From a virus (lineage: Duplodnaviria; Caudoviricetes): a stretch of 64,000 nt of DNA. How positions within the stretch are numbered: position 1 is the stretch's first letter; the number at the start of each line of letters is the position of its first letter. Under the pieces are notes generated by a model. That model searched no databases and was not told the DNA's origin. It was given only the letters and a program-made list of their open reading frames with translations. The DNA is taken from positions 24,531 to 88,530 of IMG/VR virus record IMGVR_UViG_3300042452_000698. The stretch is one strand, 5' to 3'. Both the position numbers and the translations under genes were made by a program. This document shows positions 1 through 64,000 of the stretch, one piece after another.

Positions 1-661
1 GTCACCACTATCTTCAGAGTGGAACGAGTATGTACTTGGATTGTTTGATCCTAGTGAGCTTGTTGATGGAAACCCACTAGTGGCTGGACTAAGACGAGTT
101 GCAGAGCTTGTTTTAGGTCCATTAGTTTTTAGTGGTCCAACACAAGTATTTCCAGTTCAAAGAGATGATCATCATGGTAGAGCTACGGTTGTTTTTACTG
201 TAGAATTTGCCAACGGCGCAAGATACGCAGAAGTTGCAGATTCTTGGGAAGGTAATACTGATGATATGTTTTGTGCGTTTGCTGTAGCTATAGCAAGCAC
301 AAGAGCAGAAGCTAGGGCTTTGAGAAAAGCTTTAAAGATTAAGGCCGTCGCGGCAGAAGAACTAACAAAGAAGGATACCGCTAAGATTGTTAGAGAAATG
401 TCATCTACCAAAACAACTAGCGACGGTGACTATAATGATCAAAGTAGGATGAGTGATGCTCAATCTAACTTTATTGATGTAAAGTGCAAGCAATTAAATA
501 TTAATGGCTTGAATTTGCTAAAAGTGTTTAATCTGGATATAAATAAGAAGATTTCCAAGAAAGCTGCTAGCGATATTATAGATAAGCTAAATGATTTTCA
601 GAGAGATAAGAATTCTATACCAGAAGATTTATTAGGGTACCAACCAGAGTGGAGAAATTAA
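1..661 (+). CDS. Rad52/Rad22-like single-strand annealing protein (5'-truncated by window edge)
   Basis: Frame 2 is open from base 2 (SPLSSEWNEYVLGLFDP...). Motif AVAIASTRAEARALRKALKI...AAEEL after a beta-rich segment resembles Rad52/Sak-type SSAPs. C-terminal MSDAQSNFI...ISKKAASDIIDKL helical tail is typical of phage SSAPs. Confidence 0.55.
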   Translation, partial: SPLSSEWNEYVLGLFDPSELVDGNPLVAGLRRVAELVLGPLVFSGPTQVFPVQRDDHHGRATVVFTVEFANGARYAEVADSWEGNTDDMFCAFAVAIASTRAEARALRKALKIKAVAAEELTKKDTAKIVREMSSTKTTSDGDYNDQSRMSDAQSNFIDVKCKQLNINGLNLLKVFNLDINKKISKKAASDIIDKLNDFQRDKNSIPEDLLGYQPEWRN

Positions 662-996
662 TGAGACTTACATATACTACAAAGAATGGCAGAATTAAGG
701 TAGAAGTAGAAGGCGAATCTCAGAAGGATCTATTTTTAGAACTTAGTCGCTTTCAAGAAGTTTTCGAAGAGACAAACTGTGGAAAGTGCGGATCTGATGA
801 TTTAAGATTTATCGTTAGAACCGTGGATGATAATCAGTACTATGAACTCAAGTGTATGAAGTGTGGTGCTAGATTAGCGTTTGGTGTTCATAAGAAGGGT
901 GGCGGTTTATTTCCAAAGAGGAAAGATAGTGATGGCAAGTGGTTGCCAGACAATGGGTGGGTAAAGTGGAACCCAAAGACTGAGCAATCGGAATAA
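661..996 (+). CDS. Zn-ribbon protein (CGKC...CMKC), function unknown
   Basis: ATG at 661 overlaps the upstream stop (TAATG), with GGAG at 651-654. Two CxxC pairs. Confidence 0.7.
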   Translation: MRLTYTTKNGRIKVEVEGESQKDLFLELSRFQEVFEETNCGKCGSDDLRFIVRTVDDNQYYELKCMKCGARLAFGVHKKGGGLFPKRKDSDGKWLPDNGWVKWNPKTEQSE

Positions 997-1022
997 TTAC
1001 AATTTCTTTTCTTGGATAGAAG

Positions 1023-1057
1023 TACCCGTAGTAGATTCCTACTGCGGGTATTTTTTT
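1023..1057 (+). terminator. Rho-independent terminator where the + and - gene blocks converge
   Basis: Stem TACCCGTAGTAG / CTACTGCGGGTA (12 bp, one G-U), loop ATTC, followed by T7. Confidence 0.85.
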
Positions 1058-1148
1058 ATCTCATGTATATCAAGAACCATGCCATAAATGTTGCTAGAAC
1101 AGTCGCTAATGTTGCCATGCAAAATAAAAATGCATTAATTTTATTCAT
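1056..1148 (-). CDS. 30-aa single-pass membrane peptide (not in the ORF track)
   Basis: Hand translation MNKINAFLFCMATLATVLATFMAWFLIYMR*. Its ATG overlaps the patatin TGA (ATGA coupling). About 22-residue hydrophobic core. Confidence 0.6.
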   Translation of the reverse strand: MNKINAFLFCMATLATVLATFMAWFLIYMR

Positions 1149-2008
1149 ATTATTCCATTCTTTTTTAATAGAGTGTTAAAGCTATATTTCTTAAATATGT
1201 AATTTAGCTCTTCTGAATCTCTTATAATATAATTTTTCTGCCCCAAGACCGTTCCTGTTTTAGCCATATAAAAGTCTGTATTCTCAAAAAATACTTCTGT
1301 TGGCTCTACTATGTTTATATTTATTTTATCCCTATCGTATTTTGTACTATTGCCTAGCCACCCCTCCAAATCTCTTACTAAGATTTCAAATAAGTTTATT
1401 TCTAAGGCTCTTAATCCCATTAGAAGTGGAGATAAAAACCCGTTTGGTATTCTATTCCACTTTGATAAAAATAGTGGCCTTCCAAGTATTAAATAAACAT
1501 CTGTGCATCCAGAGTTAACGCATTTTTCAATTGGGGCTATTTCTCTACTACCAGCGTCAACCCATCCATTTCTATCTTGAACTAATCCGCTTATAGCTAC
1601 GCTTCCTAAAATAGCTTCTTTGAATGTGTTTAAGTCTGAACTTTTATTGGAAACATATTCTAGATAACCATCTAAAATATTCATTCTACAAACTACGCTT
1701 TCGCACGTTGCTGGATTTTTAAGGGCTTTTATAACTATTTTTTCCATAGGTTTTTGATTTAATAATCCAGATTTCCACAAAAATGAATAGTTCAAACCAA
1801 AAACGCTAAAGATATTTTTTATATCAGCCCATAGATTGACAAGCCCGTTTGGACCCAAATGAGAATATGCGGCAGAACAAATAGATCCAGAAGATATTCC
1901 TATTGTATAATCAGCTACCACGCCTTTTTCATATAAAGACAAAGCTATGCCAGCTTGGATAGAGCCTCTAGCGCCTTCTCCTGTAAAACAAAACCCAGTT
2001 TTTTTCAT
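1145..2008 (-). CDS. Patatin-like phospholipase
   Basis: Oxyanion-loop FTGEGARG, nucleophile elbow GISSG (GxSxG), and WVDAG (variant of the DGG catalytic Asp motif). Confidence 0.88.
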   Translation of the reverse strand: MKKTGFCFTGEGARGSIQAGIALSLYEKGVVADYTIGISSGSICSAAYSHLGPNGLVNLWADIKNIFSVFGLNYSFLWKSGLLNQKPMEKIVIKALKNPATCESVVCRMNILDGYLEYVSNKSSDLNTFKEAILGSVAISGLVQDRNGWVDAGSREIAPIEKCVNSGCTDVYLILGRPLFLSKWNRIPNGFLSPLLMGLRALEINLFEILVRDLEGWLGNSTKYDRDKININIVEPTEVFFENTDFYMAKTGTVLGQKNYIIRDSEELNYIFKKYSFNTLLKKNGII

Positions 2009-2532
2009 GCTAGTTCTCTCTCTTTTCTTGGAGAAGCTCCAAATAATGATACAATATATTCTAAAATATTCCAGAAAAATAACTTATCTAAAACTGGATT
2101 AGAGTAATTTGATAGAACACAATAATATCTATTAAATGGTTTTGTGTGATGAATAGAGTGTTGCCTTGGAGATTGTAGTAAACCAAGATCTTGAAAAAAT
2201 CTAATAAATTTGTTGCATCTTAAGTGTGACCAACAATGTATTTCGTTTGATTGAGACACTATCAACATTGTAAGCACTAAGAAATATAGCTGAAAATAGT
2301 AAAATAAACTAGCAAGTAATATACATGGAATTAGTGTTGTGGCATTTCTATAAAGATATGATCCTCTACAAAATTTAGTCATGTGCTTATGATGCTCTAT
2401 ATTTGGCTTAATTATATATTTACCAACTAGTGGCCAATCTGGATTGCCATATCTATCCTCCCACCAGTGAAATATTCCAGATATTAATTCTGCTAAAAAG
2501 AACGCAGCTATGAAATATAGTATATAGTACAT
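2005..2532 (-). CDS. CarF/TMEM189(PEDS1)/FAD4-family membrane lipid desaturase
   Basis: His boxes ELISGIFHWWED, EHHKH, NEIHCWSH and QHSIHH, plus YYCV..NY.NP.LD. Hydrophobic TM segments present. Confidence 0.85.
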   Translation of the reverse strand: MYYILYFIAAFFLAELISGIFHWWEDRYGNPDWPLVGKYIIKPNIEHHKHMTKFCRGSYLYRNATTLIPCILLASLFYYFQLYFLVLTMLIVSQSNEIHCWSHLRCNKFIRFFQDLGLLQSPRQHSIHHTKPFNRYYCVLSNYSNPVLDKLFFWNILEYIVSLFGASPRKERELA

Positions 2533-2534
2533 AA

Positions 2535-3317
2535 TTATTTATTTAAGAAAAAAGAATCAAACTCTTCTTTTAAACATTTTCTTATTTCTTCTGCATCTTC
2601 ACTATTTAGTAAGTTGTCGTATAGCTCTTCTTGTTTTTTAGATTTGAAAATAAATCTTCCTTCAAAAAATGCTTTAGATGCTCTTTCTAGGTTATAGTAT
2701 ATTATTCTTTTTAATTGAGGGTTTTGTTCTAAATGTTCTCTTGCTCTTTGCTTTGCGGTTATGTATAAAGCAATTGAATAAATAGAAAAGTCTAAACACC
2801 CAGAAACTTCATCTGTTCCTGTGTCTACCTTTATTTTTCTAGCATAGTCATCTATTGAAGATTCGCCACCGCATATATACGCCGTCCATTCATCTAGTAC
2901 ATATGTTGGTCTATCGTTCCAATATTTTAACTGATCGCTAAAGTATAATTTAAATCTATATGATCTTAAAGATGGTGGAATGTTGTCCTTAACATTTGAT
3001 AAAAGAAAATCTAATTCCTTAACAAGAGCAATTTTACCATTTAAACAATATAGTGCATTATGCCTTTCTTTGAGGCTAGAAGTATACATATTTCTATATG
3101 TTGCATGTATTCCGTGCGCACTTTCGTGAACATTTGTGCTTCTTCCGTTGTCATTACCAAAAGGGGCTTCTACAGAATGTGAGATTACATCTTGATATAT
3201 TCCAGCGTCATCGATCTGACGAATAAGTGGTATATCAACAAAATCTGGCAGAGGCTCTATAGAAAAAGAACTACTGCATATACAGAAATAGAAAAGAAAA
3301 CAGTATAATAGGCGCAT
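2535..3317 (-). CDS. Exported zincin-like metallopeptidase (HExxH)
   Basis: N-terminal signal-like peptide MRLLYCFLFYFCICSSSFS. TNVHESAHGIH motif, with downstream LDEWTAY as a candidate third Zn ligand. SD AGGAGG. Confidence 0.55.
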   Translation of the reverse strand: MRLLYCFLFYFCICSSSFSIEPLPDFVDIPLIRQIDDAGIYQDVISHSVEAPFGNDNGRSTNVHESAHGIHATYRNMYTSSLKERHNALYCLNGKIALVKELDFLLSNVKDNIPPSLRSYRFKLYFSDQLKYWNDRPTYVLDEWTAYICGGESSIDDYARKIKVDTGTDEVSGCLDFSIYSIALYITAKQRAREHLEQNPQLKRIIYYNLERASKAFFEGRFIFKSKKQEELYDNLLNSEDAEEIRKCLKEEFDSFFLNK

Positions 3318-3331
3318 AGGAGAATCCTCCT
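3318..3331 (-). promoter_or_regulatory. Hairpin sequestering the SD of the metallopeptidase gene
   Basis: Minus strand reads AGGAG-GATT-CTCCT-ATG: the SD pairs with a perfect complement directly before the start codon. Confidence 0.45.
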
Positions 3332-3337
3332 TTTATA

Positions 3338-3709
3338 TTAGTCACGCCCAAAGCACACGCACCAATATATTCTATTGTTTTTATCTTTAGCGTATCCACA
3401 ACCTATCTTGGTGTAGCTTCGACCCATGATATTAAGTCTGTGTCCCGGCGACCATAACCAAGCATTAATAACAGACTTTTCTGATGATTGACCCCAAGCT
3501 ATATTTTCTCCAACCACAGAAAATCCAAGATTCATTATACTTCTCATTGAAGAATGAATCATACGACCATTAGAAGCCATCCACTCTGCATGGTTTTGTG
3601 CATAACTCATTAACACTTCATCCTTTTTTAGTGGATGAATTTTTCCAAACCAGCTTTTAGCTCTGGCTTGATTGTGTAAATCAATTAGAGTGTCAGTACT
3701 AATACTCAT
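3338..3709 (-). CDS. CAP/SCP (PR-1/Tpx) domain protein
   Basis: LHNQAR...L...AQNHAEWM...IHS...GENIAWG...W..SPGHR.NI...YTKIG.G...YWC..FG matches the CAP consensus. Confidence 0.9.
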   Translation of the reverse strand: MSISTDTLIDLHNQARAKSWFGKIHPLKKDEVLMSYAQNHAEWMASNGRMIHSSMRSIMNLGFSVVGENIAWGQSSEKSVINAWLWSPGHRLNIMGRSYTKIGCGYAKDKNNRIYWCVCFGRD

Positions 3710-4419
3710 AGATATTCTACAGTAAAATATAATCCATACTGAGTTTTACTACCAACAGTTTCTGGTTCTGAGCTTAAAGCAACATACCAATCGTGCCTTG
3801 TTGATTGATGAACGCTTCCTTGCTGTGCTAAGTAACCTAAATTAACATTTGTGTCTTGAGAATTAGTATTTGTTCCACTTACTCCGGGAGAGTTAGTAAA
3901 TGGCATATCTAATAAAGACAACGCTGGATCAAACTCAAACCAGCTATTATCAGATCTTCCTTTAAAGCTTAAATTTGATACAGTTGATGTTGTTGCTGGA
4001 TGCCTTGATTCATACACATATGTAACAACGCCACTAGCATGATTATTTATACTATTTCTATCAAATATTCTTAATTTGCAGTTCTGAACTCTAACTGGTG
4101 ATGTGTGTGTAAATCTAATATTTAATGGGCATAAATAGTTTGGTAATCTATCTAAATTAATTTTTGATGCGGCATTTATACTCACTTCTCCTTGGGTTAC
4201 AGAGTCGCCCTTTGTGACTAAAGCCGTGTTATTTAGTCTAGCGCCTTCTAATGTGCCAATAGAATTTGTTATAAATGTTGTTGTTTGTTGAGATCCAACT
4301 GGAACAGAAATTCCAAAGCCGTTGCCGTAGAAACCAATACCAGAACCGGCGGAACTATTTATAGCCTGTCCGTCGCCGCCTTGATCTTTAATATTACCAT
4401 AAAATGTAATTTCTGCCAT
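3706..4419 (-). CDS. Hypothetical virion structural protein (beta-rich)
   Basis: 237-aa G/S/T/N-rich ORF with SD GGGAG, downstream of the tail-tip genes. Confidence 0.45.
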   Translation of the reverse strand: MAEITFYGNIKDQGGDGQAINSSAGSGIGFYGNGFGISVPVGSQQTTTFITNSIGTLEGARLNNTALVTKGDSVTQGEVSINAASKINLDRLPNYLCPLNIRFTHTSPVRVQNCKLRIFDRNSINNHASGVVTYVYESRHPATTSTVSNLSFKGRSDNSWFEFDPALSLLDMPFTNSPGVSGTNTNSQDTNVNLGYLAQQGSVHQSTRHDWYVALSSEPETVGSKTQYGLYFTVEYL

Positions 4420-4456
4420 AAAATTCTCCCTATATTTGTGGAAATCTATATAAATA

Positions 4457-4462
4457 ATACAC
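4457..4462 (-). promoter_or_regulatory. Putative late promoter motif GTGTAT (copy 1)
   Basis: GTGTATTATTTATATAG, about 38 nt upstream of the ATG at 4419. Confidence 0.5.
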
Positions 4463-4475
4463 GAAATTGGCTAAA

Positions 4476-7400
4476 TTATGTAACTCCAATTTCTAGTACA
4501 ATATACTGAGCAAAAGCGGCATCAAATGGCGTTTCCGTTCCTACTGTGTGTAGAATATCATTGTGCATAAAATAAAATGCATCATATCTTCCATTTCCTC
4601 CATTTGGGGTTATTTGGGTTCTTTCTTCTCCATCTGCTTTTAGTTTTCCATCGCCGCTGGATAAGGTTAGTTTTGTAATTGGTACTCTTTCTAATGGTCC
4701 TTGATCAATATATATTTTTTTATATACTTTACCATTTTTAGCCATTAATTTTGCTCCAAACCCAGTACCGTTTGTTTCTTGTCCAATTATACCGCCTCTT
4801 TTTGCGGTTTCGTTGTAAAAATTTATTGGAACATACCCTTCGCCTTTATTTAATATTGTCCATTTGCCTTCAATTAAAGATCCGTTTGGTCCAGTTTCAT
4901 TAATTTGAATTTGAGCGCCACCATTAAAATTTATTAAGTCTCCAGCTTTATAACCTTGTCCAGAAAATGTTTGATCTTCAACTCCGGGAGGTAAAACTTC
5001 TAAATCTGATTTTTTCACAATTTTAATTGATGATTCGTCTATTCCTATAACACGCCTATAATATCTAAATCCTCCACCACTAACCAGCATTCCACGCCTA
5101 ATTTTATTTACAAACCATTTGTTTTGTGATTTTAAAACAGAAGAAAATATTATTAGGGTTCCTTCTTGAATTCTAGAAATTTCACCATCGAATGTTGGTT
5201 CTGTAAAGTCTACACTATCATCTATTGGATTAAAATGTAATACAGAAAAATATCTTCCATCATAAAATGTTTGGCTGTCTGGCCACTGATCAAACATTCT
5301 AACGTGTAAAGCTGTGGTTCCCATACTAGTTATCGCGTCTGTTCGTTCTCTATCACCCCACTGTGCGACAAGCCTTTCTTTAATATCGCTTCCGGGAGAA
5401 TAACTTAGCACCAACCCGCCGGGGATTGTGATGATGCTTGGATTACTACCGGCGGCTGTTGCCTGTGGAGTCATTCCAAGAGATTGTTTTGTTTTAAATG
5501 TTACCGATATGTTTGCTGGAATAGATATTTTATTTTTTGATGCAATAATACCAATAACATTCGATCTTTCGTCGCCCATATCTTCTAATGGAATTATATC
5601 TGGACCACCAAGAGGTGCTGACTGAAGTTTAGCATGATTCGTGTATGGACCAAATCTAATGTAAGAGTCTCCTATAACGCCATTAGTAGAAGATGAAAGA
5701 TTAAATGTAAACATATTATTTCTTTCTGTAAAAGAAGTTGGAAATAATATATGTCTTTCTGTTGCTATTTTTCCTTCTTCTAAACCAGTGTTTAATTGAA
5801 ATACTTTTCCATCTCGCACCGTATTTCTTAAATTAGAATAAATAAAATTATTTGATTGAAAAATATAACTTAAACTTAATGCTGCCCCAAATTGCAATGG
5901 AGAAAATTGTATTATATTTGGTTGCGCTGGGCTTAATGCCAATAAATCTGATTTTGTGATATTGGGAGAAGACGGCGGTGTTGACGGAGAACTATTTGAT
6001 GATGTTTCATCATATGTTAAATAAGAATATCTTTCAGAAGATGTAAAATGATCTATAAAAAATTGTGGCAAATAATCTTGACTATTTGTTGGTATATTAA
6101 TTCTTTCTACTGGATATGAAAATTTCCCCTTGAATGATCCATTTAAAGCCATTTCTGCTGGAACTTGTAGTAAATTTGAATCAGTGGGATCATCTATATT
6201 TTTGAACAATCCCTTAATAGAGCTACGTAAATGTGGTATCACAATATGATCAGTATCGTTATCTTCCTGCTCGATAGAAAGAGGAATGCCGGTGACAAAA
6301 AATTTATGAATATTGTTATTATTAGTAGTAATATTTTTACCAACAGATATATCTTTAAATTTTAAAACAGACGCTGAAGTATATCCATTTGGAAAAACTG
6401 GTCCCCAAAAATTTGGAACATCACGAAAATACAACTCTTCAGAATCTGGTTTTAATACGTTCGTTCCAGCAATAACAGTTTTATTATTTGTTCCACCAAG
6501 TTCTTTGTGTAATTGGTCAAAAACTGTTGATTGATAATATCTAGTGCTTAATTCAATATCATATTCTTCCGGCTGCGGCAAATTGGAGCTTCTTGCTATA
6601 GCTTGTTCTGGAGTTAAATCAAAATAAATATTTAAAAGAGCAGTTTCTTGTTTATCTGCTCTTGCATTCTCAAGGTATTCAAAATGGTCTTGAACACTAA
6701 GGTCTTCTCCATTAATATATTGCATATAATACTTTATTTTCATTTTTTGCTCATAAACTTGTGGTGTTATGCGTGCGCTATATGCAAATCCGTTACCCTC
6801 TTTATATCTAATATCTCTAAAGAAGTCTTCATTGTTTACAATAAATTTTTGAAACTGCCATCTTCCTACGCCGGTTTGTTTATTTGTTGTTGGTATATCA
6901 AACCCTTGAATTATCCATTCATTATCAATGTGACTTAATAAAACAACGTCTCCCCTTTTAAATGTTCTATTAGATCTATTAACAACAAGTTTTTCTTCTA
7001 ATTTTTTAGATCCATCAATTGGACACCCAATATAATTTGGGCCATACATATACGGATTTCCATTTTCCATACTTAGTGGCAAGGCTTTTCCAACAGAAAA
7101 TTGTCCTATATATAGAGGAGAAGATGGATCATATACATCTTTAGAATTTCTTCCAGTAAAGCCATCTATAGAACCAACATTGGCAGAATCAACATCGGTT
7201 GTTAATCTTGCAAGAACTTGGTGCGTTCCAGATTGCCACATTCCAGTAGATTTATTATATCTAATATCTAATTTTCCAGCGACAGAGTTTGCTGGATTAC
7301 TTATTCCACCCTCACTTGGTCTTGTATAAACGCCGACATCAGAAAGATTTGTATTTTCTTGTCCAAATGTTAAATTGCTTATTGTTCTTGGTATATCTAC

Positions 7401-8000
7401 TATTAGCGGGCTTCCTCTTAATCCTATTGCTTTACCATCTTCCGGTCTTTCTCTTGTAAATAATTTTAATGTAATTTTTGGATTTTGCGTTCCAGTAATT
7501 GCATCATATTGCGCAGTAAACGACAAGCATCCAGAAAGACTAGTTTGTATTTTTGTGGATATATTTAAAATATCTTCTCTAGAAATTGCAGAATCTCCTT
7601 CTCCTCCAAGCAAATCGTCTTTAGTTGTGATAAACTTATCGTATAGAGTTAAAAAATTATCTAGTGACGATATAGACGAAACTTTATCAACAACAGTACC
7701 ATCATCCTTTACATACTTAAATATATTATTTCCGCTTTCATATTCATATTGATTGTCTATTTTATCAAATTTGATTATAGATAAGTCTGACAATTCTGGA
7801 CGTAATAATGCCTCTTTTGCATCATCAATGTTTTTGGTTGTCTCAAAAAAATCTTTAACATCAGAGTTGCTATCTTTTAAGAAATTTTCTAAAGAATTCT
7901 TTGTATATGAAGCCATTCCTAGCTGCCCAAGAGCAAAATCTTTTGTAGAAAAAATATGAAATTCCTTCTTTCTACTATATATATTCATGTTATTATTCAT
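4476..8000 (-). CDS. Tail tip/baseplate-associated structural protein
   Basis: 1174 aa, located in the tail-tip block. C-terminal ILNKGEGY / GTGFGAKL motifs resemble phage tail-fibre and baseplate beta repeats. Confidence 0.45.
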   Translation of the reverse strand: MNNNMNIYSRKKEFHIFSTKDFALGQLGMASYTKNSLENFLKDSNSDVKDFFETTKNIDDAKEALLRPELSDLSIIKFDKIDNQYEYESGNNIFKYVKDDGTVVDKVSSISSLDNFLTLYDKFITTKDDLLGGEGDSAISREDILNISTKIQTSLSGCLSFTAQYDAITGTQNPKITLKLFTRERPEDGKAIGLRGSPLIVDIPRTISNLTFGQENTNLSDVGVYTRPSEGGISNPANSVAGKLDIRYNKSTGMWQSGTHQVLARLTTDVDSANVGSIDGFTGRNSKDVYDPSSPLYIGQFSVGKALPLSMENGNPYMYGPNYIGCPIDGSKKLEEKLVVNRSNRTFKRGDVVLLSHIDNEWIIQGFDIPTTNKQTGVGRWQFQKFIVNNEDFFRDIRYKEGNGFAYSARITPQVYEQKMKIKYYMQYINGEDLSVQDHFEYLENARADKQETALLNIYFDLTPEQAIARSSNLPQPEEYDIELSTRYYQSTVFDQLHKELGGTNNKTVIAGTNVLKPDSEELYFRDVPNFWGPVFPNGYTSASVLKFKDISVGKNITTNNNNIHKFFVTGIPLSIEQEDNDTDHIVIPHLRSSIKGLFKNIDDPTDSNLLQVPAEMALNGSFKGKFSYPVERINIPTNSQDYLPQFFIDHFTSSERYSYLTYDETSSNSSPSTPPSSPNITKSDLLALSPAQPNIIQFSPLQFGAALSLSYIFQSNNFIYSNLRNTVRDGKVFQLNTGLEEGKIATERHILFPTSFTERNNMFTFNLSSSTNGVIGDSYIRFGPYTNHAKLQSAPLGGPDIIPLEDMGDERSNVIGIIASKNKISIPANISVTFKTKQSLGMTPQATAAGSNPSIITIPGGLVLSYSPGSDIKERLVAQWGDRERTDAITSMGTTALHVRMFDQWPDSQTFYDGRYFSVLHFNPIDDSVDFTEPTFDGEISRIQEGTLIIFSSVLKSQNKWFVNKIRRGMLVSGGGFRYYRRVIGIDESSIKIVKKSDLEVLPPGVEDQTFSGQGYKAGDLINFNGGAQIQINETGPNGSLIEGKWTILNKGEGYVPINFYNETAKRGGIIGQETNGTGFGAKLMAKNGKVYKKIYIDQGPLERVPITKLTLSSGDGKLKADGEERTQITPNGGNGRYDAFYFMHNDILHTVGTETPFDAAFAQYIVLEIGVT

Positions 8001-8007
8001 TTTAGTC

Positions 8008-11000
8008 CTATGTTATATCTTGTTGTTCGAATGGAGTCTCTTGATTAAAATATAAAGAATAAAATCCATCAGTAGATGCTACTGATTGTTGAGATGGCAT
8101 ACTTTCATGATCTGGAGCAAGTGAGGCTGGAGCAAATATTTCTGGGATTGTTTTTGTTACAGAGTTACGATCAGCAACAGCAAAATCATTTACGTCAGTA
8201 AATTGCCCAACAGTTGCAGCAATATCTCCATAGCTTTGAACGCTACCCTCATGAGTATATTGAGACACTTCATGTACACCTTGCTCTCCAACTGATGGAC
8301 TAGAACTCCATCTTAATTCTTTGTTTTTATTAACACCTAAAGCGATTACGTTGGTAGCATTCGATGGACCAGTGAAGAGACTGCCTTTTCCACTTAATGT
8401 TGCGTCTGTAGATTTTTGTAATTTTTCATATTCTTTCAAATAATTTACTGAAGCTTGAGCTTTTCCGAGTCCTTTTCTTATTAAGGCGTTTCTTTCATCT
8501 TTTAGTTTTTGTCTTTCTCTACTAAGTTTTGATATAGCTTCTTGTTTTTGTTTTTGTAGTTTTCCAAAATTAGCAGTATAAAGATCCATTTTTATAGTAG
8601 TTTTTATCCCAGCGTCAGAAACGTCTACTTGTAAATTAGTAACAAGTGGTCCCAAATTTAACAGACTTTTTCCAAGAGATACTTTTGGGGGAATTCCGGG
8701 AACAACAAAACCTCCACGTTCTGAAAATAGTAATAAACTTTGTGCAAATTTTGCTTGTTCTATTCCGGCTTGATTCATTAAATAATATCCATCATAATTC
8801 CACGGAGCTAAATTTTCATCTTTTATAAATTCTATTCTACCGCCTATGTTGCTATATACTATAGATTGCACATCAATTTGAGAAGATACCCAAGGCCCGT
8901 AACATCTTTCTTTTGACATTAATGGCAAACATACCAAATCTGGATATATTGGTGATGGCATCGTAAAGTTTACATTGTTCGGAAAGGCGATAGATATACG
9001 TTTAATAGCCTCTCTAGAAGCAAACCACGCTTGATTAATAACTTCAACCTTTTTATTAATAAGAAGATTAAATAATTGTGTTGGTTCTTTTTCCATAAAA
9101 GGTGGTAAGTTAAATCCAGCAACTTCTTTATCAACGGTGTCCATTGTTAAGAAACGTTTAAATGTTTCTGCGTTTAATGATTGTAGAACACTGTCTCTAT
9201 ATCTTCCATCTTTAGTTGGAATAACTCTACCCGGCAGTGTTATTAGTGCATAAACATTATTAGTATCTAAATCTTTTAAATTAGTTTTTATTAACCAGCT
9301 TTTAAATAAATTTTCTTCATCATTTTGTGGTTTATAACAATCAAATGTTAATACATTTACAGGTGAACCAAGTTTATTTGTTGGAACAAAAACCGATCTA
9401 TAAAAAGAATAACTATCATTATATTTATCTTCACACGGGTCATATATTTTTCTTGGCGGAATAAACGTTTTTAATTCTTTGATTTCTTGTCCAGCAACTT
9501 TAACACCGCTCATGATACACTTGGGTGGCATATAAAACTTATCATCTACTGAGCATTTTACAAACACAACACTCTCTTTTGTTGTTGTTTCTTCGCTATT
9601 TCTTGGTCCAAATTTAATTTCTTTGTTTCCTTCATCTTTAACATTATCTAAAGTCTCATTAAAGTCTACAATAAATCCATCTGCTGTTTTTATCTGCTGA
9701 ATAAAATCGTTAGAATTTAAATTTTCTAATGATAAAAATTGGCTATGATCGAATCTAACATATGGTGAAACTCTCTTGTTCTCAGTAATAAAGTTTGTTA
9801 AATCTACTGGTATTAATGTTTGTACTATTCCAAGTGGCCTATTTTGTTGTGGTGTTCTATTGATAGACGATGCCGCAATGAAATTAGAATATAAATCAAA
9901 ATCAAAAAATCCACCATCATTTATAGGAGTATAATTAAATTCTATTTGATCTGATATTGGATTATAGTTACATTTTAATGAGCCAGAAAATTTTTCTTCT
10001 GTTCCAGATCCTAAATGATGTTGTAATTCATAGAACGTCATTGGCCCAATATGTTCGGAAGACGCCTCGATACGCTTTGATGTAATTTCATTGGCAAATT
10101 CTGGACTAAATTCATATCCTACTACCGAAGACAATGGCCTTGGCACAAACCCAAACGGACCCTGTATAAATCTTTTTGGTCCACTTTTTTGACTTGGGTT
10201 TATAGAGAATTCTTCTTTTTCTTCTTCTGGCTGCGGTTGTCTATCTTGAATATCAATAATCTTTCTATCATAAAATAAATTTGTTGCTCTTGGAATTTTT
10301 ACCAAAAACTTTTTTCCAAGGCATTCATCTGCAATACTCTTAACAAAATTATATACTTTCAATGCATTTTCTGTATTTTTTTTTGAAATTTTACCTAAAT
10401 TATTTAATATGGGTGATGATGATTTTAAATATTCCTCCATAAATACTAGAGCTTTTTCTATATCTTCTTTTGAGCTTTCTGTGTCCTCTTCTGCGTCTTT
10501 AATCAAGTTTTCTATTTGTTCAAAATATGCTTTATCAAATTCAGATAATTCTCCATATTCTTTAATAGATTTTAATCTAGTAAATTCTGAATTTAATATA
10601 GCTTTATAATTATTATTATCTGGAGATGTTGCTAATAATTGATAACTATTAATAATAGATGTTATTTTTGATCCTATTGCAGTTAAACCAGCCTCTGGAA
10701 TTCCAATCTTTGTGGCCCGCTTATAATAAAGAGGATATCCATAAGGAGGATTGCAAGGACTACTTGGTAGATTATCTTCACCAAATTCTGGAAAAGGGGC
10801 GTATGAATATGTCGGAAAAAGTGATCTTGGAACTGTTACTCCATAATTATTTGATATTTTTGTTCTAGGATTAATATCTGATCCAACCGGAGGCATTCCG
10901 GTTTGATTTACTAATCTTAAAAGGCCAGCTTCTTCTTCTGTATCATTTATTTCTAATGATGTAACATAGTTATCATTATATTGTAAAAGAAATTCTTTCC

Positions 11001-12858
11001 ACCTTTCAAAAGAAATCATTGCACATCTTAGTTCCATCTCTGTTGCTACATAATATGCTCCAACGCCATTAGCTTCAAGCCCGGTAGAGTCTAACAATAT
11101 TTGTTGATATGCTCCAAATCCTTTGGGAATAGTTACGGCGCTTTTTCCAAGTAATCCATAATATGGTAATAGTTGTTGTTTTAAAGAAGTTTCTAATGTC
11201 CATTTGTCTTTTTTTGCAATTGTTATATTTGTGTCTCTATCATTATTTGTTGTAAAGAAATAATTTTCAACTTCTTGCGCTCCGACTATAAATTTATCGG
11301 TTGTAACGTTAGATAATTCATACCCAACATCTTGATTTTCAACATATATTCCACTACTAGCCAAACTGTCTATATATGTTTTTATGGCGCCATATTGGGG
11401 TTGCGTGGATCTATCTATAGCATCTAGTCTTATTATTCCGGCTATACCACTTGCTTGAAATTTTTGTACATCAGATATAAGTGATAAGTTATAGTTATAT
11501 AAATAAGAACAAGCTGGATGATCAATTACTGGCAACAGTGTAACAAACAAATCGTGACTAGTAACATCACATATTTCTAAAGCAAGGTCAAGTAAATTAA
11601 TTTCATCAAAATCTAAATAATATAATCCCGGTAAATTTGGAATACTTCCAAAATCAACAACATAATTAAATCCCCTAAAATTGATCTTAGTATCGAATCC
11701 CTTATCTTTGTAGTGTTGAGGAAGTGGTCCTTCATATTCTAGCATTGCATTTATGGCTTGTTTAACTCTATAATATGGTATGCCTTGGCTTCCTCTTCTT
11801 GAAAAACCCGTTCCAGTTATTGGAAAACCATTTATAAATGTTGCATCGTCTGGTGGGGGCGTTATTGACGCATTTATTGGTAGTCTATGATATGTATCAT
11901 CTCCGCTATATGATATAACTACTTGATTAATAAACGAGCTTGATGATCCAGCAGTTGGAATATCAATAAATTTTTCTAATGTTCTATCATATTTAAGTTG
12001 AGGCTCGTTTTCATTTCTAAAAGTTGTAATATCTTCAGATGGTGTCCAGTTGTGTTCTAAAAATCCATATACATTAATAAGATTATTATTTCTATATGTT
12101 GTTCCAGCATAATTATTCAATATTAAAGTTACATTAGATAATATTTCTCTTGGATCAATAACTTGAACAGAATATAAAGGATTTCCTCCCGGACCTCTAT
12201 TTTGAATATATGATTGTAATATACCGCCAAAAACAAGATGATATCTACCCTTTTGGTTTGGATCATTGAGATAACTATTAAGATTACAAATATTACCATC
12301 AATACCAACATATTCTCCATTGTTTAGTTGTGTTATTGTGGCAACTTTATCACCAAATGTATCTGGTCCAACTGGACCTAATGGCATATTACTGCATGAA
12401 TTAATTACTGGTGTTCCGCTAGTAACAAAACCATAAAGATCATCAAAAGTTTGTTTATAAGCTTCTTCAACCGTTGCAAGCTGTTGGCCAAATTTAAAGA
12501 AAACTGGAGAACCGGGCATTGGTGGAACAAATCTATCTCCAAACCTTGGGTTTTGCGCTGTTCCACTATGATAAACATCGTCGCCATATCCGGCTGGAGT
12601 ATTGTCAGATAAATTATATTCATCGGCAACTAGTTCTACCGATAACGTTGAGCTATTATCACCAAATCCACCATTCATAGTAAAGCTTCTAATAGAAGCC
12701 CCAAGGAATGTTTGTTGAGCAAAGCCTCTATTTTCTGTGGTCCACCCACCCATTGAAAAACTTTCTGGAATAGCTCCACTAGCTATCCATCCAGTGCCAT
12801 AATATCCAGAAGCGCTATTTATGCCTCTTCCCAATGGATCTTGTGTTGTTGTTGTCAT
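8008..12858 (-). CDS. Large tail-tip/hub-like protein
   Basis: 1616 aa. N-terminal FLGASIRSFTMNGGFGDNSSTLSVELV and C-terminal VTNLQVDVSDAGIKTTIKM resemble hub/Tal-type barrels. Lies downstream of the TMP. Confidence 0.4.
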   Translation of the reverse strand: MTTTTQDPLGRGINSASGYYGTGWIASGAIPESFSMGGWTTENRGFAQQTFLGASIRSFTMNGGFGDNSSTLSVELVADEYNLSDNTPAGYGDDVYHSGTAQNPRFGDRFVPPMPGSPVFFKFGQQLATVEEAYKQTFDDLYGFVTSGTPVINSCSNMPLGPVGPDTFGDKVATITQLNNGEYVGIDGNICNLNSYLNDPNQKGRYHLVFGGILQSYIQNRGPGGNPLYSVQVIDPREILSNVTLILNNYAGTTYRNNNLINVYGFLEHNWTPSEDITTFRNENEPQLKYDRTLEKFIDIPTAGSSSSFINQVVISYSGDDTYHRLPINASITPPPDDATFINGFPITGTGFSRRGSQGIPYYRVKQAINAMLEYEGPLPQHYKDKGFDTKINFRGFNYVVDFGSIPNLPGLYYLDFDEINLLDLALEICDVTSHDLFVTLLPVIDHPACSYLYNYNLSLISDVQKFQASGIAGIIRLDAIDRSTQPQYGAIKTYIDSLASSGIYVENQDVGYELSNVTTDKFIVGAQEVENYFFTTNNDRDTNITIAKKDKWTLETSLKQQLLPYYGLLGKSAVTIPKGFGAYQQILLDSTGLEANGVGAYYVATEMELRCAMISFERWKEFLLQYNDNYVTSLEINDTEEEAGLLRLVNQTGMPPVGSDINPRTKISNNYGVTVPRSLFPTYSYAPFPEFGEDNLPSSPCNPPYGYPLYYKRATKIGIPEAGLTAIGSKITSIINSYQLLATSPDNNNYKAILNSEFTRLKSIKEYGELSEFDKAYFEQIENLIKDAEEDTESSKEDIEKALVFMEEYLKSSSPILNNLGKISKKNTENALKVYNFVKSIADECLGKKFLVKIPRATNLFYDRKIIDIQDRQPQPEEEKEEFSINPSQKSGPKRFIQGPFGFVPRPLSSVVGYEFSPEFANEITSKRIEASSEHIGPMTFYELQHHLGSGTEEKFSGSLKCNYNPISDQIEFNYTPINDGGFFDFDLYSNFIAASSINRTPQQNRPLGIVQTLIPVDLTNFITENKRVSPYVRFDHSQFLSLENLNSNDFIQQIKTADGFIVDFNETLDNVKDEGNKEIKFGPRNSEETTTKESVVFVKCSVDDKFYMPPKCIMSGVKVAGQEIKELKTFIPPRKIYDPCEDKYNDSYSFYRSVFVPTNKLGSPVNVLTFDCYKPQNDEENLFKSWLIKTNLKDLDTNNVYALITLPGRVIPTKDGRYRDSVLQSLNAETFKRFLTMDTVDKEVAGFNLPPFMEKEPTQLFNLLINKKVEVINQAWFASREAIKRISIAFPNNVNFTMPSPIYPDLVCLPLMSKERCYGPWVSSQIDVQSIVYSNIGGRIEFIKDENLAPWNYDGYYLMNQAGIEQAKFAQSLLLFSERGGFVVPGIPPKVSLGKSLLNLGPLVTNLQVDVSDAGIKTTIKMDLYTANFGKLQKQKQEAISKLSRERQKLKDERNALIRKGLGKAQASVNYLKEYEKLQKSTDATLSGKGSLFTGPSNATNVIALGVNKNKELRWSSSPSVGEQGVHEVSQYTHEGSVQSYGDIAATVGQFTDVNDFAVADRNSVTKTIPEIFAPASLAPDHESMPSQQSVASTDGFYSLYFNQETPFEQQDIT

Positions 12859-12868
12859 ATTAATATAA

Positions 12869-13219
12869 TTAATTTGGTGATGTTAAATAACTATTAGCAT
12901 CTTTAAAAGTTCCTGTACGAGCATCTCTTCTATCTACTAAATTATATAGATTAAATAATCTTGGTGCAATCTCTAAATACGCAGACGGCGTTATACTAAT
13001 AATAGACTGTGATGGTGAAATTTGTGGGTGACTATAGTGTATGTATGGATTTATTATTGTAAAATCTCTAACTCCACTATCTGGAATATTTACTAATGGC
13101 TGTGGAAGTGGCGGTATTGGTGTTGTTGTTGTTACTGTTGTAAAAACACTATTAAACATACCACTTGGCGTCTGTGGGACATTATAAAATAATGTTGGAA
13201 AAATAATTTCATTGCTCAT
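12869..13219 (-). CDS. Hypothetical Pro/Thr-rich protein
   Basis: 116-aa ORF tightly packed between its neighbours. Confidence 0.5.
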   Translation of the reverse strand: MSNEIIFPTLFYNVPQTPSGMFNSVFTTVTTTTPIPPLPQPLVNIPDSGVRDFTIINPYIHYSHPQISPSQSIISITPSAYLEIAPRLFNLYNLVDRRDARTGTFKDANSYLTSPN

Positions 13220-13221
13220 AA

Positions 13222-13689
13222 TTATAATACTCCACCATTTGGATAATTTGTTCCAGCATTAGATAAAACATTAGAAACAGGATTATTATATAGATACTGT
13301 GGATCATTGTTAATTGCTGGAATCCCACCATTAGCTCTAGGATATAAAAATCCACTTGGTCTAAAAATATTATTAAGTGACCTTTTATTAGAATCTGTTG
13401 CAGTTTCGACGTTTGGTCCAACATTTATATCAACCAATGATTTAACATCATCTCTTGCCCAATCCAAAACTTGTTGATCTCTAATTGGAGCCGTGGCCAT
13501 AAAAACATTATAAAAACCACTTGGAGAATTGTAACCCTGTGGCTTTGGTATTAGTTGTGGCGATTGCCTCATTAATAAGTTTTGAGTATTTGGATGGTTA
13601 GGATTATATTCTAACCTTTGTGAGTCTAAACCGGGAGTATTTCTAGTTGGTGCCACCGGCGCTGTTGTAGCATTTGTTGGAATTGGCAT
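13222..13689 (-). CDS. Hypothetical Pro/Asn-rich protein
   Basis: 155-aa ORF with 1-2 nt gaps to its neighbours; GGAG upstream. Confidence 0.55.
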   Translation of the reverse strand: MPIPTNATTAPVAPTRNTPGLDSQRLEYNPNHPNTQNLLMRQSPQLIPKPQGYNSPSGFYNVFMATAPIRDQQVLDWARDDVKSLVDINVGPNVETATDSNKRSLNNIFRPSGFLYPRANGGIPAINNDPQYLYNNPVSNVLSNAGTNYPNGGVL

Positions 13690-13690
13690 A

Positions 13691-15514
13691 TTAATCTCCT
13701 AGCTCATAAGTCCAGTTTAAACTGATACTATATCTTTTTTCTTTTGGATCCCAACTTTCAGTTGGTGGACTTAAGAAATATTTTCTAATATTTGGTTCTC
13801 TTGATGGACTTAAATATGATATTACATTCATTAAAGATGATCTCATTGGCTCATTTAAGCTTGGCTTAGATAATAATAATTGTTGTCTTGCTGTTCCGCC
13901 ATAATCTGGATCTACCGTTAACTCTATTGTAACGCTTCTTTGGTACTCTGTTCTTCCACCTATATATTGTAATATTGGTCCAGTTTTGCGTCCTATAACT
14001 GGTATAGTAGCAAAAATATCTCCGGGATATGTATCTTGTATAGAAATTTTCTCAGATAATACTCCGCTAAGAACAAGATTTAGTGGTCTTGTGTCAAACG
14101 AAACATTATAAGTTATTTCTCCATTAAATTCATTAGATCCAAGACTAACAGAAAGTGGTACTGGATTTAAAAATTTCCCAATTAAATTACTAGCTCTTTT
14201 ATATATATGTGAAGTAAGACCAAATGTACCATTATTACTAATTTCTCTATATTTTAGTATAGCATTATGATACGGTGAATTAAGACTGCCAACACTAACA
14301 CTACCTAATGCTCCACCGTATATATCCCCACTAGATGGCAAACTTGTTAAACCTCTAATTGTTCCATCTATCGAAACTCCGATTATGCTACTTTCATTTG
14401 TTGAAGAAACCGACGCGGTATATGATTCATAAGATGTTCCACTGGATAATAGCCATGTGTCTGTAACAGCATATGATCCATTTGTTTTATCAATATTTTC
14501 TGTTCTAGAATGATTATATCCACCAAAAGCGTGCTGGGCTAAACTAATAAATCCACTAGCAAATCCAGATTCGAAATTAAGTTTTGGGTATTGATCATAT
14601 TGATTAAAGGCATTATTAGCATTTTCTCCATCTTTATCGCCTAAGATTTTTTTTTCTATAAACTCTTTTGCTTGCTGCCAAGCTTCATATCGTACACTTG
14701 GGCCGGTAGAATTAGCAGTACTAGGTCCATATATTGTTCTTCCAACAGCACTAATATTTCTTGTTAATCTGTATCCCCTTACTGTATTTAATCCGGGAGC
14801 AACAAATGGATTAGATGTGTTACCGGTATTTTCTTCTGGCTCTAAAGACCAGCTTTCGCTAAAATCTTCAACAAGGCCACCATGTTCTTTTATATGTTGT
14901 TCTAATGTTTTTGATGCTGCGGAGCTAAGATGTTCTGTGGTATAAAAACCTTGAGAGTTTATAGTCCCAGATGGCTCAAAATTAAGATAGTGCAAACTAT
15001 CCGCAAAAATATTATCATTCTTATCAAAGAATAAATCTGTTGTTAGATTAATTGTATAATTGCACTTGTCAATATATATTCCCTCTTCAAAAGAAATAGA
15101 TTCGACTTTGGGGAAAAATACTAAAACCGGCTCATTGCCCTCCCAAGATAATACTTCAACACGCTGTCCATCTATAGCAAAAAGATTTCTTAAAGCGTTT
15201 TGTTTTTGCAGTATAGATGCTGCTCTGTCTGAATTTGATACCAAGTCTGCGGCAGAATCATTAAAATTACCATGAAACTTTACAGGTAATGCTTCTGGCT
15301 GAACGGGCGTATTTGTTCCTAAAAAATTTGGAGATCCTCTATTATCTAATAGGGTTCCATTTAGGGTAATATTATATGTAGTTCCCATGTTTCCCATTTT
15401 ATTCTTATTTCTTGTAGAAGAAATAGAAATTAATGGGCATGGTCTAATTACTGTTGCCACTGGCGTTGCTGGTGTGCCATTAGCGTTAACGCCGCCAGAA
15501 TATACTATAATCAT
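13691..15514 (-). CDS. Tail protein, possibly distal-tail (Dit)-like
   Basis: 607 aa with repeated beta-barrel-like ends (YNITLNGTL, YTINLT, YSISLNWTYE). ATGA overlap with the upstream giant ORF. Confidence 0.4.
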   Translation of the reverse strand: MIIVYSGGVNANGTPATPVATVIRPCPLISISSTRNKNKMGNMGTTYNITLNGTLLDNRGSPNFLGTNTPVQPEALPVKFHGNFNDSAADLVSNSDRAASILQKQNALRNLFAIDGQRVEVLSWEGNEPVLVFFPKVESISFEEGIYIDKCNYTINLTTDLFFDKNDNIFADSLHYLNFEPSGTINSQGFYTTEHLSSAASKTLEQHIKEHGGLVEDFSESWSLEPEENTGNTSNPFVAPGLNTVRGYRLTRNISAVGRTIYGPSTANSTGPSVRYEAWQQAKEFIEKKILGDKDGENANNAFNQYDQYPKLNFESGFASGFISLAQHAFGGYNHSRTENIDKTNGSYAVTDTWLLSSGTSYESYTASVSSTNESSIIGVSIDGTIRGLTSLPSSGDIYGGALGSVSVGSLNSPYHNAILKYREISNNGTFGLTSHIYKRASNLIGKFLNPVPLSVSLGSNEFNGEITYNVSFDTRPLNLVLSGVLSEKISIQDTYPGDIFATIPVIGRKTGPILQYIGGRTEYQRSVTIELTVDPDYGGTARQQLLLSKPSLNEPMRSSLMNVISYLSPSREPNIRKYFLSPPTESWDPKEKRYSISLNWTYELGD

Positions 15515-18500
15515 GCTTTTCCTCTGATTCTCAGATTAAGTTTATCAGATTGTGATCCTATCCCACTAGCGTACAGGGTCAATCCAGAATTATTTATCTC
15601 TACCGGATCTGGACAATTTGTATATAATATAAATCCAGATGGTAAATTAGTAGCAAAATCTATTATTGCGCTATTGTACAATCCTAGACTATTATACACA
15701 ATTGCTTTATCGTCAACACTGGTAAATATATGAAGATTTTGGTTTATAAAATTAGATCCGTTAGTATATAATGTAATATTGCCATTGTTTGGAGTTCCAA
15801 AGGTATACTGACCATCTATCGACTTGATAAACGGTCTATGTGAAATAAATCCCTTAATTGCTGGATCTTGTCCAGAAACCTCTATAAAAATCTGACCTTT
15901 ATTATCAGAAAATATTGTTCCGCTTGCAAAATACTTTTGGTTATTTTCGCCGCTATTTTGTACTGAAATAAACACATTTGGATTACCGGCAGAGTCTCTT
16001 TCTCCAAAAACTTTAGCCTGTATAAATGCTTCTGGGCTTGGTATTGATGGTGGCGGCTGTCTTAACATTATATCATAAGAATATGAAGAGCCGCTAGAAT
16101 ATATACCAGAATTTGATCCGGCAAAAACAGTATAATCGGCATCTGTTCTAAATAATCTATCTATAGAAACGATAGATCCAAAATTTTGATTATCGCACCC
16201 AGAAACTGGGACTATTTTTTCTACAAATGTCCACTTTTTGTCTTTGGTAGACCAATCTATTATTTTATTTTCAAAAGTAAATATAGATCCATTATTTAAC
16301 AGTGCATTCCCACTATTTTGTAGCCTAATTCCAGAAGAGCCTAAGTCTGTGACTATTCTTTGTGGGATATAAAATTCTTCATTAAATTCTTTTCTAATAA
16401 ATGATCCACTAGTATTAATGTATTTATTGTTAAAATCATGCCCCGGAGCGCCAACAACTATAATATCTGAATCAATATCCACGCTAAGACCAAACTGATC
16501 AGTTATTATAGAGTTATTAGCTAAATATCCAGAACCATAATTATGGGTTCCTAACACACCAGACCCGTTTCCATCATAAATGTCTTGTCCAATGTTTACG
16601 GAGCTTGGCCTTAGTTTCTGTATAAACTCCCACGGAGTTAATGTTCCATGAAGTCCGCTTCCACTAAACGTCTTCTCAAATACGAAAACTGATCCAGCAC
16701 CACCATTATAAGATAATTCTATTCCAGAAGAAGATCCACCATCAATATATTGCTGCCAAGGATTTATTATTTCATCGGAAAATGCTGTGAACGGGGCGCC
16801 AACAATTAGTTTATTGTTATGTAGTGCTATAGAATATCCAAATAAATCTCCGGGATATCCAGATGGAAGTTTATTGAAGTCTATATGATCATAGCCCTTA
16901 TCTTTTAGTAATTGTGGTAATCCACCATAGATATTAATATCTTTATATAATGTGCCATCGACTACTTCGGTAAATTTAGATTTTGCTCCAAAATTAGTTT
17001 CTTGTAGCATAAACGCTTGTCTTGCGGCATTTTTCTTAGATTCTATAGAAATTTCATCATCAGATATATCCCAAGGATCTAGTGGGTAAATTACATATCT
17101 TGGATCATAATGTGATTCTATACTATTAAATAGATTTGGCTGTTTACTTGGTATTGAACCAGCAAACTTATTACTTAACCCACTATTAGAAACAAGTGAT
17201 AAATACTTTTGTGGGCTTCCACGTTCTGGAGCAACTATCTTAGTTTGTTGATTAAACTGTCTTCCGGCATTTGCAGAAGCAAAGTTTGTTTGTGGATATA
17301 AGCTACTAATAAAATTAAGTGTGCTTAGTGGTATTCTTCCTTGATCGTCTCCAAGATATCTTCCTTGTACAAGAGAAGAATCTGCAATTAGTGTAATTCT
17401 TGATCTATTATATCCAGCATTAAAAGATGTTATATGTTCTTGCTCTTGAGCAACAATAACTGGTCCATCTGCTATTAATTGATCATCAAATCCACTATCT
17501 AAACAATCTTCTTGACAATATTGTGTGTTTTTATTCTTGATAAAATCAAAAAATTCTCTTGTTACTATTCTTTCTGGCTCTCCGTTGCTAATTAGATAGT
17601 TTTCATAACCAGTTTGTACATTTACAGAATATGTAGATGTTGCAATATTTTCTTTAATTCCTATTGGTACTCCAGAGATAGAAATTAATTTTGGTGTTTT
17701 TGGAATATATCCATCAACATTACTTATTGTTGGAACATAAGATGTAATATAAAAATCTATTGTATTCTTATTTTCTTTTACCTGCGCGTTGAATGAAACT
17801 GATCTAGTTGATGCAAAATCTTGATAAATGTCAATCGGGAATGTTGGATATGGGATTTTTGGACTAATAGAAACATTTTGTGTAGAAACATTGAGTGTTT
17901 GTGATTCATATTCATTATCTGATTTTGTATTAATAAATATTTTATATCCAGATCCAGCAATTGCTGGGAACGAAACTTTTGCTTGACTGTTTATTGACCA
18001 ATATCCATTAGTAATGACTTCTGTATCATAAACTGGGCCGCCATAATAAGCTATTGGAATAATATTATTATTTAACTTAAATGATATAAATTCAATACTA
18101 TTTAGGCCAGTAAAGTTAATCTGCTGAATTGATGTTATAGCGTCATTGTACCCAATAGATATTGGGTGATTTGGATTTAATCTAATATAATTTTCTTGGT
18201 TAAGTCTAATTCTTACATAGACATCATCAACTGGCAAGTATAGTGACTCTATATCTGATCCAAGTAGATCAAATAAAGAGTTTGCTATATTCATTTGCTC
18301 TATTGAGCTATCATGTGTTACAATTAATTTTTTATTTCCAATAGATAACCAAGACTTAATAGCTGTAAGCTCTATATCGTTTGGTATATTTTTAGGATTA
18401 GCTATCCAACAGACATCATCATATGAATATATAGTATCAGAATATTCAATAAAATTACCATTGTCTAAAAATACTCCATGAAGTTGTGAGTCTGGATAAG

Positions 18501-21500
18501 CATCGGTAAAGCTAGATCTTCCAACCCATTGAGAAGAAAGAAACTTTATTCTTGAACCTCCGTCACTAGATTTTGATACCATATTAACATAAAAATTAAT
18601 ATTTTCATCGTTAGCAAATGATTTATCTAATCCAGCATTATATAAAACTGATTCTGATTCTGTGAATAATCCAGCAATTGCTATAATTTTAGAGTTATAT
18701 AGTGATTGCTCAACACTAAAATATGCTTTATCTGAAACTTGTTTTTTACCAAATGTTTGTTCTGAAAATGGTGATGCAAGTATTTGTAAAATTCCGCTTG
18801 TTCCATCTTGAGGTTGTGGCTGTATAATATTATTAGAACCAATTAAGTATTCAGCGTCTACTTGATCATCTATTGACCAAATAAAGCTAGTAGATTCACC
18901 AACGTCATTTTCATCGAATGTAACAAACAATGAATTTGAAGTATATGTTTCTGTTGAATATGTTGGGCGTGTACCATATACTGGTCCAGATGATGGAATT
19001 ACAATAGTTTCTATTTGTTTTTTAGCAGCAGCTAAAATTGGAATTGGCTCTTGATTTTTTCCGTTGACGCGAGAGCTTGCTAATGATTTCTTTGTTTCTT
19101 CTTCGTCGCAATTGCATAGAGGCGTAAAAGTGCTAAAATAAAATGGAATATTTACAGCATATTTTTCTCTTCTTCCTCCGCAACCGATACAATATTTATA
19201 CCATTGCGCTCTCAAATCTCCAGCGTTTTTAATTGGTAGTTCGCACTTAGTATTAGCGGTTGGTAGTGTAACCACAACCTCATTACCAAGATCAACATTT
19301 TCTGAGGAGCATGAAGAATAAATAACTTTATCTTTTAATAGTGGAATATTATCAAAATTTGTTCTTATATCTGCAACACCGTGAATATTAACATTTGTTT
19401 TTGAAATATATGTTGGAGTTGAATTATCAACAAACGTTGGTATTCCCAAAGATTCGTTATCTAAACAGGCTTCTAATTGGTTTCTAGCTGGGAACAGTTT
19501 CATTCTTGAATCTAATTCTTCTAAAATTTTATTAACAATTTCATTAGATTCAGAGTATACTCCACTACTTTCCCAAGTTGGGTCATTTCCAACAAGAACA
19601 AGATTTCTATCTCCGAGAGATAACCATTCAACAATATTATCTAATACTTCATTACTTAATGCGTCAACAGACGGCGTGATAATAAAAGCTAATCCAGCAT
19701 CTTGTGGTATATTGACCTGAGAAAATGGTGTTACTTCAAAGTTATTGTCTTGAAATATTGTTGGTAAATAGTTAAAGTGTCCAGAGTCTTCTGGTAGACC
19801 TAATTCTTTTTGTAGATTACCAAATTTACCATATTCGATAACTTTATTATGTGGATAATACTTTCTAGATTCAAAAATTCTAACTGCGCCAGCATTAACA
19901 TTTGACCTCCAAGCTGGAGTAATTATGTTGGTATTTAAGCTAGTATCTTCAGTGTTCAAATATCCAAGATTCTTATAATAAACCCTAGCGTCATCCCACT
20001 GATTAAGACTATCTGTTGGCGCACCAAACGCAACTATACTTCCGTCATCATTTACGGCAGCGCTATATCCAAGTCTAGCTGTTGGCGCAAACTCATCAAT
20101 TATAAAGTTCCACTTTGATTTTCCAACAAAATTTCCTTGATTATAACTAAGTACCTGTTTGTATTCTTGAATATTTAGATACTTTCTAGCTTCAAATTTT
20201 TCTGTTGATGTTAGTTTTGAATATAAAATCTTATTACTATAATCATACCCATATTTTGCAACCCAAGAATAGTAATCAGAAATTAATGTTGCATATCTTC
20301 CAACTCCTCCAGTAATAGAACTCTTATGAGCTACCCAAGATGATATTTCATTAAATATTCTATCTTTTTCTGACTGCTTGTACTCAAAGACTTGGCAAGA
20401 ATCTGAAATATATGGAGATCCAATAGCAATTACTTCAGTATTGTCGCTAATAGCAATAGCGTGTCCAAATCTATCTGGATGACTGTATGTAATATTAGAA
20501 GATTTAATTTCTTGAACTAGGTTCCAATATCCGCTTTCTTTTTCGAAAATAAAGACTTTACCACCACTATCTGGTGGATAGTTAAATTGTGAAAGATTTT
20601 CATTGAATGCGTCTTGACCAACTCCAGATGTAAAAAATCTAACTTGATTATCTTGTAATAATCTTCCAGTATCAAGAACATAATCAAGCATTGAGTTTGC
20701 TGCATCAATCCAGTGCGATGGGGCCGAAACGTGTCTTACAACAGCGCCGGAAGATGGTGTATTATAAAAATCTCTTAATCCACTAGCAAAACTATAACTT
20801 TGGTAATAGTTAATGAAATTATTTAGTGATGAAACTTGTCCATCAATAGCGTTTCGCATAGATCTTGTATTATCAACATAAATTCCAAGCATAGCCGGAA
20901 TGTTATTATTAATCTTTGTTGAGTCATATGGAAATGCTGAATGGAATGCTTCTTTTATGCCGCTAAGTATTTTTTCATTTCTTTCAGCGGTGATAAAACC
21001 TTGATTTCTAGATATTGTTCTTTTTGTTATAAAGTCGGTTTGTGGGCTTTCTAGCGGTATTCTATTTGAATAATCAGATAGTGGCTCACAAATAATAATC
21101 TTGACATCAAATGAAACTGGTGGATCTGAAAAATACTTAAATATTAAATCTTTGTTTTGTATTTTAGATAAAATGCTTGTATAATTATCTACATATGCTT
21201 GTCCAGTTGGTGATCTTCTAGTTACATTTGGAGTAAATTCATCTGTAAAAATTAGTAAGCCAACTTGAACGCCAGAAGTTTGTAATTCTTCAAGAGGTCT
21301 TGGTGTCCACTTAGAATTTGGTCCACCAACAACAATAATTTCTCTTTGATTTTCTTCGAAAGATTTAATTCCAGAATTAACTCCTATTGCAACGCTGTGT
21401 CCAAACTCTCTACCCTCTTGTCCAACTTGCCATAGTCTTTCTGTTATTGGTAAAGGTAAAGGTATATTACCAATGGTGTTTGTGTATCTTGGCACAAAAT

Positions 21501-24500
21501 AATCTTTTAACATACCAGATGGTAATGTTAATTTGGTTTCTAGCGTCCAAGGAGACTTGTGTTTATCAACGGGCCAAGTGTTTCCGCTTGGTCTAGCTTC
21601 TCTTCTGTATACAAATACTGCCCCGGCATCCTCTAGAATTCCACTAGTTAAATTATTACTCTCATCATATTCATAGTATACTAAGTCATGTTTTGGTGCG
21701 CCAACAACCATTAGATCATTTTTAATATCTCCACACTTTCCGTATTCGTCTGTTGGCTGTATTTCATTATTTAGTAAACTTATTCCAGAATATCCAACAT
21801 AATCGTTAGATCCATATTCTACTTCTGTAAATTCAAATGGTAATTCTATCGGCCTATTACTACCAGTTTGTGCTTCTATAACTATTGAGTATGGTGACTG
21901 TGGTAATAAATTATCATATTTTCTAATACCGTAAAAATGCCCACTATATCCAACTTCTGTTCTAAATCCGCTGGTTTCTAAATTTGTATACGTATTTTGC
22001 GGTCTGAATATTCCACCGTCAACACAGCTTTCTGGTGGGCTATATAATATTGAATGAGATTCTACAATGTCTTCTGCACAATTGTTTTCGGTTCCACATT
22101 CGCCAAAACAATCTAAATCAACGCCTCTAATTTCATCGTTAGCATCTAAATATGATTCTTGATTGTCTAAAGTTGTTATATCTTTTCCAACATTCTCTGA
22201 ATTCCAAGATATTGTTTCTTGCTTGTTTAAAAGCGGATTTGCTGGATAATTTATGGTATATAAAGATAATCCACTAGCAATAAATTCTGCCGCAGGAACG
22301 CCATTTAAATATAGTGGTAACGCTGAATTTTGGGATAGCGGATCTTTGTAAAACCCATTAATAAATAAATTTGTCGTTGCTGATGGAAATGAATTTACCA
22401 ACTGTGGTATAGAATAAACATAAAAACCAATACTATTATTTAAATATTCTACTTGTGGTTTATTAAAAACTGATAGCACTAACGAATTTAATGCTGATTG
22501 ATCAGCAAGAAGATTTTGAGTAAACAGCGCTAAATTATTTTCTGCAAACTTATCTGTTCTTCCAGAAATATATGTAAATAAAGCTTTATTATGTGAACCT
22601 ACATTATGACAATATAGTGGAATATTATTATCATGGATATAAGCACCAAAAGAATAAAAAGATAATGCGCCAGACACAAGTGGAATTGCTTGTCCACTAG
22701 AGAACATATTTAACGAATCTACTACAAAATCAAAACCTTTTGTATGTAAATCTAGTGAAGATAGTGCTTTTAGTTCTCCGCTAGAAATAAGATTTATTGT
22801 ATTATTTTCATTTAGTTCTTTTACTATAGCTTTAAGACCAACATTAATAGAATCAATTCTTATTTTTGACTTGAAGGCTTGTCCAGAGGGATAAACCAAG
22901 TCATATTGTAAGAACATATCATCTATGTCTTTAGAATAAAACTTCTCATTAAATTCTGTAATATAGGTTTCAGAATCAAAACTTGCCCAAGGTTCTGAAG
23001 TATCAATTAAATCATTATATGTAAATTTACTTGATATTTTTTGTACGCATCCAGATGGTTGTAAATAATGAATAGCTCTATTAATAAGACCCCAATTAGT
23101 TTTACTTGGTCTATCAACCGGTTCCTTATTTTTAGTATATAAACTAACTATAAGTTTTGGACCGATTTTTCCATCTGACCAAGAAATATCATTATATGTG
23201 CTGTGTGTTATAACCGAATCAACAACAAGGGCGTCTTCCGTAAAATTATATCCTCTTGGAATAGTTTTAGATATTCTTGGAACAACAGAATGAAATCTTG
23301 AAGTATCATCATTATCTTGAATATCACTTAAATAGAATCGTAAAAAGTCATTTTCTATTTGTGTGTGGTAAGCCAAGCCAGAAGCATAAATATTAGATGG
23401 TAATGGTAGATTAATTATTTCTGAATACGGCCTACCATCATGCGTCAAACTGTGGAAAATATAATCTTTGCCTTCTCTCCTAAGTAAATGATCAAAGTCT
23501 GGAGAAAACGCGCATGTATTAAAATCTCCTATTTTCCAAAAAGAAACATTTTCATCAACATATGAATATAAATCATTGTTTAAAAAGCTATTTACAGTGG
23601 TTTGTTTAAGTAGCCTATTTGGGTTGCTGCTAACTATATTTCCACTAGTTGATATTCCTATTTCATGAATAAATAAAGCGTTGTCATAATTGCTATCACC
23701 AAAAACTAAATCTGAAGTAGAAGTTGGTAAGGATTGATTTAAAGATATTAGTAAATCGTTAGTATTGTTTGTTTCATTTTTATGATAAAGGTTGATTCTT
23801 GGCTCATTAGAATTATATGTTAATAATAGTGATAGCGGGTAGTTAACACTCGTAACATCTAGTAAATCATCAAAAGAGCTTGCTCCAACAGATAAAACTA
23901 ATTGCTCTGTAGAGTTATCAATATAGAGAGCAAAAGAAGAACCCTTTGATACTATAGTATTTTGAATGTCGTTATTGTAATCATAGTTTGGAGAAAATCT
24001 TACATATAACGCGGCGCCGCTAGAGAAAGATGTATTACTAAAACTTAGCGTTCCGCTGTTTCCACCAACTAAAATTGCTGAATCAAATGAGTCTGTAATT
24101 TTTTCGTGTAGAGGATCTCCAACCTGCGTCCAATCTATAGTAGTATAATCTGTATTATGAGTAAATAGCTGTTCATCTTTAAATCTCCATCCAATATTCT
24201 TTAAAACATTTAGTGAATTACTAAAATATCCACTATTAGAATAGTTATCTGATATTACAAAATTTCCACTTATATTTGTAAAATCATAATATCCATTTAG
24301 GAATGGCTGATCAGCCTCTGGATTAAAGAATGAAAAATCAAACTCATTTGGATTATATGGGCCATAAACAATATTTCCATCAACACCACGCCATCTTCTA
24401 GCATAATTTGTTTTTGATTCTAAACTAAATGCATTTGGAATATTTGTTATGTATGATCCAGAAGCATTATCAAAAACAGGATCTAATAATTTTTTAGCAG

Positions 24501-26568
24501 ATGGCTTTAATACTAAATCTCTAATTGCCATATCTTGTAATGATGGTCTTCCAAGGGTGTGCATCATTATAGCATTCGATGGCTTGTACTTAATTATTAA
24601 TTGTGCTGAAGATATAGCCGCTCCACTTGGTAGATTATAGATATCTAAATATAGATTTTCAAAATATGAACTGTTATTATAGTTATTTGATATTTGAAGT
24701 GGAATTATATATTCTTCAAACGATGTTCCACTAATTATTGGTAATGTTGATAATTTATAGTGATCTCCAGCACTATTTGATACTAAATTAAATTCTTTAT
24801 ACTGGTCTTTATCGGAAATAGATTCTGATGATATTCCAAATTCATCGGTTTCAAAAAATCCAGAAGATAATGGAATAACTCCAGTTCCTTCTTGAAGATT
24901 TTGTAAAAATGCATCTAATTTAGGAGTAATATTTAGAATTTTATCGTCACTCCAGCCAACGATATCTAGAGCATAATCTCTTGTTCCGGGAGATTTTTTA
25001 GCAATAACTTTAAGACTTATTTCATCTACTATGAAGAAATTGTCTTGTGCTTGAACAGCTTTTAGCGTGGCGGCTTTATAAGAATCGTTGAACGATGGGC
25101 TAAAGTATCCATCGGAAAGTGAGTCTACGGTTTCTGGCGGTTTATGACTAAACCTTAATGATAATCTTCCACTGTCATTTTCTGGGTCTGTATATACTAA
25201 TTTAATATAATTTAGTGGTGTTGTATCTTGTAGTTTAGATGTTAATACTCTACTTCCAGAAACAGATGTATTTCTTGCAAAATTACCAAGATCATCTAAA
25301 GAAGACTCCCAAACGCCTTGGGACTGTGGATAAATACCTAGATCTGTATCACTGGTTATTACCTCTACAGGAAGTATATTTCTTATTAATCTATTTCCTA
25401 TGGCGTTTACTTCTGTGTAGAATCTTAGATAATTGCTATTTATAGCACCATCACCGCCGCTATTAGCAATTTCTATAGCAGATATTCTTATAGAATTAGT
25501 TGGATTTAAGGAAAAATTTTGAACCTGTGTTGATAGTGGAGATCCGTCAAAAGATAAATAACTATTATTAGAAGAATTAACAAAATCTAGTTTACAAGTA
25601 TCTTCATAGCCCTTATCAAACCCTTGAGAAAATGGATCATCCAAACAATCTATTGCAAAATCTATATTTAAGGTATAGCCACTTGGCTCATTCATTAATG
25701 GGAAATTAGTATCCCAAGTATTTAGTTCAAGATTATTTATTTCTGGTTCTGAAATATATGTTGCAAAGTTTACATAGTCAGTATTATAATCAGCATCTCC
25801 CCTAAGAATAATATCTTTATATTTAATGATTAAGTTGCCAGAAGGATCTTCTAGCTTAATATTATGAAGTCTATATTGTGGAGGAATATCTGATGAATAG
25901 TTTGAAACTGGCGCGGCTGCGCGAATAAAAAGAAAACTTTCTTCTATGCTATTTGGCCTTGTGACCTCAAATTTATATCTAAAATCTCCCTTCGTAAGAA
26001 TAGAAGATGGTTGAATATATGACTGTCTTTCGTCTGAGATTATTGAACCATTGCGAGTTGGTGTAACATAATCTCCAACGTAAACGCCCTCATCAATATT
26101 ACTATATAGATTTGTGCTATTTAGGTTCTTATCTACAAAATAGCTATTATTTAAAGATGTTACTATATCTCTAATTGGGAATAGCTTTTGTGTTGATAAA
26201 AATCCGTTTAAGCCTTTTATTTTTTCTGTGTTACCACCAAACTTATCAACTTTTACATTCTTAAAAGAACTAACAGAAGTATTTTTAGAAGATAATGATA
26301 AAGAACATTTGGTCTTTGATCTAATTGCTCCAATACCAATATTTTTAGATATTAGATTTGCATTTAGTTTTGTTTTTGGCAAAACGTTTGCTTTGGCTTC
26401 ATTTTTAGAAACTATTAATACTGATTTAGATACTTTTGGAATTATATTACCAACAAAGTTTACTTTTGATCTAATGTCATGCGAAACATTGATTCTACAC
26501 TTAAGTCCAGAAGTAGACTTAATTTTAGATTCTTTTTTTGTTTCACAGTTTAAGCAAAATGTAGCCAT
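15511..26568 (-). CDS. Giant virion protein (3685 aa) with FG-GAP-like propeller repeats and a ConA/LamG-like domain
   Basis: About 7 repeats of FG.SVA...IVVGAP...G.VFIF (e.g. DRFGHAIAISDNTEVIAIGSP, DLFGYSIALHNNKLIVGAP, DQFGLSVDIDSDIIVVGAPG). LamG-like IVSKGSSFALYID segment. Directly follows the TMP. Confidence 0.7.
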   Translation of the reverse strand: MATFCLNCETKKESKIKSTSGLKCRINVSHDIRSKVNFVGNIIPKVSKSVLIVSKNEAKANVLPKTKLNANLISKNIGIGAIRSKTKCSLSLSSKNTSVSSFKNVKVDKFGGNTEKIKGLNGFLSTQKLFPIRDIVTSLNNSYFVDKNLNSTNLYSNIDEGVYVGDYVTPTRNGSIISDERQSYIQPSSILTKGDFRYKFEVTRPNSIEESFLFIRAAAPVSNYSSDIPPQYRLHNIKLEDPSGNLIIKYKDIILRGDADYNTDYVNFATYISEPEINNLELNTWDTNFPLMNEPSGYTLNIDFAIDCLDDPFSQGFDKGYEDTCKLDFVNSSNNSYLSFDGSPLSTQVQNFSLNPTNSIRISAIEIANSGGDGAINSNYLRFYTEVNAIGNRLIRNILPVEVITSDTDLGIYPQSQGVWESSLDDLGNFARNTSVSGSRVLTSKLQDTTPLNYIKLVYTDPENDSGRLSLRFSHKPPETVDSLSDGYFSPSFNDSYKAATLKAVQAQDNFFIVDEISLKVIAKKSPGTRDYALDIVGWSDDKILNITPKLDAFLQNLQEGTGVIPLSSGFFETDEFGISSESISDKDQYKEFNLVSNSAGDHYKLSTLPIISGTSFEEYIIPLQISNNYNNSSYFENLYLDIYNLPSGAAISSAQLIIKYKPSNAIMMHTLGRPSLQDMAIRDLVLKPSAKKLLDPVFDNASGSYITNIPNAFSLESKTNYARRWRGVDGNIVYGPYNPNEFDFSFFNPEADQPFLNGYYDFTNISGNFVISDNYSNSGYFSNSLNVLKNIGWRFKDEQLFTHNTDYTTIDWTQVGDPLHEKITDSFDSAILVGGNSGTLSFSNTSFSSGAALYVRFSPNYDYNNDIQNTIVSKGSSFALYIDNSTEQLVLSVGASSFDDLLDVTSVNYPLSLLLTYNSNEPRINLYHKNETNNTNDLLISLNQSLPTSTSDLVFGDSNYDNALFIHEIGISTSGNIVSSNPNRLLKQTTVNSFLNNDLYSYVDENVSFWKIGDFNTCAFSPDFDHLLRREGKDYIFHSLTHDGRPYSEIINLPLPSNIYASGLAYHTQIENDFLRFYLSDIQDNDDTSRFHSVVPRISKTIPRGYNFTEDALVVDSVITHSTYNDISWSDGKIGPKLIVSLYTKNKEPVDRPSKTNWGLINRAIHYLQPSGCVQKISSKFTYNDLIDTSEPWASFDSETYITEFNEKFYSKDIDDMFLQYDLVYPSGQAFKSKIRIDSINVGLKAIVKELNENNTINLISSGELKALSSLDLHTKGFDFVVDSLNMFSSGQAIPLVSGALSFYSFGAYIHDNNIPLYCHNVGSHNKALFTYISGRTDKFAENNLALFTQNLLADQSALNSLVLSVFNKPQVEYLNNSIGFYVYSIPQLVNSFPSATTNLFINGFYKDPLSQNSALPLYLNGVPAAEFIASGLSLYTINYPANPLLNKQETISWNSENVGKDITTLDNQESYLDANDEIRGVDLDCFGECGTENNCAEDIVESHSILYSPPESCVDGGIFRPQNTYTNLETSGFRTEVGYSGHFYGIRKYDNLLPQSPYSIVIEAQTGSNRPIELPFEFTEVEYGSNDYVGYSGISLLNNEIQPTDEYGKCGDIKNDLMVVGAPKHDLVYYEYDESNNLTSGILEDAGAVFVYRREARPSGNTWPVDKHKSPWTLETKLTLPSGMLKDYFVPRYTNTIGNIPLPLPITERLWQVGQEGREFGHSVAIGVNSGIKSFEENQREIIVVGGPNSKWTPRPLEELQTSGVQVGLLIFTDEFTPNVTRRSPTGQAYVDNYTSILSKIQNKDLIFKYFSDPPVSFDVKIIICEPLSDYSNRIPLESPQTDFITKRTISRNQGFITAERNEKILSGIKEAFHSAFPYDSTKINNNIPAMLGIYVDNTRSMRNAIDGQVSSLNNFINYYQSYSFASGLRDFYNTPSSGAVVRHVSAPSHWIDAANSMLDYVLDTGRLLQDNQVRFFTSGVGQDAFNENLSQFNYPPDSGGKVFIFEKESGYWNLVQEIKSSNITYSHPDRFGHAIAISDNTEVIAIGSPYISDSCQVFEYKQSEKDRIFNEISSWVAHKSSITGGVGRYATLISDYYSWVAKYGYDYSNKILYSKLTSTEKFEARKYLNIQEYKQVLSYNQGNFVGKSKWNFIIDEFAPTARLGYSAAVNDDGSIVAFGAPTDSLNQWDDARVYYKNLGYLNTEDTSLNTNIITPAWRSNVNAGAVRIFESRKYYPHNKVIEYGKFGNLQKELGLPEDSGHFNYLPTIFQDNNFEVTPFSQVNIPQDAGLAFIITPSVDALSNEVLDNIVEWLSLGDRNLVLVGNDPTWESSGVYSESNEIVNKILEELDSRMKLFPARNQLEACLDNESLGIPTFVDNSTPTYISKTNVNIHGVADIRTNFDNIPLLKDKVIYSSCSSENVDLGNEVVVTLPTANTKCELPIKNAGDLRAQWYKYCIGCGGRREKYAVNIPFYFSTFTPLCNCDEEETKKSLASSRVNGKNQEPIPILAAAKKQIETIVIPSSGPVYGTRPTYSTETYTSNSLFVTFDENDVGESTSFIWSIDDQVDAEYLIGSNNIIQPQPQDGTSGILQILASPFSEQTFGKKQVSDKAYFSVEQSLYNSKIIAIAGLFTESESVLYNAGLDKSFANDENINFYVNMVSKSSDGGSRIKFLSSQWVGRSSFTDAYPDSQLHGVFLDNGNFIEYSDTIYSYDDVCWIANPKNIPNDIELTAIKSWLSIGNKKLIVTHDSSIEQMNIANSLFDLLGSDIESLYLPVDDVYVRIRLNQENYIRLNPNHPISIGYNDAITSIQQINFTGLNSIEFISFKLNNNIIPIAYYGGPVYDTEVITNGYWSINSQAKVSFPAIAGSGYKIFINTKSDNEYESQTLNVSTQNVSISPKIPYPTFPIDIYQDFASTRSVSFNAQVKENKNTIDFYITSYVPTISNVDGYIPKTPKLISISGVPIGIKENIATSTYSVNVQTGYENYLISNGEPERIVTREFFDFIKNKNTQYCQEDCLDSGFDDQLIADGPVIVAQEQEHITSFNAGYNRSRITLIADSSLVQGRYLGDDQGRIPLSTLNFISSLYPQTNFASANAGRQFNQQTKIVAPERGSPQKYLSLVSNSGLSNKFAGSIPSKQPNLFNSIESHYDPRYVIYPLDPWDISDDEISIESKKNAARQAFMLQETNFGAKSKFTEVVDGTLYKDINIYGGLPQLLKDKGYDHIDFNKLPSGYPGDLFGYSIALHNNKLIVGAPFTAFSDEIINPWQQYIDGGSSSGIELSYNGGAGSVFVFEKTFSGSGLHGTLTPWEFIQKLRPSSVNIGQDIYDGNGSGVLGTHNYGSGYLANNSIITDQFGLSVDIDSDIIVVGAPGHDFNNKYINTSGSFIRKEFNEEFYIPQRIVTDLGSSGIRLQNSGNALLNNGSIFTFENKIIDWSTKDKKWTFVEKIVPVSGCDNQNFGSIVSIDRLFRTDADYTVFAGSNSGIYSSGSSYSYDIMLRQPPPSIPSPEAFIQAKVFGERDSAGNPNVFISVQNSGENNQKYFASGTIFSDNKGQIFIEVSGQDPAIKGFISHRPFIKSIDGQYTFGTPNNGNITLYTNGSNFINQNLHIFTSVDDKAIVYNSLGLYNSAIIDFATNLPSGFILYTNCPDPVEINNSGLTLYASGIGSQSDKLNLRIRGKA

Positions 26569-29500
26569 TTATATAACGCCTGTCATATTTCCTTGTAGTC
26601 TTCCGCCCTCTACTACTTTGTAATTTTTGATCTTTTCCCCAACTTCTGTTAAAATCTCTTTTTTAATTTGTCCAGCTAAACTTGATAAGAATGTTCCACC
26701 AGACAAGTTAACGTTTATGTTAGTAGTATCTAATTTAATTTGGAATTTTGTATTTTGTAAATCCTTAATATTCTTGGTAAGATTTGTATTGAAATTATTT
26801 AGTCCATTAATTAGGTCTGATACTAGGGCTGGGTCTATGCTAACTCCTTGGCCGGTTGCAACTCCACCGTTTTGCAAATACTGTACTTTTCCACCATTAT
26901 TGTAATATCTAACTGATCCACCCTTAGAAAGACCGGCAGAGTTTGCTCCACTATTAATAGCTCTTAATAACTGTAAATTATTTCCTCTATTTACAGCAGC
27001 ACGATTAACAACAAATTCTCCGGGAGTTAACATTGCTGGAACGGTATCGGTTCCGCGAGGCACAAACATTCCATTATTTGCATACACGGTTCCACCTCTA
27101 TACATTCCAGCAGCTATTCTTCCTCTTTGTTCTATGTCTTGTATAATAAATTCACCCTTTTGCACATTAATTGAAGCTGTATTTAGCTCCATTTGTGCCA
27201 TATCAACTCCAGCTTGACCAGTTTCCGCTAATACTCCACCAAGTTCTCTAATTGTTGCTCGTCTAGCTTCTTCTTCTGGTGTTGTTCCAGCAAGTGATCT
27301 TGCTGCTCCAGCATCAGTCACTCCTCTGGCTCCTAATGCGGCGCCAGCGGCCATTTCTAATAATCCTCCGGGACCACCAAGCTGCATTCCAAATATTTCT
27401 TGGACGCCAGCGGCTTGTTGTCTTTGTATGTTTTCAAATGCTCCAGCTAGTGCGGTCGCTCCAAATTGATTAATAAGATCTTGATTGCCGGTTGATATTG
27501 CTGCTGTAGCTCCTACCGCAGCCTGTTGCTCAAAGAACTTATCAATATCACCTTTAATTAATGATTCTAGAGACTCTTTTTCTAGTCTATTCTTTTCTTG
27601 AACAATCTTTAGTTCTTCTTGTTCTAGCTTGATTAATGATCTTATAGTATCAACTTGTTGCTTATATGCTTGTTGTAAATCTTTTTGGTTTTCTGCTGCT
27701 TGTACTCCACCAACACCCTCTAAGCCACCTTCCGTTCTTGATCTTTGCTCAAATCTTGCTGCTCCAGCAACCATCTCTACATTTCTTCTTCTTAATTCTG
27801 CTGCGCTTCCAGTTCTTAAACTAGATAGTCCAACTCTATCTCCTTGAGCATTAGATTTACCTAATATTACTGATCTTCTTTCAGCTTCGCTGACAGCCCT
27901 ACCTCCAGCACCAGCTTGAATTTCTCTTCCTTCTAGATATAAATCTAAAGCCTCTTGTTGTGCTTGAACAAGGTTTCTTTCAGCGTCTATTCTTGTTTTA
28001 GTTAGATTTATTAGTACTTGTTCTGCTTTTTGTCTTTCTTGTGAAATTTTTACTATATCTTCAAGTTGCTTCTTACCAGCTTCAGTAATTTGATCACCAA
28101 AAGCAGAAAAATCACCAGTACTAATGAACTTATCTATATCTTCTGGATTTAATTTTAGATTATCTAATATAGATGTAAGATTTTTCTTTGCATCGCCCTC
28201 AAGACCAGAAGTTAACTCATCAATAAGAGCTTTCCTAACATCATCTGCGCTGTCAGCGTTTGACTGTCCAGCTTGTAGTCTTGCTTGTAGGTCAGATCTA
28301 ACTTTAGAAAAAGACTTATTATAATTTTGTTGAACCTTAATAAATCCTTCTGTGTTTGCTCTAAACTTTTCTGGATTAACTCCCATTTTTTCTAAATTGC
28401 TTGCAACATCATCTATTGCGGCCTTGATATCTGCTGGATTCATTGCTTGGGCTGCGCTTCCAACAGCCTGAGATAAAAATTCTGCATTAGCAACAAATGT
28501 GTTTCCACCAACTTCTAATCCGGCAGCAAACCTGTCCATGCTAGCACTCATTGCGGTTGCTGTTGCGGTTGGCCCCCTTAAACCAAGATTCATGGCATCA
28601 AATGCAGCTTTAGCTCTAGCAACCTCTTTTTCGAGATTTTTCATCTCGTCATCAACTTGCCTTATTTCTTCTCTTAGTTGCTTTAATGCTTCTTCTGCTG
28701 CCTTTGCTCCCTCTTCATCTCCAGCACGACCTAACCTATTTACATCGCTGCTTAAAGTTTGTAATCTAGCTAATTTGTCTCCAGAAGTTCCAACTCCCAG
28801 TGCTTCATTTCTAATTTCTTCTGCTGTTTTTCCTCTAGCAAAACCAGATCTTATTGTAGCTGATCTTGCTGGAGATTCTAGAGCAAATGCTTCTGATTGG
28901 AATTTAGAAGCTTGACGAATTTGTTCTGCGCTTTGTTTTCCAAGGCGCTCGTTTCTTTGTGAAACGGATTCAACACCTCCAAAACTCAAGAATGATAAAA
29001 TATTTCTTCCAACACCGCTAACTCCACCGCCTCTATTTTCAAGATTTTTTGTTGCAAAATCACTAGCGCGTTTTTCTTGATTGTTAGCTTCGTCTGTAGC
29101 CGCTCTAATTCTAGATAAAGCTTCTGACGCTGTTATTGTTCCATTTTCAAAATCCTGCATTGCACTGGTTGCTGTTTTTTGTGCTTGCTCAAGAGCTTTT
29201 TGCGTTTTAACAGCGCCAGCCTGAGATGCGGCCAGTGCCTCAATACTATTTAAAGTATTACCACCAAAGAATGTTCCAAGACCAATTGCAAATTTTTTAA
29301 TTAATGGACCAACAACTGGAAGTTCACTTCCTAATTTCAACAATCCAGCCGTTGCCGCCCCAACAGCAATTCCATACGGTCCAAAAAATGCGCTCGCGGC
29401 TATAATCGATGAACCAAGACTATTTACAGCATCTGCCCCAGCGGCCTCTACAGCGTTTGATTTAGCTTTCTGAATATTGCCTTCTTGAATAGCTTTATTT

Positions 29501-32500
29501 GCTTTGTTTTGATAGTCAATGAACGAATCAACGACAGAAGTTATTCCAGTAAAAGCTAAACCTACACCTATTGCTATACCATTAAGTTTAGTTAGATTAG
29601 CTAAACCTTTACCAATAAGTCCACCAGCTTGTGCAGATGTAGAAGCTCCACTACCAATTACAGCCTTTGAAGGATTTTTTAATGTAGCACTAATACCTTT
29701 TGTAAATTGCGATCCAGTATTTCCGGCAAAACTCGCAGCAGACGATAATCCTTTACTAACTAATCCGGCTCCGGGTATTCTAGATAAAGCTTGACCACCA
29801 ACACTTAAAGATTTACCAAGAAATCCTCCAGCCTTTTCTCCGACGCTCTTTGAACTACTAGCTATTCTACTAAAAGTAACATTTGGCATATTTAATCCAG
29901 CACTAAACCCTCTACCTATTTGAGATTGATTTATAGATGACCCAATTGATCCTAATCTATTTCCAATAGAACTTGCGCTTCTATTAACAAAAGATCCAGC
30001 CCTAAAAGCGCCTTTACCAAGCGGTCCTCCACCGCCAATTTGACCGCCGCCAGTTAATCCTCTTGTGGCATTTTGTAATATACCACCTATGCTTTTCGGT
30101 CCAGTTCCAAATAAGTCTTTTATATTTTTAAGACTAAGGCTAACACCAAAAGCTTCTAGAGCAAAGCCAACTGTTGTTATTGTAGAAACTAAACCAAGTA
30201 ATTCATGAGCCATTCTGGTTGCGGCGCTAGCATTTTCATCAAGCGCAGGCAAGAAGCTTTGTAATAATCCAACCGTCATAGATGCCGCGAACATTTTATT
30301 AGCAGCAACATTTTCTACAAGAGATTTTTTCTGTTGATCATTGGTTTGAGCGACTTGTTGCGTTGTGGTATTTGATGCTTGTGTTGTTTTTACAAGAGCC
30401 TGTTGAGCATTCGATAGATTTCTAGCTTGTCTACTTAGTGTGTCAAATGGTATATAATCTCCACCAGCAGCAGACATAACTGGACCAGAACCGCTATATG
30501 CTGGTGCAGCGCCGCCGTTATTAAATCTATGTACTACTCCACCCTTAGCATATTTGCCAATTTTATTCATTCTGTTTAATGAACCATAACCAATGCTCTT
30601 AGCTGCACTTCTATTAATAACAAACTCTCCGGGTGTTAATAGTGCTGGTACAGTATCTGTTCCAACTCCTCCTCCAGTAGCAAATTTCCTCATTGCTCTT
30701 GGGCCTTTACCCCTAAGAGCGTCCATTGCGGGTTGTTTGCTTCCACCTTGGGTAAATATCATATTACCAAGTGGTATACCAAACAATTGACTTAGATATT
30801 CAGCAACTCCGGGTACTCTTTGTGATTTACTAATAATAGATAGTTTGCCCGGCTGTAATTGTCCAGACTTAATTGCTGTTTGAAGTTCTCTTCCGAATGC
30901 TGTTAATGGTGCAGATTTAATGTCACGAAGTCTAGCTGTTGGATCGCGGAAGTATTTATTTAACGCAGCAGATTGTTGACCAGAAGTTTTTGCTCGTCCA
31001 TAAGCTTGATCACCAATGGTTCGCTTTAAAGTTCTATCTATGTCAATTGCGCCACCGCCAGCTTTTATTAATGCCGCAATAGCAGAGCTTGGACGAGGCA
31101 TCATTGTTCCGGTTGCATTAACTATATCATCAATTAGCGGTGCTTTTGCTAAACCTCCAAACGCAAATTTTGATATCATTCCGCCAAAATGTTTTTTCTT
31201 ACTAAAAGAACTCTTTAGTACTAGTGATTCTCTTTTTTTCTTTTCGTTTTCCGTTTCTGGTCTAACAAGATTATTTTGAACTGCTTCAAAAGCCAAAGCG
31301 TTAGATGCTTTTGTTTGAAATTTAGATGGAATAGATTGTGCTAAAGAAGATTTTGCATCTACATATTTTGAAGTTAAATTTTTATAGTCATCTTTTAAAA
31401 CGTTTGATAAACCAGTTTCAAAGTCGAAAGCTCTTTGCGGTTCTGTTGAAAATGGTGAACCAGATAATACTTTAAGCGTATCTTCAAATAAATTTCCTCT
31501 ACTAGCATCATTAATACCAATTAAGAATCTATTAATATCGTCTGGTGGTATGCGAGTCCTTGAGCCAGAAAGCCCTAAATCTAAAGCTAAAGCCTGTGCG
31601 GAGTTTTCAGCAACTTTTACAAGATTATCATCAATAATTCTACTAAATGAATTGTATGTCTGTCCAGATAGCCCTTCTCTTTGTAGAGTAAAACTTTTTT
31701 GAGATTTAATTGGATAATTATCTGATAATCTTAAGTTTTTAGGCAATTTATTTTCTATGTCTTGTCTTGAAACTTTGACTGAATTTGATGAATCAAATCC
31801 AACATTTTCTAAAATAGCTGCTCCTATTGTATTTTCATTAATTAATCCGCCATTAGCATAGCGATTTTCATTCATCGCTGCTAAATTACTAGCACCAAGT
31901 CTATTAACGCTGCTTTTTCTTATAACAAACTCTCCCGGCTGTAACATTGCTGGAACAGTATCCCTATTTCCAGAACCCGGAACCATTCCACCCCTTGCAA
32001 ATTTATGTACTTTACCACCCTTATTGAATGTTCTTCCAGATGTTAGACCGCCACCAATACCTCCAATAAAACTACCAATTCCTCTTACTAATCTAACGGC
32101 GGTTAATGCTGCTAATAATGGTAACAGAGGTTTAACGGCATCTGCAACTTTGATAAGAGCAGATGCTAGTGTTAATGCAGTATTTGCCATTATCTGAAAT
32201 GTGCTGGTTTCAGTAATGCTTCTTATTAACGCCAAGAACTCTTCTTTTACTTTTGTTATTCTAATTGCTAAGGCTTGTTGTGCCGTTGCGGCGTCTTGCG
32301 TTAAACTATTTCCAGCTTTATTTGCAACATTAAGTGCCTGTTGAGCAACAGAAAACTGTTGTAATAATGGTAATACTTTACCAATTTGTCGGAATCCACC
32401 AAGTTCTTCAGCAATTCTAATAAATGTAATATCGCCTTCACCAAGACCAGCAAGTGCGCCACTTAATCTTCTAACGGCTTCGAATGGCCCAACGAATTTA

Positions 32501-33372
32501 CCCTCTAGATCAACAAGCTCAACACCAAACTGTTTTAAGAATTCAATTGTTTTTGGGCGTTGAATACGAGTAAATATTGTTCTTAAACCCGTACCAATAC
32601 TTTCTGCACTTTCTCGCGTTGTTGCTCTTACGCTTGTAAATAATGCTAGTAGTTCATTCAAGTCTCCACCGGATGATTTAAAAACACCACCAGTTCGTCT
32701 AATAACATCAATTAAGTCACTAGCTTCTACGGCGAAAGCTCCAGCAACAGCATTAATTGATCCAAGCTGACTTTCAAGAGCGTCAACCCCTTTTCCAAAC
32801 TGAGCAAGAATAGCAATAGCTCCCTCTGCCGTTTCTGATATACTATCAAAGTTCGGAGCGAGAGCGGCTTTGGCTAATGAATTAAGTGCTTTTTTAGTAT
32901 CGTCAGCAGAAAGACCAGCTTGAGCCAATACAGTTGTTACTTCAAGTAAGTCACCAGAAGAAACACCTAAACTAGTAGAAAGATTGGTAATTTCATTGGT
33001 TAAATCTCTAAGACCACCAATGCTTTTACCAGTTACCTGAGAAATTTTGATTAACTGTCTTTCAAAGTCAATGGACGTTTGGACAGCATCAGCAAGGGTA
33101 CTGGTAAATAGTCCAACAGCCCTTGTTGCTATAGAAAAAGCAGCAAAGCGCCTAACAGATACAGCAAATGCACGACCCATCCTTTCCGCAGCCGAAGTTG
33201 CGTTATTGGTGTTACGTGTTAATTGCTGTATCTGTCTTTGAGCTTGTTGAACGCCTTGAACCTGTACATTAACCTGTACATTATTTAATTGATTCTGTAT
33301 TTGGCGAACAACTTGAGCTACATTATTTGGCGCTTGTAGTTGTAATTGAGCGGTAAGAACAAATCTTGACAT
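26569..33372 (-). CDS. Tail tape measure protein
   Basis: 2267 aa, Ala/Gly/Gln-rich and helical. N-terminal TP901-type TMP core (IDFERQLIKISQVTG...LAQAG...). Hydrophobic TM-like helices and three DTVPAML.PGEFV motifs. Confidence 0.92.
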   Translation of the reverse strand: MSRFVLTAQLQLQAPNNVAQVVRQIQNQLNNVQVNVQVQGVQQAQRQIQQLTRNTNNATSAAERMGRAFAVSVRRFAAFSIATRAVGLFTSTLADAVQTSIDFERQLIKISQVTGKSIGGLRDLTNEITNLSTSLGVSSGDLLEVTTVLAQAGLSADDTKKALNSLAKAALAPNFDSISETAEGAIAILAQFGKGVDALESQLGSINAVAGAFAVEASDLIDVIRRTGGVFKSSGGDLNELLALFTSVRATTRESAESIGTGLRTIFTRIQRPKTIEFLKQFGVELVDLEGKFVGPFEAVRRLSGALAGLGEGDITFIRIAEELGGFRQIGKVLPLLQQFSVAQQALNVANKAGNSLTQDAATAQQALAIRITKVKEEFLALIRSITETSTFQIMANTALTLASALIKVADAVKPLLPLLAALTAVRLVRGIGSFIGGIGGGLTSGRTFNKGGKVHKFARGGMVPGSGNRDTVPAMLQPGEFVIRKSSVNRLGASNLAAMNENRYANGGLINENTIGAAILENVGFDSSNSVKVSRQDIENKLPKNLRLSDNYPIKSQKSFTLQREGLSGQTYNSFSRIIDDNLVKVAENSAQALALDLGLSGSRTRIPPDDINRFLIGINDASRGNLFEDTLKVLSGSPFSTEPQRAFDFETGLSNVLKDDYKNLTSKYVDAKSSLAQSIPSKFQTKASNALAFEAVQNNLVRPETENEKKKRESLVLKSSFSKKKHFGGMISKFAFGGLAKAPLIDDIVNATGTMMPRPSSAIAALIKAGGGAIDIDRTLKRTIGDQAYGRAKTSGQQSAALNKYFRDPTARLRDIKSAPLTAFGRELQTAIKSGQLQPGKLSIISKSQRVPGVAEYLSQLFGIPLGNMIFTQGGSKQPAMDALRGKGPRAMRKFATGGGVGTDTVPALLTPGEFVINRSAAKSIGYGSLNRMNKIGKYAKGGVVHRFNNGGAAPAYSGSGPVMSAAGGDYIPFDTLSRQARNLSNAQQALVKTTQASNTTTQQVAQTNDQQKKSLVENVAANKMFAASMTVGLLQSFLPALDENASAATRMAHELLGLVSTITTVGFALEAFGVSLSLKNIKDLFGTGPKSIGGILQNATRGLTGGGQIGGGGPLGKGAFRAGSFVNRSASSIGNRLGSIGSSINQSQIGRGFSAGLNMPNVTFSRIASSSKSVGEKAGGFLGKSLSVGGQALSRIPGAGLVSKGLSSAASFAGNTGSQFTKGISATLKNPSKAVIGSGASTSAQAGGLIGKGLANLTKLNGIAIGVGLAFTGITSVVDSFIDYQNKANKAIQEGNIQKAKSNAVEAAGADAVNSLGSSIIAASAFFGPYGIAVGAATAGLLKLGSELPVVGPLIKKFAIGLGTFFGGNTLNSIEALAASQAGAVKTQKALEQAQKTATSAMQDFENGTITASEALSRIRAATDEANNQEKRASDFATKNLENRGGGVSGVGRNILSFLSFGGVESVSQRNERLGKQSAEQIRQASKFQSEAFALESPARSATIRSGFARGKTAEEIRNEALGVGTSGDKLARLQTLSSDVNRLGRAGDEEGAKAAEEALKQLREEIRQVDDEMKNLEKEVARAKAAFDAMNLGLRGPTATATAMSASMDRFAAGLEVGGNTFVANAEFLSQAVGSAAQAMNPADIKAAIDDVASNLEKMGVNPEKFRANTEGFIKVQQNYNKSFSKVRSDLQARLQAGQSNADSADDVRKALIDELTSGLEGDAKKNLTSILDNLKLNPEDIDKFISTGDFSAFGDQITEAGKKQLEDIVKISQERQKAEQVLINLTKTRIDAERNLVQAQQEALDLYLEGREIQAGAGGRAVSEAERRSVILGKSNAQGDRVGLSSLRTGSAAELRRRNVEMVAGAARFEQRSRTEGGLEGVGGVQAAENQKDLQQAYKQQVDTIRSLIKLEQEELKIVQEKNRLEKESLESLIKGDIDKFFEQQAAVGATAAISTGNQDLINQFGATALAGAFENIQRQQAAGVQEIFGMQLGGPGGLLEMAAGAALGARGVTDAGAARSLAGTTPEEEARRATIRELGGVLAETGQAGVDMAQMELNTASINVQKGEFIIQDIEQRGRIAAGMYRGGTVYANNGMFVPRGTDTVPAMLTPGEFVVNRAAVNRGNNLQLLRAINSGANSAGLSKGGSVRYYNNGGKVQYLQNGGVATGQGVSIDPALVSDLINGLNNFNTNLTKNIKDLQNTKFQIKLDTTNINVNLSGGTFLSSLAGQIKKEILTEVGEKIKNYKVVEGGRLQGNMTGVI
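27001..31985 (-). repeat. Three copies of the G(T/N)(D/R)DTVPA(M/L)L(T/Q)PGEFV(I/V)(N/R) motif within the TMP
   Basis: Copies at about 31915-31985, 30610-30672 and 27001-27060, each near (F/Y)A.GG motifs. Confidence 0.85.
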
Positions 33373-33403
33373 ATTTGCCTTTACTGGTTAAAACCGCCCA
33401 CTA

Positions 33404-34279
33404 TCAGTTACTTTCCGAGACTTTTGCCTTTTTTGGTCTTCCTACTTTACTATCCTCTGATTGTGATGATTCCTCATTTTCTGTAACATATGTCACAGTT
33501 GGTATATAGTTACCAAATTCGTCTAGGGGATTACCATCTTTATCTACACGTTTTCCTTCTTCATTAATATAATACCCATTTTTATCAATTTTTCTTCCTT
33601 CAAGATCTACGGTTTCTCCCTTGTTATTTACTAGGGATAAATCTTCATTGACAAAGTTAAACATTTTAAGGAACTTATTCTCTGGTAATTTAGCCTCAAA
33701 ATCCTTGTCAACAGAATAAAGCATTGATGCTAGAGCCGAGGCAGCAGCAAATCCAAGATCGCTGTCAGCATTTTCTCTATATTCTTCTAAAGAATTATAT
33801 AATTTAGAGCCATTTTCACGAAATGTACAGTTGGCAACCAAGAAATCAAACCTAGCATTATCAGAAATTGCCTCCGCTGTATTTTGCTCTAAGCTCATTT
33901 TTTCAGCTATTAAGTCTCTTAATTCATTTCTCTTGACTCTCATTTTAATAGCTATTTCTTTTCCTTCAGAAGCTTTTAGCTTTTTATGGCCAGCACTTCC
34001 GACATATAGGGACTTTTCTAGATCACTAATTTCTTGAATAATTTTTCTTTGTTCTTCATCCTTTCCATCGTCCCATATTCCCTGCTCTTTCATGAACTTT
34101 TCAAGTTCTTTCTTGGTCATAATTCCATCACGAACACAATCGGTCCAAGCTTTGGCGCCAACTCTTTGTGCTTGTGAAAGAACAGCGTTATTGGGCTTCT
34201 TAATTAGAAGTGTGACCTTTTCTTCTTTGTCACCATTATTTACTGTTACTTCTACGGTCTTTTCCTTGTCTTTAATCAT
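33404..34279 (-). CDS. Putative tail assembly chaperone
   Basis: Charged helical 291-aa protein immediately upstream of the TMP; called by position. Confidence 0.5.
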   Translation of the reverse strand: MIKDKEKTVEVTVNNGDKEEKVTLLIKKPNNAVLSQAQRVGAKAWTDCVRDGIMTKKELEKFMKEQGIWDDGKDEEQRKIIQEISDLEKSLYVGSAGHKKLKASEGKEIAIKMRVKRNELRDLIAEKMSLEQNTAEAISDNARFDFLVANCTFRENGSKLYNSLEEYRENADSDLGFAAASALASMLYSVDKDFEAKLPENKFLKMFNFVNEDLSLVNNKGETVDLEGRKIDKNGYYINEEGKRVDKDGNPLDEFGNYIPTVTYVTENEESSQSEDSKVGRPKKAKVSESN

Positions 34280-34291
34280 GTTATCCTCCTT

Positions 34292-34621
34292 TTAATTCTT
34301 TGGTTGTTGTATTACTGGCATTTTAATAGAATATTTTAACCACTCTACATCATATTGAGATAATTCTGCATCAATATTTCTAGCTTGATTATTTCCTTTG
34401 TCTAGAATTTCAGACCTTATTTTTTCATATAGTGCCTTGAAAGCCTTTTTTTGATCAGAAGATAATGAATTATTACTATCATCCCATAAAAATCCAAAGT
34501 TTTCTTCTACGCTACTTAGTGCGCCAATCATTGTGGTCTGAATTTTTTTTCTTAATATTTTGCTAAGTCTATCTTTTGAATCTGCTTTATATTTTTCTTC
34601 TCTTATTTTTTTATAATCCAT
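34292..34621 (-). CDS. Hypothetical protein in the tail chaperone cluster
   Basis: 109 aa; TAATG overlap with the upstream gene. Confidence 0.55.
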   Translation of the reverse strand: MDYKKIREEKYKADSKDRLSKILRKKIQTTMIGALSSVEENFGFLWDDSNNSLSSDQKKAFKALYEKIRSEILDKGNNQARNIDAELSQYDVEWLKYSIKMPVIQQPKN

Positions 34622-35670
34622 TATCGTCCTCCTCTTACTTTATTCCTAAAGGCATTTGTTTGGTCCATTTGAATTTGTAATCTTTGGTCTGGCAAATTGT
34701 GATCTTGTACTATGCCAGCTTGTTTAATAAAATTTTCCCTTTGTTTTTTAATCATCATAGAATGAACGCTATTTGCTTTATTAATTTGTTCTGCGTGTTC
34801 ATCGCTTTGTGCTACTACGAATACCTCGCTAGCATTTTTAATCTTCTCATTTTTTACTAAACCGTCTACTTCTTTTTCTGCGTTTTCTTTCTCTCGTTTT
34901 TGGGCCTGTATTATAAACCATCCATCTAACATATCGTCATCTTCTATAACATCTTTACTTGGGCAGTCCATTGATTCTTGTATGTTGTCATACATTTGCG
35001 ACCATATAATTAGATTTTTTTGATTATATGTTAGTTCAGAATTTTCCTCATTCATGAAAAGTTTTATTTTAGCATTATCACGTATTGTCCACAAAGATTT
35101 CCAAGGCTCATTTCTAGCTAAATCTCTTGAAATAGAATCGGCCAAAAAAGAAGATTGCCATTCATCTATTATATAAGACAAAGAGACTTGAGCAAAATCA
35201 TATAAGATATTATCTTTATAAGTTGTATTTTTGATTAGCCAAGAAATTTTGTCTGCTGTTGCTATTCCCTCTCTTGTATTTTGCATGTATGAATTTTTTT
35301 TATTAACATAATTTATAAGTTGCTTTTCAATTGCTCTAATATATAATCTTATCTGTGAGGCTTTTTTCTTATCATTTCTAGCATTGTATATTTCAACTTT
35401 AAGCTTTTCTATGTCTTTTTTTATGCTTTCTATTTTTTTATCGTCGTGTGGCGTCCACAAATCTTGCTCAAACATCCATTCAAGCATTTCATCTTCGGAC
35501 ATTATTTCGTCAATATATGCCTGCTTATAACTTTCATCATATATTTCACAAGCCTCTATGCATTGGTCTATTGTTGGCGGTTTTACTATAAATTTTTGAT
35601 TTTCTATATTTATATGCGTGTTTCCAGATCGTATCTTAAAAATTAAAAGCTCCCGCTCATGTTGTTTCAT
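34621..35670 (-). CDS. Putative tail assembly chaperone
   Basis: 349-aa charged helical protein immediately downstream of the tail tube gene. Contains a DD..LDGWFI motif. Confidence 0.45.
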   Translation of the reverse strand: MKQHERELLIFKIRSGNTHINIENQKFIVKPPTIDQCIEACEIYDESYKQAYIDEIMSEDEMLEWMFEQDLWTPHDDKKIESIKKDIEKLKVEIYNARNDKKKASQIRLYIRAIEKQLINYVNKKNSYMQNTREGIATADKISWLIKNTTYKDNILYDFAQVSLSYIIDEWQSSFLADSISRDLARNEPWKSLWTIRDNAKIKLFMNEENSELTYNQKNLIIWSQMYDNIQESMDCPSKDVIEDDDMLDGWFIIQAQKREKENAEKEVDGLVKNEKIKNASEVFVVAQSDEHAEQINKANSVHSMMIKKQRENFIKQAGIVQDHNLPDQRLQIQMDQTNAFRNKVRGGR

Positions 35671-35693
35671 AAAAACCTCATGATGGGAGCTTT
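35646..35693 (-). promoter_or_regulatory. 48-nt hairpin covering the RBS and start codon of the 349-aa gene
   Basis: Minus strand AAAGCTCCC-A-TCATG-AG-GTTT-TTATG-AAAC-AA-CATGA-GC-GGGAGCTTT gives three stacked stems (9+5+4 bp). GAGG and ATG lie inside the structure. Confidence 0.55.
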
Positions 35694-35736
35694 ATTGTGT
35701 TTCCTTTAAAATCCTAATAAATTATTGAATTATATA

Positions 35737-36936
35737 TCAATCTTCGCCATATCTTGCACCGGTTGGTTGTGGAATTGTGGCTGATCCGCTTAGTAGGTTT
35801 GCCGATGTTACACCGGTTCCAACAATTGGTGGAACAACAACAAGTTCATTGTAACCAACGAATGAATATGTTGATGTTGCATTTCCACCGCCAGCATCTC
35901 CACCGCCATATGTTACTGAAGAAAGTCTATTTTTCTTTCCTAGATAGAATCCAGTACCGTCAGTTAGTCTAACAAGTATTGGTTCTTCTCTAGTGTTATT
36001 GCCAGATGGATGTGGTGTATCTGATGGAACGGTTACAGCGAATAGTGCTGGATCACCCTCTTCCATAGCATTGATGAAGTCTCCAGAAACTGAAATAACT
36101 TCAAATTCTGAAGTAACTTCTACTGGATAATTTGGAGCGCGATAGTATGGTAACTTTTTACCAAGCTCTAAAATATCTTCTCTTCCAAGATCTGTGCTAA
36201 TTGTTATGCTTTGGATGTGTGCTTTTGGACATTTTTTCTCTGCGTCCCAATTATTTCCAACACCAGTTCCAGCAACGCCATAAATACTAGAAGGTATTAT
36301 GCATTTTTGCATATCGATATTTTCGCGTCTTTGTATTCCACCAAGTTTTGTGGAAGAATCAAGATTTTGTGGATAATCTGGATTACCGGTTGTTGCATTT
36401 GGTCTTCTAAAATATAGTGATGTTGCTGCTGTAATACCAGTTGCTTCTGTATTTATTAACCATTGTTTGCTATTTCCAACTAATGTTACTGATTCGGTGC
36501 AATTTCCGTCTGTTGGTAGAGTATATGAAACATTATTTAAATACATCCCGCTCATGTATACTTGAACTGGAGCAACTCCGCTTACAGAATTTCTATCATC
36601 TGCATAAATTCCTAATACAACTGAGCATTTGTTTTTTGCTCTAGCAACTAGGGTATGATCATCTAATGCATCAGAATAAGTGCCAGTTGGAAGTGTAGCT
36701 AATCTATATAGTAAGGGATAGCCATCGAGAACCTTTTCTATTGTTACTTCAATGTCTGGTACGCCTTCAATATTTTCATAAATTTCAATCTGACCTAATT
36801 CAAAGACTTGTTCTAGATTAAATGTTGTGTTAATGCCAACGCTTTGTACACCGTGAACTTCTCTGAAACCATTGGTTTCTAGTTCTGTACCCATAGCGAC
36901 AGCTTGGCAGGCATAAAATATTCTATTATTTGCCAT
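35737..36936 (-). CDS. Major tail tube protein
   Basis: MANNRIFYACQ...GVQSVGINTTFNLEQVFELGQIEIYENIE..PDIEVTIEK with an internal repeat (IQSITISTDLGREDILELGKK). Sits between the tail-completion genes and the chaperones; has its own promoter motif. Confidence 0.75.
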   Translation of the reverse strand: MANNRIFYACQAVAMGTELETNGFREVHGVQSVGINTTFNLEQVFELGQIEIYENIEGVPDIEVTIEKVLDGYPLLYRLATLPTGTYSDALDDHTLVARAKNKCSVVLGIYADDRNSVSGVAPVQVYMSGMYLNNVSYTLPTDGNCTESVTLVGNSKQWLINTEATGITAATSLYFRRPNATTGNPDYPQNLDSSTKLGGIQRRENIDMQKCIIPSSIYGVAGTGVGNNWDAEKKCPKAHIQSITISTDLGREDILELGKKLPYYRAPNYPVEVTSEFEVISVSGDFINAMEEGDPALFAVTVPSDTPHPSGNNTREEPILVRLTDGTGFYLGKKNRLSSVTYGGGDAGGGNATSTYSFVGYNELVVVPPIVGTGVTSANLLSGSATIPQPTGARYGED

Positions 36937-36976
36937 TATATTGTCTCTCCTGTTAAAGTGATAATGCTATTTGTAT

Positions 36977-36982
36977 ATACAC
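36977..36982 (-). promoter_or_regulatory. Putative late promoter motif GTGTAT (copy 2)
   Basis: TGTGTATATACAAATAG, about 41 nt upstream of the tail tube ATG. Confidence 0.55.
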
Positions 36983-36986
36983 AAAA

Positions 36987-37946
36987 TTATATTGGATATT
37001 CTATTATTTCGACGGTTAACCTTACTATGCCAGCATAGAAATTGGAGTTAATTAAGTCCATAGCTTGAACTGTAGAGTTTTTAAGCCACATTGAGCCTCT
37101 ATTGTATTTAGTAATTAATTCTGGATATCTTAATGCTCCAGAAACCGGTGTGCCAAACGCATTGATTGGGAATTCATTGCCAGAAGCCACCAAATTACTA
37201 TCAAACATATACACCTTTTTGTCGTTTTGTAAAGATATAATATCTACTAATTTATTTCTAGTAAATTCGTCTTCTGCTAAACAATGAAATATTATATCAG
37301 TATCTACGATTTGGCCTCCACCAAGCTGATAACCTTTTAGCGATCTTCTTGGTACAATTTCTACCGCAACCGCTGGTAGCTGAACTCTGGATTCTGCTGG
37401 CAATGTAAATTCGTTATTTGCTGGCTGAAGATCTAGTGTTCTATACTGTATTTCTCTTAGCCACGGAAGACTATTGGCATATATAATATTAACATATTTA
37501 TAGCTATATTCGGCTTTTACTACTGATCCTGTTGGTATGGGATTATTAAAAATCACCCTACCATTGTAGTAATCTATTTTATACTCGTATTGTCCACTTG
37601 TCGTTGTTGGGTAAAATGAATTTCCAACGTAAATCCCGGATATTCCCGGTTTAGCGTTATTTGTTCCAACTATCGGTTGTGGATTATATGATATGCCACT
37701 TTGCCAAACCCAATTCTTTCTAAATGATTCCCAGCATCGTCCAGCTTTATAATTAGAATCTTTAGATAGTTTTAATACGCTATAATTGCCACTTTCTGGA
37801 GAAAGCTCATCAAGAGTAACATTAAAATAGTTACCCTTTTCTAATAAAGCCCAATCTATAAATTCAACTATATTGTCCTGTATCTCATTATTGAGAGTGG
37901 TGGAAAATATATTATCAAAGCCTTTTAGATTTAAATAGTCTGTCAT
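36987..37946 (-). CDS. Tail terminator/completion-like protein
   Basis: C-terminal LPAVAVE...DIIFHCLAEDEFTRNKLVDII resembles a gpU-type terminator; located just before the tube gene. Confidence 0.5.
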   Translation of the reverse strand: MTDYLNLKGFDNIFSTTLNNEIQDNIVEFIDWALLEKGNYFNVTLDELSPESGNYSVLKLSKDSNYKAGRCWESFRKNWVWQSGISYNPQPIVGTNNAKPGISGIYVGNSFYPTTTSGQYEYKIDYYNGRVIFNNPIPTGSVVKAEYSYKYVNIIYANSLPWLREIQYRTLDLQPANNEFTLPAESRVQLPAVAVEIVPRRSLKGYQLGGGQIVDTDIIFHCLAEDEFTRNKLVDIISLQNDKKVYMFDSNLVASGNEFPINAFGTPVSGALRYPELITKYNRGSMWLKNSTVQAMDLINSNFYAGIVRLTVEIIEYPI

Positions 37947-38575
37947 TTTAAGTATTTAATAAAAATGTCTGTGACTTCTTTTTCTTGCTCTGAACCAATT
38001 AATGCTCTTGTTATAAAGTTATTATCTTTTGTTCCAGAAAATTCTGGAGGAACTCTAAATGATCCTTGCTTTACCATGTTTCCGAGATTAGATCTTCCTA
38101 TTCCGGTTTGTGGGTTATATTGATAATTAGCAACAATTGTGCTATCGCCCTTTAGTAGTAACCAGTTTAACCAGTGTAAATCTGTTGAGTTATATACAAC
38201 GTGGCCTTCTGGAAGTGATAATAGATTATTAAAATCGGATGGTTGAACATATACCTCAAATCCACCAACGAACTTCTCATTGTATCTTATAAATTTAAAT
38301 GAAATTGTGTTTAATAATGAAGATATAATTGTATTTACTATAACGGAAGTATTAGATGCTATTCCAAATTGCCCCTTTAAAGAGTTAGCTTCTTGAGAAA
38401 CTAATGATTTAACCTCCGGTTGAGAAACTATCCAAGATGGTATTCTTTTTCTTATATCTGAAATAATATTTGATTGATTTTTTATTATTCTTTTATTTAC
38501 TTCTTCTGCTATAGCTGAATTTATGTTTTTTTCAATAGTGCTTACATCTTCAAGTATTCTTAGTGAGATGCTCAT
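37943..38575 (-). CDS. Neck/tail-completion protein (HK97 gp10-like position)
   Basis: Likely start MSISLRIL at 38575 (TAATG overlap). C-terminal FRVPPEFSGT..NNFITRAL motif. Confidence 0.45.
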   Translation of the reverse strand: MSISLRILEDVSTIEKNINSAIAEEVNKRIIKNQSNIISDIRKRIPSWIVSQPEVKSLVSQEANSLKGQFGIASNTSVIVNTIISSLLNTISFKFIRYNEKFVGGFEVYVQPSDFNNLLSLPEGHVVYNSTDLHWLNWLLLKGDSTIVANYQYNPQTGIGRSNLGNMVKQGSFRVPPEFSGTKDNNFITRALIGSEQEKEVTDIFIKYLK

Positions 38576-39057
38576 TATATTCTTTTCCACAAGCATGAAA
38601 AATATCTATTTTGTCTTAATCCCATTGGGGAATGTTCGCCGTATCTTTCAAATCTAAATTCTTTTAATTGTTTTATTCCTTCGTGTACAATAAGTGCTTT
38701 AGCTTGTAATACTTTTGTTAAATCAGACATAAAACCAATTGTTTGTATTGATCCGTCTGGAACCTTTATTGTGTCTGTAACATTCGTCCATTGTCTTGGA
38801 TCCCAATAAACTTTTAACTTAATTGGTGTTAAAACTTCTACCTCTTTAATTATTTTTTGTGATCTTTCATAGTCGCCACCACGATTTCTATGAGCATTAA
38901 TAGATCCTTTTTCTGGTATGTTATTATTCGGAATAGTAACTATTTCTTCTATTTTATTAATAGAAACTAATTGGCAGTTTACACCAAAAATATCAAAGGT
39001 TGAATCTATAACATCATAATATTTTTCGAAAACGCTTTCTGGAACTATAATTGGCAT
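38575..39057 (-). CDS. Head closure/stopper-like protein
   Basis: Likely start MPIIVP at 39057 (TAATG overlap). Short beta-barrel-type ORF ending YFSCLWKRI; position fits a stopper. Confidence 0.45.
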   Translation of the reverse strand: MPIIVPESVFEKYYDVIDSTFDIFGVNCQLVSINKIEEIVTIPNNNIPEKGSINAHRNRGGDYERSQKIIKEVEVLTPIKLKVYWDPRQWTNVTDTIKVPDGSIQTIGFMSDLTKVLQAKALIVHEGIKQLKEFRFERYGEHSPMGLRQNRYFSCLWKRI

Positions 39058-39557
39058 TATATCCACCCTAGTTCTTCTATTGTTAAAGCTTCTTTTGTTT
39101 CGTAAACTCTTTGCGCGTAAGTTTTGCTTAATAAAGTTCTTGCTTGTCCATATTGTAGCATTAAAGATGTTAAGTCTTGTAGATTAAGTGCGTGAGAATT
39201 TCCCTCTGTGTCAATAATAAAGATGTCTTCTGTTATTCCTAGTTCGGCAGCTTCTTTCGAAAGAGTGAATATTCCTGTTAATAATGTTATATCTTCAGTA
39301 TTTAATCCAAGCTTCCACCCGTAGGGCGTTTCCCAGCCTTGGTTTATAACATTTTTCCACCAAATATCTATTTCTTGTAACTTTTTAAGTTTTGCACTTT
39401 CCAATGGCCATCCAGCTAGAACATAAAAAATTTGAGTAGCCTGTTCTTCTGTTGGCTGTTCTATGTATGTAATAATATATTGTTTTGACTCTGGATCAAA
39501 TTGTATTCCACTTATGGGTAAAATTTGATTTATTTTTTCGTGTAGATAATTTAGCAT
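39057..39557 (-). CDS. Fibre-associated chaperone-like protein (DUF4376-like)
   Basis: IIDTEGNSHALNLQDLTSLMLQYG...A.TIEEL pattern; follows the RCC1 fibre genes. Confidence 0.5.
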   Translation of the reverse strand: MLNYLHEKINQILPISGIQFDPESKQYIITYIEQPTEEQATQIFYVLAGWPLESAKLKKLQEIDIWWKNVINQGWETPYGWKLGLNTEDITLLTGIFTLSKEAAELGITEDIFIIDTEGNSHALNLQDLTSLMLQYGQARTLLSKTYAQRVYETKEALTIEELGWI

Positions 39558-39806
39558 TTAGCATCTCCACTCTGCTTGTATACCACCAAAATCAGTAGTA
39601 TTATTAGAACTAAATACGTTTGCAACACCGGCAGAAACATACTCCACAGGATAATATTCATTAAATCCAGCCGATGGGTCATCAATATAAAAACTCACTA
39701 ATTGAATCTGGGAGCCGTTATCTGTTGAAACTTTTTGGATAATACTGTCAGAACTTGGAGTATTAACACTATTTTTTGCTATTCCTAAAGAATATGATAT
39801 TGACAT
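39558..39806 (-). CDS. Small hypothetical protein
   Basis: 82-aa ORF tightly packed after the RCC1 fibre gene. Confidence 0.5.
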   Translation of the reverse strand: MSISYSLGIAKNSVNTPSSDSIIQKVSTDNGSQIQLVSFYIDDPSAGFNEYYPVEYVSAGVANVFSSNNTTDFGGIQAEWRC

Positions 39807-39810
39807 ATAA

Positions 39811-42594
39811 TTACCTTATTATAAGTGAGTGATAAATTCCTGCGGCTACTGAGGAAACATTGCTTAGTGGAACTAGTGTTGGAACTTGTTTAGTTGATGC
39901 ATCATTTAATCCTAATTGACCATAAGAATTATTTCCCCATGCGTATAAGTCGCCATTGGTTTTTATAGCATAACTACTCCATCCTTTTGCTGCTATTTTA
40001 GCAACGCCCGTCATAATAGAAATAAAAACATTGCTAGAAAGAGTGCTATTATTACCAAGTTGATAAAATTGATTTCTTCCACATGCCCATAATTCTCCCG
40101 TATTATCTAATAGTAGCGTATGAGATGTTCCGCAGGCGGCTTGTACAAAAAATCGTGATGGAAAAGGCGTTGCTGTATATACAGATAAGTTTTGTAGAAT
40201 TATATAATTATTACTAGTAGCATTGTTAAAAAAGCCATACCCTAGTTCTCCATACGTATTATTTCCACCCCAAGAAAGAACTTTTCCAGTGTCTGTTAAC
40301 AATATAGTATGATTTGGTCCAGCAAAAACTTTTACAGGTGTTCCTGCTCCAATTGGCATGTATGAAGATAAATTATTTGGACCAATAACAGAACCTCCAG
40401 AAATTACATTAGGAAATATTTTCAAATTATTACTATTTCCCCATCCCCAAAGTGTTCCATCGTTTTTTATTCCAATAGTATGGAATTGACCAGCGGCTAC
40501 ATCAGACCAAAGTTCTGTTATATTTTGTACAAGAGCTAGATTATATGTAGTGGCTGGATTGTTTAATCCTAATTGATAATTATCGTTTCTTCCACATGCC
40601 AATAGAATATCGTCACTTTTAATTAAAAATAAGTTTTCATTTCCACAAATAATCTTTTTACAATTAATTGTTTCTAATTGTGGAGAAGATGCTGTAGTTG
40701 TGTTTCCAGTACTTAATTGTCCATATTCATTTCTACCCCAAGTATAAAGAGTTTTATTAGCGTCGTTTAGTATGGCAGCAGAAAAATAATCCCCAGCAGC
40801 AACTTGAAACCAATTCAAAGCGCTAATTGATGTATAAATAGTTCTTTGTAAAACTCCAGTGCCATTGCCAAGTTGTTCACTATCATCTTGGCCGGTTGAG
40901 TATAAATTATTTAACGATGGAGCTAAAGTTGTTGTGGTTGTAGTAGTGGTTGTTGTTCCCGGCCCAACAGTTGTTGTGGTTGTTGTTGTTGTGGTAGTGG
41001 TTGTTGCGGTAATAGATCCATCTCCAGCGTATACTAATCCAGCTTTTACATCAATATTTTCTTTATATTCTGGAATATCTGCTCCACCATAAACAAGATT
41101 AATAGCCGACTTAATATTTCTAACTGGTCGCCAAGAATTTGTAGAATATGTCCAGCTATAATTTCCAACATCTGCTTTTAATCGCTTAGAAACTCTATTA
41201 TGAGCGTTCCAAACAAATCTATTAGAGCTACTATCTTCTGTGGTTGATGAGCTTGTTGTTCTAATAGTTCCTAAATATCTTTTTGTTAAATCAGAAGCTT
41301 TGCATAGAACGCCATCTTTTAGTGTTAGATTTTCTGATCTAGTATTGCTATTTGTCCAAGCGGCACCAAGCTGAATAACAAGATTGCCACCATCTAAATA
41401 TCCAAATATATCATAATTTGTGCTACTACCAAGAGCAGATAATGTTATAGATTTTTGCGTAAAAGATACACTTTGCCAAGTTGATCCATTGTATAAAGCA
41501 ATTTTATTAGAAGTCGATGATAATGGACCGTAATAAACTATTGATTTTCCAACTTGGTCTGATGTTGAAACTGGGACTCCGCTTTCTAGTGTTAATCTTC
41601 CTTGAACAATATCTGATGTTGCTTGGGTTGTAATTGAAGAAACAATGCCAGAAACCGTAGTTATGTCGGCTCTTAAAACGCCAGAAACAGCATCTATCTT
41701 AGTATTTAATGCGCCAGAAACTGTAGTTATATTAGTAATCGCTGTAAAGATTTTGTTATTTAGTATACCAGAAACATTAACTAATTCTGGAAGATCTTCA
41801 AGCGTTAACTGTCTAAAAGATGGATATCCGGGAGAACACGGTGGTGTGCATCCGCTTGGAGGTCCAGCAAATACAAAGCCTGCATTTTGCTTTTTAAATA
41901 AAATATATTGATTAGCGACACCGCTTAATGCTAGAACAGCATTTGAGCCAGTTAGTTCTCCAAGCAATGAATTATCGTAAGCATATTGATCTAGTCTATT
42001 TTTTTCGTAGTGAGTTGTTTGTCTTCCGCCCAAATAATCGTTTTGTGGTGGAAAATATATACCAGAAGATCCAACTATTATTCCAGAAGTTTTTATTAAA
42101 GATGAATCTGCCGAACCACCAAGATCTATACCGTATTCTGGATTAGACTTATTTATTCCTAAATATCCATTTTCATCATCCCACACAAGAGCATAATCAC
42201 AATTTAGAGTATTAGAAGATTTCCAATATGCTAAACCGCTAGCTTGTGGAACATTTAGTCCAGATAATCCAGAGCCAGTATGAACAGAGTGCGTAGCTGG
42301 ATATGTTACATAAACTTCTTTAACGCCTTCATTAAAACTTATCTTAGCGTTATTGTTGCTGCTTCTAAATGGGAATCGTTTAATAGAGAATCCACTTATT
42401 CCACTATTGAATATTCCAGAACCAACTTCGTAGGCGGTTCCATTAGTAGCGGCATAAAACAATAAATTATTATTATTGTAAGCTGAAGAAAATGAACTAA
42501 ATCCCTGTGCTGCGCCGACTAAGGAAAAATCGCCAGTACCTATTGTGTAGGTAGTTTCTTTTATTCTGTCAGAAAGATATACAATATCTGCCAT
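39811..42594 (-). CDS. Fibre protein with C-terminal RCC1/BLIP-II beta-propeller
   Basis: N-terminal DRIKETT.T.GTG structural module, then VSG repeats and a poly-Thr linker. Repeats of VAAG..H(S/T)......G.LY.WG.N.YGQLG follow. Confidence 0.85.
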   Translation of the reverse strand: MADIVYLSDRIKETTYTIGTGDFSLVGAAQGFSSFSSAYNNNNLLFYAATNGTAYEVGSGIFNSGISGFSIKRFPFRSSNNNAKISFNEGVKEVYVTYPATHSVHTGSGLSGLNVPQASGLAYWKSSNTLNCDYALVWDDENGYLGINKSNPEYGIDLGGSADSSLIKTSGIIVGSSGIYFPPQNDYLGGRQTTHYEKNRLDQYAYDNSLLGELTGSNAVLALSGVANQYILFKKQNAGFVFAGPPSGCTPPCSPGYPSFRQLTLEDLPELVNVSGILNNKIFTAITNITTVSGALNTKIDAVSGVLRADITTVSGIVSSITTQATSDIVQGRLTLESGVPVSTSDQVGKSIVYYGPLSSTSNKIALYNGSTWQSVSFTQKSITLSALGSSTNYDIFGYLDGGNLVIQLGAAWTNSNTRSENLTLKDGVLCKASDLTKRYLGTIRTTSSSTTEDSSSNRFVWNAHNRVSKRLKADVGNYSWTYSTNSWRPVRNIKSAINLVYGGADIPEYKENIDVKAGLVYAGDGSITATTTTTTTTTTTTVGPGTTTTTTTTTTLAPSLNNLYSTGQDDSEQLGNGTGVLQRTIYTSISALNWFQVAAGDYFSAAILNDANKTLYTWGRNEYGQLSTGNTTTASSPQLETINCKKIICGNENLFLIKSDDILLACGRNDNYQLGLNNPATTYNLALVQNITELWSDVAAGQFHTIGIKNDGTLWGWGNSNNLKIFPNVISGGSVIGPNNLSSYMPIGAGTPVKVFAGPNHTILLTDTGKVLSWGGNNTYGELGYGFFNNATSNNYIILQNLSVYTATPFPSRFFVQAACGTSHTLLLDNTGELWACGRNQFYQLGNNSTLSSNVFISIMTGVAKIAAKGWSSYAIKTNGDLYAWGNNSYGQLGLNDASTKQVPTLVPLSNVSSVAAGIYHSLIIR

Positions 42595-42608
42595 GTGTTT
42601 CTCTCCTA

Positions 42609-43544
42609 TTAGTTAATGATTGTTGGAGGAACACCGCTTGTAGCGCCCTTGCTTCTTCCAAAAACAACAAGATCGTTTACCTTGGCATCAACATAATTAC
42701 CTTCTGAATTTAGAACGTAAAAGGTTATGCTTCTTAATGTTGTTGCGTCATCACCAATTCTTTTTACAAGACCAACTACGTTTCTATCAAAATCTTCACC
42801 TTCGTCATTATCATTTCTAGCATTACTAGAGCCAATAGCTACATAGTTATTATTTTCTAAAACGCCAGAAACGAAAGTTATCTTAAATTTGCCGGGACTT
42901 CCAGAAACTCTTTCGATTTGCTTAACATTAAAAGAATCTCTTACTTCGATATTTCCACTGCCACTAAAATTAATCCATGCTCTTGCTGTGCCTTTTGCTG
43001 AATCAAAGCTTGAATTATCAGAGTTAAATACTACTTTTGTTTGTGATCCAAGCTTAACATTTTCAGCTATGCCAGAAAGATGCTCAAAACTAATTCCTCT
43101 ATTGTTACTGCTAACTAATGTTGAGCCACTAGAATTAATCCAGTTATTTTTAAGTCCAAGATTATTCTCCATAGCTCTGGAGCCATTTATATTAAGATAT
43201 TGGGTGTGTGGATCTCCAAAAGCTAGATTGGCTAATGAATTATGTTGTACTCCAGTTGCTCCGGGATATGCTTCATATTGAACAGATCCTCCAGCGTTTG
43301 GAAAAATAATACCAGATTCAGCCACAAATGAGCCAAATTGACCATTTCTTATTTTTGCTCTTACATTACTTCCAGTAAATGGAGTTGTGGCATCAAAGTT
43401 GCCACTAGCAACAATTTGATTAATAGAATCAACTATATCTTCCATATTATGCCTAACATCATAAGCTGATATAAGTCCAGCATTATTGTCAGACAATTCT
43501 GATTGAATATTAGCTTTAATTTGGTCTTTTGATAATATAGACAT
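42609..43544 (-). CDS. Fibre/structural protein
   Basis: N-terminus paralogous to 50661-53822. C-terminal ARAWINFSG.G.I..RDSFNV..I domain is common at phage fibre C-termini. Confidence 0.6.
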   Translation of the reverse strand: MSILSKDQIKANIQSELSDNNAGLISAYDVRHNMEDIVDSINQIVASGNFDATTPFTGSNVRAKIRNGQFGSFVAESGIIFPNAGGSVQYEAYPGATGVQHNSLANLAFGDPHTQYLNINGSRAMENNLGLKNNWINSSGSTLVSSNNRGISFEHLSGIAENVKLGSQTKVVFNSDNSSFDSAKGTARAWINFSGSGNIEVRDSFNVKQIERVSGSPGKFKITFVSGVLENNNYVAIGSSNARNDNDEGEDFDRNVVGLVKRIGDDATTLRSITFYVLNSEGNYVDAKVNDLVVFGRSKGATSGVPPTIIN

Positions 43545-43555
43545 TTAATCCTCCA

Positions 43556-44074
43556 TTAGTATGTAAAATATCCGCCCCTAGAGTCATATTGATTGTATGA
43601 TCTACTTGCAAATTCACTTCCGGGGCTATATGGACCAAGTATTGCTTGTCCAGTATCTCCAGTAAATTTATAATCATTGGCCATAGATTCGTATTTACCA
43701 CATATATCATTATATAAAACAGATAATGTGGATGTTACGCCTCTTAAGTCTATAGAAGAAGGACCATCTTTTATAGATATGGCATTTCCAGCCTCTGTTT
43801 TTATCTCACTACCTATAATAATACACGCTGTTTTAAGAGAAACTAGATTAATGAAGGCATTGTCTCTTGTGGCTGAAAGCGTGGGATCTGGATCTAAAAT
43901 CCCCCCATAAATATCAATATTATATATATTTTTAAAATCTAGCTCCATAGAAACAAGCTGGGATGCCACTAGGATTGTTGTTTCTAGCCTAGAATCTGAA
44001 TATCTGTATTTAGATGAGTCTGTATCATCTATTATATGTCTAACGATTATTGCTATTTCATTTTGCCAAGACAT
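43556..44074 (-). CDS. Head-tail connector/adaptor protein
   Basis: MSWQ..IA.IVRHII.D.D...Y.YSD..L pattern; ISIKDGPSSID; helical; position fits an adaptor. Confidence 0.65.
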   Translation of the reverse strand: MSWQNEIAIIVRHIIDDTDSSKYRYSDSRLETTILVASQLVSMELDFKNIYNIDIYGGILDPDPTLSATRDNAFINLVSLKTACIIIGSEIKTEAGNAISIKDGPSSIDLRGVTSTLSVLYNDICGKYESMANDYKFTGDTGQAILGPYSPGSEFASRSYNQYDSRGGYFTY

Positions 44075-44107
44075 AATATATCCTTTTTATGAAAATACTA
44101 ACTAATT

Positions 44108-44113
44108 ATACAC
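44108..44113 (-). promoter_or_regulatory. Putative late promoter motif GTGTAT (copy 3)
   Basis: AGTGTATAATTAGTTAG, about 34 nt upstream of the ATG at 44074. Confidence 0.55.
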
Positions 44114-44137
44114 TTGTTTTTATTAATTCTTATGCGG

Positions 44138-46666
44138 TTAAACTGTTGAAAGTCCATCCCCAACACTATTAGCATTTACGCAAGTTGGGGAATTATTAGA
44201 TTGAGTAGCGTATAGCCAATATCCACTATTAGTTCCATTGCCTTTATAGAAAGCTGCCTTGTACCATTCGTCTCTAGTAGGAATCCAATATGCCGCATTA
44301 CTATTTTTAGCTACTCTATTAAGACCATTCATTGTGTATGCACCAGTTTCTGTTGTGGTATTATTTTGTAGACCTGTTGGCTTACCATTATGCAACCAAT
44401 TGCAATATCTTGCGGCCCTCAACCAAGTTATATATATAACTGGTTTTCTGTGCATATTGGCTTTAACGCTATAACTATAGTTTCCATTAGATCCAGATCT
44501 TGAGATACCACCACCAACAGTATCATTCATGCCAGTACTATATAAACTATAAGTATCAGTTTTTGCTATACTATTTAAAAATTCTGCATATTCACTATTA
44601 GTAATCTCATATTTATTTATTAAATAATTATAAGATACACTGCCAAATCCATTAGTATTAGCAGCATTGTTTATATCTCCAACTGTAACAAAAGAATTTA
44701 AACCCAATGGATTTGACATACTTGCAATACGAAATCCAACAAGACTGCTTGCATTATTTACACCAATAACATTTACTGAATCGCTAACACTAGAACTCAA
44801 GCTGGTAACAGGATTAGCGTAGTTTCCTCCGTATATTCGCGTACTATTGTCTATTAATGGAGGATCACACAATTCAGAAACATTACCATTTTGGTCATAT
44901 GTACCATAGTAACTGGTTCGTCCGTTTGTGCCTACCGTTGTAATATTTGGACCTCCACCCCACACGGCGCAATTATTAAAATTAGCCGAACTTTGTAACG
45001 GTGGTAAAGTGGTGGTAGTGCTGGTAGTAGTGGTTGTTGTAGTGGTTGTTGTAGTGGTTGTGGTTGTCGTTGTGGTTGTTGTAGAAATTATTTCTAAAAT
45101 AGAAATTGTTACTGCACAAAAACCAGTACTAGTATTAAAAGGTGAAGACTGAATCCCATTGGAAAATACTGCTGGAAAATTATTTTTTATACCTAATAAA
45201 GTAAATTTAAGTACTGCCACTTCTCCTTCTCCTAAAAGTCCAGCATGAATAGCGGCTGTTGGAAAATAGCTATTATATGTATATCCATAGTTATTATCTC
45301 CACTAATAGCATCTCCATAATTACCAGTTACAACGCCGGTAAAATATGATCCATAATTTGTCAATGATTGTATACCCCTATTAGGATTAGTATTAAAAAC
45401 AAGAAATGATGCATTACATGGTGATAAAGTTGTTGTAGTAGTGGTGGTAGTGGTTGTTGGACAACAAATTGAAGTACTGAACTCTCCATCAAAATAAACC
45501 CACGGACCAACAAGGAGTGGTTCTGCTGATATGTTTAAATCGATAGATAATGCTCTAATTCTAAAAGAAAATGGTCCAGTATAACTATAATTTATATTTG
45601 CTGTCTTATCTCTTATATAAAATGTTATTTCAAATTTGCCACTTGCATCAAATGGATAAATTGATATATCAATACCTTGGCCATCAACATACCTTATCGG
45701 ATCTCCCTCTGGTATAGAAGTATCAAACATATCAATTTCATAATGAGTTGTGCATCCAAAATATGTTCCCGGATCTATTTCAGATTCGTACCATGTTAGT
45801 TTAACTCTAGCTAAATTATTAGTATTATCATTTTCAACCTGTTGACCATCAATAAGTATTTGCGAACAAGGTGTGCCACATGTAGCAACTAAGTCAACTG
45901 GAGAAATTAAACAAGCTGGGTCTAGTGTTGTAGTGGTTGTTGTGGTTGTTGTCGTAGTCGTTGTTGTAGTAGTTGGTTCTTCGGTAGTTGTTGTAGGAGA
46001 ATAAGTATAAAGCTTAATAGCGCATGATGGAGAATCTTTAGAAAGAGATTGTATATATGTATTATTTGATGAAATATATGCTACGGTAGATGGAAAATTG
46101 TTTTTTGTGCCTAAAAAATTAAAATATATAAAACCAGTTTCTCCCGGCTTAAGTAATCCTGCATGAACAACAGCAACGCTAAAATCACTTTCAAGTGCAT
46201 ATCCATATTCATTATCGCCATATATAACATCTAAATCTCTTGCAACCATAGAGTTAGCCATTGCGTTATCAACTATCGCAACAACATTTCCTGCAATATA
46301 AGAATTTTCAGCTATGGTAATACCATACAAAGTAGTTTTACTATTAGCTAAAAAGCTAGAAAAACTACATAATATTGGATTTGGGGTAGTTGTTGTTGTA
46401 GACGGCGGTGGTTGTGTGGTTGTTACAATGCAGTTACAAAATGGGGTACTTAAATTATAAACTATATTTTTAGGAGTAAATCTTCCAAGAACGTCTTGCA
46501 TAGAAACGGTAACGCTATATGAGGTTTTGCAAATATTAGGTTCTTCCAATGAGAAATATAGCTCATTGTTTAGTATTTTAAAAAACTGTGCATCACTACC
46601 TAATAGCTTTAATATGTAGGAGCCGCATCCATCATTAGATATATTTATAGTTGCTACTTTTCTCAT
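44138..46666 (-). CDS. Modular adhesin-like virion protein: 2x LCCL-like domains, poly-Thr linkers and an FGE/SUMF1 (C-lectin fold) domain
   Basis: YGDNEYGYALESDFSVAVVHAGLL and SGDNNYGYTYNSYFPTAAIHAGLL are LCCL-like. YGTYDQNGNV, VGFRIA, KYEITNSEYAEFLN, KPV..ITW..AARYCNWL and IPTRDEWYKAA are FGE-like. Confidence 0.75.
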   Translation of the reverse strand: MRKVATINISNDGCGSYILKLLGSDAQFFKILNNELYFSLEEPNICKTSYSVTVSMQDVLGRFTPKNIVYNLSTPFCNCIVTTTQPPPSTTTTTPNPILCSFSSFLANSKTTLYGITIAENSYIAGNVVAIVDNAMANSMVARDLDVIYGDNEYGYALESDFSVAVVHAGLLKPGETGFIYFNFLGTKNNFPSTVAYISSNNTYIQSLSKDSPSCAIKLYTYSPTTTTEEPTTTTTTTTTTTTTTTTLDPACLISPVDLVATCGTPCSQILIDGQQVENDNTNNLARVKLTWYESEIDPGTYFGCTTHYEIDMFDTSIPEGDPIRYVDGQGIDISIYPFDASGKFEITFYIRDKTANINYSYTGPFSFRIRALSIDLNISAEPLLVGPWVYFDGEFSTSICCPTTTTTTTTTTLSPCNASFLVFNTNPNRGIQSLTNYGSYFTGVVTGNYGDAISGDNNYGYTYNSYFPTAAIHAGLLGEGEVAVLKFTLLGIKNNFPAVFSNGIQSSPFNTSTGFCAVTISILEIISTTTTTTTTTTTTTTTTTTTTSTTTTLPPLQSSANFNNCAVWGGGPNITTVGTNGRTSYYGTYDQNGNVSELCDPPLIDNSTRIYGGNYANPVTSLSSSVSDSVNVIGVNNASSLVGFRIASMSNPLGLNSFVTVGDINNAANTNGFGSVSYNYLINKYEITNSEYAEFLNSIAKTDTYSLYSTGMNDTVGGGISRSGSNGNYSYSVKANMHRKPVIYITWLRAARYCNWLHNGKPTGLQNNTTTETGAYTMNGLNRVAKNSNAAYWIPTRDEWYKAAFYKGNGTNSGYWLYATQSNNSPTCVNANSVGDGLSTV

Positions 46667-49600
46667 GAGAATCTATAATCTCCTACGGGCGCTTGGCATG
46701 TGTTATTATCGTATAGAAGTACGGACCCTATTGTATCTGTTAACGACCCACCATACGGAGAATACTCTGCATAATCTACTACCATAGAAAGAATTGTTCC
46801 GCTACTGTCGATAGAATCAACATATATATGACCAACTGAAGGAGTAGCTAAAGCATTGACTCCATCTTCTTGAGAGGTAAAATCAATAATAATATAGTCT
46901 CCAATGCTATACCCAACGCCGCCATCAATAATATTTATTCCAGATACTGAATATAAATTTCTTAGTTTAGGTATTGCGTTGCAAGTGTTGCTTATGTTTC
47001 TTCCGTAATAAATTTCTGATGTATAATCAAGCGTACTACTCCACACTCCATATCTATCTGGTAAAATATTGAACACTGGCTCTAATATAGCATTTACTCC
47101 GGTTGTTGGTGGATTAATTTGTGCAAAGTTATCAAATGTAATTATTGGGTTTTGTGGCTCGTTGCTATCAACATAAATAATACCTAATGCTCCAACATTT
47201 GTAGTTACGTTTCCGCTGGTAGTAATAGAAATAGTTTGTCCATCTACATATCCACTACCGGGATGATTTATATTAATACTAAGAACCTTATAGTATTCTT
47301 CATTTATATCGCATTGTTTTCTTCTAATTATTTCTGGGGATAATAATGCTCCAGAACCTCCACCATTAATCGAAATATTAAAAGTTGGATATATTCCTGT
47401 AATTCCAGAAACACAGTTAGTATCATTATAATAATAATTAATTGGTTTAATATTGCTATTTAAACATCTAAAATTAACATTCTCTATAGAGTCAGTTAAT
47501 GATCCCATGTACTGTCCAGATACCAGCACATCGATTAATGTAATATTGCCATTAGCTCCTACGGTGTTAACAACCGATGTGCTGCTGTAACCTCCATTTT
47601 GTCTTACCCTTCCGAATGGATAAGAACCGTCACCAGAAGGGAAAGTAATTTCTATTATATCATTAACATTATAACCCGATCCGCCATTAATAATATTCCA
47701 TCCGCTTACTCTGTAGAGATTACGACCAATTCCATCGACATAAAAACCACTAATTTCACATGATCTTGCTACATCTATACCAATATACTGCCATAATGGA
47801 GACAAAATAGCTCCTCCATTCTTTGGATCAAAGGTTCCGCTATCTAATATTTCAATAATTTCATTTGTGGGTTCCGAAGTATTCATGAAAGCTCTAGCAT
47901 AAATATTTTCTGTATTACATCCATATAGACTTAAAATTTCTGTATCTTGCTGAGATAAAGAGATATTTATTGGCTGACATTCACTATATCCTGTTCCCCC
48001 ATTTACAACCTTGATATTCGCTAAAGACCAAGATGTTAAAGCAAGGCCATTATTATCTAATCCACCAATAATCTCAGTATATTCTGGCTCAAAAGTTGCT
48101 CCATTGCCAGCACCGGAGACAGATATACTTAATGTTGGCTTAGTTCTACAGTTTTGATTTACATCATCACGATCAACTATCCACCCTTCCGCTAGCCACA
48201 CCAAGCAATCATCGCTAACGTCCCAGCTAGCAGAAGCCCCTAGATTAGATAGAATATTTGTTTCAATCATTTGTCCTTCTGAACAACCATTTATTGGTGT
48301 TCCATTTATGTTTCCGCCGGTGCCATTATTGTCTCCAATAACATAAAAGTATGTTCCACACCTAGCTGGAGATCTTGGAAAGAGTGGCCCATAGGTAGAA
48401 CACCCTAGTTTTAAATGAACCTCATATTGTCCAGTTGGATCTATTCCAGAAACTACTAAAGTATATGCTCCTTGACCTCCAATTGTGCTTGGAGGACTTG
48501 CTGCTCCACACGCATTTTGAGGAGATGCTGGTATACTTGTTCCATAAGGATGTGTCCAGCCTTGGCCAGTGCCAGTATTTCTTGTTCCAGCCCCAAAAAT
48601 TGAAACACAGTTTGGAGAATTCGTTCTTATTATTGCTGACTTTGGTTTATTGTCAGTGTTAATAATTATATTTTGACCATTATATAAAACATTATTTTGT
48701 ATAGCTACGTTACTATATGCTTGTGGGCCAACAATTCCTAATCCTTTAATAGTTATTTGTTCTGGCGTTGTGCAGTCTGAGAAGAATATATGACTGTTTT
48801 TATCTCCTTCGTTCCAGCAAGTCCATCCACCACTTCCTGCAATATAAATTCCACTAACACCATCTCCAACTGGGCATTGTCCACAGCATTCACAGTTGGA
48901 TAAATCGTCTGCGGTCCATTCATATACGGGAGGTTTATTGCAATCACATGGCTGTAATATATTACCAGTTAATCGGGGATTTGTAGCACATGGTATAGAT
49001 ATTGATAAAACTTCCCACTTTTCATCGCATGAAGATATTCCGCTATATTTAACATCTGGATTACATCTATATATTGCTCCAACCGTGTCTCCACAACCAA
49101 TAGTTCCATTAGCCTCAAATAAATTTGGTCCAATTTTATAAAATGGTACGCTATATATACTGTTATCGCAAGCAAATTCTATATACTGATCTTTTCCATC
49201 CCAATCACAGCAATCGTCACAAGTATATTCCAGTTCGTCAACTTCATTTGGAAGAACACAGCTATTAAATAATACAACTGTATTTCCTCTTACATTAGCT
49301 GTTAAAACTACCCAAGTTACTCCTTGATGGCAAACAGGATCTAAACATTCTAATTTTATTGATGATCCATTTCTTAGCAAGGTAACATCTGGGACATTAA
49401 AACTAAATGTGGCATCAATATCTTGACCATTTGGAAGATTATTAAGTGATATTGGTTGGGCGTTTATTGTTAGCCCTTCAGTTATTAATTTTGGGAGAAA
49501 GTCTGTTCTGTTACAAACGTGTCCACCGCTACATTTTGTTCCAAGCGGGCCAACTCCCGGTATATTTACAGTGTCAAAAGAATTTCTATAAAATGCATAT

Positions 49601-50649
49601 CCATTTATTGTTAATGATCCATAGTATTCATCATTACATGGAATTGGTGGCAATGTTGTTGTTGTGGATGTTGTTGATGTTGTGCAAGAAGCGGCGCAAG
49701 GATCACATGATTTATAAGAAATTATTTCTGGTAAAATAGCAGCCGGTCTTATTAGGGGGATGGATGTTTCATCTACAACAATTTTAGTACTTTGATCACA
49801 ACAGTCTATATAGCCACTATAATAAAACTTTTGTGTTATTGGATCACAAGACATTTGTAAATAAAAATTCGCTCCGCACGGGAAACTTCCACTAGTTGAA
49901 TATGTATTGCCACTTCTAGTAATTAATGATACTTTTTCTTGTCCAGCAAAAGGACCATATCCAACAACGGTAACATAAAACATATTTGGTAGATTAAATC
50001 TATCACAAAAAGGGGGTAGTGTTGTTGTGGTGCTTGTTGTTGTGGTTGTTGTGGTGCATGGCAAGGAAGAAATAACTTCAGATAAAGATATAGAGATTGG
50101 TAGCTTGCCACAGCAAGAATTATCATCTAAATAACAAAGACTATAAAATTCTAACTGTAAAGATTCATTAACCAAGCTTGAAGTTATTAAAAGAGTAACT
50201 TCTATAGAATTTATCTGATAGCTTTGTTCATCATTTCCAATAATACTATATCCAATTATTTCATTAGTCTCTCTTCTTTTTACTATAATCTGTATTCTAT
50301 TTTTTAGAGTAACTAAAGAGTTAAAGTTGATTTCTATTTTATTAAAATTGCTTGAGTTTATTTTTTTTGTTGATGTTACAAACCTTTGCCCATTCTCAAG
50401 CAAAACATTAGATTGGTGTTCGGTAGAAAAATTATTAGAATTTATTTCTACTAAGAATTTGCTATTGAATAGTAGAGATCCGCACCTACAAATACCATTA
50501 TTTTCATATATTTTATCACAAGGTTGGCCGATTGGTGGCACGTAAATATATGGAATATCTACCTGTGGCGCAACAGTTGTGGTAGTTGGCTCTATAAATT
50601 CAATATATGGACTTGCTGGTGGAAGGCACTTTTTAAAAAATCTGCCCAT
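46663..50649 (-). CDS. Cys-rich fibre-like virion protein
   Basis: 1328 aa with about 50 Cys (hand count), poly-Thr linkers, and C-terminal I.NGG.GY repeats typical of phage fibres. Confidence 0.6.
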   Translation of the reverse strand: MGRFFKKCLPPASPYIEFIEPTTTTVAPQVDIPYIYVPPIGQPCDKIYENNGICRCGSLLFNSKFLVEINSNNFSTEHQSNVLLENGQRFVTSTKKINSSNFNKIEINFNSLVTLKNRIQIIVKRRETNEIIGYSIIGNDEQSYQINSIEVTLLITSSLVNESLQLEFYSLCYLDDNSCCGKLPISISLSEVISSLPCTTTTTTTSTTTTLPPFCDRFNLPNMFYVTVVGYGPFAGQEKVSLITRSGNTYSTSGSFPCGANFYLQMSCDPITQKFYYSGYIDCCDQSTKIVVDETSIPLIRPAAILPEIISYKSCDPCAASCTTSTTSTTTTLPPIPCNDEYYGSLTINGYAFYRNSFDTVNIPGVGPLGTKCSGGHVCNRTDFLPKLITEGLTINAQPISLNNLPNGQDIDATFSFNVPDVTLLRNGSSIKLECLDPVCHQGVTWVVLTANVRGNTVVLFNSCVLPNEVDELEYTCDDCCDWDGKDQYIEFACDNSIYSVPFYKIGPNLFEANGTIGCGDTVGAIYRCNPDVKYSGISSCDEKWEVLSISIPCATNPRLTGNILQPCDCNKPPVYEWTADDLSNCECCGQCPVGDGVSGIYIAGSGGWTCWNEGDKNSHIFFSDCTTPEQITIKGLGIVGPQAYSNVAIQNNVLYNGQNIIINTDNKPKSAIIRTNSPNCVSIFGAGTRNTGTGQGWTHPYGTSIPASPQNACGAASPPSTIGGQGAYTLVVSGIDPTGQYEVHLKLGCSTYGPLFPRSPARCGTYFYVIGDNNGTGGNINGTPINGCSEGQMIETNILSNLGASASWDVSDDCLVWLAEGWIVDRDDVNQNCRTKPTLSISVSGAGNGATFEPEYTEIIGGLDNNGLALTSWSLANIKVVNGGTGYSECQPINISLSQQDTEILSLYGCNTENIYARAFMNTSEPTNEIIEILDSGTFDPKNGGAILSPLWQYIGIDVARSCEISGFYVDGIGRNLYRVSGWNIINGGSGYNVNDIIEITFPSGDGSYPFGRVRQNGGYSSTSVVNTVGANGNITLIDVLVSGQYMGSLTDSIENVNFRCLNSNIKPINYYYNDTNCVSGITGIYPTFNISINGGGSGALLSPEIIRRKQCDINEEYYKVLSININHPGSGYVDGQTISITTSGNVTTNVGALGIIYVDSNEPQNPIITFDNFAQINPPTTGVNAILEPVFNILPDRYGVWSSTLDYTSEIYYGRNISNTCNAIPKLRNLYSVSGINIIDGGVGYSIGDYIIIDFTSQEDGVNALATPSVGHIYVDSIDSSGTILSMVVDYAEYSPYGGSLTDTIGSVLLYDNNTCQAPVGDYRFS

Positions 50650-50660
50650 AAATCACCTCG

Positions 50661-53600
50661 CTATTGACAACAAACATTGCAATCTTCTTGAGAATTAATC
50701 CATAATGGTCTATACTCATTATTTATCTTAAGCGCAATTACATAAGCTCCTTGTGGAATATTAAGATTTAAATCTCTATTAACAAGCGTTACACTACCAG
50801 CATCTGCCCAAACGGAATTTTTAATAACTAAACTTCCAACTGTTGGATTTGCTGCATTTATTGGAGCAGAAATTTTTAGTGGACAATATCCTTCTACTAA
50901 TAAAGATGATAAACCTTGGGAAAGATTGTTAATGCCAGAAGTTAATACTTCAATATTATTTTTATTTGTAGTAATTTGTGATGCTGAAGATAAAGAAGTA
51001 TTATCACTAAATCTAATAGCCCCAAGTATTCTAAAATCAGCACTTAATTCTGCATATGGAACACTTGTATTTGGTTGAAAGTAAGTTGGAACTGTAGTAA
51101 TAGGTTCTGCATTATGGTTTAGCTTTAGTATATTTTTTGTTTTGTTTCCAGTAAAAGCGAAGTATAATTCATTTTCTGGATAATCACTTCCACCATAATC
51201 AAGCACTTCTATGACGTTATTTCTGATACCAATTGCTTCAGAATTATTACTATTATAAACTCTTAAATGCCCACCGCTTGGCATTGTTAATATTTTGCTA
51301 GCATTATTTGGTCCTAGCGTTCCTTGTAGTAATACTAAGTTTTTATTAGCCCCGAGCCAGAATTGATAATCTCCGCTTGTGGAGTCAGCTAATCCACTAT
51401 TTCCAATAACTATATTATTATTTGCGCTTAAAGACGTATTATTAAATGCGTTGTTTCCAATTACTATATTATTGTGGCCAGTGGATAATGATGATGCGGA
51501 CCTATATCCAAGAATAGAATTTCTATAGCCTGTAGTAATTCCGCTTCCACAATAAGCACCAACTATTGTATTTTCGTATCCGCCGTCTGAACCATTGTAA
51601 AAAGATCCGTATCCTAATGATGTATTGTTTTTACTGTTAATATTTATAGTAGATCTATTCTTTGTAGAATATATTCCACCAAATGTATTTGCGCTATTGT
51701 CGCAGTATAATGCTCGACCGTCCGTATTATCTAGCCTATTAACAACTAAATCGTGAATATTTCCACTGGAATCTAATAGATAAACTGTTGATGATTGTGA
51801 CGCAACAATTTTTGGTTTAGCATATAATTTAGCATATTTTGAAGATGATGTAAATGTGCCAGAAGCTTCATAAAGACTAACTGCTGGCCTATTGTTAAAA
51901 TTATCACCCAAAGTAAACATTTCATTGGCAGTTCCGCTTGCTGTGAAAATACCAATTCTATTATTATCATATAATCTAATAAAGACACTTCTTCCAGAGT
52001 CTTTATACATACTTAGGTCAGCAATGCCACTTGTATTTAAATAGGCTGTTTCAAAACCTTTATACAAGCAATCTTGTTCGCCAAGAAGCTGTACTGCGGC
52101 TATTGTTTGACTCTGGTTTTCTGCCGTTGCTCTTATTATTGCATTGCCAGTACTTCTTATATCTATAGCCGTTTTTGGTATTGCATTTTGTGATATTTGT
52201 GCTAAGTTATTTATTCCTAGTATAGCATCGCCACCATTTTGTAAGATACTAACAACATTTTGATTGTACGATGTATTATCGTAAGATCCTATTATTAGTC
52301 TGCTAGTTTTTTGTCCAACAATATTTAATAAAGAGTCATCAATGTATTTAAGATCAAATCCTCTTAGTTTTTCTCTATTGCTATTTGATGGATCTAGTAC
52401 TTTATTTTTTGCTCCAGTAATAAATCTAGTTCCTATTGTTACTCCAGACTCTAAAGCTATTACAGAAGAAAAATAAGGATTTGAATTTCCAGAACTAGAA
52501 ATAAGATTAAAGTTTCCAGATCCACCAATACTTGATCTATTAGTAAATGCATTATTGTTGCAAACAAAAGATACGCCACTATTGAAATATAATCCATGCC
52601 CATCATTAAAGTGGCTTATGACTCTATTAGATATTAAGTAAACGCCGGTTGATAGGGCGAGAGATATGTTGCTATTCCACCTAGCCTTGGCAAAAAGATT
52701 ATTTTCAAAACTAGAGCCACTTGCTGGTGGAGAAAAATCAAAAGTATATTTTCTTAGTGTTCCGCCATTGTCTGAATATAAATTAAATCCAGCGCCAAGC
52801 AAAGAGCCATCATCTAGATAGTTACAAAAATCAAGATTATTATTACATCCGCTTGCTGCTAGATAAATTGTTTTACATGGATAAAAACATGTTTCTACAG
52901 CATTTAGTATAGAAATAGTTGCCGTATTGCTTACAACAATATCTTTGAAATATCCAGACGCCCACTGTTTGCTGGGTTCGCCAAAAGTTTGTTGACTGTT
53001 GTTAAAAGGAACAAGATTTCCACTAATGGCGCAGTTTTTATCATTTAAAGAAATTCCAACATTTCCACTTGGGTGAACTATTGAGTTTGATACAAAAATA
53101 TGTTTCCATGAATATTGATTGCTTCCAAGATTATAAGCATTTCCGCTAGATGGATTAGCATTTCCTCCAACCTGTAACGCAGCATTATCGTGTAATGAAT
53201 TAACTCCAATACCAAATTTAATTCCAGAAAGATCAGCATGAACTAAAGGAATTAGTCCAGAGCCACTTGGATTATCACAAAGATATTCTTCATCAACAGG
53301 GTGTGAAGCTATATATAACTTATAATTTGAGTCACGATCAATATAGTATCCAGCCGCATTTCCTATACCAATATTAAAATTACCAACCCTATTATTGCTT
53401 AAAGAGTAGTTTCCTACACCAACATTTCCAATTCCAGTAGAATTAGAAGATAGTGATAGATAACCTACAGCAACGTTATTTTCTCCATAAACATTGCAAG
53501 ATAATGATTTTGATCCTAAAGCAGTATTTTTAGAACCTTGGTAGTTTGACTTTAAAGCTTCAAAGCCAAATGCAGAATTATCTAAGCTTGAATATCCTTC

Positions 53601-53822
53601 AAGCTCTAGATTTGCTATAGTAAGTTCGCCAACCCTAGTTGTTCTAGTTTCTGGGGTGGAAAAATTTCTAGCTTTTAGATTGTGTTCGCCAGTGAGTAAA
53701 TGTACTGAGTCTATTATGTCTAATAGATTATGTCTAATATCATGTGGTGATATTTGTCCAGTTGAATTATCAGATAGCTCAGTAACAATGTTCTCAACAA
53801 GCTGATACTTGCTTAAGATCAT
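50661..53822 (-). CDS. Fibre-like virion protein with YadA-head-like beta-helix repeats
   Basis: 14-aa repeats N(T/V)A.G..(A/S)L..N..G..N and N.(I/A).G...G...TTG..N. N-terminus paralogous to 42609-43544. Confidence 0.65.
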   Translation of the reverse strand: MILSKYQLVENIVTELSDNSTGQISPHDIRHNLLDIIDSVHLLTGEHNLKARNFSTPETRTTRVGELTIANLELEGYSSLDNSAFGFEALKSNYQGSKNTALGSKSLSCNVYGENNVAVGYLSLSSNSTGIGNVGVGNYSLSNNRVGNFNIGIGNAAGYYIDRDSNYKLYIASHPVDEEYLCDNPSGSGLIPLVHADLSGIKFGIGVNSLHDNAALQVGGNANPSSGNAYNLGSNQYSWKHIFVSNSIVHPSGNVGISLNDKNCAISGNLVPFNNSQQTFGEPSKQWASGYFKDIVVSNTATISILNAVETCFYPCKTIYLAASGCNNNLDFCNYLDDGSLLGAGFNLYSDNGGTLRKYTFDFSPPASGSSFENNLFAKARWNSNISLALSTGVYLISNRVISHFNDGHGLYFNSGVSFVCNNNAFTNRSSIGGSGNFNLISSSGNSNPYFSSVIALESGVTIGTRFITGAKNKVLDPSNSNREKLRGFDLKYIDDSLLNIVGQKTSRLIIGSYDNTSYNQNVVSILQNGGDAILGINNLAQISQNAIPKTAIDIRSTGNAIIRATAENQSQTIAAVQLLGEQDCLYKGFETAYLNTSGIADLSMYKDSGRSVFIRLYDNNRIGIFTASGTANEMFTLGDNFNNRPAVSLYEASGTFTSSSKYAKLYAKPKIVASQSSTVYLLDSSGNIHDLVVNRLDNTDGRALYCDNSANTFGGIYSTKNRSTININSKNNTSLGYGSFYNGSDGGYENTIVGAYCGSGITTGYRNSILGYRSASSLSTGHNNIVIGNNAFNNTSLSANNNIVIGNSGLADSTSGDYQFWLGANKNLVLLQGTLGPNNASKILTMPSGGHLRVYNSNNSEAIGIRNNVIEVLDYGGSDYPENELYFAFTGNKTKNILKLNHNAEPITTVPTYFQPNTSVPYAELSADFRILGAIRFSDNTSLSSASQITTNKNNIEVLTSGINNLSQGLSSLLVEGYCPLKISAPINAANPTVGSLVIKNSVWADAGSVTLVNRDLNLNIPQGAYVIALKINNEYRPLWINSQEDCNVCCQ

Positions 53823-53833
53823 TATTTATCTTT

Positions 53834-54547
53834 CTATTTTAGGCTTATTTCTAGCGAATTAGTATCTAGTTTAACGTTGTCGCCCGTATATATATATCTT
53901 GGGTTTTCAAGTTTAGAATACATAAGCAAGTTACCAGACCCGTATGCTGAATTGTCTAAAATAGCTATTCCAGAAACCCATCCCCAATCATTTAACGCTG
54001 TGTTAAAAACTAATTGTGAAGAATTTTTGATAAAACCATTTCCATCATATTGAGAATATCCGGGATTTTGAGCTTGTCCAGACTGTGCTAAACTTGTTGG
54101 GGAGTAAAATGTAACGTTTGGAAATTCTTTAAATTGATATGAGTAAGAAAATCCTATTAACAAAGATGTATTTGCTTTGTCTGCGTTATTTGATGTTGTC
54201 TGGTTTAAATATAGGGGATAAAAATATCCACTTGTTCCAACCGCTTGTCCAGAAGAACTAACGCCAGAAACACTAAAAATTGTTGTTTCATCGCTACCAA
54301 CAGCGTTCCACACGTTGTTTCCAACGCCAGACGGGGAGCCTAAATTAATTCTAGCATAATTTGTGGTAACAAAGTTATTTCCTTTTTGTACGCCAGATGG
54401 TAACTCTGGAATAGTGTTACCAGTATTGGAGTCTAAGCAAACTCCGCTTGTGAGAGCTATAGCAATTTGTGAAGGCTTAGTAAAAACGCCGCTTCTAAAA
54501 ATATGATTTAAAAGCTGGGCCTCAAGATAGTCGGATAGTGCGGCCAT
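53834..54547 (-). CDS. Conserved virion structural protein (possible head/fibre decoration)
   Basis: MAALSDYLE..LLNH...YARI...N...L.F..A..DWG.V.GIAILD...G.GNLL...L...R.I..GD pattern, common next to capsid genes. Confidence 0.6.
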   Translation of the reverse strand: MAALSDYLEAQLLNHIFRSGVFTKPSQIAIALTSGVCLDSNTGNTIPELPSGVQKGNNFVTTNYARINLGSPSGVGNNVWNAVGSDETTIFSVSGVSSSGQAVGTSGYFYPLYLNQTTSNNADKANTSLLIGFSYSYQFKEFPNVTFYSPTSLAQSGQAQNPGYSQYDGNGFIKNSSQLVFNTALNDWGWVSGIAILDNSAYGSGNLLMYSKLENPRYIYTGDNVKLDTNSLEISLK

Positions 54548-54591
54548 AAAAGTCTCCTAATTTATCCTAAAATGATATCATATACTGTTAT

Positions 54592-54597
54592 ATACAC
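54592..54597 (-). promoter_or_regulatory. Putative late promoter motif GTGTAT (copy 4)
   Basis: TGTGTATATAACAG directly abutting the U-tract of the MCP terminator, about 45 nt upstream of the ATG at 54547. Confidence 0.55.
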
Positions 54598-54631
54598 AAA
54601 AGAGCCACCCCCATTTGCTGAAGGTGGCTCT
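54596..54631 (-). terminator. Rho-independent terminator after the major capsid gene
   Basis: Minus strand AGAGCCACC(TTC)-AGCAAAT-(GGG)GGTGGCTCT followed by TTTGTGT. Confidence 0.8.
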
Positions 54632-54659
54632 CTGTGAATCACTAGTAATTACATTCTTA

Positions 54660-55667
54660 TTAGAATGATCCTAGAATTACTCTTCTGTTGTCAAGAACAC
54701 CAAAGCCGAGTTCGGCCCAACCGTAATAGCCAGCGCGTTGCTGACGATGTAGTGTTGGATCTTCGAAAACCTGTAGCTGTTGCTTGACGGGCATAACGAA
54801 ACTATCTCTTGAGGATTGGTCTAGACCAACGACAACTTCTGTGTCGCTTGACTGAACCGCACCAGAAAGATCGTTGAGGAAGAAGTCTTGATATTCTTGA
54901 CCTTCGCCAAGTTCATCAAGATCATGAAGATTAACACCGAAGATTCTGGTGAGTGGAGCGCCACCCTCAGTAGCGGTGTAAATTTCACGACGAGTAACTT
55001 CGTCAACTTGATCTAATCCCCAGTTGCGAACGTCTTCAAGAGCTTCTGGACTAACATACATATCAGTAAGACGGCCACGACCAACTGATGCGCTATTGCC
55101 ACCAGAGTTACGACGCATTACTGTTTGCATGAGAGAAACGAGTCTCTTTGAGAACATTCCGGCTGTGGCATCGGCATCATAAACGAGAAGATTACGATCA
55201 ACACCGGCAGCAAGAATTGTGTGCCATCCGTCATCGTTCATCTTCTTTGTGAAGCCAGCTTCCATAACCTGCATTGCACGACCAACAATGTCCCATCTGG
55301 CTTCGCGGGCATAGCGAAGTAGATAGTCGATTGAAGATGTGATGCTATATGTTGGGATCATCACATAGTCGCCTTCAACACTTCTTTCTGGAATTCTTCC
55401 GTGGCCGGGATTTGTGTAAGCAACATGCTCACCTTCTAGGCCGGGAGAAATTAGATCGAGAGGATATTCTGTGGTAGCGCCGGGTTCAACATTCATTGTT
55501 TCGAAGATGTTGCCAAGAACATTACCAACTAAAACACCCTTTCGTAAAGGTAACTCAAGAGCTTTAGCGAACTCTCTTTGAGCCGCCATCGCTACATTAA
55601 CATCGCCATCCCCTGACTTACGTAGGAGAGCGATAAACTCATCGCTAGGTCTAGTATTAATTGCCAT
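54660..55667 (-). CDS. Major capsid protein (HK97-like fold)
   Basis: 335 aa with strong SD AAGGAG and a terminator after it. Pattern P.Y.I...I.Y...YAR.ARWD.V.RA......F.KK.N.DG and a C-terminal G.Y...E.GFGV.D.R fit an MCP. Follows the protease/scaffold and decoration genes. Confidence 0.85.
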   Translation of the reverse strand: MAINTRPSDEFIALLRKSGDGDVNVAMAAQREFAKALELPLRKGVLVGNVLGNIFETMNVEPGATTEYPLDLISPGLEGEHVAYTNPGHGRIPERSVEGDYVMIPTYSITSSIDYLLRYAREARWDIVGRAMQVMEAGFTKKMNDDGWHTILAAGVDRNLLVYDADATAGMFSKRLVSLMQTVMRRNSGGNSASVGRGRLTDMYVSPEALEDVRNWGLDQVDEVTRREIYTATEGGAPLTRIFGVNLHDLDELGEGQEYQDFFLNDLSGAVQSSDTEVVVGLDQSSRDSFVMPVKQQLQVFEDPTLHRQQRAGYYGWAELGFGVLDNRRVILGSF

Positions 55668-55696
55668 TTTTAAATTCTCCTTATATATTATATAAC

Positions 55697-56170
55697 TCAG
55701 GGTAGGTTAACTTCTACTTTAGCATAACCGTCCTCGTCCTTACCAGAGAGGAAGCGGCCAACTTGTAAAACGCCAGAACTGCCGGGGCTATCTACCCTAA
55801 GATTGCCAGCGTTTACGTGGCAAGCATAAGCAGCATCACCAGCATTTACAGTCGTGCTTGTGATATTATTTGTTACAACATACCCCTTACGGAGAACTGT
55901 AACCTTTCCACCCTTCTGAACCTCGTCCTTGTGCTGGTTGAGGTGAGTACGGGTTAGATCCTTATTAACTACATCATTTAATAGAATGCCAACTGGACGG
56001 CTTGTTGCTGTAACAGTTGCATACTTCACAAGGTTAACACCTTGATCCATAGCTGCTCCAGAACCGGCAGTTGTGTCATGAACTACAACGCCACCGCGAG
56101 TAGCGGTTCCAGCGTCGTAGAAGAAACTGATATCAGTTTGTAACTCATATCGATCTGATTTAAGAGCCAT
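55697..56170 (-). CDS. Capsid decoration/cement protein
   Basis: 157 aa, beta-rich (P.GILLNDVV...GGKVTVLR.G.VVTN.I...VG.FLS..D.DGYAKVEVNLP). Lies between the scaffold and MCP genes. Confidence 0.7.
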   Translation of the reverse strand: MALKSDRYELQTDISFFYDAGTATRGGVVVHDTTAGSGAAMDQGVNLVKYATVTATSRPVGILLNDVVNKDLTRTHLNQHKDEVQKGGKVTVLRKGYVVTNNITSTTVNAGDAAYACHVNAGNLRVDSPGSSGVLQVGRFLSGKDEDGYAKVEVNLP

Positions 56171-56188
56171 AATTTTTCTCCTATTTAA

Positions 56189-57652
56189 TCACTTGCGTAA
56201 AACGTTTTCTGTAAGCCACTCTGCCACACTAGCTCTTGCGGCCTCTAATTCATCATTCACATCAGAAGCATCTACAAGAGTGGCTTCTGTTGTTTGTACT
56301 TCTTGGAAAAGTTCTTCTGTTACTTCTTCAGCAACAGCTTCAGCAGCCTTGGTTTCCGAAACAGTTTCGGTAGCCATTGGCTTTTCTTCTTTCTCTTCCT
56401 TTTTCATCTTATATTTCATTTCAGCCATTTTCTTTTTCATGGCTGCGACAATTGCTTCAAAAGCACTGTCATCTAAAGAGTCATATAGAGGAATTGATTC
56501 TTCTGCTTCTGATTCTTCGAATCCAGCCTCAAGCAAGTTTGCTTTACGCATTCTGTACTTTTCTTTGTCTTTCATATCTTTCATAGCGGCAGAAAGATCT
56601 GATAATTCCTTCTCTTTAGCTACTAAAGCTTCTTCTAATGATAAGACTCTCTCTTCGAAAGTTTTGATAGCTGAATCTTTTTCTGCTAAAGTACTTTCTA
56701 GTGTTGAAACCTTATCAGCGAACTCTTTTAGAGTTACTTCGTTTTCAGCTTGAGCAGTTTTAATTTCTTCTTTAGAAGCTGTTAGCTCATTTTGTAAATC
56801 AGCTAATTGCTTCTCTAGGTTAATATCTGACATTTTAAAATCTCCTTTAGAAACATTAGAAATAACATTTATTTTGCCTTCGTTTATTGGCGCAGAAAAT
56901 GCTTTGCTAGAATCCAAAATTATACTTCTTGGATTTGCTGGTCGAGAAACTAATCCTTTTCCAGAAAAAGAAATACTTTTTAATGATCTACCAATTTTAT
57001 AACCTTCATATTCTCCTGTGCCACCATAAGCTTTTAAGTGTTTGGTCAAAAAAGCTGATTCTTCATTACGAGCTATAACCTTTTGATTGTTATTTTTATC
57101 TATAACCGAATAATCAAATCCAGCAAATAAACACTCCATAGAAACAAACCATTTACCATCTTCTATCTCTGATATTATTTTTTCCATTCTTTCCTTGTTG
57201 TCTGGATTAGTCCAGCTATTATATAAAACAGCTTCTGTAACTATATCGAATTCATCTGGAACATTGTCATCATTTTCTGCTAATATCTTGTTTCCATTTC
57301 TATCAACAATATAGCTACCTGTTATATGCCCAATGATATCATTCTCATTGTGCATGAAATTAAATTGTTTATCTTCTGGTGTGTTTTTAGCCGCCCATGT
57401 TTGTTTAGGATCAAAAACATCGTCATTTTTGTTCCAGCCCGTTGAAACTAAAATTGATTTAATATAATATAAATCTATTTGGTTTGGATTACTTGAGGCT
57501 TTAATCTTATTTATAAGACTTCTAGAAATATCCCAAGACGAATCGGAGTCAATATTATTAACCAATAATGCTGGAGCGCAATAAGCAATAGATGCTTGCG
57601 CCTTGATATTATCAGATAGTCCGTCTAGTATTTCTTGTTGATATATTTTCAT
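56189..57652 (-). CDS. Prohead protease fused to a coiled-coil scaffold
   Basis: N.NDD.F, FNFMH...IIGHI, WFVSMEC and F.GKGLV..PA motifs of assemblin-like prohead proteases. The C-terminal ~210 aa form an E/K/A-rich coiled coil. Confidence 0.75.
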   Translation of the reverse strand: MKIYQQEILDGLSDNIKAQASIAYCAPALLVNNIDSDSSWDISRSLINKIKASSNPNQIDLYYIKSILVSTGWNKNDDVFDPKQTWAAKNTPEDKQFNFMHNENDIIGHITGSYIVDRNGNKILAENDDNVPDEFDIVTEAVLYNSWTNPDNKERMEKIISEIEDGKWFVSMECLFAGFDYSVIDKNNNQKVIARNEESAFLTKHLKAYGGTGEYEGYKIGRSLKSISFSGKGLVSRPANPRSIILDSSKAFSAPINEGKINVISNVSKGDFKMSDINLEKQLADLQNELTASKEEIKTAQAENEVTLKEFADKVSTLESTLAEKDSAIKTFEERVLSLEEALVAKEKELSDLSAAMKDMKDKEKYRMRKANLLEAGFEESEAEESIPLYDSLDDSAFEAIVAAMKKKMAEMKYKMKKEEKEEKPMATETVSETKAAEAVAEEVTEELFQEVQTTEATLVDASDVNDELEAARASVAEWLTENVLRK

Positions 57653-57679
57653 TTTAAAAGTTTATTATGTCAAACTAAT

Positions 57680-57685
57680 ATACAC
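57680..57685 (-). promoter_or_regulatory. Putative late promoter motif GTGTAT (copy 5)
   Basis: TGTGTATATTAGTTTG, about 28 nt upstream of the protease ATG. Confidence 0.55.
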
Positions 57686-57726
57686 AAAAATTAAAAAAAC
57701 GTTAATTATGTTGAATTTTAAGTATT

Positions 57727-57984
57727 TTATAGTTCTAGATTATTTTCAGTCCAATTTGATTCAGATAATATTTCTAATATTTCTTCGTGGGTATATGGGC
57801 CTTGTTTTGATGTCAAATTTGATACACAATCTGGCATAGATCCTTCCCACTTTACAAAAGTAAGAGTTCCGTCTAAACTTTTTCTTACAGTCTCAGCACT
57901 AGTTTCTAAAACAGCGCTAAAATCAATACTGTCTAGTTCGCTAACGTTAAATATCATATACTGACGATTTTCATAGTCTAACAT
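57727..57984 (-). CDS. Small acidic hypothetical phage protein
   Basis: 85 aa (IDF..V.ETS..T.RKS.DGT.TFVKW.G..P...GPYTHEEIL.IL...W); SD AGGAG. Confidence 0.65.
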   Translation of the reverse strand: MLDYENRQYMIFNVSELDSIDFSAVLETSAETVRKSLDGTLTFVKWEGSMPDCVSNLTSKQGPYTHEEILEILSESNWTENNLEL

Positions 57985-57993
57985 AAATTCTCC

Positions 57994-58683
57994 TTATAGA
58001 TTAAAGCGACCTTTGGTAGCATTATAGTTTTGTAAAACTTCTGTTGCAGAGAGCGCCCTATTGTGGACGTGGGCTTGTGCTATATTTCCAGGAAATAATA
58101 GCTGACTTCCATTAATATTTCGTCCCATACTAATATAAGTTGCATTATTAGTTAATAGGTTTGTACTGGCTGATGACTCAACAGTACCTAAGACACCATT
58201 AAGATATATATTAAAAGAATATGGGGTTCCAGAATTTGCGGTACCGACTATATGATACCACACATTTGTACTAATAGTATTAGATATTGTAATAAAACCA
58301 CCATTGGATGCTATAAAAAGCTTATTCGAATTAGTGATCGAAAGTGTATACCCTAATGTTCCAACCCCAAGATTTCCACAGTCTATTAATGGTCTATATG
58401 TGCTATTGAGTGTGGTTATTCTAAACCAACACGATAATGAAAAAGAAGAATTATTTGATATGTCGTTTCTTGTAGTTTGAACATAATCATTTGTTCCATC
58501 AAAACTCAAAGATCCTAAGTTAGTAGTACTATATCCAACACCATTAACAAGAGTTGCAGTATTCCCATTACCACTCAAATCACTCCAGACTGTGCCGCTA
58601 GCCGGATAACTTTTACTATTACCAGCATCCAAACAAAGAACTAGACCGTTAGTAACTATGCGGGGGCCGTTGTTGTAACTCAT
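57994..58683 (-). CDS. ConA-like/LamG domain protein (paralog 3)
   Basis: GLVLCLDAG...SYP..G..W.DLS, then SFDG..DY, S.SCWF, WYHIV, F.GNI....NRALS..EV.QNYN. Confidence 0.85.
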   Translation of the reverse strand: MSYNNGPRIVTNGLVLCLDAGNSKSYPASGTVWSDLSGNGNTATLVNGVGYSTTNLGSLSFDGTNDYVQTTRNDISNNSSFSLSCWFRITTLNSTYRPLIDCGNLGVGTLGYTLSITNSNKLFIASNGGFITISNTISTNVWYHIVGTANSGTPYSFNIYLNGVLGTVESSASTNLLTNNATYISMGRNINGSQLLFPGNIAQAHVHNRALSATEVLQNYNATKGRFNL

Positions 58684-58717
58684 AGAGCTTCGCTCCTTGT
58701 TTTAGAATCGCAGATTC

Positions 58718-59443
58718 TCATAGACCAAACCTACCCTTTGTAGCATTATAGTTCTGTAAAACTTCCGCAGTAGAAAGAACTCTATTGTAAATTCTAACAG
58801 AGCCTATTTTGCCTGTAAATCTTCTAGCAAAAGCATTAGCAGTATTTGTTCCTTGCTGTGCTATTTGAATATTTGCAGAAAAAGTCATACTGTGTGTAGA
58901 AGTAGAACTATTTATTACAGATGTTGTATTTAAAAAAACTCTCGTATTACCAGATGGTCTATTTATGGTGTGAACCATATGATACCATCTATTAATTGTT
59001 ACTATATTAGCTGCTGACTCATATCCAGTATATCCTATATCATTACTATTTTTCATTTCTATAACAATTTTAGCTAAATTTGTTCCACTATTTTGTAAGA
59101 TACAAATCATATCACTAAGAGTATTAGAAGGAACCGTTCTTATGAGCGTTGATCTGCCATTTTCTCCACCAACCACACTAGATGGTCTAAACCATACTTC
59201 ATTTGTCATAATGTCCGTTCTTGTCTGAGCATTGGTTATAGATCCATATTCCTCTATACCATCAAAACTAAAAGATCCATCAGAGCTAGTATATATTGGA
59301 CCATTGACTAGAGAACAGTTTGCTCCAAAAGAACTTAAATCACTCCAAGTTGAGCCACTTCCCGGATAGCTTTTAGTGTTAGCAGCATCAAGACACAATA
59401 CTAATCCATTGGTTACTATTCTTGGTCCGTATTGATTGCTCAT
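58718..59443 (-). CDS. ConA-like/LamG domain protein (paralog 2)
   Basis: Same motif set as the flanking paralogs. Confidence 0.85.
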   Translation of the reverse strand: MSNQYGPRIVTNGLVLCLDAANTKSYPGSGSTWSDLSSFGANCSLVNGPIYTSSDGSFSFDGIEEYGSITNAQTRTDIMTNEVWFRPSSVVGGENGRSTLIRTVPSNTLSDMICILQNSGTNLAKIVIEMKNSNDIGYTGYESAANIVTINRWYHMVHTINRPSGNTRVFLNTTSVINSSTSTHSMTFSANIQIAQQGTNTANAFARRFTGKIGSVRIYNRVLSTAEVLQNYNATKGRFGL

Positions 59444-60150
59444 AATCCAAACCTTCCTTTAAGAGCATTATAGTTTTGCAAAATTTGAAATGACGATAAT
59501 TCTTTTGTATATATCATATAATTTGCTATACTGCCCTTTAGCGGGTATTGATTATCGGTAAAAAGGCCCAGTCTAAACGCACCATTTGTATTATAATTAT
59601 TGACATCAGGAGTGGCGCTAACTTCTAACTTGCCATTATAATAAATTTTTGCATTGTTGGTATTTTTATTTACAACATAAGTAATGTGTTGCCAAGAATC
59701 GTATATTATTTTTGACGTGGTAGTCATAGACGATCCTCCTGATGAAGTGCCGTTACCAACAGAAATTACTATGTTTCTAGTGTCGCTTAAAAAGTTGTTA
59801 TATAAAAATCTTAGACCATTAGTTGCGCCCCCGCCTGCGCTATTAGAGAAAATAGTTTGTAGCCAGCCTCCGGCGCCAAAAGTATTTGAAGGTCTAACAA
59901 AACACATTAAGGTTATTTCATTACCTAGGTTAGTAGATGAGAAAGAGACATATTCATCTATACCATCAAAAACTATGCTTCCTTTATTAGAACTATTATA
60001 TATTGGTCCATTGGTCAGTGTTCCATTGTTATTATTTCCGCTCAAGTCACTCCAGATTGTGCCACTACCCGGATAGCTTTTACTATTAGCAGCATCCAAA
60101 CACAAAACTAAACCATTAGTAATAATATCTGGACCACCATAAATACTCAT
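59440..60150 (-). CDS. ConA-like/LamG domain protein (paralog 1)
   Basis: Same motif set; ATGA overlaps on both sides. Confidence 0.85.
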   Translation of the reverse strand: MSIYGGPDIITNGLVLCLDAANSKSYPGSGTIWSDLSGNNNNGTLTNGPIYNSSNKGSIVFDGIDEYVSFSSTNLGNEITLMCFVRPSNTFGAGGWLQTIFSNSAGGGATNGLRFLYNNFLSDTRNIVISVGNGTSSGGSSMTTTSKIIYDSWQHITYVVNKNTNNAKIYYNGKLEVSATPDVNNYNTNGAFRLGLFTDNQYPLKGSIANYMIYTKELSSFQILQNYNALKGRFGL

Positions 60151-60281
60151 AAAGCACTAGCCTCTATAAAAGCTTGATCTATTTGAGCTTCTGTTAGGCC
60201 CAAATTTTGAGCTAATGGTACTAGCATTGGATGATTACCAACTATTCCGTCAGTTCCTATTGTTTTAATATTAAATGACAT
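60147..60281 (-). CDS. 44-aa protein resembling the C-terminus of fibre-assembly chaperones (not in the ORF track)
   Basis: Hand translation MSFNIKTIGTDGIVGNHPMLVPLAQNLGLTEAQIDQAFIEASAL*. GGAG lies 9 nt upstream; the TGA overlaps the next ATG. Confidence 0.6.
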   Translation of the reverse strand: MSFNIKTIGTDGIVGNHPMLVPLAQNLGLTEAQIDQAFIEASAL

Positions 60282-60287
60282 TCTTAC

Positions 60288-60476
60288 TTACTCCACTATC
60301 AATACAGATCGTAATGTTTTATCCCAAATTCCTAGACCGGTGTTTAGTGCGATAGCATCAGATTCTGACAATGGCAAAGCCAAAAATTCTGGAGGCATAG
60401 GATCTGCGATATCTGTTCCTATGCTATATGCTTCACCGCTATGAACATATATAACAATATACCACTGTTCAGACAT
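60288..60476 (-). CDS. Small hypothetical protein
   Basis: Likely start MSEQWY at 60476, overlapping the end of the upstream gene. Confidence 0.55.
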   Translation of the reverse strand: MSEQWYIVIYVHSGEAYSIGTDIADPMPPEFLALPLSESDAIALNTGLGIWDKTLRSVLIVE

Positions 60477-61371
60477 ATGGCACCCCAATCACACACGCGC
60501 ATACTCTTTCTGGATTTGCAGCTAAATTATGTCTAATAGCAATTCTTGTTCCCGCAGGAACGAATCCTCCATAAATAGCCGGGGTAGCAGTAAGGGCTGA
60601 AGGATAGATAAAACCATTACCACCATAAGCCCCATTGACAAAAGCTATTGGCATTTCGTTTCCTGCTGCTCCGATTCCAAGATCTAATCGGAATTGAGTT
60701 GTTGATGCCGCAGAGATATTTGCTGGCCCACTAGGAATAACAACTAATCCTTGGTAGTCTTTTGTTGTTGCCTCCGTGATCTGCACCCATGTGCTGCTCG
60801 ATCCACTCATTGCCGTACCAGTGCTAGTGGATGTACTTGTACCTAAAGTATCTAAAGATGTTGGCAAACGATCAGAAAAAGGGTTTAATATAGAATGACC
60901 ATAAGATGTAATATTCTGCATAGTTAAAACTCTGGATCCTGTTGCTGCTCTTACTCTCATGGCTACTCTAGTTGCTCCCTCTATCCTAATAGGAAGAATA
61001 AAAAATGGTCCCGCGCCGCCGGTATTCCATGATCCTCCAACCGCTATGTTTTGAGCTATAATGGTTTCCGATCCTGCTGCTCCTTTGGCTACATCCAATA
61101 ACATAGAATTATCTGTATTGGCAGCTTGATTATTTCCTACGCACTGTATATGTATGGCATGAATAACACTGGTCGATGGTATAGAATTATTAGCAATATA
61201 TTGAACCCAAGCACCGGGAGTATTTGGTGTAGCGGAAGCTGTCATTGAGTTTCCGTTATTATTAAAATTTAGAAAGTTCGAACCGAGAGATCCAATCCAA
61301 GTAGATGGTTGTGTCAATCTTGCTGACTGACTAGATAAATATCCACGACGAAAAGATGGTTTTATGCTCAT
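60469..61371 (-). CDS. Virion protein with two tandem beta-sandwich repeats
   Basis: Likely start MSIKPS at 61371. Internal repeat W.Q....LD(V/L)..GAAG.E..IA....(G/A).TR(V/I)A.R occurs twice. Confidence 0.6.
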   Translation of the reverse strand: MSIKPSFRRGYLSSQSARLTQPSTWIGSLGSNFLNFNNNGNSMTASATPNTPGAWVQYIANNSIPSTSVIHAIHIQCVGNNQAANTDNSMLLDVAKGAAGSETIIAQNIAVGGSWNTGGAGPFFILPIRIEGATRVAMRVRAATGSRVLTMQNITSYGHSILNPFSDRLPTSLDTLGTSTSTSTGTAMSGSSSTWVQITEATTKDYQGLVVIPSGPANISAASTTQFRLDLGIGAAGNEMPIAFVNGAYGGNGFIYPSALTATPAIYGGFVPAGTRIAIRHNLAANPERVCACVIGVPYV

Positions 61372-61372
61372 A

Positions 61373-61705
61373 TTATGTAATCTCCACTCCAAAGGCAGAA
61401 AAAGCTAAAGCATTTGCTGTGCCGCTACGAACACTTATGACATCTGTGGTTGCTAAAGTAATACCAAGGGTCAATGTTAATGCGTCGTTACCACCAAGAG
61501 ATATATCATAAGCTATATAATGTTGATTAGCAATGGCTGCGCCAGCGGGACGAACGGCTATTCTGAATGTTGCTGCTGATGTTGTTAAATTAGCTATAGA
61601 AATTGTGGATAAAATTGTTTGTGTTAACGACGGCGCAGTATACAGGTTTGTGAGCGAGCTGTCTGTTGGAGCAGCTTGGCCTAATACTTTATGAGTTTGT
61701 GGCAT
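61373..61705 (-). CDS. Small beta-rich virion structural protein
   Basis: K.LGQ.AP...TNLYT.P...T..STI.IAN...A.FRIAV...H.IAYD...LTLG.TL..TD.I.V pattern of phage structural proteins. Confidence 0.6.
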   Translation of the reverse strand: MPQTHKVLGQAAPTDSSLTNLYTAPSLTQTILSTISIANLTTSAATFRIAVRPAGAAIANQHYIAYDISLGGNDALTLTLGITLATTDVISVRSGTANALAFSAFGVEIT

Positions 61706-61707
61706 AT

Positions 61708-64000
61708 TTAACCTCCCATGAATAAAAATGGATGTATTATATTATTAGCTTTTATGTTTCCAGCAACCTCTAACTTTTCTGACGGATTATTTTGTCCAAT
61801 ACCAATATTACCACTACTGTTAATAACAAAATCGTTTAAATTATATCTTCCAGCAACTATACTATCATTACTAAATACTTCAAATACTGGAAGACCAGCA
61901 TTATTATTAACACTCATCAAGCTTCCACTAAGGCTATCAATTACACTAAATAAACTACCATTAGTGCCTTCCACATTAAGCACAGTATCTCCACTTGTAG
62001 CACTATAAGCATGTAGTAAAGCATTAGGGGCTATTCCGGTTGTAACTGATGAAAATAAGCCAGAACCACCAGCTACATGTAAACGCCCGCTAGGGGCTGT
62101 GGTTCCTATACCTAAATTACCAGTGTTAGTTAATCTCATCCTTTCTGTCGCTGCTGGAGTAAATTTAATATGTTGGGCAGTGGTCCCTGCATTGTAGTTG
62201 TTGCCTATTTCCGTCCATTGACTAAATGCTTTAATCGAAATTGTTCCGCCTTGCCCGCCCAAAGCAATTTCGTTATCTCCTCCTCTTATTACCAAGCTAT
62301 CGCTGGTATCATTAAATAATCTATTATATGTTATCGGAACTGTTGTTCCAGAGCGAGATATATATAAAGAACCTTGAGAATAAGAATCTCCGAAAACATG
62401 TAATCTTCCACTTGGAGCAGTTGTATTTATGCCGACCGCTCCAGTACCTGTTATTCTCAATCTCTCTGTGCCACTGGTGCTAACAGCAAAAGTATTAGCT
62501 GCTGGTGAAAATGCTCCGGTATCAGCATCACTTATAAATTCGATTGACGGTAATGAGGCCGTACCAGATCCAGCAATCAAAGATCCTAGAGCAGTAACAT
62601 CACCGCTAAATCTTCCGCTACCAATAACGTGTAATGTTTCGCTTGGAGTTGAGGTTCCTAGTCCAACATTTGTCCCATTATCATAAATTATTCCGCTAGT
62701 TAAACTATTAGTTCCATTCCATCGAGAAACATAGCCACTAGTTCCAACTCCGGTAGTTAAATTAGCTGGAAATAATCCGCTAACGCTACTATTAAAATTT
62801 GTAATATTACTAGCTGTGTGAGTATGACCACTTACACTAACCTGTACGTTATTAACACTTAAACTAGTAAAATTACCGCTATTAGCAGACAATAATCCGC
62901 TACTAATTGTTAGTCCGTTTGTGAAAGTGTGATTGGCGCTTATGCTTCTTGCTTCATTAATGTGAACATACTGAGCATGATCATCATCCCCCAATCCGAA
63001 CAAACTTCCGTGGTCATTCTGGCTAACTCCATATGTGCTTGTTATAACGCTTTTACGTATGTCTAATATGCTTTGTAGACTACTTTTGGGAGTATTGGTG
63101 AATGTAGCATTGGTAAGAAAAATCAATCTGTATAGTGGCCGTAATTCATTAGTCGGAATATTTGTTAAATTAATATCACTCCAAATATTATTATTTTCAG
63201 CAGCGCCTAAACTACTATCTTCTCGCTGACCCATAATGGCTAAGATAGGATCGTTCATATCATTGGTAGCCACAATCCACATAGCAAAATATCGGTTATT
63301 AGGAACGTTAGGCGTTGTCCATGTTCCACCAGAATATAGATTATACAATGCTCGTGTAGCATTATATTTTAATGGATATGGTGTTGAAACGTCTCGTACC
63401 CATTGTCCTGTGCTTCCGCTATGATAATAGACAGGAATGTAGGCTATTGGACTTAGTTGTTGAGTAAATTCAACCCCATTATTACCATCAACAATATTAA
63501 TAATAATATCTTCTTGATAAAGGGTTCCATCACTAATATCAATTTGAGCATGACTATTGGAACTACCATTTCCAAGTAAAGTATATCCACCAATACTTAA
63601 GCCATTTATATATTGCATACCAAAAGTGTTGTGAATCCACTTGTGAGTCATACTATCCATGCGTATTCCGTGACGTTCTTCACCAAAGAATGTGCTTTGA
63701 TTAATATCGCCATTCCAATGAATAAAAGCTATTGGTACGTCGGTATCAAAATTAAAAAATGTGGTTTTAGTATCTAGTAAGCCTGTATCAGTATTAAAAT
63801 GAATATAATTTAGTGCTGTTCCACTACCTATAACAATACTTTCGCTTGTGGTTTTAGTAACCTTCACGCCCTCAATGTACACATCATAACTGGCTCCAGT
63901 TGGAGCAATAGTAAAAGTTCTGGTACTATCATTAAAACTAATAATACTATCAAGTCTATTAACAAATCCCTGTGGCTCTAAGCTTAGTTCATTAATTTCT
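61708..64000 (-). CDS. Tail/head fibre protein (5'-truncated by window edge)
   Basis: Frame is open from 63999 (EINELSLEPQGFVNR...). Repeated fibre motifs GNVGLGT..P...LHV.G, ERLRI..TG.VGI.T..P and ERMRLT..GNLGIG. Confidence 0.8.
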   Translation of the reverse strand, partial: EINELSLEPQGFVNRLDSIISFNDSTRTFTIAPTGASYDVYIEGVKVTKTTSESIVIGSGTALNYIHFNTDTGLLDTKTTFFNFDTDVPIAFIHWNGDINQSTFFGEERHGIRMDSMTHKWIHNTFGMQYINGLSIGGYTLLGNGSSNSHAQIDISDGTLYQEDIIINIVDGNNGVEFTQQLSPIAYIPVYYHSGSTGQWVRDVSTPYPLKYNATRALYNLYSGGTWTTPNVPNNRYFAMWIVATNDMNDPILAIMGQREDSSLGAAENNNIWSDINLTNIPTNELRPLYRLIFLTNATFTNTPKSSLQSILDIRKSVITSTYGVSQNDHGSLFGLGDDDHAQYVHINEARSISANHTFTNGLTISSGLLSANSGNFTSLSVNNVQVSVSGHTHTASNITNFNSSVSGLFPANLTTGVGTSGYVSRWNGTNSLTSGIIYDNGTNVGLGTSTPSETLHVIGSGRFSGDVTALGSLIAGSGTASLPSIEFISDADTGAFSPAANTFAVSTSGTERLRITGTGAVGINTTAPSGRLHVFGDSYSQGSLYISRSGTTVPITYNRLFNDTSDSLVIRGGDNEIALGGQGGTISIKAFSQWTEIGNNYNAGTTAQHIKFTPAATERMRLTNTGNLGIGTTAPSGRLHVAGGSGLFSSVTTGIAPNALLHAYSATSGDTVLNVEGTNGSLFSVIDSLSGSLMSVNNNAGLPVFEVFSNDSIVAGRYNLNDFVINSSGNIGIGQNNPSEKLEVAGNIKANNIIHPFLFMGG

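What the first reader, a model, noticed from the sequence alone, without database searches (positions are those of the whole stretch)
1056..4462. Phage late cassette for lipid and envelope remodelling: CAP + exported metallopeptidase + CarF/TMEM189 desaturase + patatin + TM peptide
Seen in sequence: five tightly coupled genes close the late region, behind their own GTGTAT motif at 4457 and the structural gene at 3706-4419. Established: CarF/PEDS1 enzymes make the vinyl-ether bond of plasmalogens (FAD4 homologues desaturate plant PG), patatins are acyl hydrolases, and CAP domains often bind lipids. Inference: this is a coordinated membrane-modifying module in the position where lysis genes often sit. 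No holin/endolysin is visible in the window, so it may be a non-canonical lysis system (lipase + protease + membrane peptide), or it may remodel host lipids against oxidative stress or superinfection. I am not aware of this gene combination being described in phages.
Basis: partly seen in the sequence, partly recalled or inferred. Interest (0 to 1): 0.78.

Follow-up and report, generated by a model that had tools for sequence, protein, structure and literature searches.

The report
Accessory envelope-gene insertion in lake phage
The five genes are real, but they are a lineage-specific patchwork of independently mobile accessory genes at a variable spot in a large uncultured lake phage, not a conserved lysis system; the one new piece is a widespread, uncharacterised pairing of a CAP protein with an exported HExxH protein.

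Summary
All five ORFs exist and are tightly coupled on the minus strand at the 3' end of the late operon. CAP, PF10520 desaturase and patatin calls hold. The "metallopeptidase" is an exported protein with an invariant HExxH, from a large family with no Pfam model and no solved relative, so peptidase activity is unproven.

The block is not conserved. In 15 related phage contigs the last late gene abuts the convergent replication module. Four relatives that are at least 94% complete lack the CAP, HExxH and patatin genes entirely, and two carry the desaturase elsewhere.

The contig is only about half a genome; a collinear relative is 166.6 kb. So "no endolysin visible" carries little weight. Complete relatives without the cassette also show no recognisable endolysin.

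The desaturase has the eight universal histidines but lacks the ninth, which marks plasmalogen-making CarF/PEDS1 enzymes.

The patatin belongs to a large phage gene family and is never linked to the other genes elsewhere.

CAP and HExxH genes do recur together: adjacent in about 37 of 84 phage loci, and fused in one protein. They often sit beside a membrane-anchored thioredoxin.

Verdict: a late-expressed patchwork of envelope- and lipid-directed accessory genes. A lysis role is not supported.

The parts
4420..4475 (-). Intergenic spacer with a late-promoter-like box (GTGTAT core at 4457-4462), upstream of the conserved late gene.
   Evidence: The same TTTGTGTATAT-like box lies in 5 of the few late-strand intergenic spacers: 4457, 36977, 44108, 54592 and 57680.
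3706..4419 (-). g237: conserved last gene of the late or virion operon. It is not part of the insertion, and no family match was found.
   Evidence: 47-76% identical homologues sit in the same position in 15 related contigs. No Pfam or PHROG hit.
3338..3709 (-). CAP123: CAP/SCP/PR-1 (YkwD-like) domain protein without a signal peptide.
   Evidence: PF00188 6e-19. TIGR02909 4e-20 and DalA model 1.6e-9. The HNxxR and GENI motifs are read directly from the sequence. The ORF is maximal and starts at profile position 2.
2535..3317 (-). pep260: exported HExxH protein of a large uncharacterised family. It is the conserved partner of CAP.
   Evidence: H64, E65, H68, D142 and E143 are invariant. AF2 pLDDT is 95.7, with no solved-structure match. 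The family has 1,313 representatives at 50% identity. It is adjacent to a CAP gene in about 37 of 84 phage loci and fused to CAP in P0375.
2005..2532 (-). des175: PF10520 membrane lipid desaturase of the eight-histidine (FAD4/alphaproteobacterial) type.
   Evidence: PF10520 2e-40. NF045946 scores 89 bits against a 500-bit cut-off. Eight His and D26 are invariant, and there is no ninth His.
1145..2008 (-). pat287: patatin-like acyl hydrolase without a signal peptide. Its catalytic motifs are intact.
   Evidence: PF01734 scores 29.8 bits. GEGARG, G37-x-S39-x-G41 and D151-A-G153 are invariant in 17 homologues. At least 308 homologous clusters exist.
1056..1148 (-). tm30: 30-aa single-helix membrane peptide. 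It is probably the native terminal gene of the operon.
   Evidence: Sequence. 31-aa homologues lie directly after the g237 homologue in L013 and L015.
1016..1050 (.). Hairpin at the convergence point. It is an intrinsic terminator for the + strand module and a weaker hairpin for the late strand.
   Evidence: + strand: -24.8 kcal/mol, z -6.9, followed by U7. - strand: -15.8 kcal/mol, z -4.6.
649..996 (+). p115: last gene of the convergent replication and glycosyltransferase module. It marks the other edge of the variable junction.
   Evidence: 67-91% identical homologues face the g237 homologue in most relatives (35-48% in the two most distant contigs) across a gap of 116-1406 nt.

Best explanation
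The region is the 3' end of the late (virion) transcription unit of an uncultured freshwater phage whose complete relative is 166.6 kb.

What it is. Four accessory genes have been inserted between the last conserved late gene (g237) and a small membrane-peptide gene (tm30). The site is the convergent junction with the replication module, which is a variable spot in this phage family. The insert is a patchwork of three independently mobile units:
1. A CAP-domain protein plus a Sec-exported HExxH protein. This pair recurs as neighbours, and once as a fusion, in several unrelated phage lineages, often next to a membrane-anchored thioredoxin. It most likely acts in the periplasm or envelope as a metal-dependent hydrolase with a CAP partner.
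2. An eight-histidine PF10520 inner-membrane desaturase of the FAD4/alphaproteobacterial type. It is not a plasmalogen-making CarF/PEDS1.
3. A cytoplasmic patatin acyl hydrolase with an intact Ser-Asp dyad, from a very large phage gene family.

How it most likely works (inferred). All are transcribed late from the promoter-like box upstream of g237, and by read-through, and are translationally coupled. The desaturase introduces a double bond near the head-group end of a host phospholipid chain. The patatin deacylates inner-leaflet phospholipids. The exported pair modifies envelope protein or cell wall. Together they alter the host envelope late in infection as a dispensable fitness add-on. They are not the phage's core lysis machinery.

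Shown versus inferred. Shown: gene identities, motif integrity, the insertion and its absence in relatives, and the CAP-HExxH linkage. Inferred: timing, localisation, substrates and benefit.
For: - Gene and domain identities.
- Insertion: 15 related contigs go from the g237 homologue straight to the convergent p115 homologue. The gaps are 116-1406 nt and hold other small, variable ORFs.
- Dispensability: four relatives that are at least 94% complete have 0/4 CAP, 0/4 HExxH, 0/4 patatin and 2/4 desaturase, the latter at another site.
- Stability: the same cassette is seen on 11 contigs from several samples.
- Independent units: the patatin loci (9) never carry the other genes. The desaturase lies within 8 kb of the pair in only 4 other contigs. 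CAP and HExxH genes are adjacent in about 37 of 84 loci, in either order, and fused in P0375.
- Extracytoplasmic setting of the pair:
  - Homologues share the N-terminal hydrophobic segment.
  - Neighbours are a membrane-anchored thioredoxin, a PspC-domain protein, and trypsin-like and M28 peptidases.
  - Bacterial fusions join it to a matrixin-like domain and an Fn3-like module, and an SLH-domain family is a structural neighbour.
  - The CAP lipoprotein DalA binds peptidoglycan (PMC10470522).
- Late co-expression: the promoter-like box and the lack of any internal terminator.
- The cassette's base composition equals that of the other late genes.
Against: - No biochemical activity is shown for any product.
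- CAP123 has no signal peptide, so how it would meet an exported partner is unclear.
- The adjacency counts are inflated by two large phage lineages; only about 6-7 contexts are independent.
- The tight translational coupling of all five genes, together with small membrane or lipoprotein genes next to the pair in other phages, would also fit a late lysis-related role.
- No canonical endolysin was found anywhere in this phage family, so a lysis function for some unrecognised gene must exist somewhere.
Confidence: 0.62

Rival explanations
1. One reading: the five genes form one coordinated, non-canonical lysis system. A lipase, a protease and a membrane peptide, with desaturase support, would replace the holin, endolysin and spanin.
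For: - The genes sit at the very end of the late operon and are tightly coupled.
- No endolysin family is found in the contig.
- The patatin catalytic motifs are intact.
Against: - The block is absent in 15 relatives at this site, and three of its four genes are absent from relatives that are at least 94% complete. These relatives must still lyse their hosts.
- Those relatives equally lack recognisable endolysins.
- The contig is only about half a genome.
- The four genes do not travel together in other phages.
- Patatin contexts elsewhere are not lysis-like.
Confidence: 0.07
2. Only the CAP + HExxH pair, perhaps with tm30, is lysis-related. It would be a new signal-anchored cell-wall hydrolase or lysis accessory. 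The desaturase and patatin would be unrelated passengers.
For: - In other phages the pair sits beside small membrane proteins and lipoproteins. One lineage has a 98-aa N-terminal-TM coiled-coil protein and a lipoprotein with an LLGC lipobox. L045 has a 57-aa lipoprotein and a 78-aa two-TM protein.
- Four phage genomes at least 91% complete that carry the HExxH gene lack Phage_lysozyme, Amidase_2, SLT and M15_4 matches.
- CAP domains are fused to LysM in Bacillus phages, and the CAP protein DalA binds peptidoglycan (PMC10470522).
- An SLH-anchored family is a structural neighbour.
Against: - Close relatives of this phage lack the pair.
- The most frequent neighbours are a thioredoxin and a PspC-domain protein, not known lysis proteins, and no PHROG lysis family matched the context proteins.
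- Fusion to a matrixin-like protease, and trypsin and M28 neighbours, point to proteolysis rather than cell-wall cleavage.
- Small membrane ORFs are common in phage genomes.
Confidence: 0.15
3. The genes serve competition rather than release. Late-made exported enzymes and lipid changes would destroy or mask receptors and alter the envelope of the infected cell or its debris. This would block superinfection or stop progeny being trapped on debris.
For: - The distribution is accessory and patchy, at a variable junction next to glycosyltransferase genes.
- The HExxH protein is exported and has protease neighbours.
- In Bacillus phages the CAP gene is a stand-alone moron.
Against: - There is no direct evidence.
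- Late expression is an odd time for superinfection exclusion.
Confidence: 0.1

Closest known systems
Plant FAD4 and alphaproteobacterial CarF homologues (PF10520, eight-histidine type)
   Same: - Matches PF10520 over its full length.
- Eight invariant His, plus the Asp four residues after the first His.
- Lacks the ninth His.
- The nearest cellular hit is an alphaproteobacterial MAG protein at 39% identity (PMC9131029).
   Different: - Only 175 aa.
- Phage-encoded.
- Substrate unknown.
- FAD4's trans-delta-3 activity on phosphatidylglycerol is an analogy, not a test.
CarF / TMEM189 (PEDS1) plasmanylethanolamine desaturase
   Same: Same superfamily and the same di-iron histidine scaffold.
   Different: - 89 bits against the 500-bit equivalog cut-off.
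- No His at the position of CarF H113.
- Asn where mouse F118 lies.
- Homologues with these features failed to complement carF (PMC9131029).
Cyanophage DesA/DesC-type lipid desaturase auxiliary genes (from my own knowledge, not checked here)
   Same: A phage-borne membrane lipid desaturase that behaves as an accessory gene.
   Different: A different enzyme family (PF00487 type), and different hosts and phage lineage.
Secreted LysM/SCP-PR1 proteins of Bacillus Slashvirus phages, and the CAP lipoprotein DalA of Rhodobacter
   Same: A CAP domain of the YkwD type, found in a phage or a cell-envelope setting (PMC10470522).
   Different: CAP123 has neither a signal peptide nor LysM, and it is paired with an HExxH protein. 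The Bacillus phage genes stand alone.
Canonical holin-endolysin-spanin cassettes and the mycobacteriophage LysB lipid esterase (from my own knowledge)
   Same: A late position, a small membrane peptide, and the presence of a lipid hydrolase.
   Different: - No recognised endolysin, holin or spanin family.
- Not conserved among relatives.
- The patatin has no export signal.
- LysB is a cutinase-like esterase, not a patatin.
Patatin-like phospholipase genes flagged as putative viral auxiliary genes in freshwater viromes (PMC9469726)
   Same: The same Pfam family, found in uncultured freshwater viruses.
   Different: That report is mostly about Phycodnaviridae. Here the family is a compact ~275-aa group with at least 308 clusters, found in tailed-phage contigs.

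Membership tests
CAP / SCP / PR-1 superfamily (PF00188) | Match to the family profile above its curated cut-off | tested here: met
   69.4 bits against 21.1, covering profile positions 2-115 of 117.
CAP / SCP / PR-1 superfamily (PF00188) | Signature motifs HNxxR and G-E-N-[IV] | tested here: met
   H12-N-Q-A-R16 and G67-E-N-I70, read from the translation.
CAP / SCP / PR-1 superfamily (PF00188) | Secretion signal (most members are extracellular) | tested here: not met
   The maximal ORF begins 9 residues before the domain and has no hydrophobic N-terminus. Some phage homologues have a signal and others do not.
Lipid_desat (PF10520; Kua/CarF/FAD4 superfamily) | Profile match above the cut-off | tested here: met
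   138.9 bits against 26.4, covering positions 2-174 of 175.
Lipid_desat (PF10520; Kua/CarF/FAD4 superfamily) | Eight universally conserved histidines | tested here: met
   H22, 47, 48, 99, 103, 125, 128 and 129 are invariant in 17 phage-clade sequences. The requirement is stated in PMC9131029.
CarF/PEDS1 plasmanylethanolamine desaturase (NF045946 equivalog) | Score above the equivalog cut-off | tested here: not met
   89.1 bits against 500.
CarF/PEDS1 plasmanylethanolamine desaturase (NF045946 equivalog) | Ninth essential histidine (CarF H113 / mouse H131), nine residues after the HH pair | tested here: not met
   Positions 56/57 are R/G and vary in the clade. H50 is not conserved. Placement is by the conserved 25-residue spacing from the first His to the HH pair, not by alignment to CarF itself.
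CarF/PEDS1 plasmanylethanolamine desaturase (NF045946 equivalog) | Complements a carF mutant or makes vinyl-ether lipids | not testable with these tools
   Needs genetics and lipidomics.
Patatin-like phospholipase (PF01734) | Profile match above the cut-off | tested here: met
   29.8 bits against 27.7, which is marginal. The precomputed Pfam call is the same for all homologues.
Patatin-like phospholipase (PF01734) | Gly-rich oxyanion motif with Arg, GxSxG nucleophile, and D-G/A-G catalytic Asp | tested here: met
   G10-E-G-A-R-G15, G37-I-S39-S-G41 and D151-A-G153 are invariant in 17 sequences.
Zincin metallopeptidases (HExxH) | HExxH on a helix, plus a third metal ligand | tested here: inconclusive
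   HExxH is invariant on helix 59-82. D142/E143 are invariant on helix 139-159. The geometry could not be inspected.
Zincin metallopeptidases (HExxH) | Sequence or fold similarity to any known peptidase family | tested here: inconclusive
   No Pfam, PHROG, NCBIfam or PDB-sequence match. Foldseek found nothing. The best VIA Z scores, 6.1 and 5.4, are to two non-peptidase HExxH or metal proteins and lie below the noise level for helical folds.
Phage lysis cassette (holin / endolysin / spanin) | A recognisable cell-wall hydrolase domain | tested here: not met
   None in the cassette or in the rest of the contig.
Phage lysis cassette (holin / endolysin / spanin) | Conservation in related phages, since lysis is essential | tested here: not met
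   Absent at the site in 15 relatives, and CAP, HExxH and patatin are absent from four near-complete relatives.
Phage lysis cassette (holin / endolysin / spanin) | A holin-like small membrane protein | tested here: inconclusive
   tm30 has one helix but only 30 aa. It is conserved in two relatives that lack the cassette.
Phage accessory genes (morons / auxiliary metabolic genes) | Patchy presence among close relatives, at a variable site, with homologues scattered in unrelated phages | tested here: met
Phage accessory genes (morons / auxiliary metabolic genes) | Own promoter and terminator (classical moron definition) | tested here: not met
   The genes are embedded in and translationally coupled to the late operon, with no internal promoter box or terminator.

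The most novel reading that the evidence does not exclude
The CAP protein and the exported HExxH protein would form a previously unrecognised two-component envelope-acting system of aquatic phages, with bacterial relatives. It could be a new class of cell-wall or envelope-protein hydrolase whose activity is directed or held in check by a CAP partner. It could then be the missing lysis enzyme in phages that have no recognisable endolysin. In this phage it would be combined with the first PF10520-type desaturase reported from a virus.
Probability: 0.25. Interest if true: 0.7.

Novelty: new variant of a known kind. Interest (0 to 1): 0.42.

Why it matters
- It removes an attractive but unsupported story, a lipase-based lysis system, and replaces it with a testable one.
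- It shows that the junction between the late and replication modules is a landing site for envelope-directed accessory genes in a family of ~150-175 kb lake phages with almost no cultured relatives.
- It defines a large HExxH family that has no Pfam, PHROG, NCBIfam or solved-structure match. The family has 1,313 representatives at 50% identity, is confidently folded and has no solved homologue. Its linkage to CAP domains (adjacency and fusion) gives the first handle on bacterial YkwD-like CAP proteins, whose function is still open.
- It shows that PF10520 desaturases occur in phages. No paper in the searched library pairs PF10520 with phage. The ninth-histidine test separates these enzymes from plasmalogen synthases, which guards against over-reading them as plasmalogen genes or as host markers.
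- It notes that a whole phage family lacks any recognisable endolysin.

Tried and rejected
- Nucleotide search of the first 8 kb against GenBank phages: no match.
- tblastn of the HExxH protein against GenBank phages: no match. The desaturase gave 2 weak records and the patatin 1.
- The major capsid protein hits only Bacillus phage G, at 22%, so no cultured relative or host could be named.
- No tRNA genes.
- Fold searches for the HExxH model:
  - Foldseek against PDB and BFVD found nothing at E <= 0.001.
  - The exhaustive VIA search gave Z <= 6.1, within the noise for helical proteins.
  - A profile against PDB sequences found nothing.
- I considered reading the top VIA hits (SjiH-Ni and the ChlB HExxH oxygenase domain) as evidence for an alpha-ketoglutarate oxygenase. 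I rejected this as too weak.
- PHROG scans in alignment mode list only 25 families, so they cannot exclude a weak lysis family. One weak Pfam family for the + strand set, and five for part of G001, were also not displayed.
- Pelagimyophage idea: literature searches were empty or irrelevant, and the capsid does not match that group.
- Recent horizontal acquisition judged by composition: rejected, because GC, GC3 and codon usage equal the rest of the late genes.

Full report
**What is there.** The window is bases 24,531-88,530 of an 88.5-kb virus record. Genes on the + strand run up to window position 996. They encode replication functions (split DNA polymerase III alpha, DnaB, primase, RecA-like) and several glycosyltransferases. 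Everything from 1056 to the end of the window is on the minus strand and is virion-related: capsid-like, tape measure, fibres and giant proteins.

The two modules converge at about 1000-1055. A hairpin there is a textbook terminator for the + strand (-24.8 kcal/mol, z -6.9, followed by U7). On the late strand it is a weaker hairpin.

Their junctions are 4-nt overlaps, a 2-nt gap, and one 20-nt gap holding a strong ribosome-binding site.

**Identities.**

*CAP123.* It matches PF00188 (6e-19) and the YkwD model (4e-20), and more weakly the peptidoglycan-binding lipoprotein DalA model (PMC10470522). It has no export signal.

*des175.* It matches PF10520 over its full length (2e-40).

*pat287.* It is just above the patatin cut-off (29.8 bits against 27.7). 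In 17 homologues the Gly-rich/Arg motif, the GxSxG serine and the D-A-G aspartate are all invariant.

*pep260.* It matches nothing in Pfam, PHROGs, NCBIfam or PDB sequences.
- It has an N-terminal hydrophobic segment that all homologues share.
- H64-E65-x-x-H68 is invariant, as are D142/E143 and several aromatic residues.
- It folds with very high confidence (pLDDT 95.7) into a mostly helical domain that has no convincing solved or viral-model neighbour.
- "Exported HExxH protein" is therefore established. "Metallopeptidase" is a reasonable guess only.

*tm30.* It is a 30-residue single helix.

**The promoter motif.** GTGTAT as a hexamer is not enriched: 22 copies against 31 expected. But five of the fourteen minus-strand copies fall within the mere 553 nt of late-strand intergenic DNA. 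Each is part of a TTTGTGTATAT-like box 35-45 nt upstream of a start codon. The box at 4457 precedes the conserved gene g237, not the cassette. No promoter-like box or terminator lies inside the cassette. The cassette therefore rides on the late transcript.

**The contig is a fragment.** A relative with terminal repeats, rated 100% complete, is 166.6 kb. Our contig is collinear with its 43.0-130.4 kb segment. The missing ~79 kb in that relative holds the terminase, prohead protease, ribonucleotide reductase, PhoH, Thy1 and many small genes.

So "no endolysin in the window" says little by itself. Even so, I found no endolysin family in several places:
- the rest of our contig;
- the extra regions of the complete relative;
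- six-frame searches of four or five near-complete relatives for Phage_lysozyme, Amidase_2 and M23, and of the one complete relative for SLT and M15_4.

The whole family therefore lyses with something unrecognised, whether or not the cassette is present.

**Synteny.** Fifteen related phage contigs carry the 1616-aa, 1174-aa and g237 homologues in order. They then run directly into the convergent p115/p219 homologues. The gap is 116-1406 nt and never contains CAP, HExxH, desaturase or patatin genes.

That gap is variable. Its contents include:
- a tm30 homologue immediately after g237 in two relatives;
- a secreted Pro/Val-rich 93-99-aa ORF;
- a 106-aa ORF;
- a family-2 glycosyltransferase.

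In four relatives that are at least 94% complete, CAP, HExxH and patatin homologues are absent from the whole genome. The desaturase is present in two, but some 95 kb away, among small genes. The desaturase hit serves as the positive control for the tool.

The cassette itself is stable. The identical HExxH protein is on 11 contigs from several samples, and the longest fetched one shows the same five-gene order. Its base composition and codon usage match the other late genes.

The block is therefore an insertion of four genes between g237 and tm30.

**Which genes travel together.**

*Patatin.* Homologues at 55-59% identity occur in nine IMG/VR phage contigs, and at least 308 clusters exist in metagenomes. 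They are never near the other three genes. Their neighbourhoods are not lysis-like, and a ~280-aa partner family of unknown function recurs.

*Desaturase.* Homologues at 38-58% identity occur in about ten phage contigs. Four distinct ones have a CAP or HExxH gene within 8 kb, but not adjacent.

*CAP and HExxH.* By contrast, about 37 of about 84 HExxH loci have a CAP gene next door, in either order.
- Two large lineages dominate these counts, so perhaps six or seven contexts are independent.
- The profile search found 1,313 family representatives, including an 896-aa protein that carries both domains. This is a Rosetta-stone fusion.
- Other fusions join the HExxH domain to a matrixin-like protease domain and to an Fn3-like module.
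- An SLH-anchored Bacillota family is a structural neighbour.

*Neighbours of the pair.* In one lineage, the gene upstream of the HExxH gene is a membrane-anchored thioredoxin-fold protein, preceded by a PspC-domain membrane protein. In another contig the pair follows a thioredoxin, a trypsin-like protease and an M28 peptidase, all with signals. A third lineage interleaves a 98-aa membrane coiled-coil protein and a lipoprotein.

All of this places the pair outside the cytoplasm. It does not say what the pair cuts.

**The desaturase is not CarF-like.** The review of CarF/TMEM189 makes two points (PMC9131029):
- Eight histidines are universal.
- A ninth (CarF H113, mouse H131) is present only in the metazoan, myxobacterial and Leptospira enzymes that make plasmalogens, and is essential there. 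Plant and alphaproteobacterial homologues lack it and did not complement carF.

The phage clade has exactly eight invariant histidines, plus the aspartate four residues after the first. The spacing from the first His to the HH pair is 25 residues, as in mouse H96 to H121. This places the ninth-His position at residues 56/57, which are Arg/Gly and variable. The position of mouse F118 is an invariant Asn.

The CarF equivalog model scores 89 bits against a 500-bit cut-off. The nearest cellular homologue is alphaproteobacterial. I therefore file it under PF10520 but not under PEDS1. FAD4-like chemistry is an analogy only.

**Most likely mechanism.**
- Transcription and translation: late transcription from the box at 4457, and by read-through, with coupled translation.
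- pep260: exported, and probably binds a metal through H64, H68 and E143.
- CAP123: its partner. Its role may be targeting (as in peptidoglycan binding by DalA and LysM-CAP fusions in Bacillus phages) or regulation.
- des175: an oxygen-dependent inner-membrane desaturase acting near the head-group end of a phospholipid chain.
- pat287: a cytoplasmic Ser-Asp acyl hydrolase acting on the inner leaflet.
- Net effect: a late change of envelope lipids and proteins that is useful but dispensable.

Localisation, substrates and benefit are all inferred.

**Comparison with what is known.** Phage accessory genes for lipid desaturation (cyanophage DesA/DesC type; my own knowledge), patatin genes in freshwater viromes (PMC9469726) and secreted CAP proteins in Bacillus phages are all known kinds.

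What I did not find described:
- a PF10520 enzyme in a phage (0 papers with PF10520 and phage; three unrelated papers with the enzyme name and phage);
- the CAP-HExxH pairing.

**Verdict.** The finding is a new variant of a known kind (an accessory-gene patchwork). It contains one interesting lead, the CAP-HExxH pair.

Noticed in passing
window 4457, 36977, 44108, 54592, 57680 (minus strand): A TTTGTGTATAT-like box sits 35-45 nt upstream of five late genes, inside only 553 nt of late-strand intergenic DNA. It is probably this phage family's late promoter.
   Followed up: partly
whole record; G001 (L029-L037): The 88.5-kb record is about half a genome. A collinear relative with terminal repeats is 166.6 kb, and it holds the terminase, Clp-type protease, RNR, PhoH and Thy1 in the parts missing here.
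   Followed up: yes
G000-G004, G006-G009: No Phage_lysozyme or Amidase_2 match in eight phage genomes at least 91% complete, and no SLT, M15_4 or M23 match in the five searched for each. These are relatives of this phage and unrelated carriers of the HExxH gene. Their lysis enzymes are unrecognised.
   Followed up: partly
L012-L026, about 8700-10100: The junction between the last late gene and the convergent module is a variable spot. In different relatives it holds a secreted Pro/Val-rich 93-99-aa ORF, a 106-aa ORF, a 120-aa ORF or a family-2 glycosyltransferase.
   Followed up: partly
P0375, P0301, P0349: There are bacterial multidomain forms of the HExxH domain. One is fused to a CAP domain, one to a matrixin-like (MMP/karilysin) protease domain, and one to an Fn3-like module.
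   Followed up: partly
L063, L064, L083, L084, L090, L092, L093, L094 around 7100-9100: A conserved four-gene string occurs in another large-phage lineage: a PspC-domain membrane protein, a membrane-anchored thioredoxin, the HExxH protein, and (often) CAP. The same contigs encode prepilin-type N-terminal proteins that I recall, unchecked, as typical of Planctomycetota/Verrucomicrobiota.
   Followed up: partly
L049, L051, L052, L054, L055, L057: The phage patatin gene is repeatedly near a ~280-290-aa protein family with no Pfam or PHROG match. This may be its real functional partner.
   Followed up: no
window 54548-54659: A GC-rich hairpin followed by a T-run lies directly after the capsid-like gene 54660-55667. 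The next promoter-like box follows it, giving a terminator-promoter pair around the most highly expressed gene.
   Followed up: no
window 54660-55667: The capsid-like protein's only match among 50,697 GenBank phage records is Bacillus phage G, at 22% identity. This phage family has no cultured relative in that collection.
   Followed up: partly
genome 16.8-25.2 kb (before and at the window start): Five glycosyltransferase-family matches (three GT1, two GT2) occur among the + strand proteins. Relatives add GDP-mannose dehydratase, an epimerase and sulfotransferases. The family carries many envelope-sugar genes.
   Followed up: no
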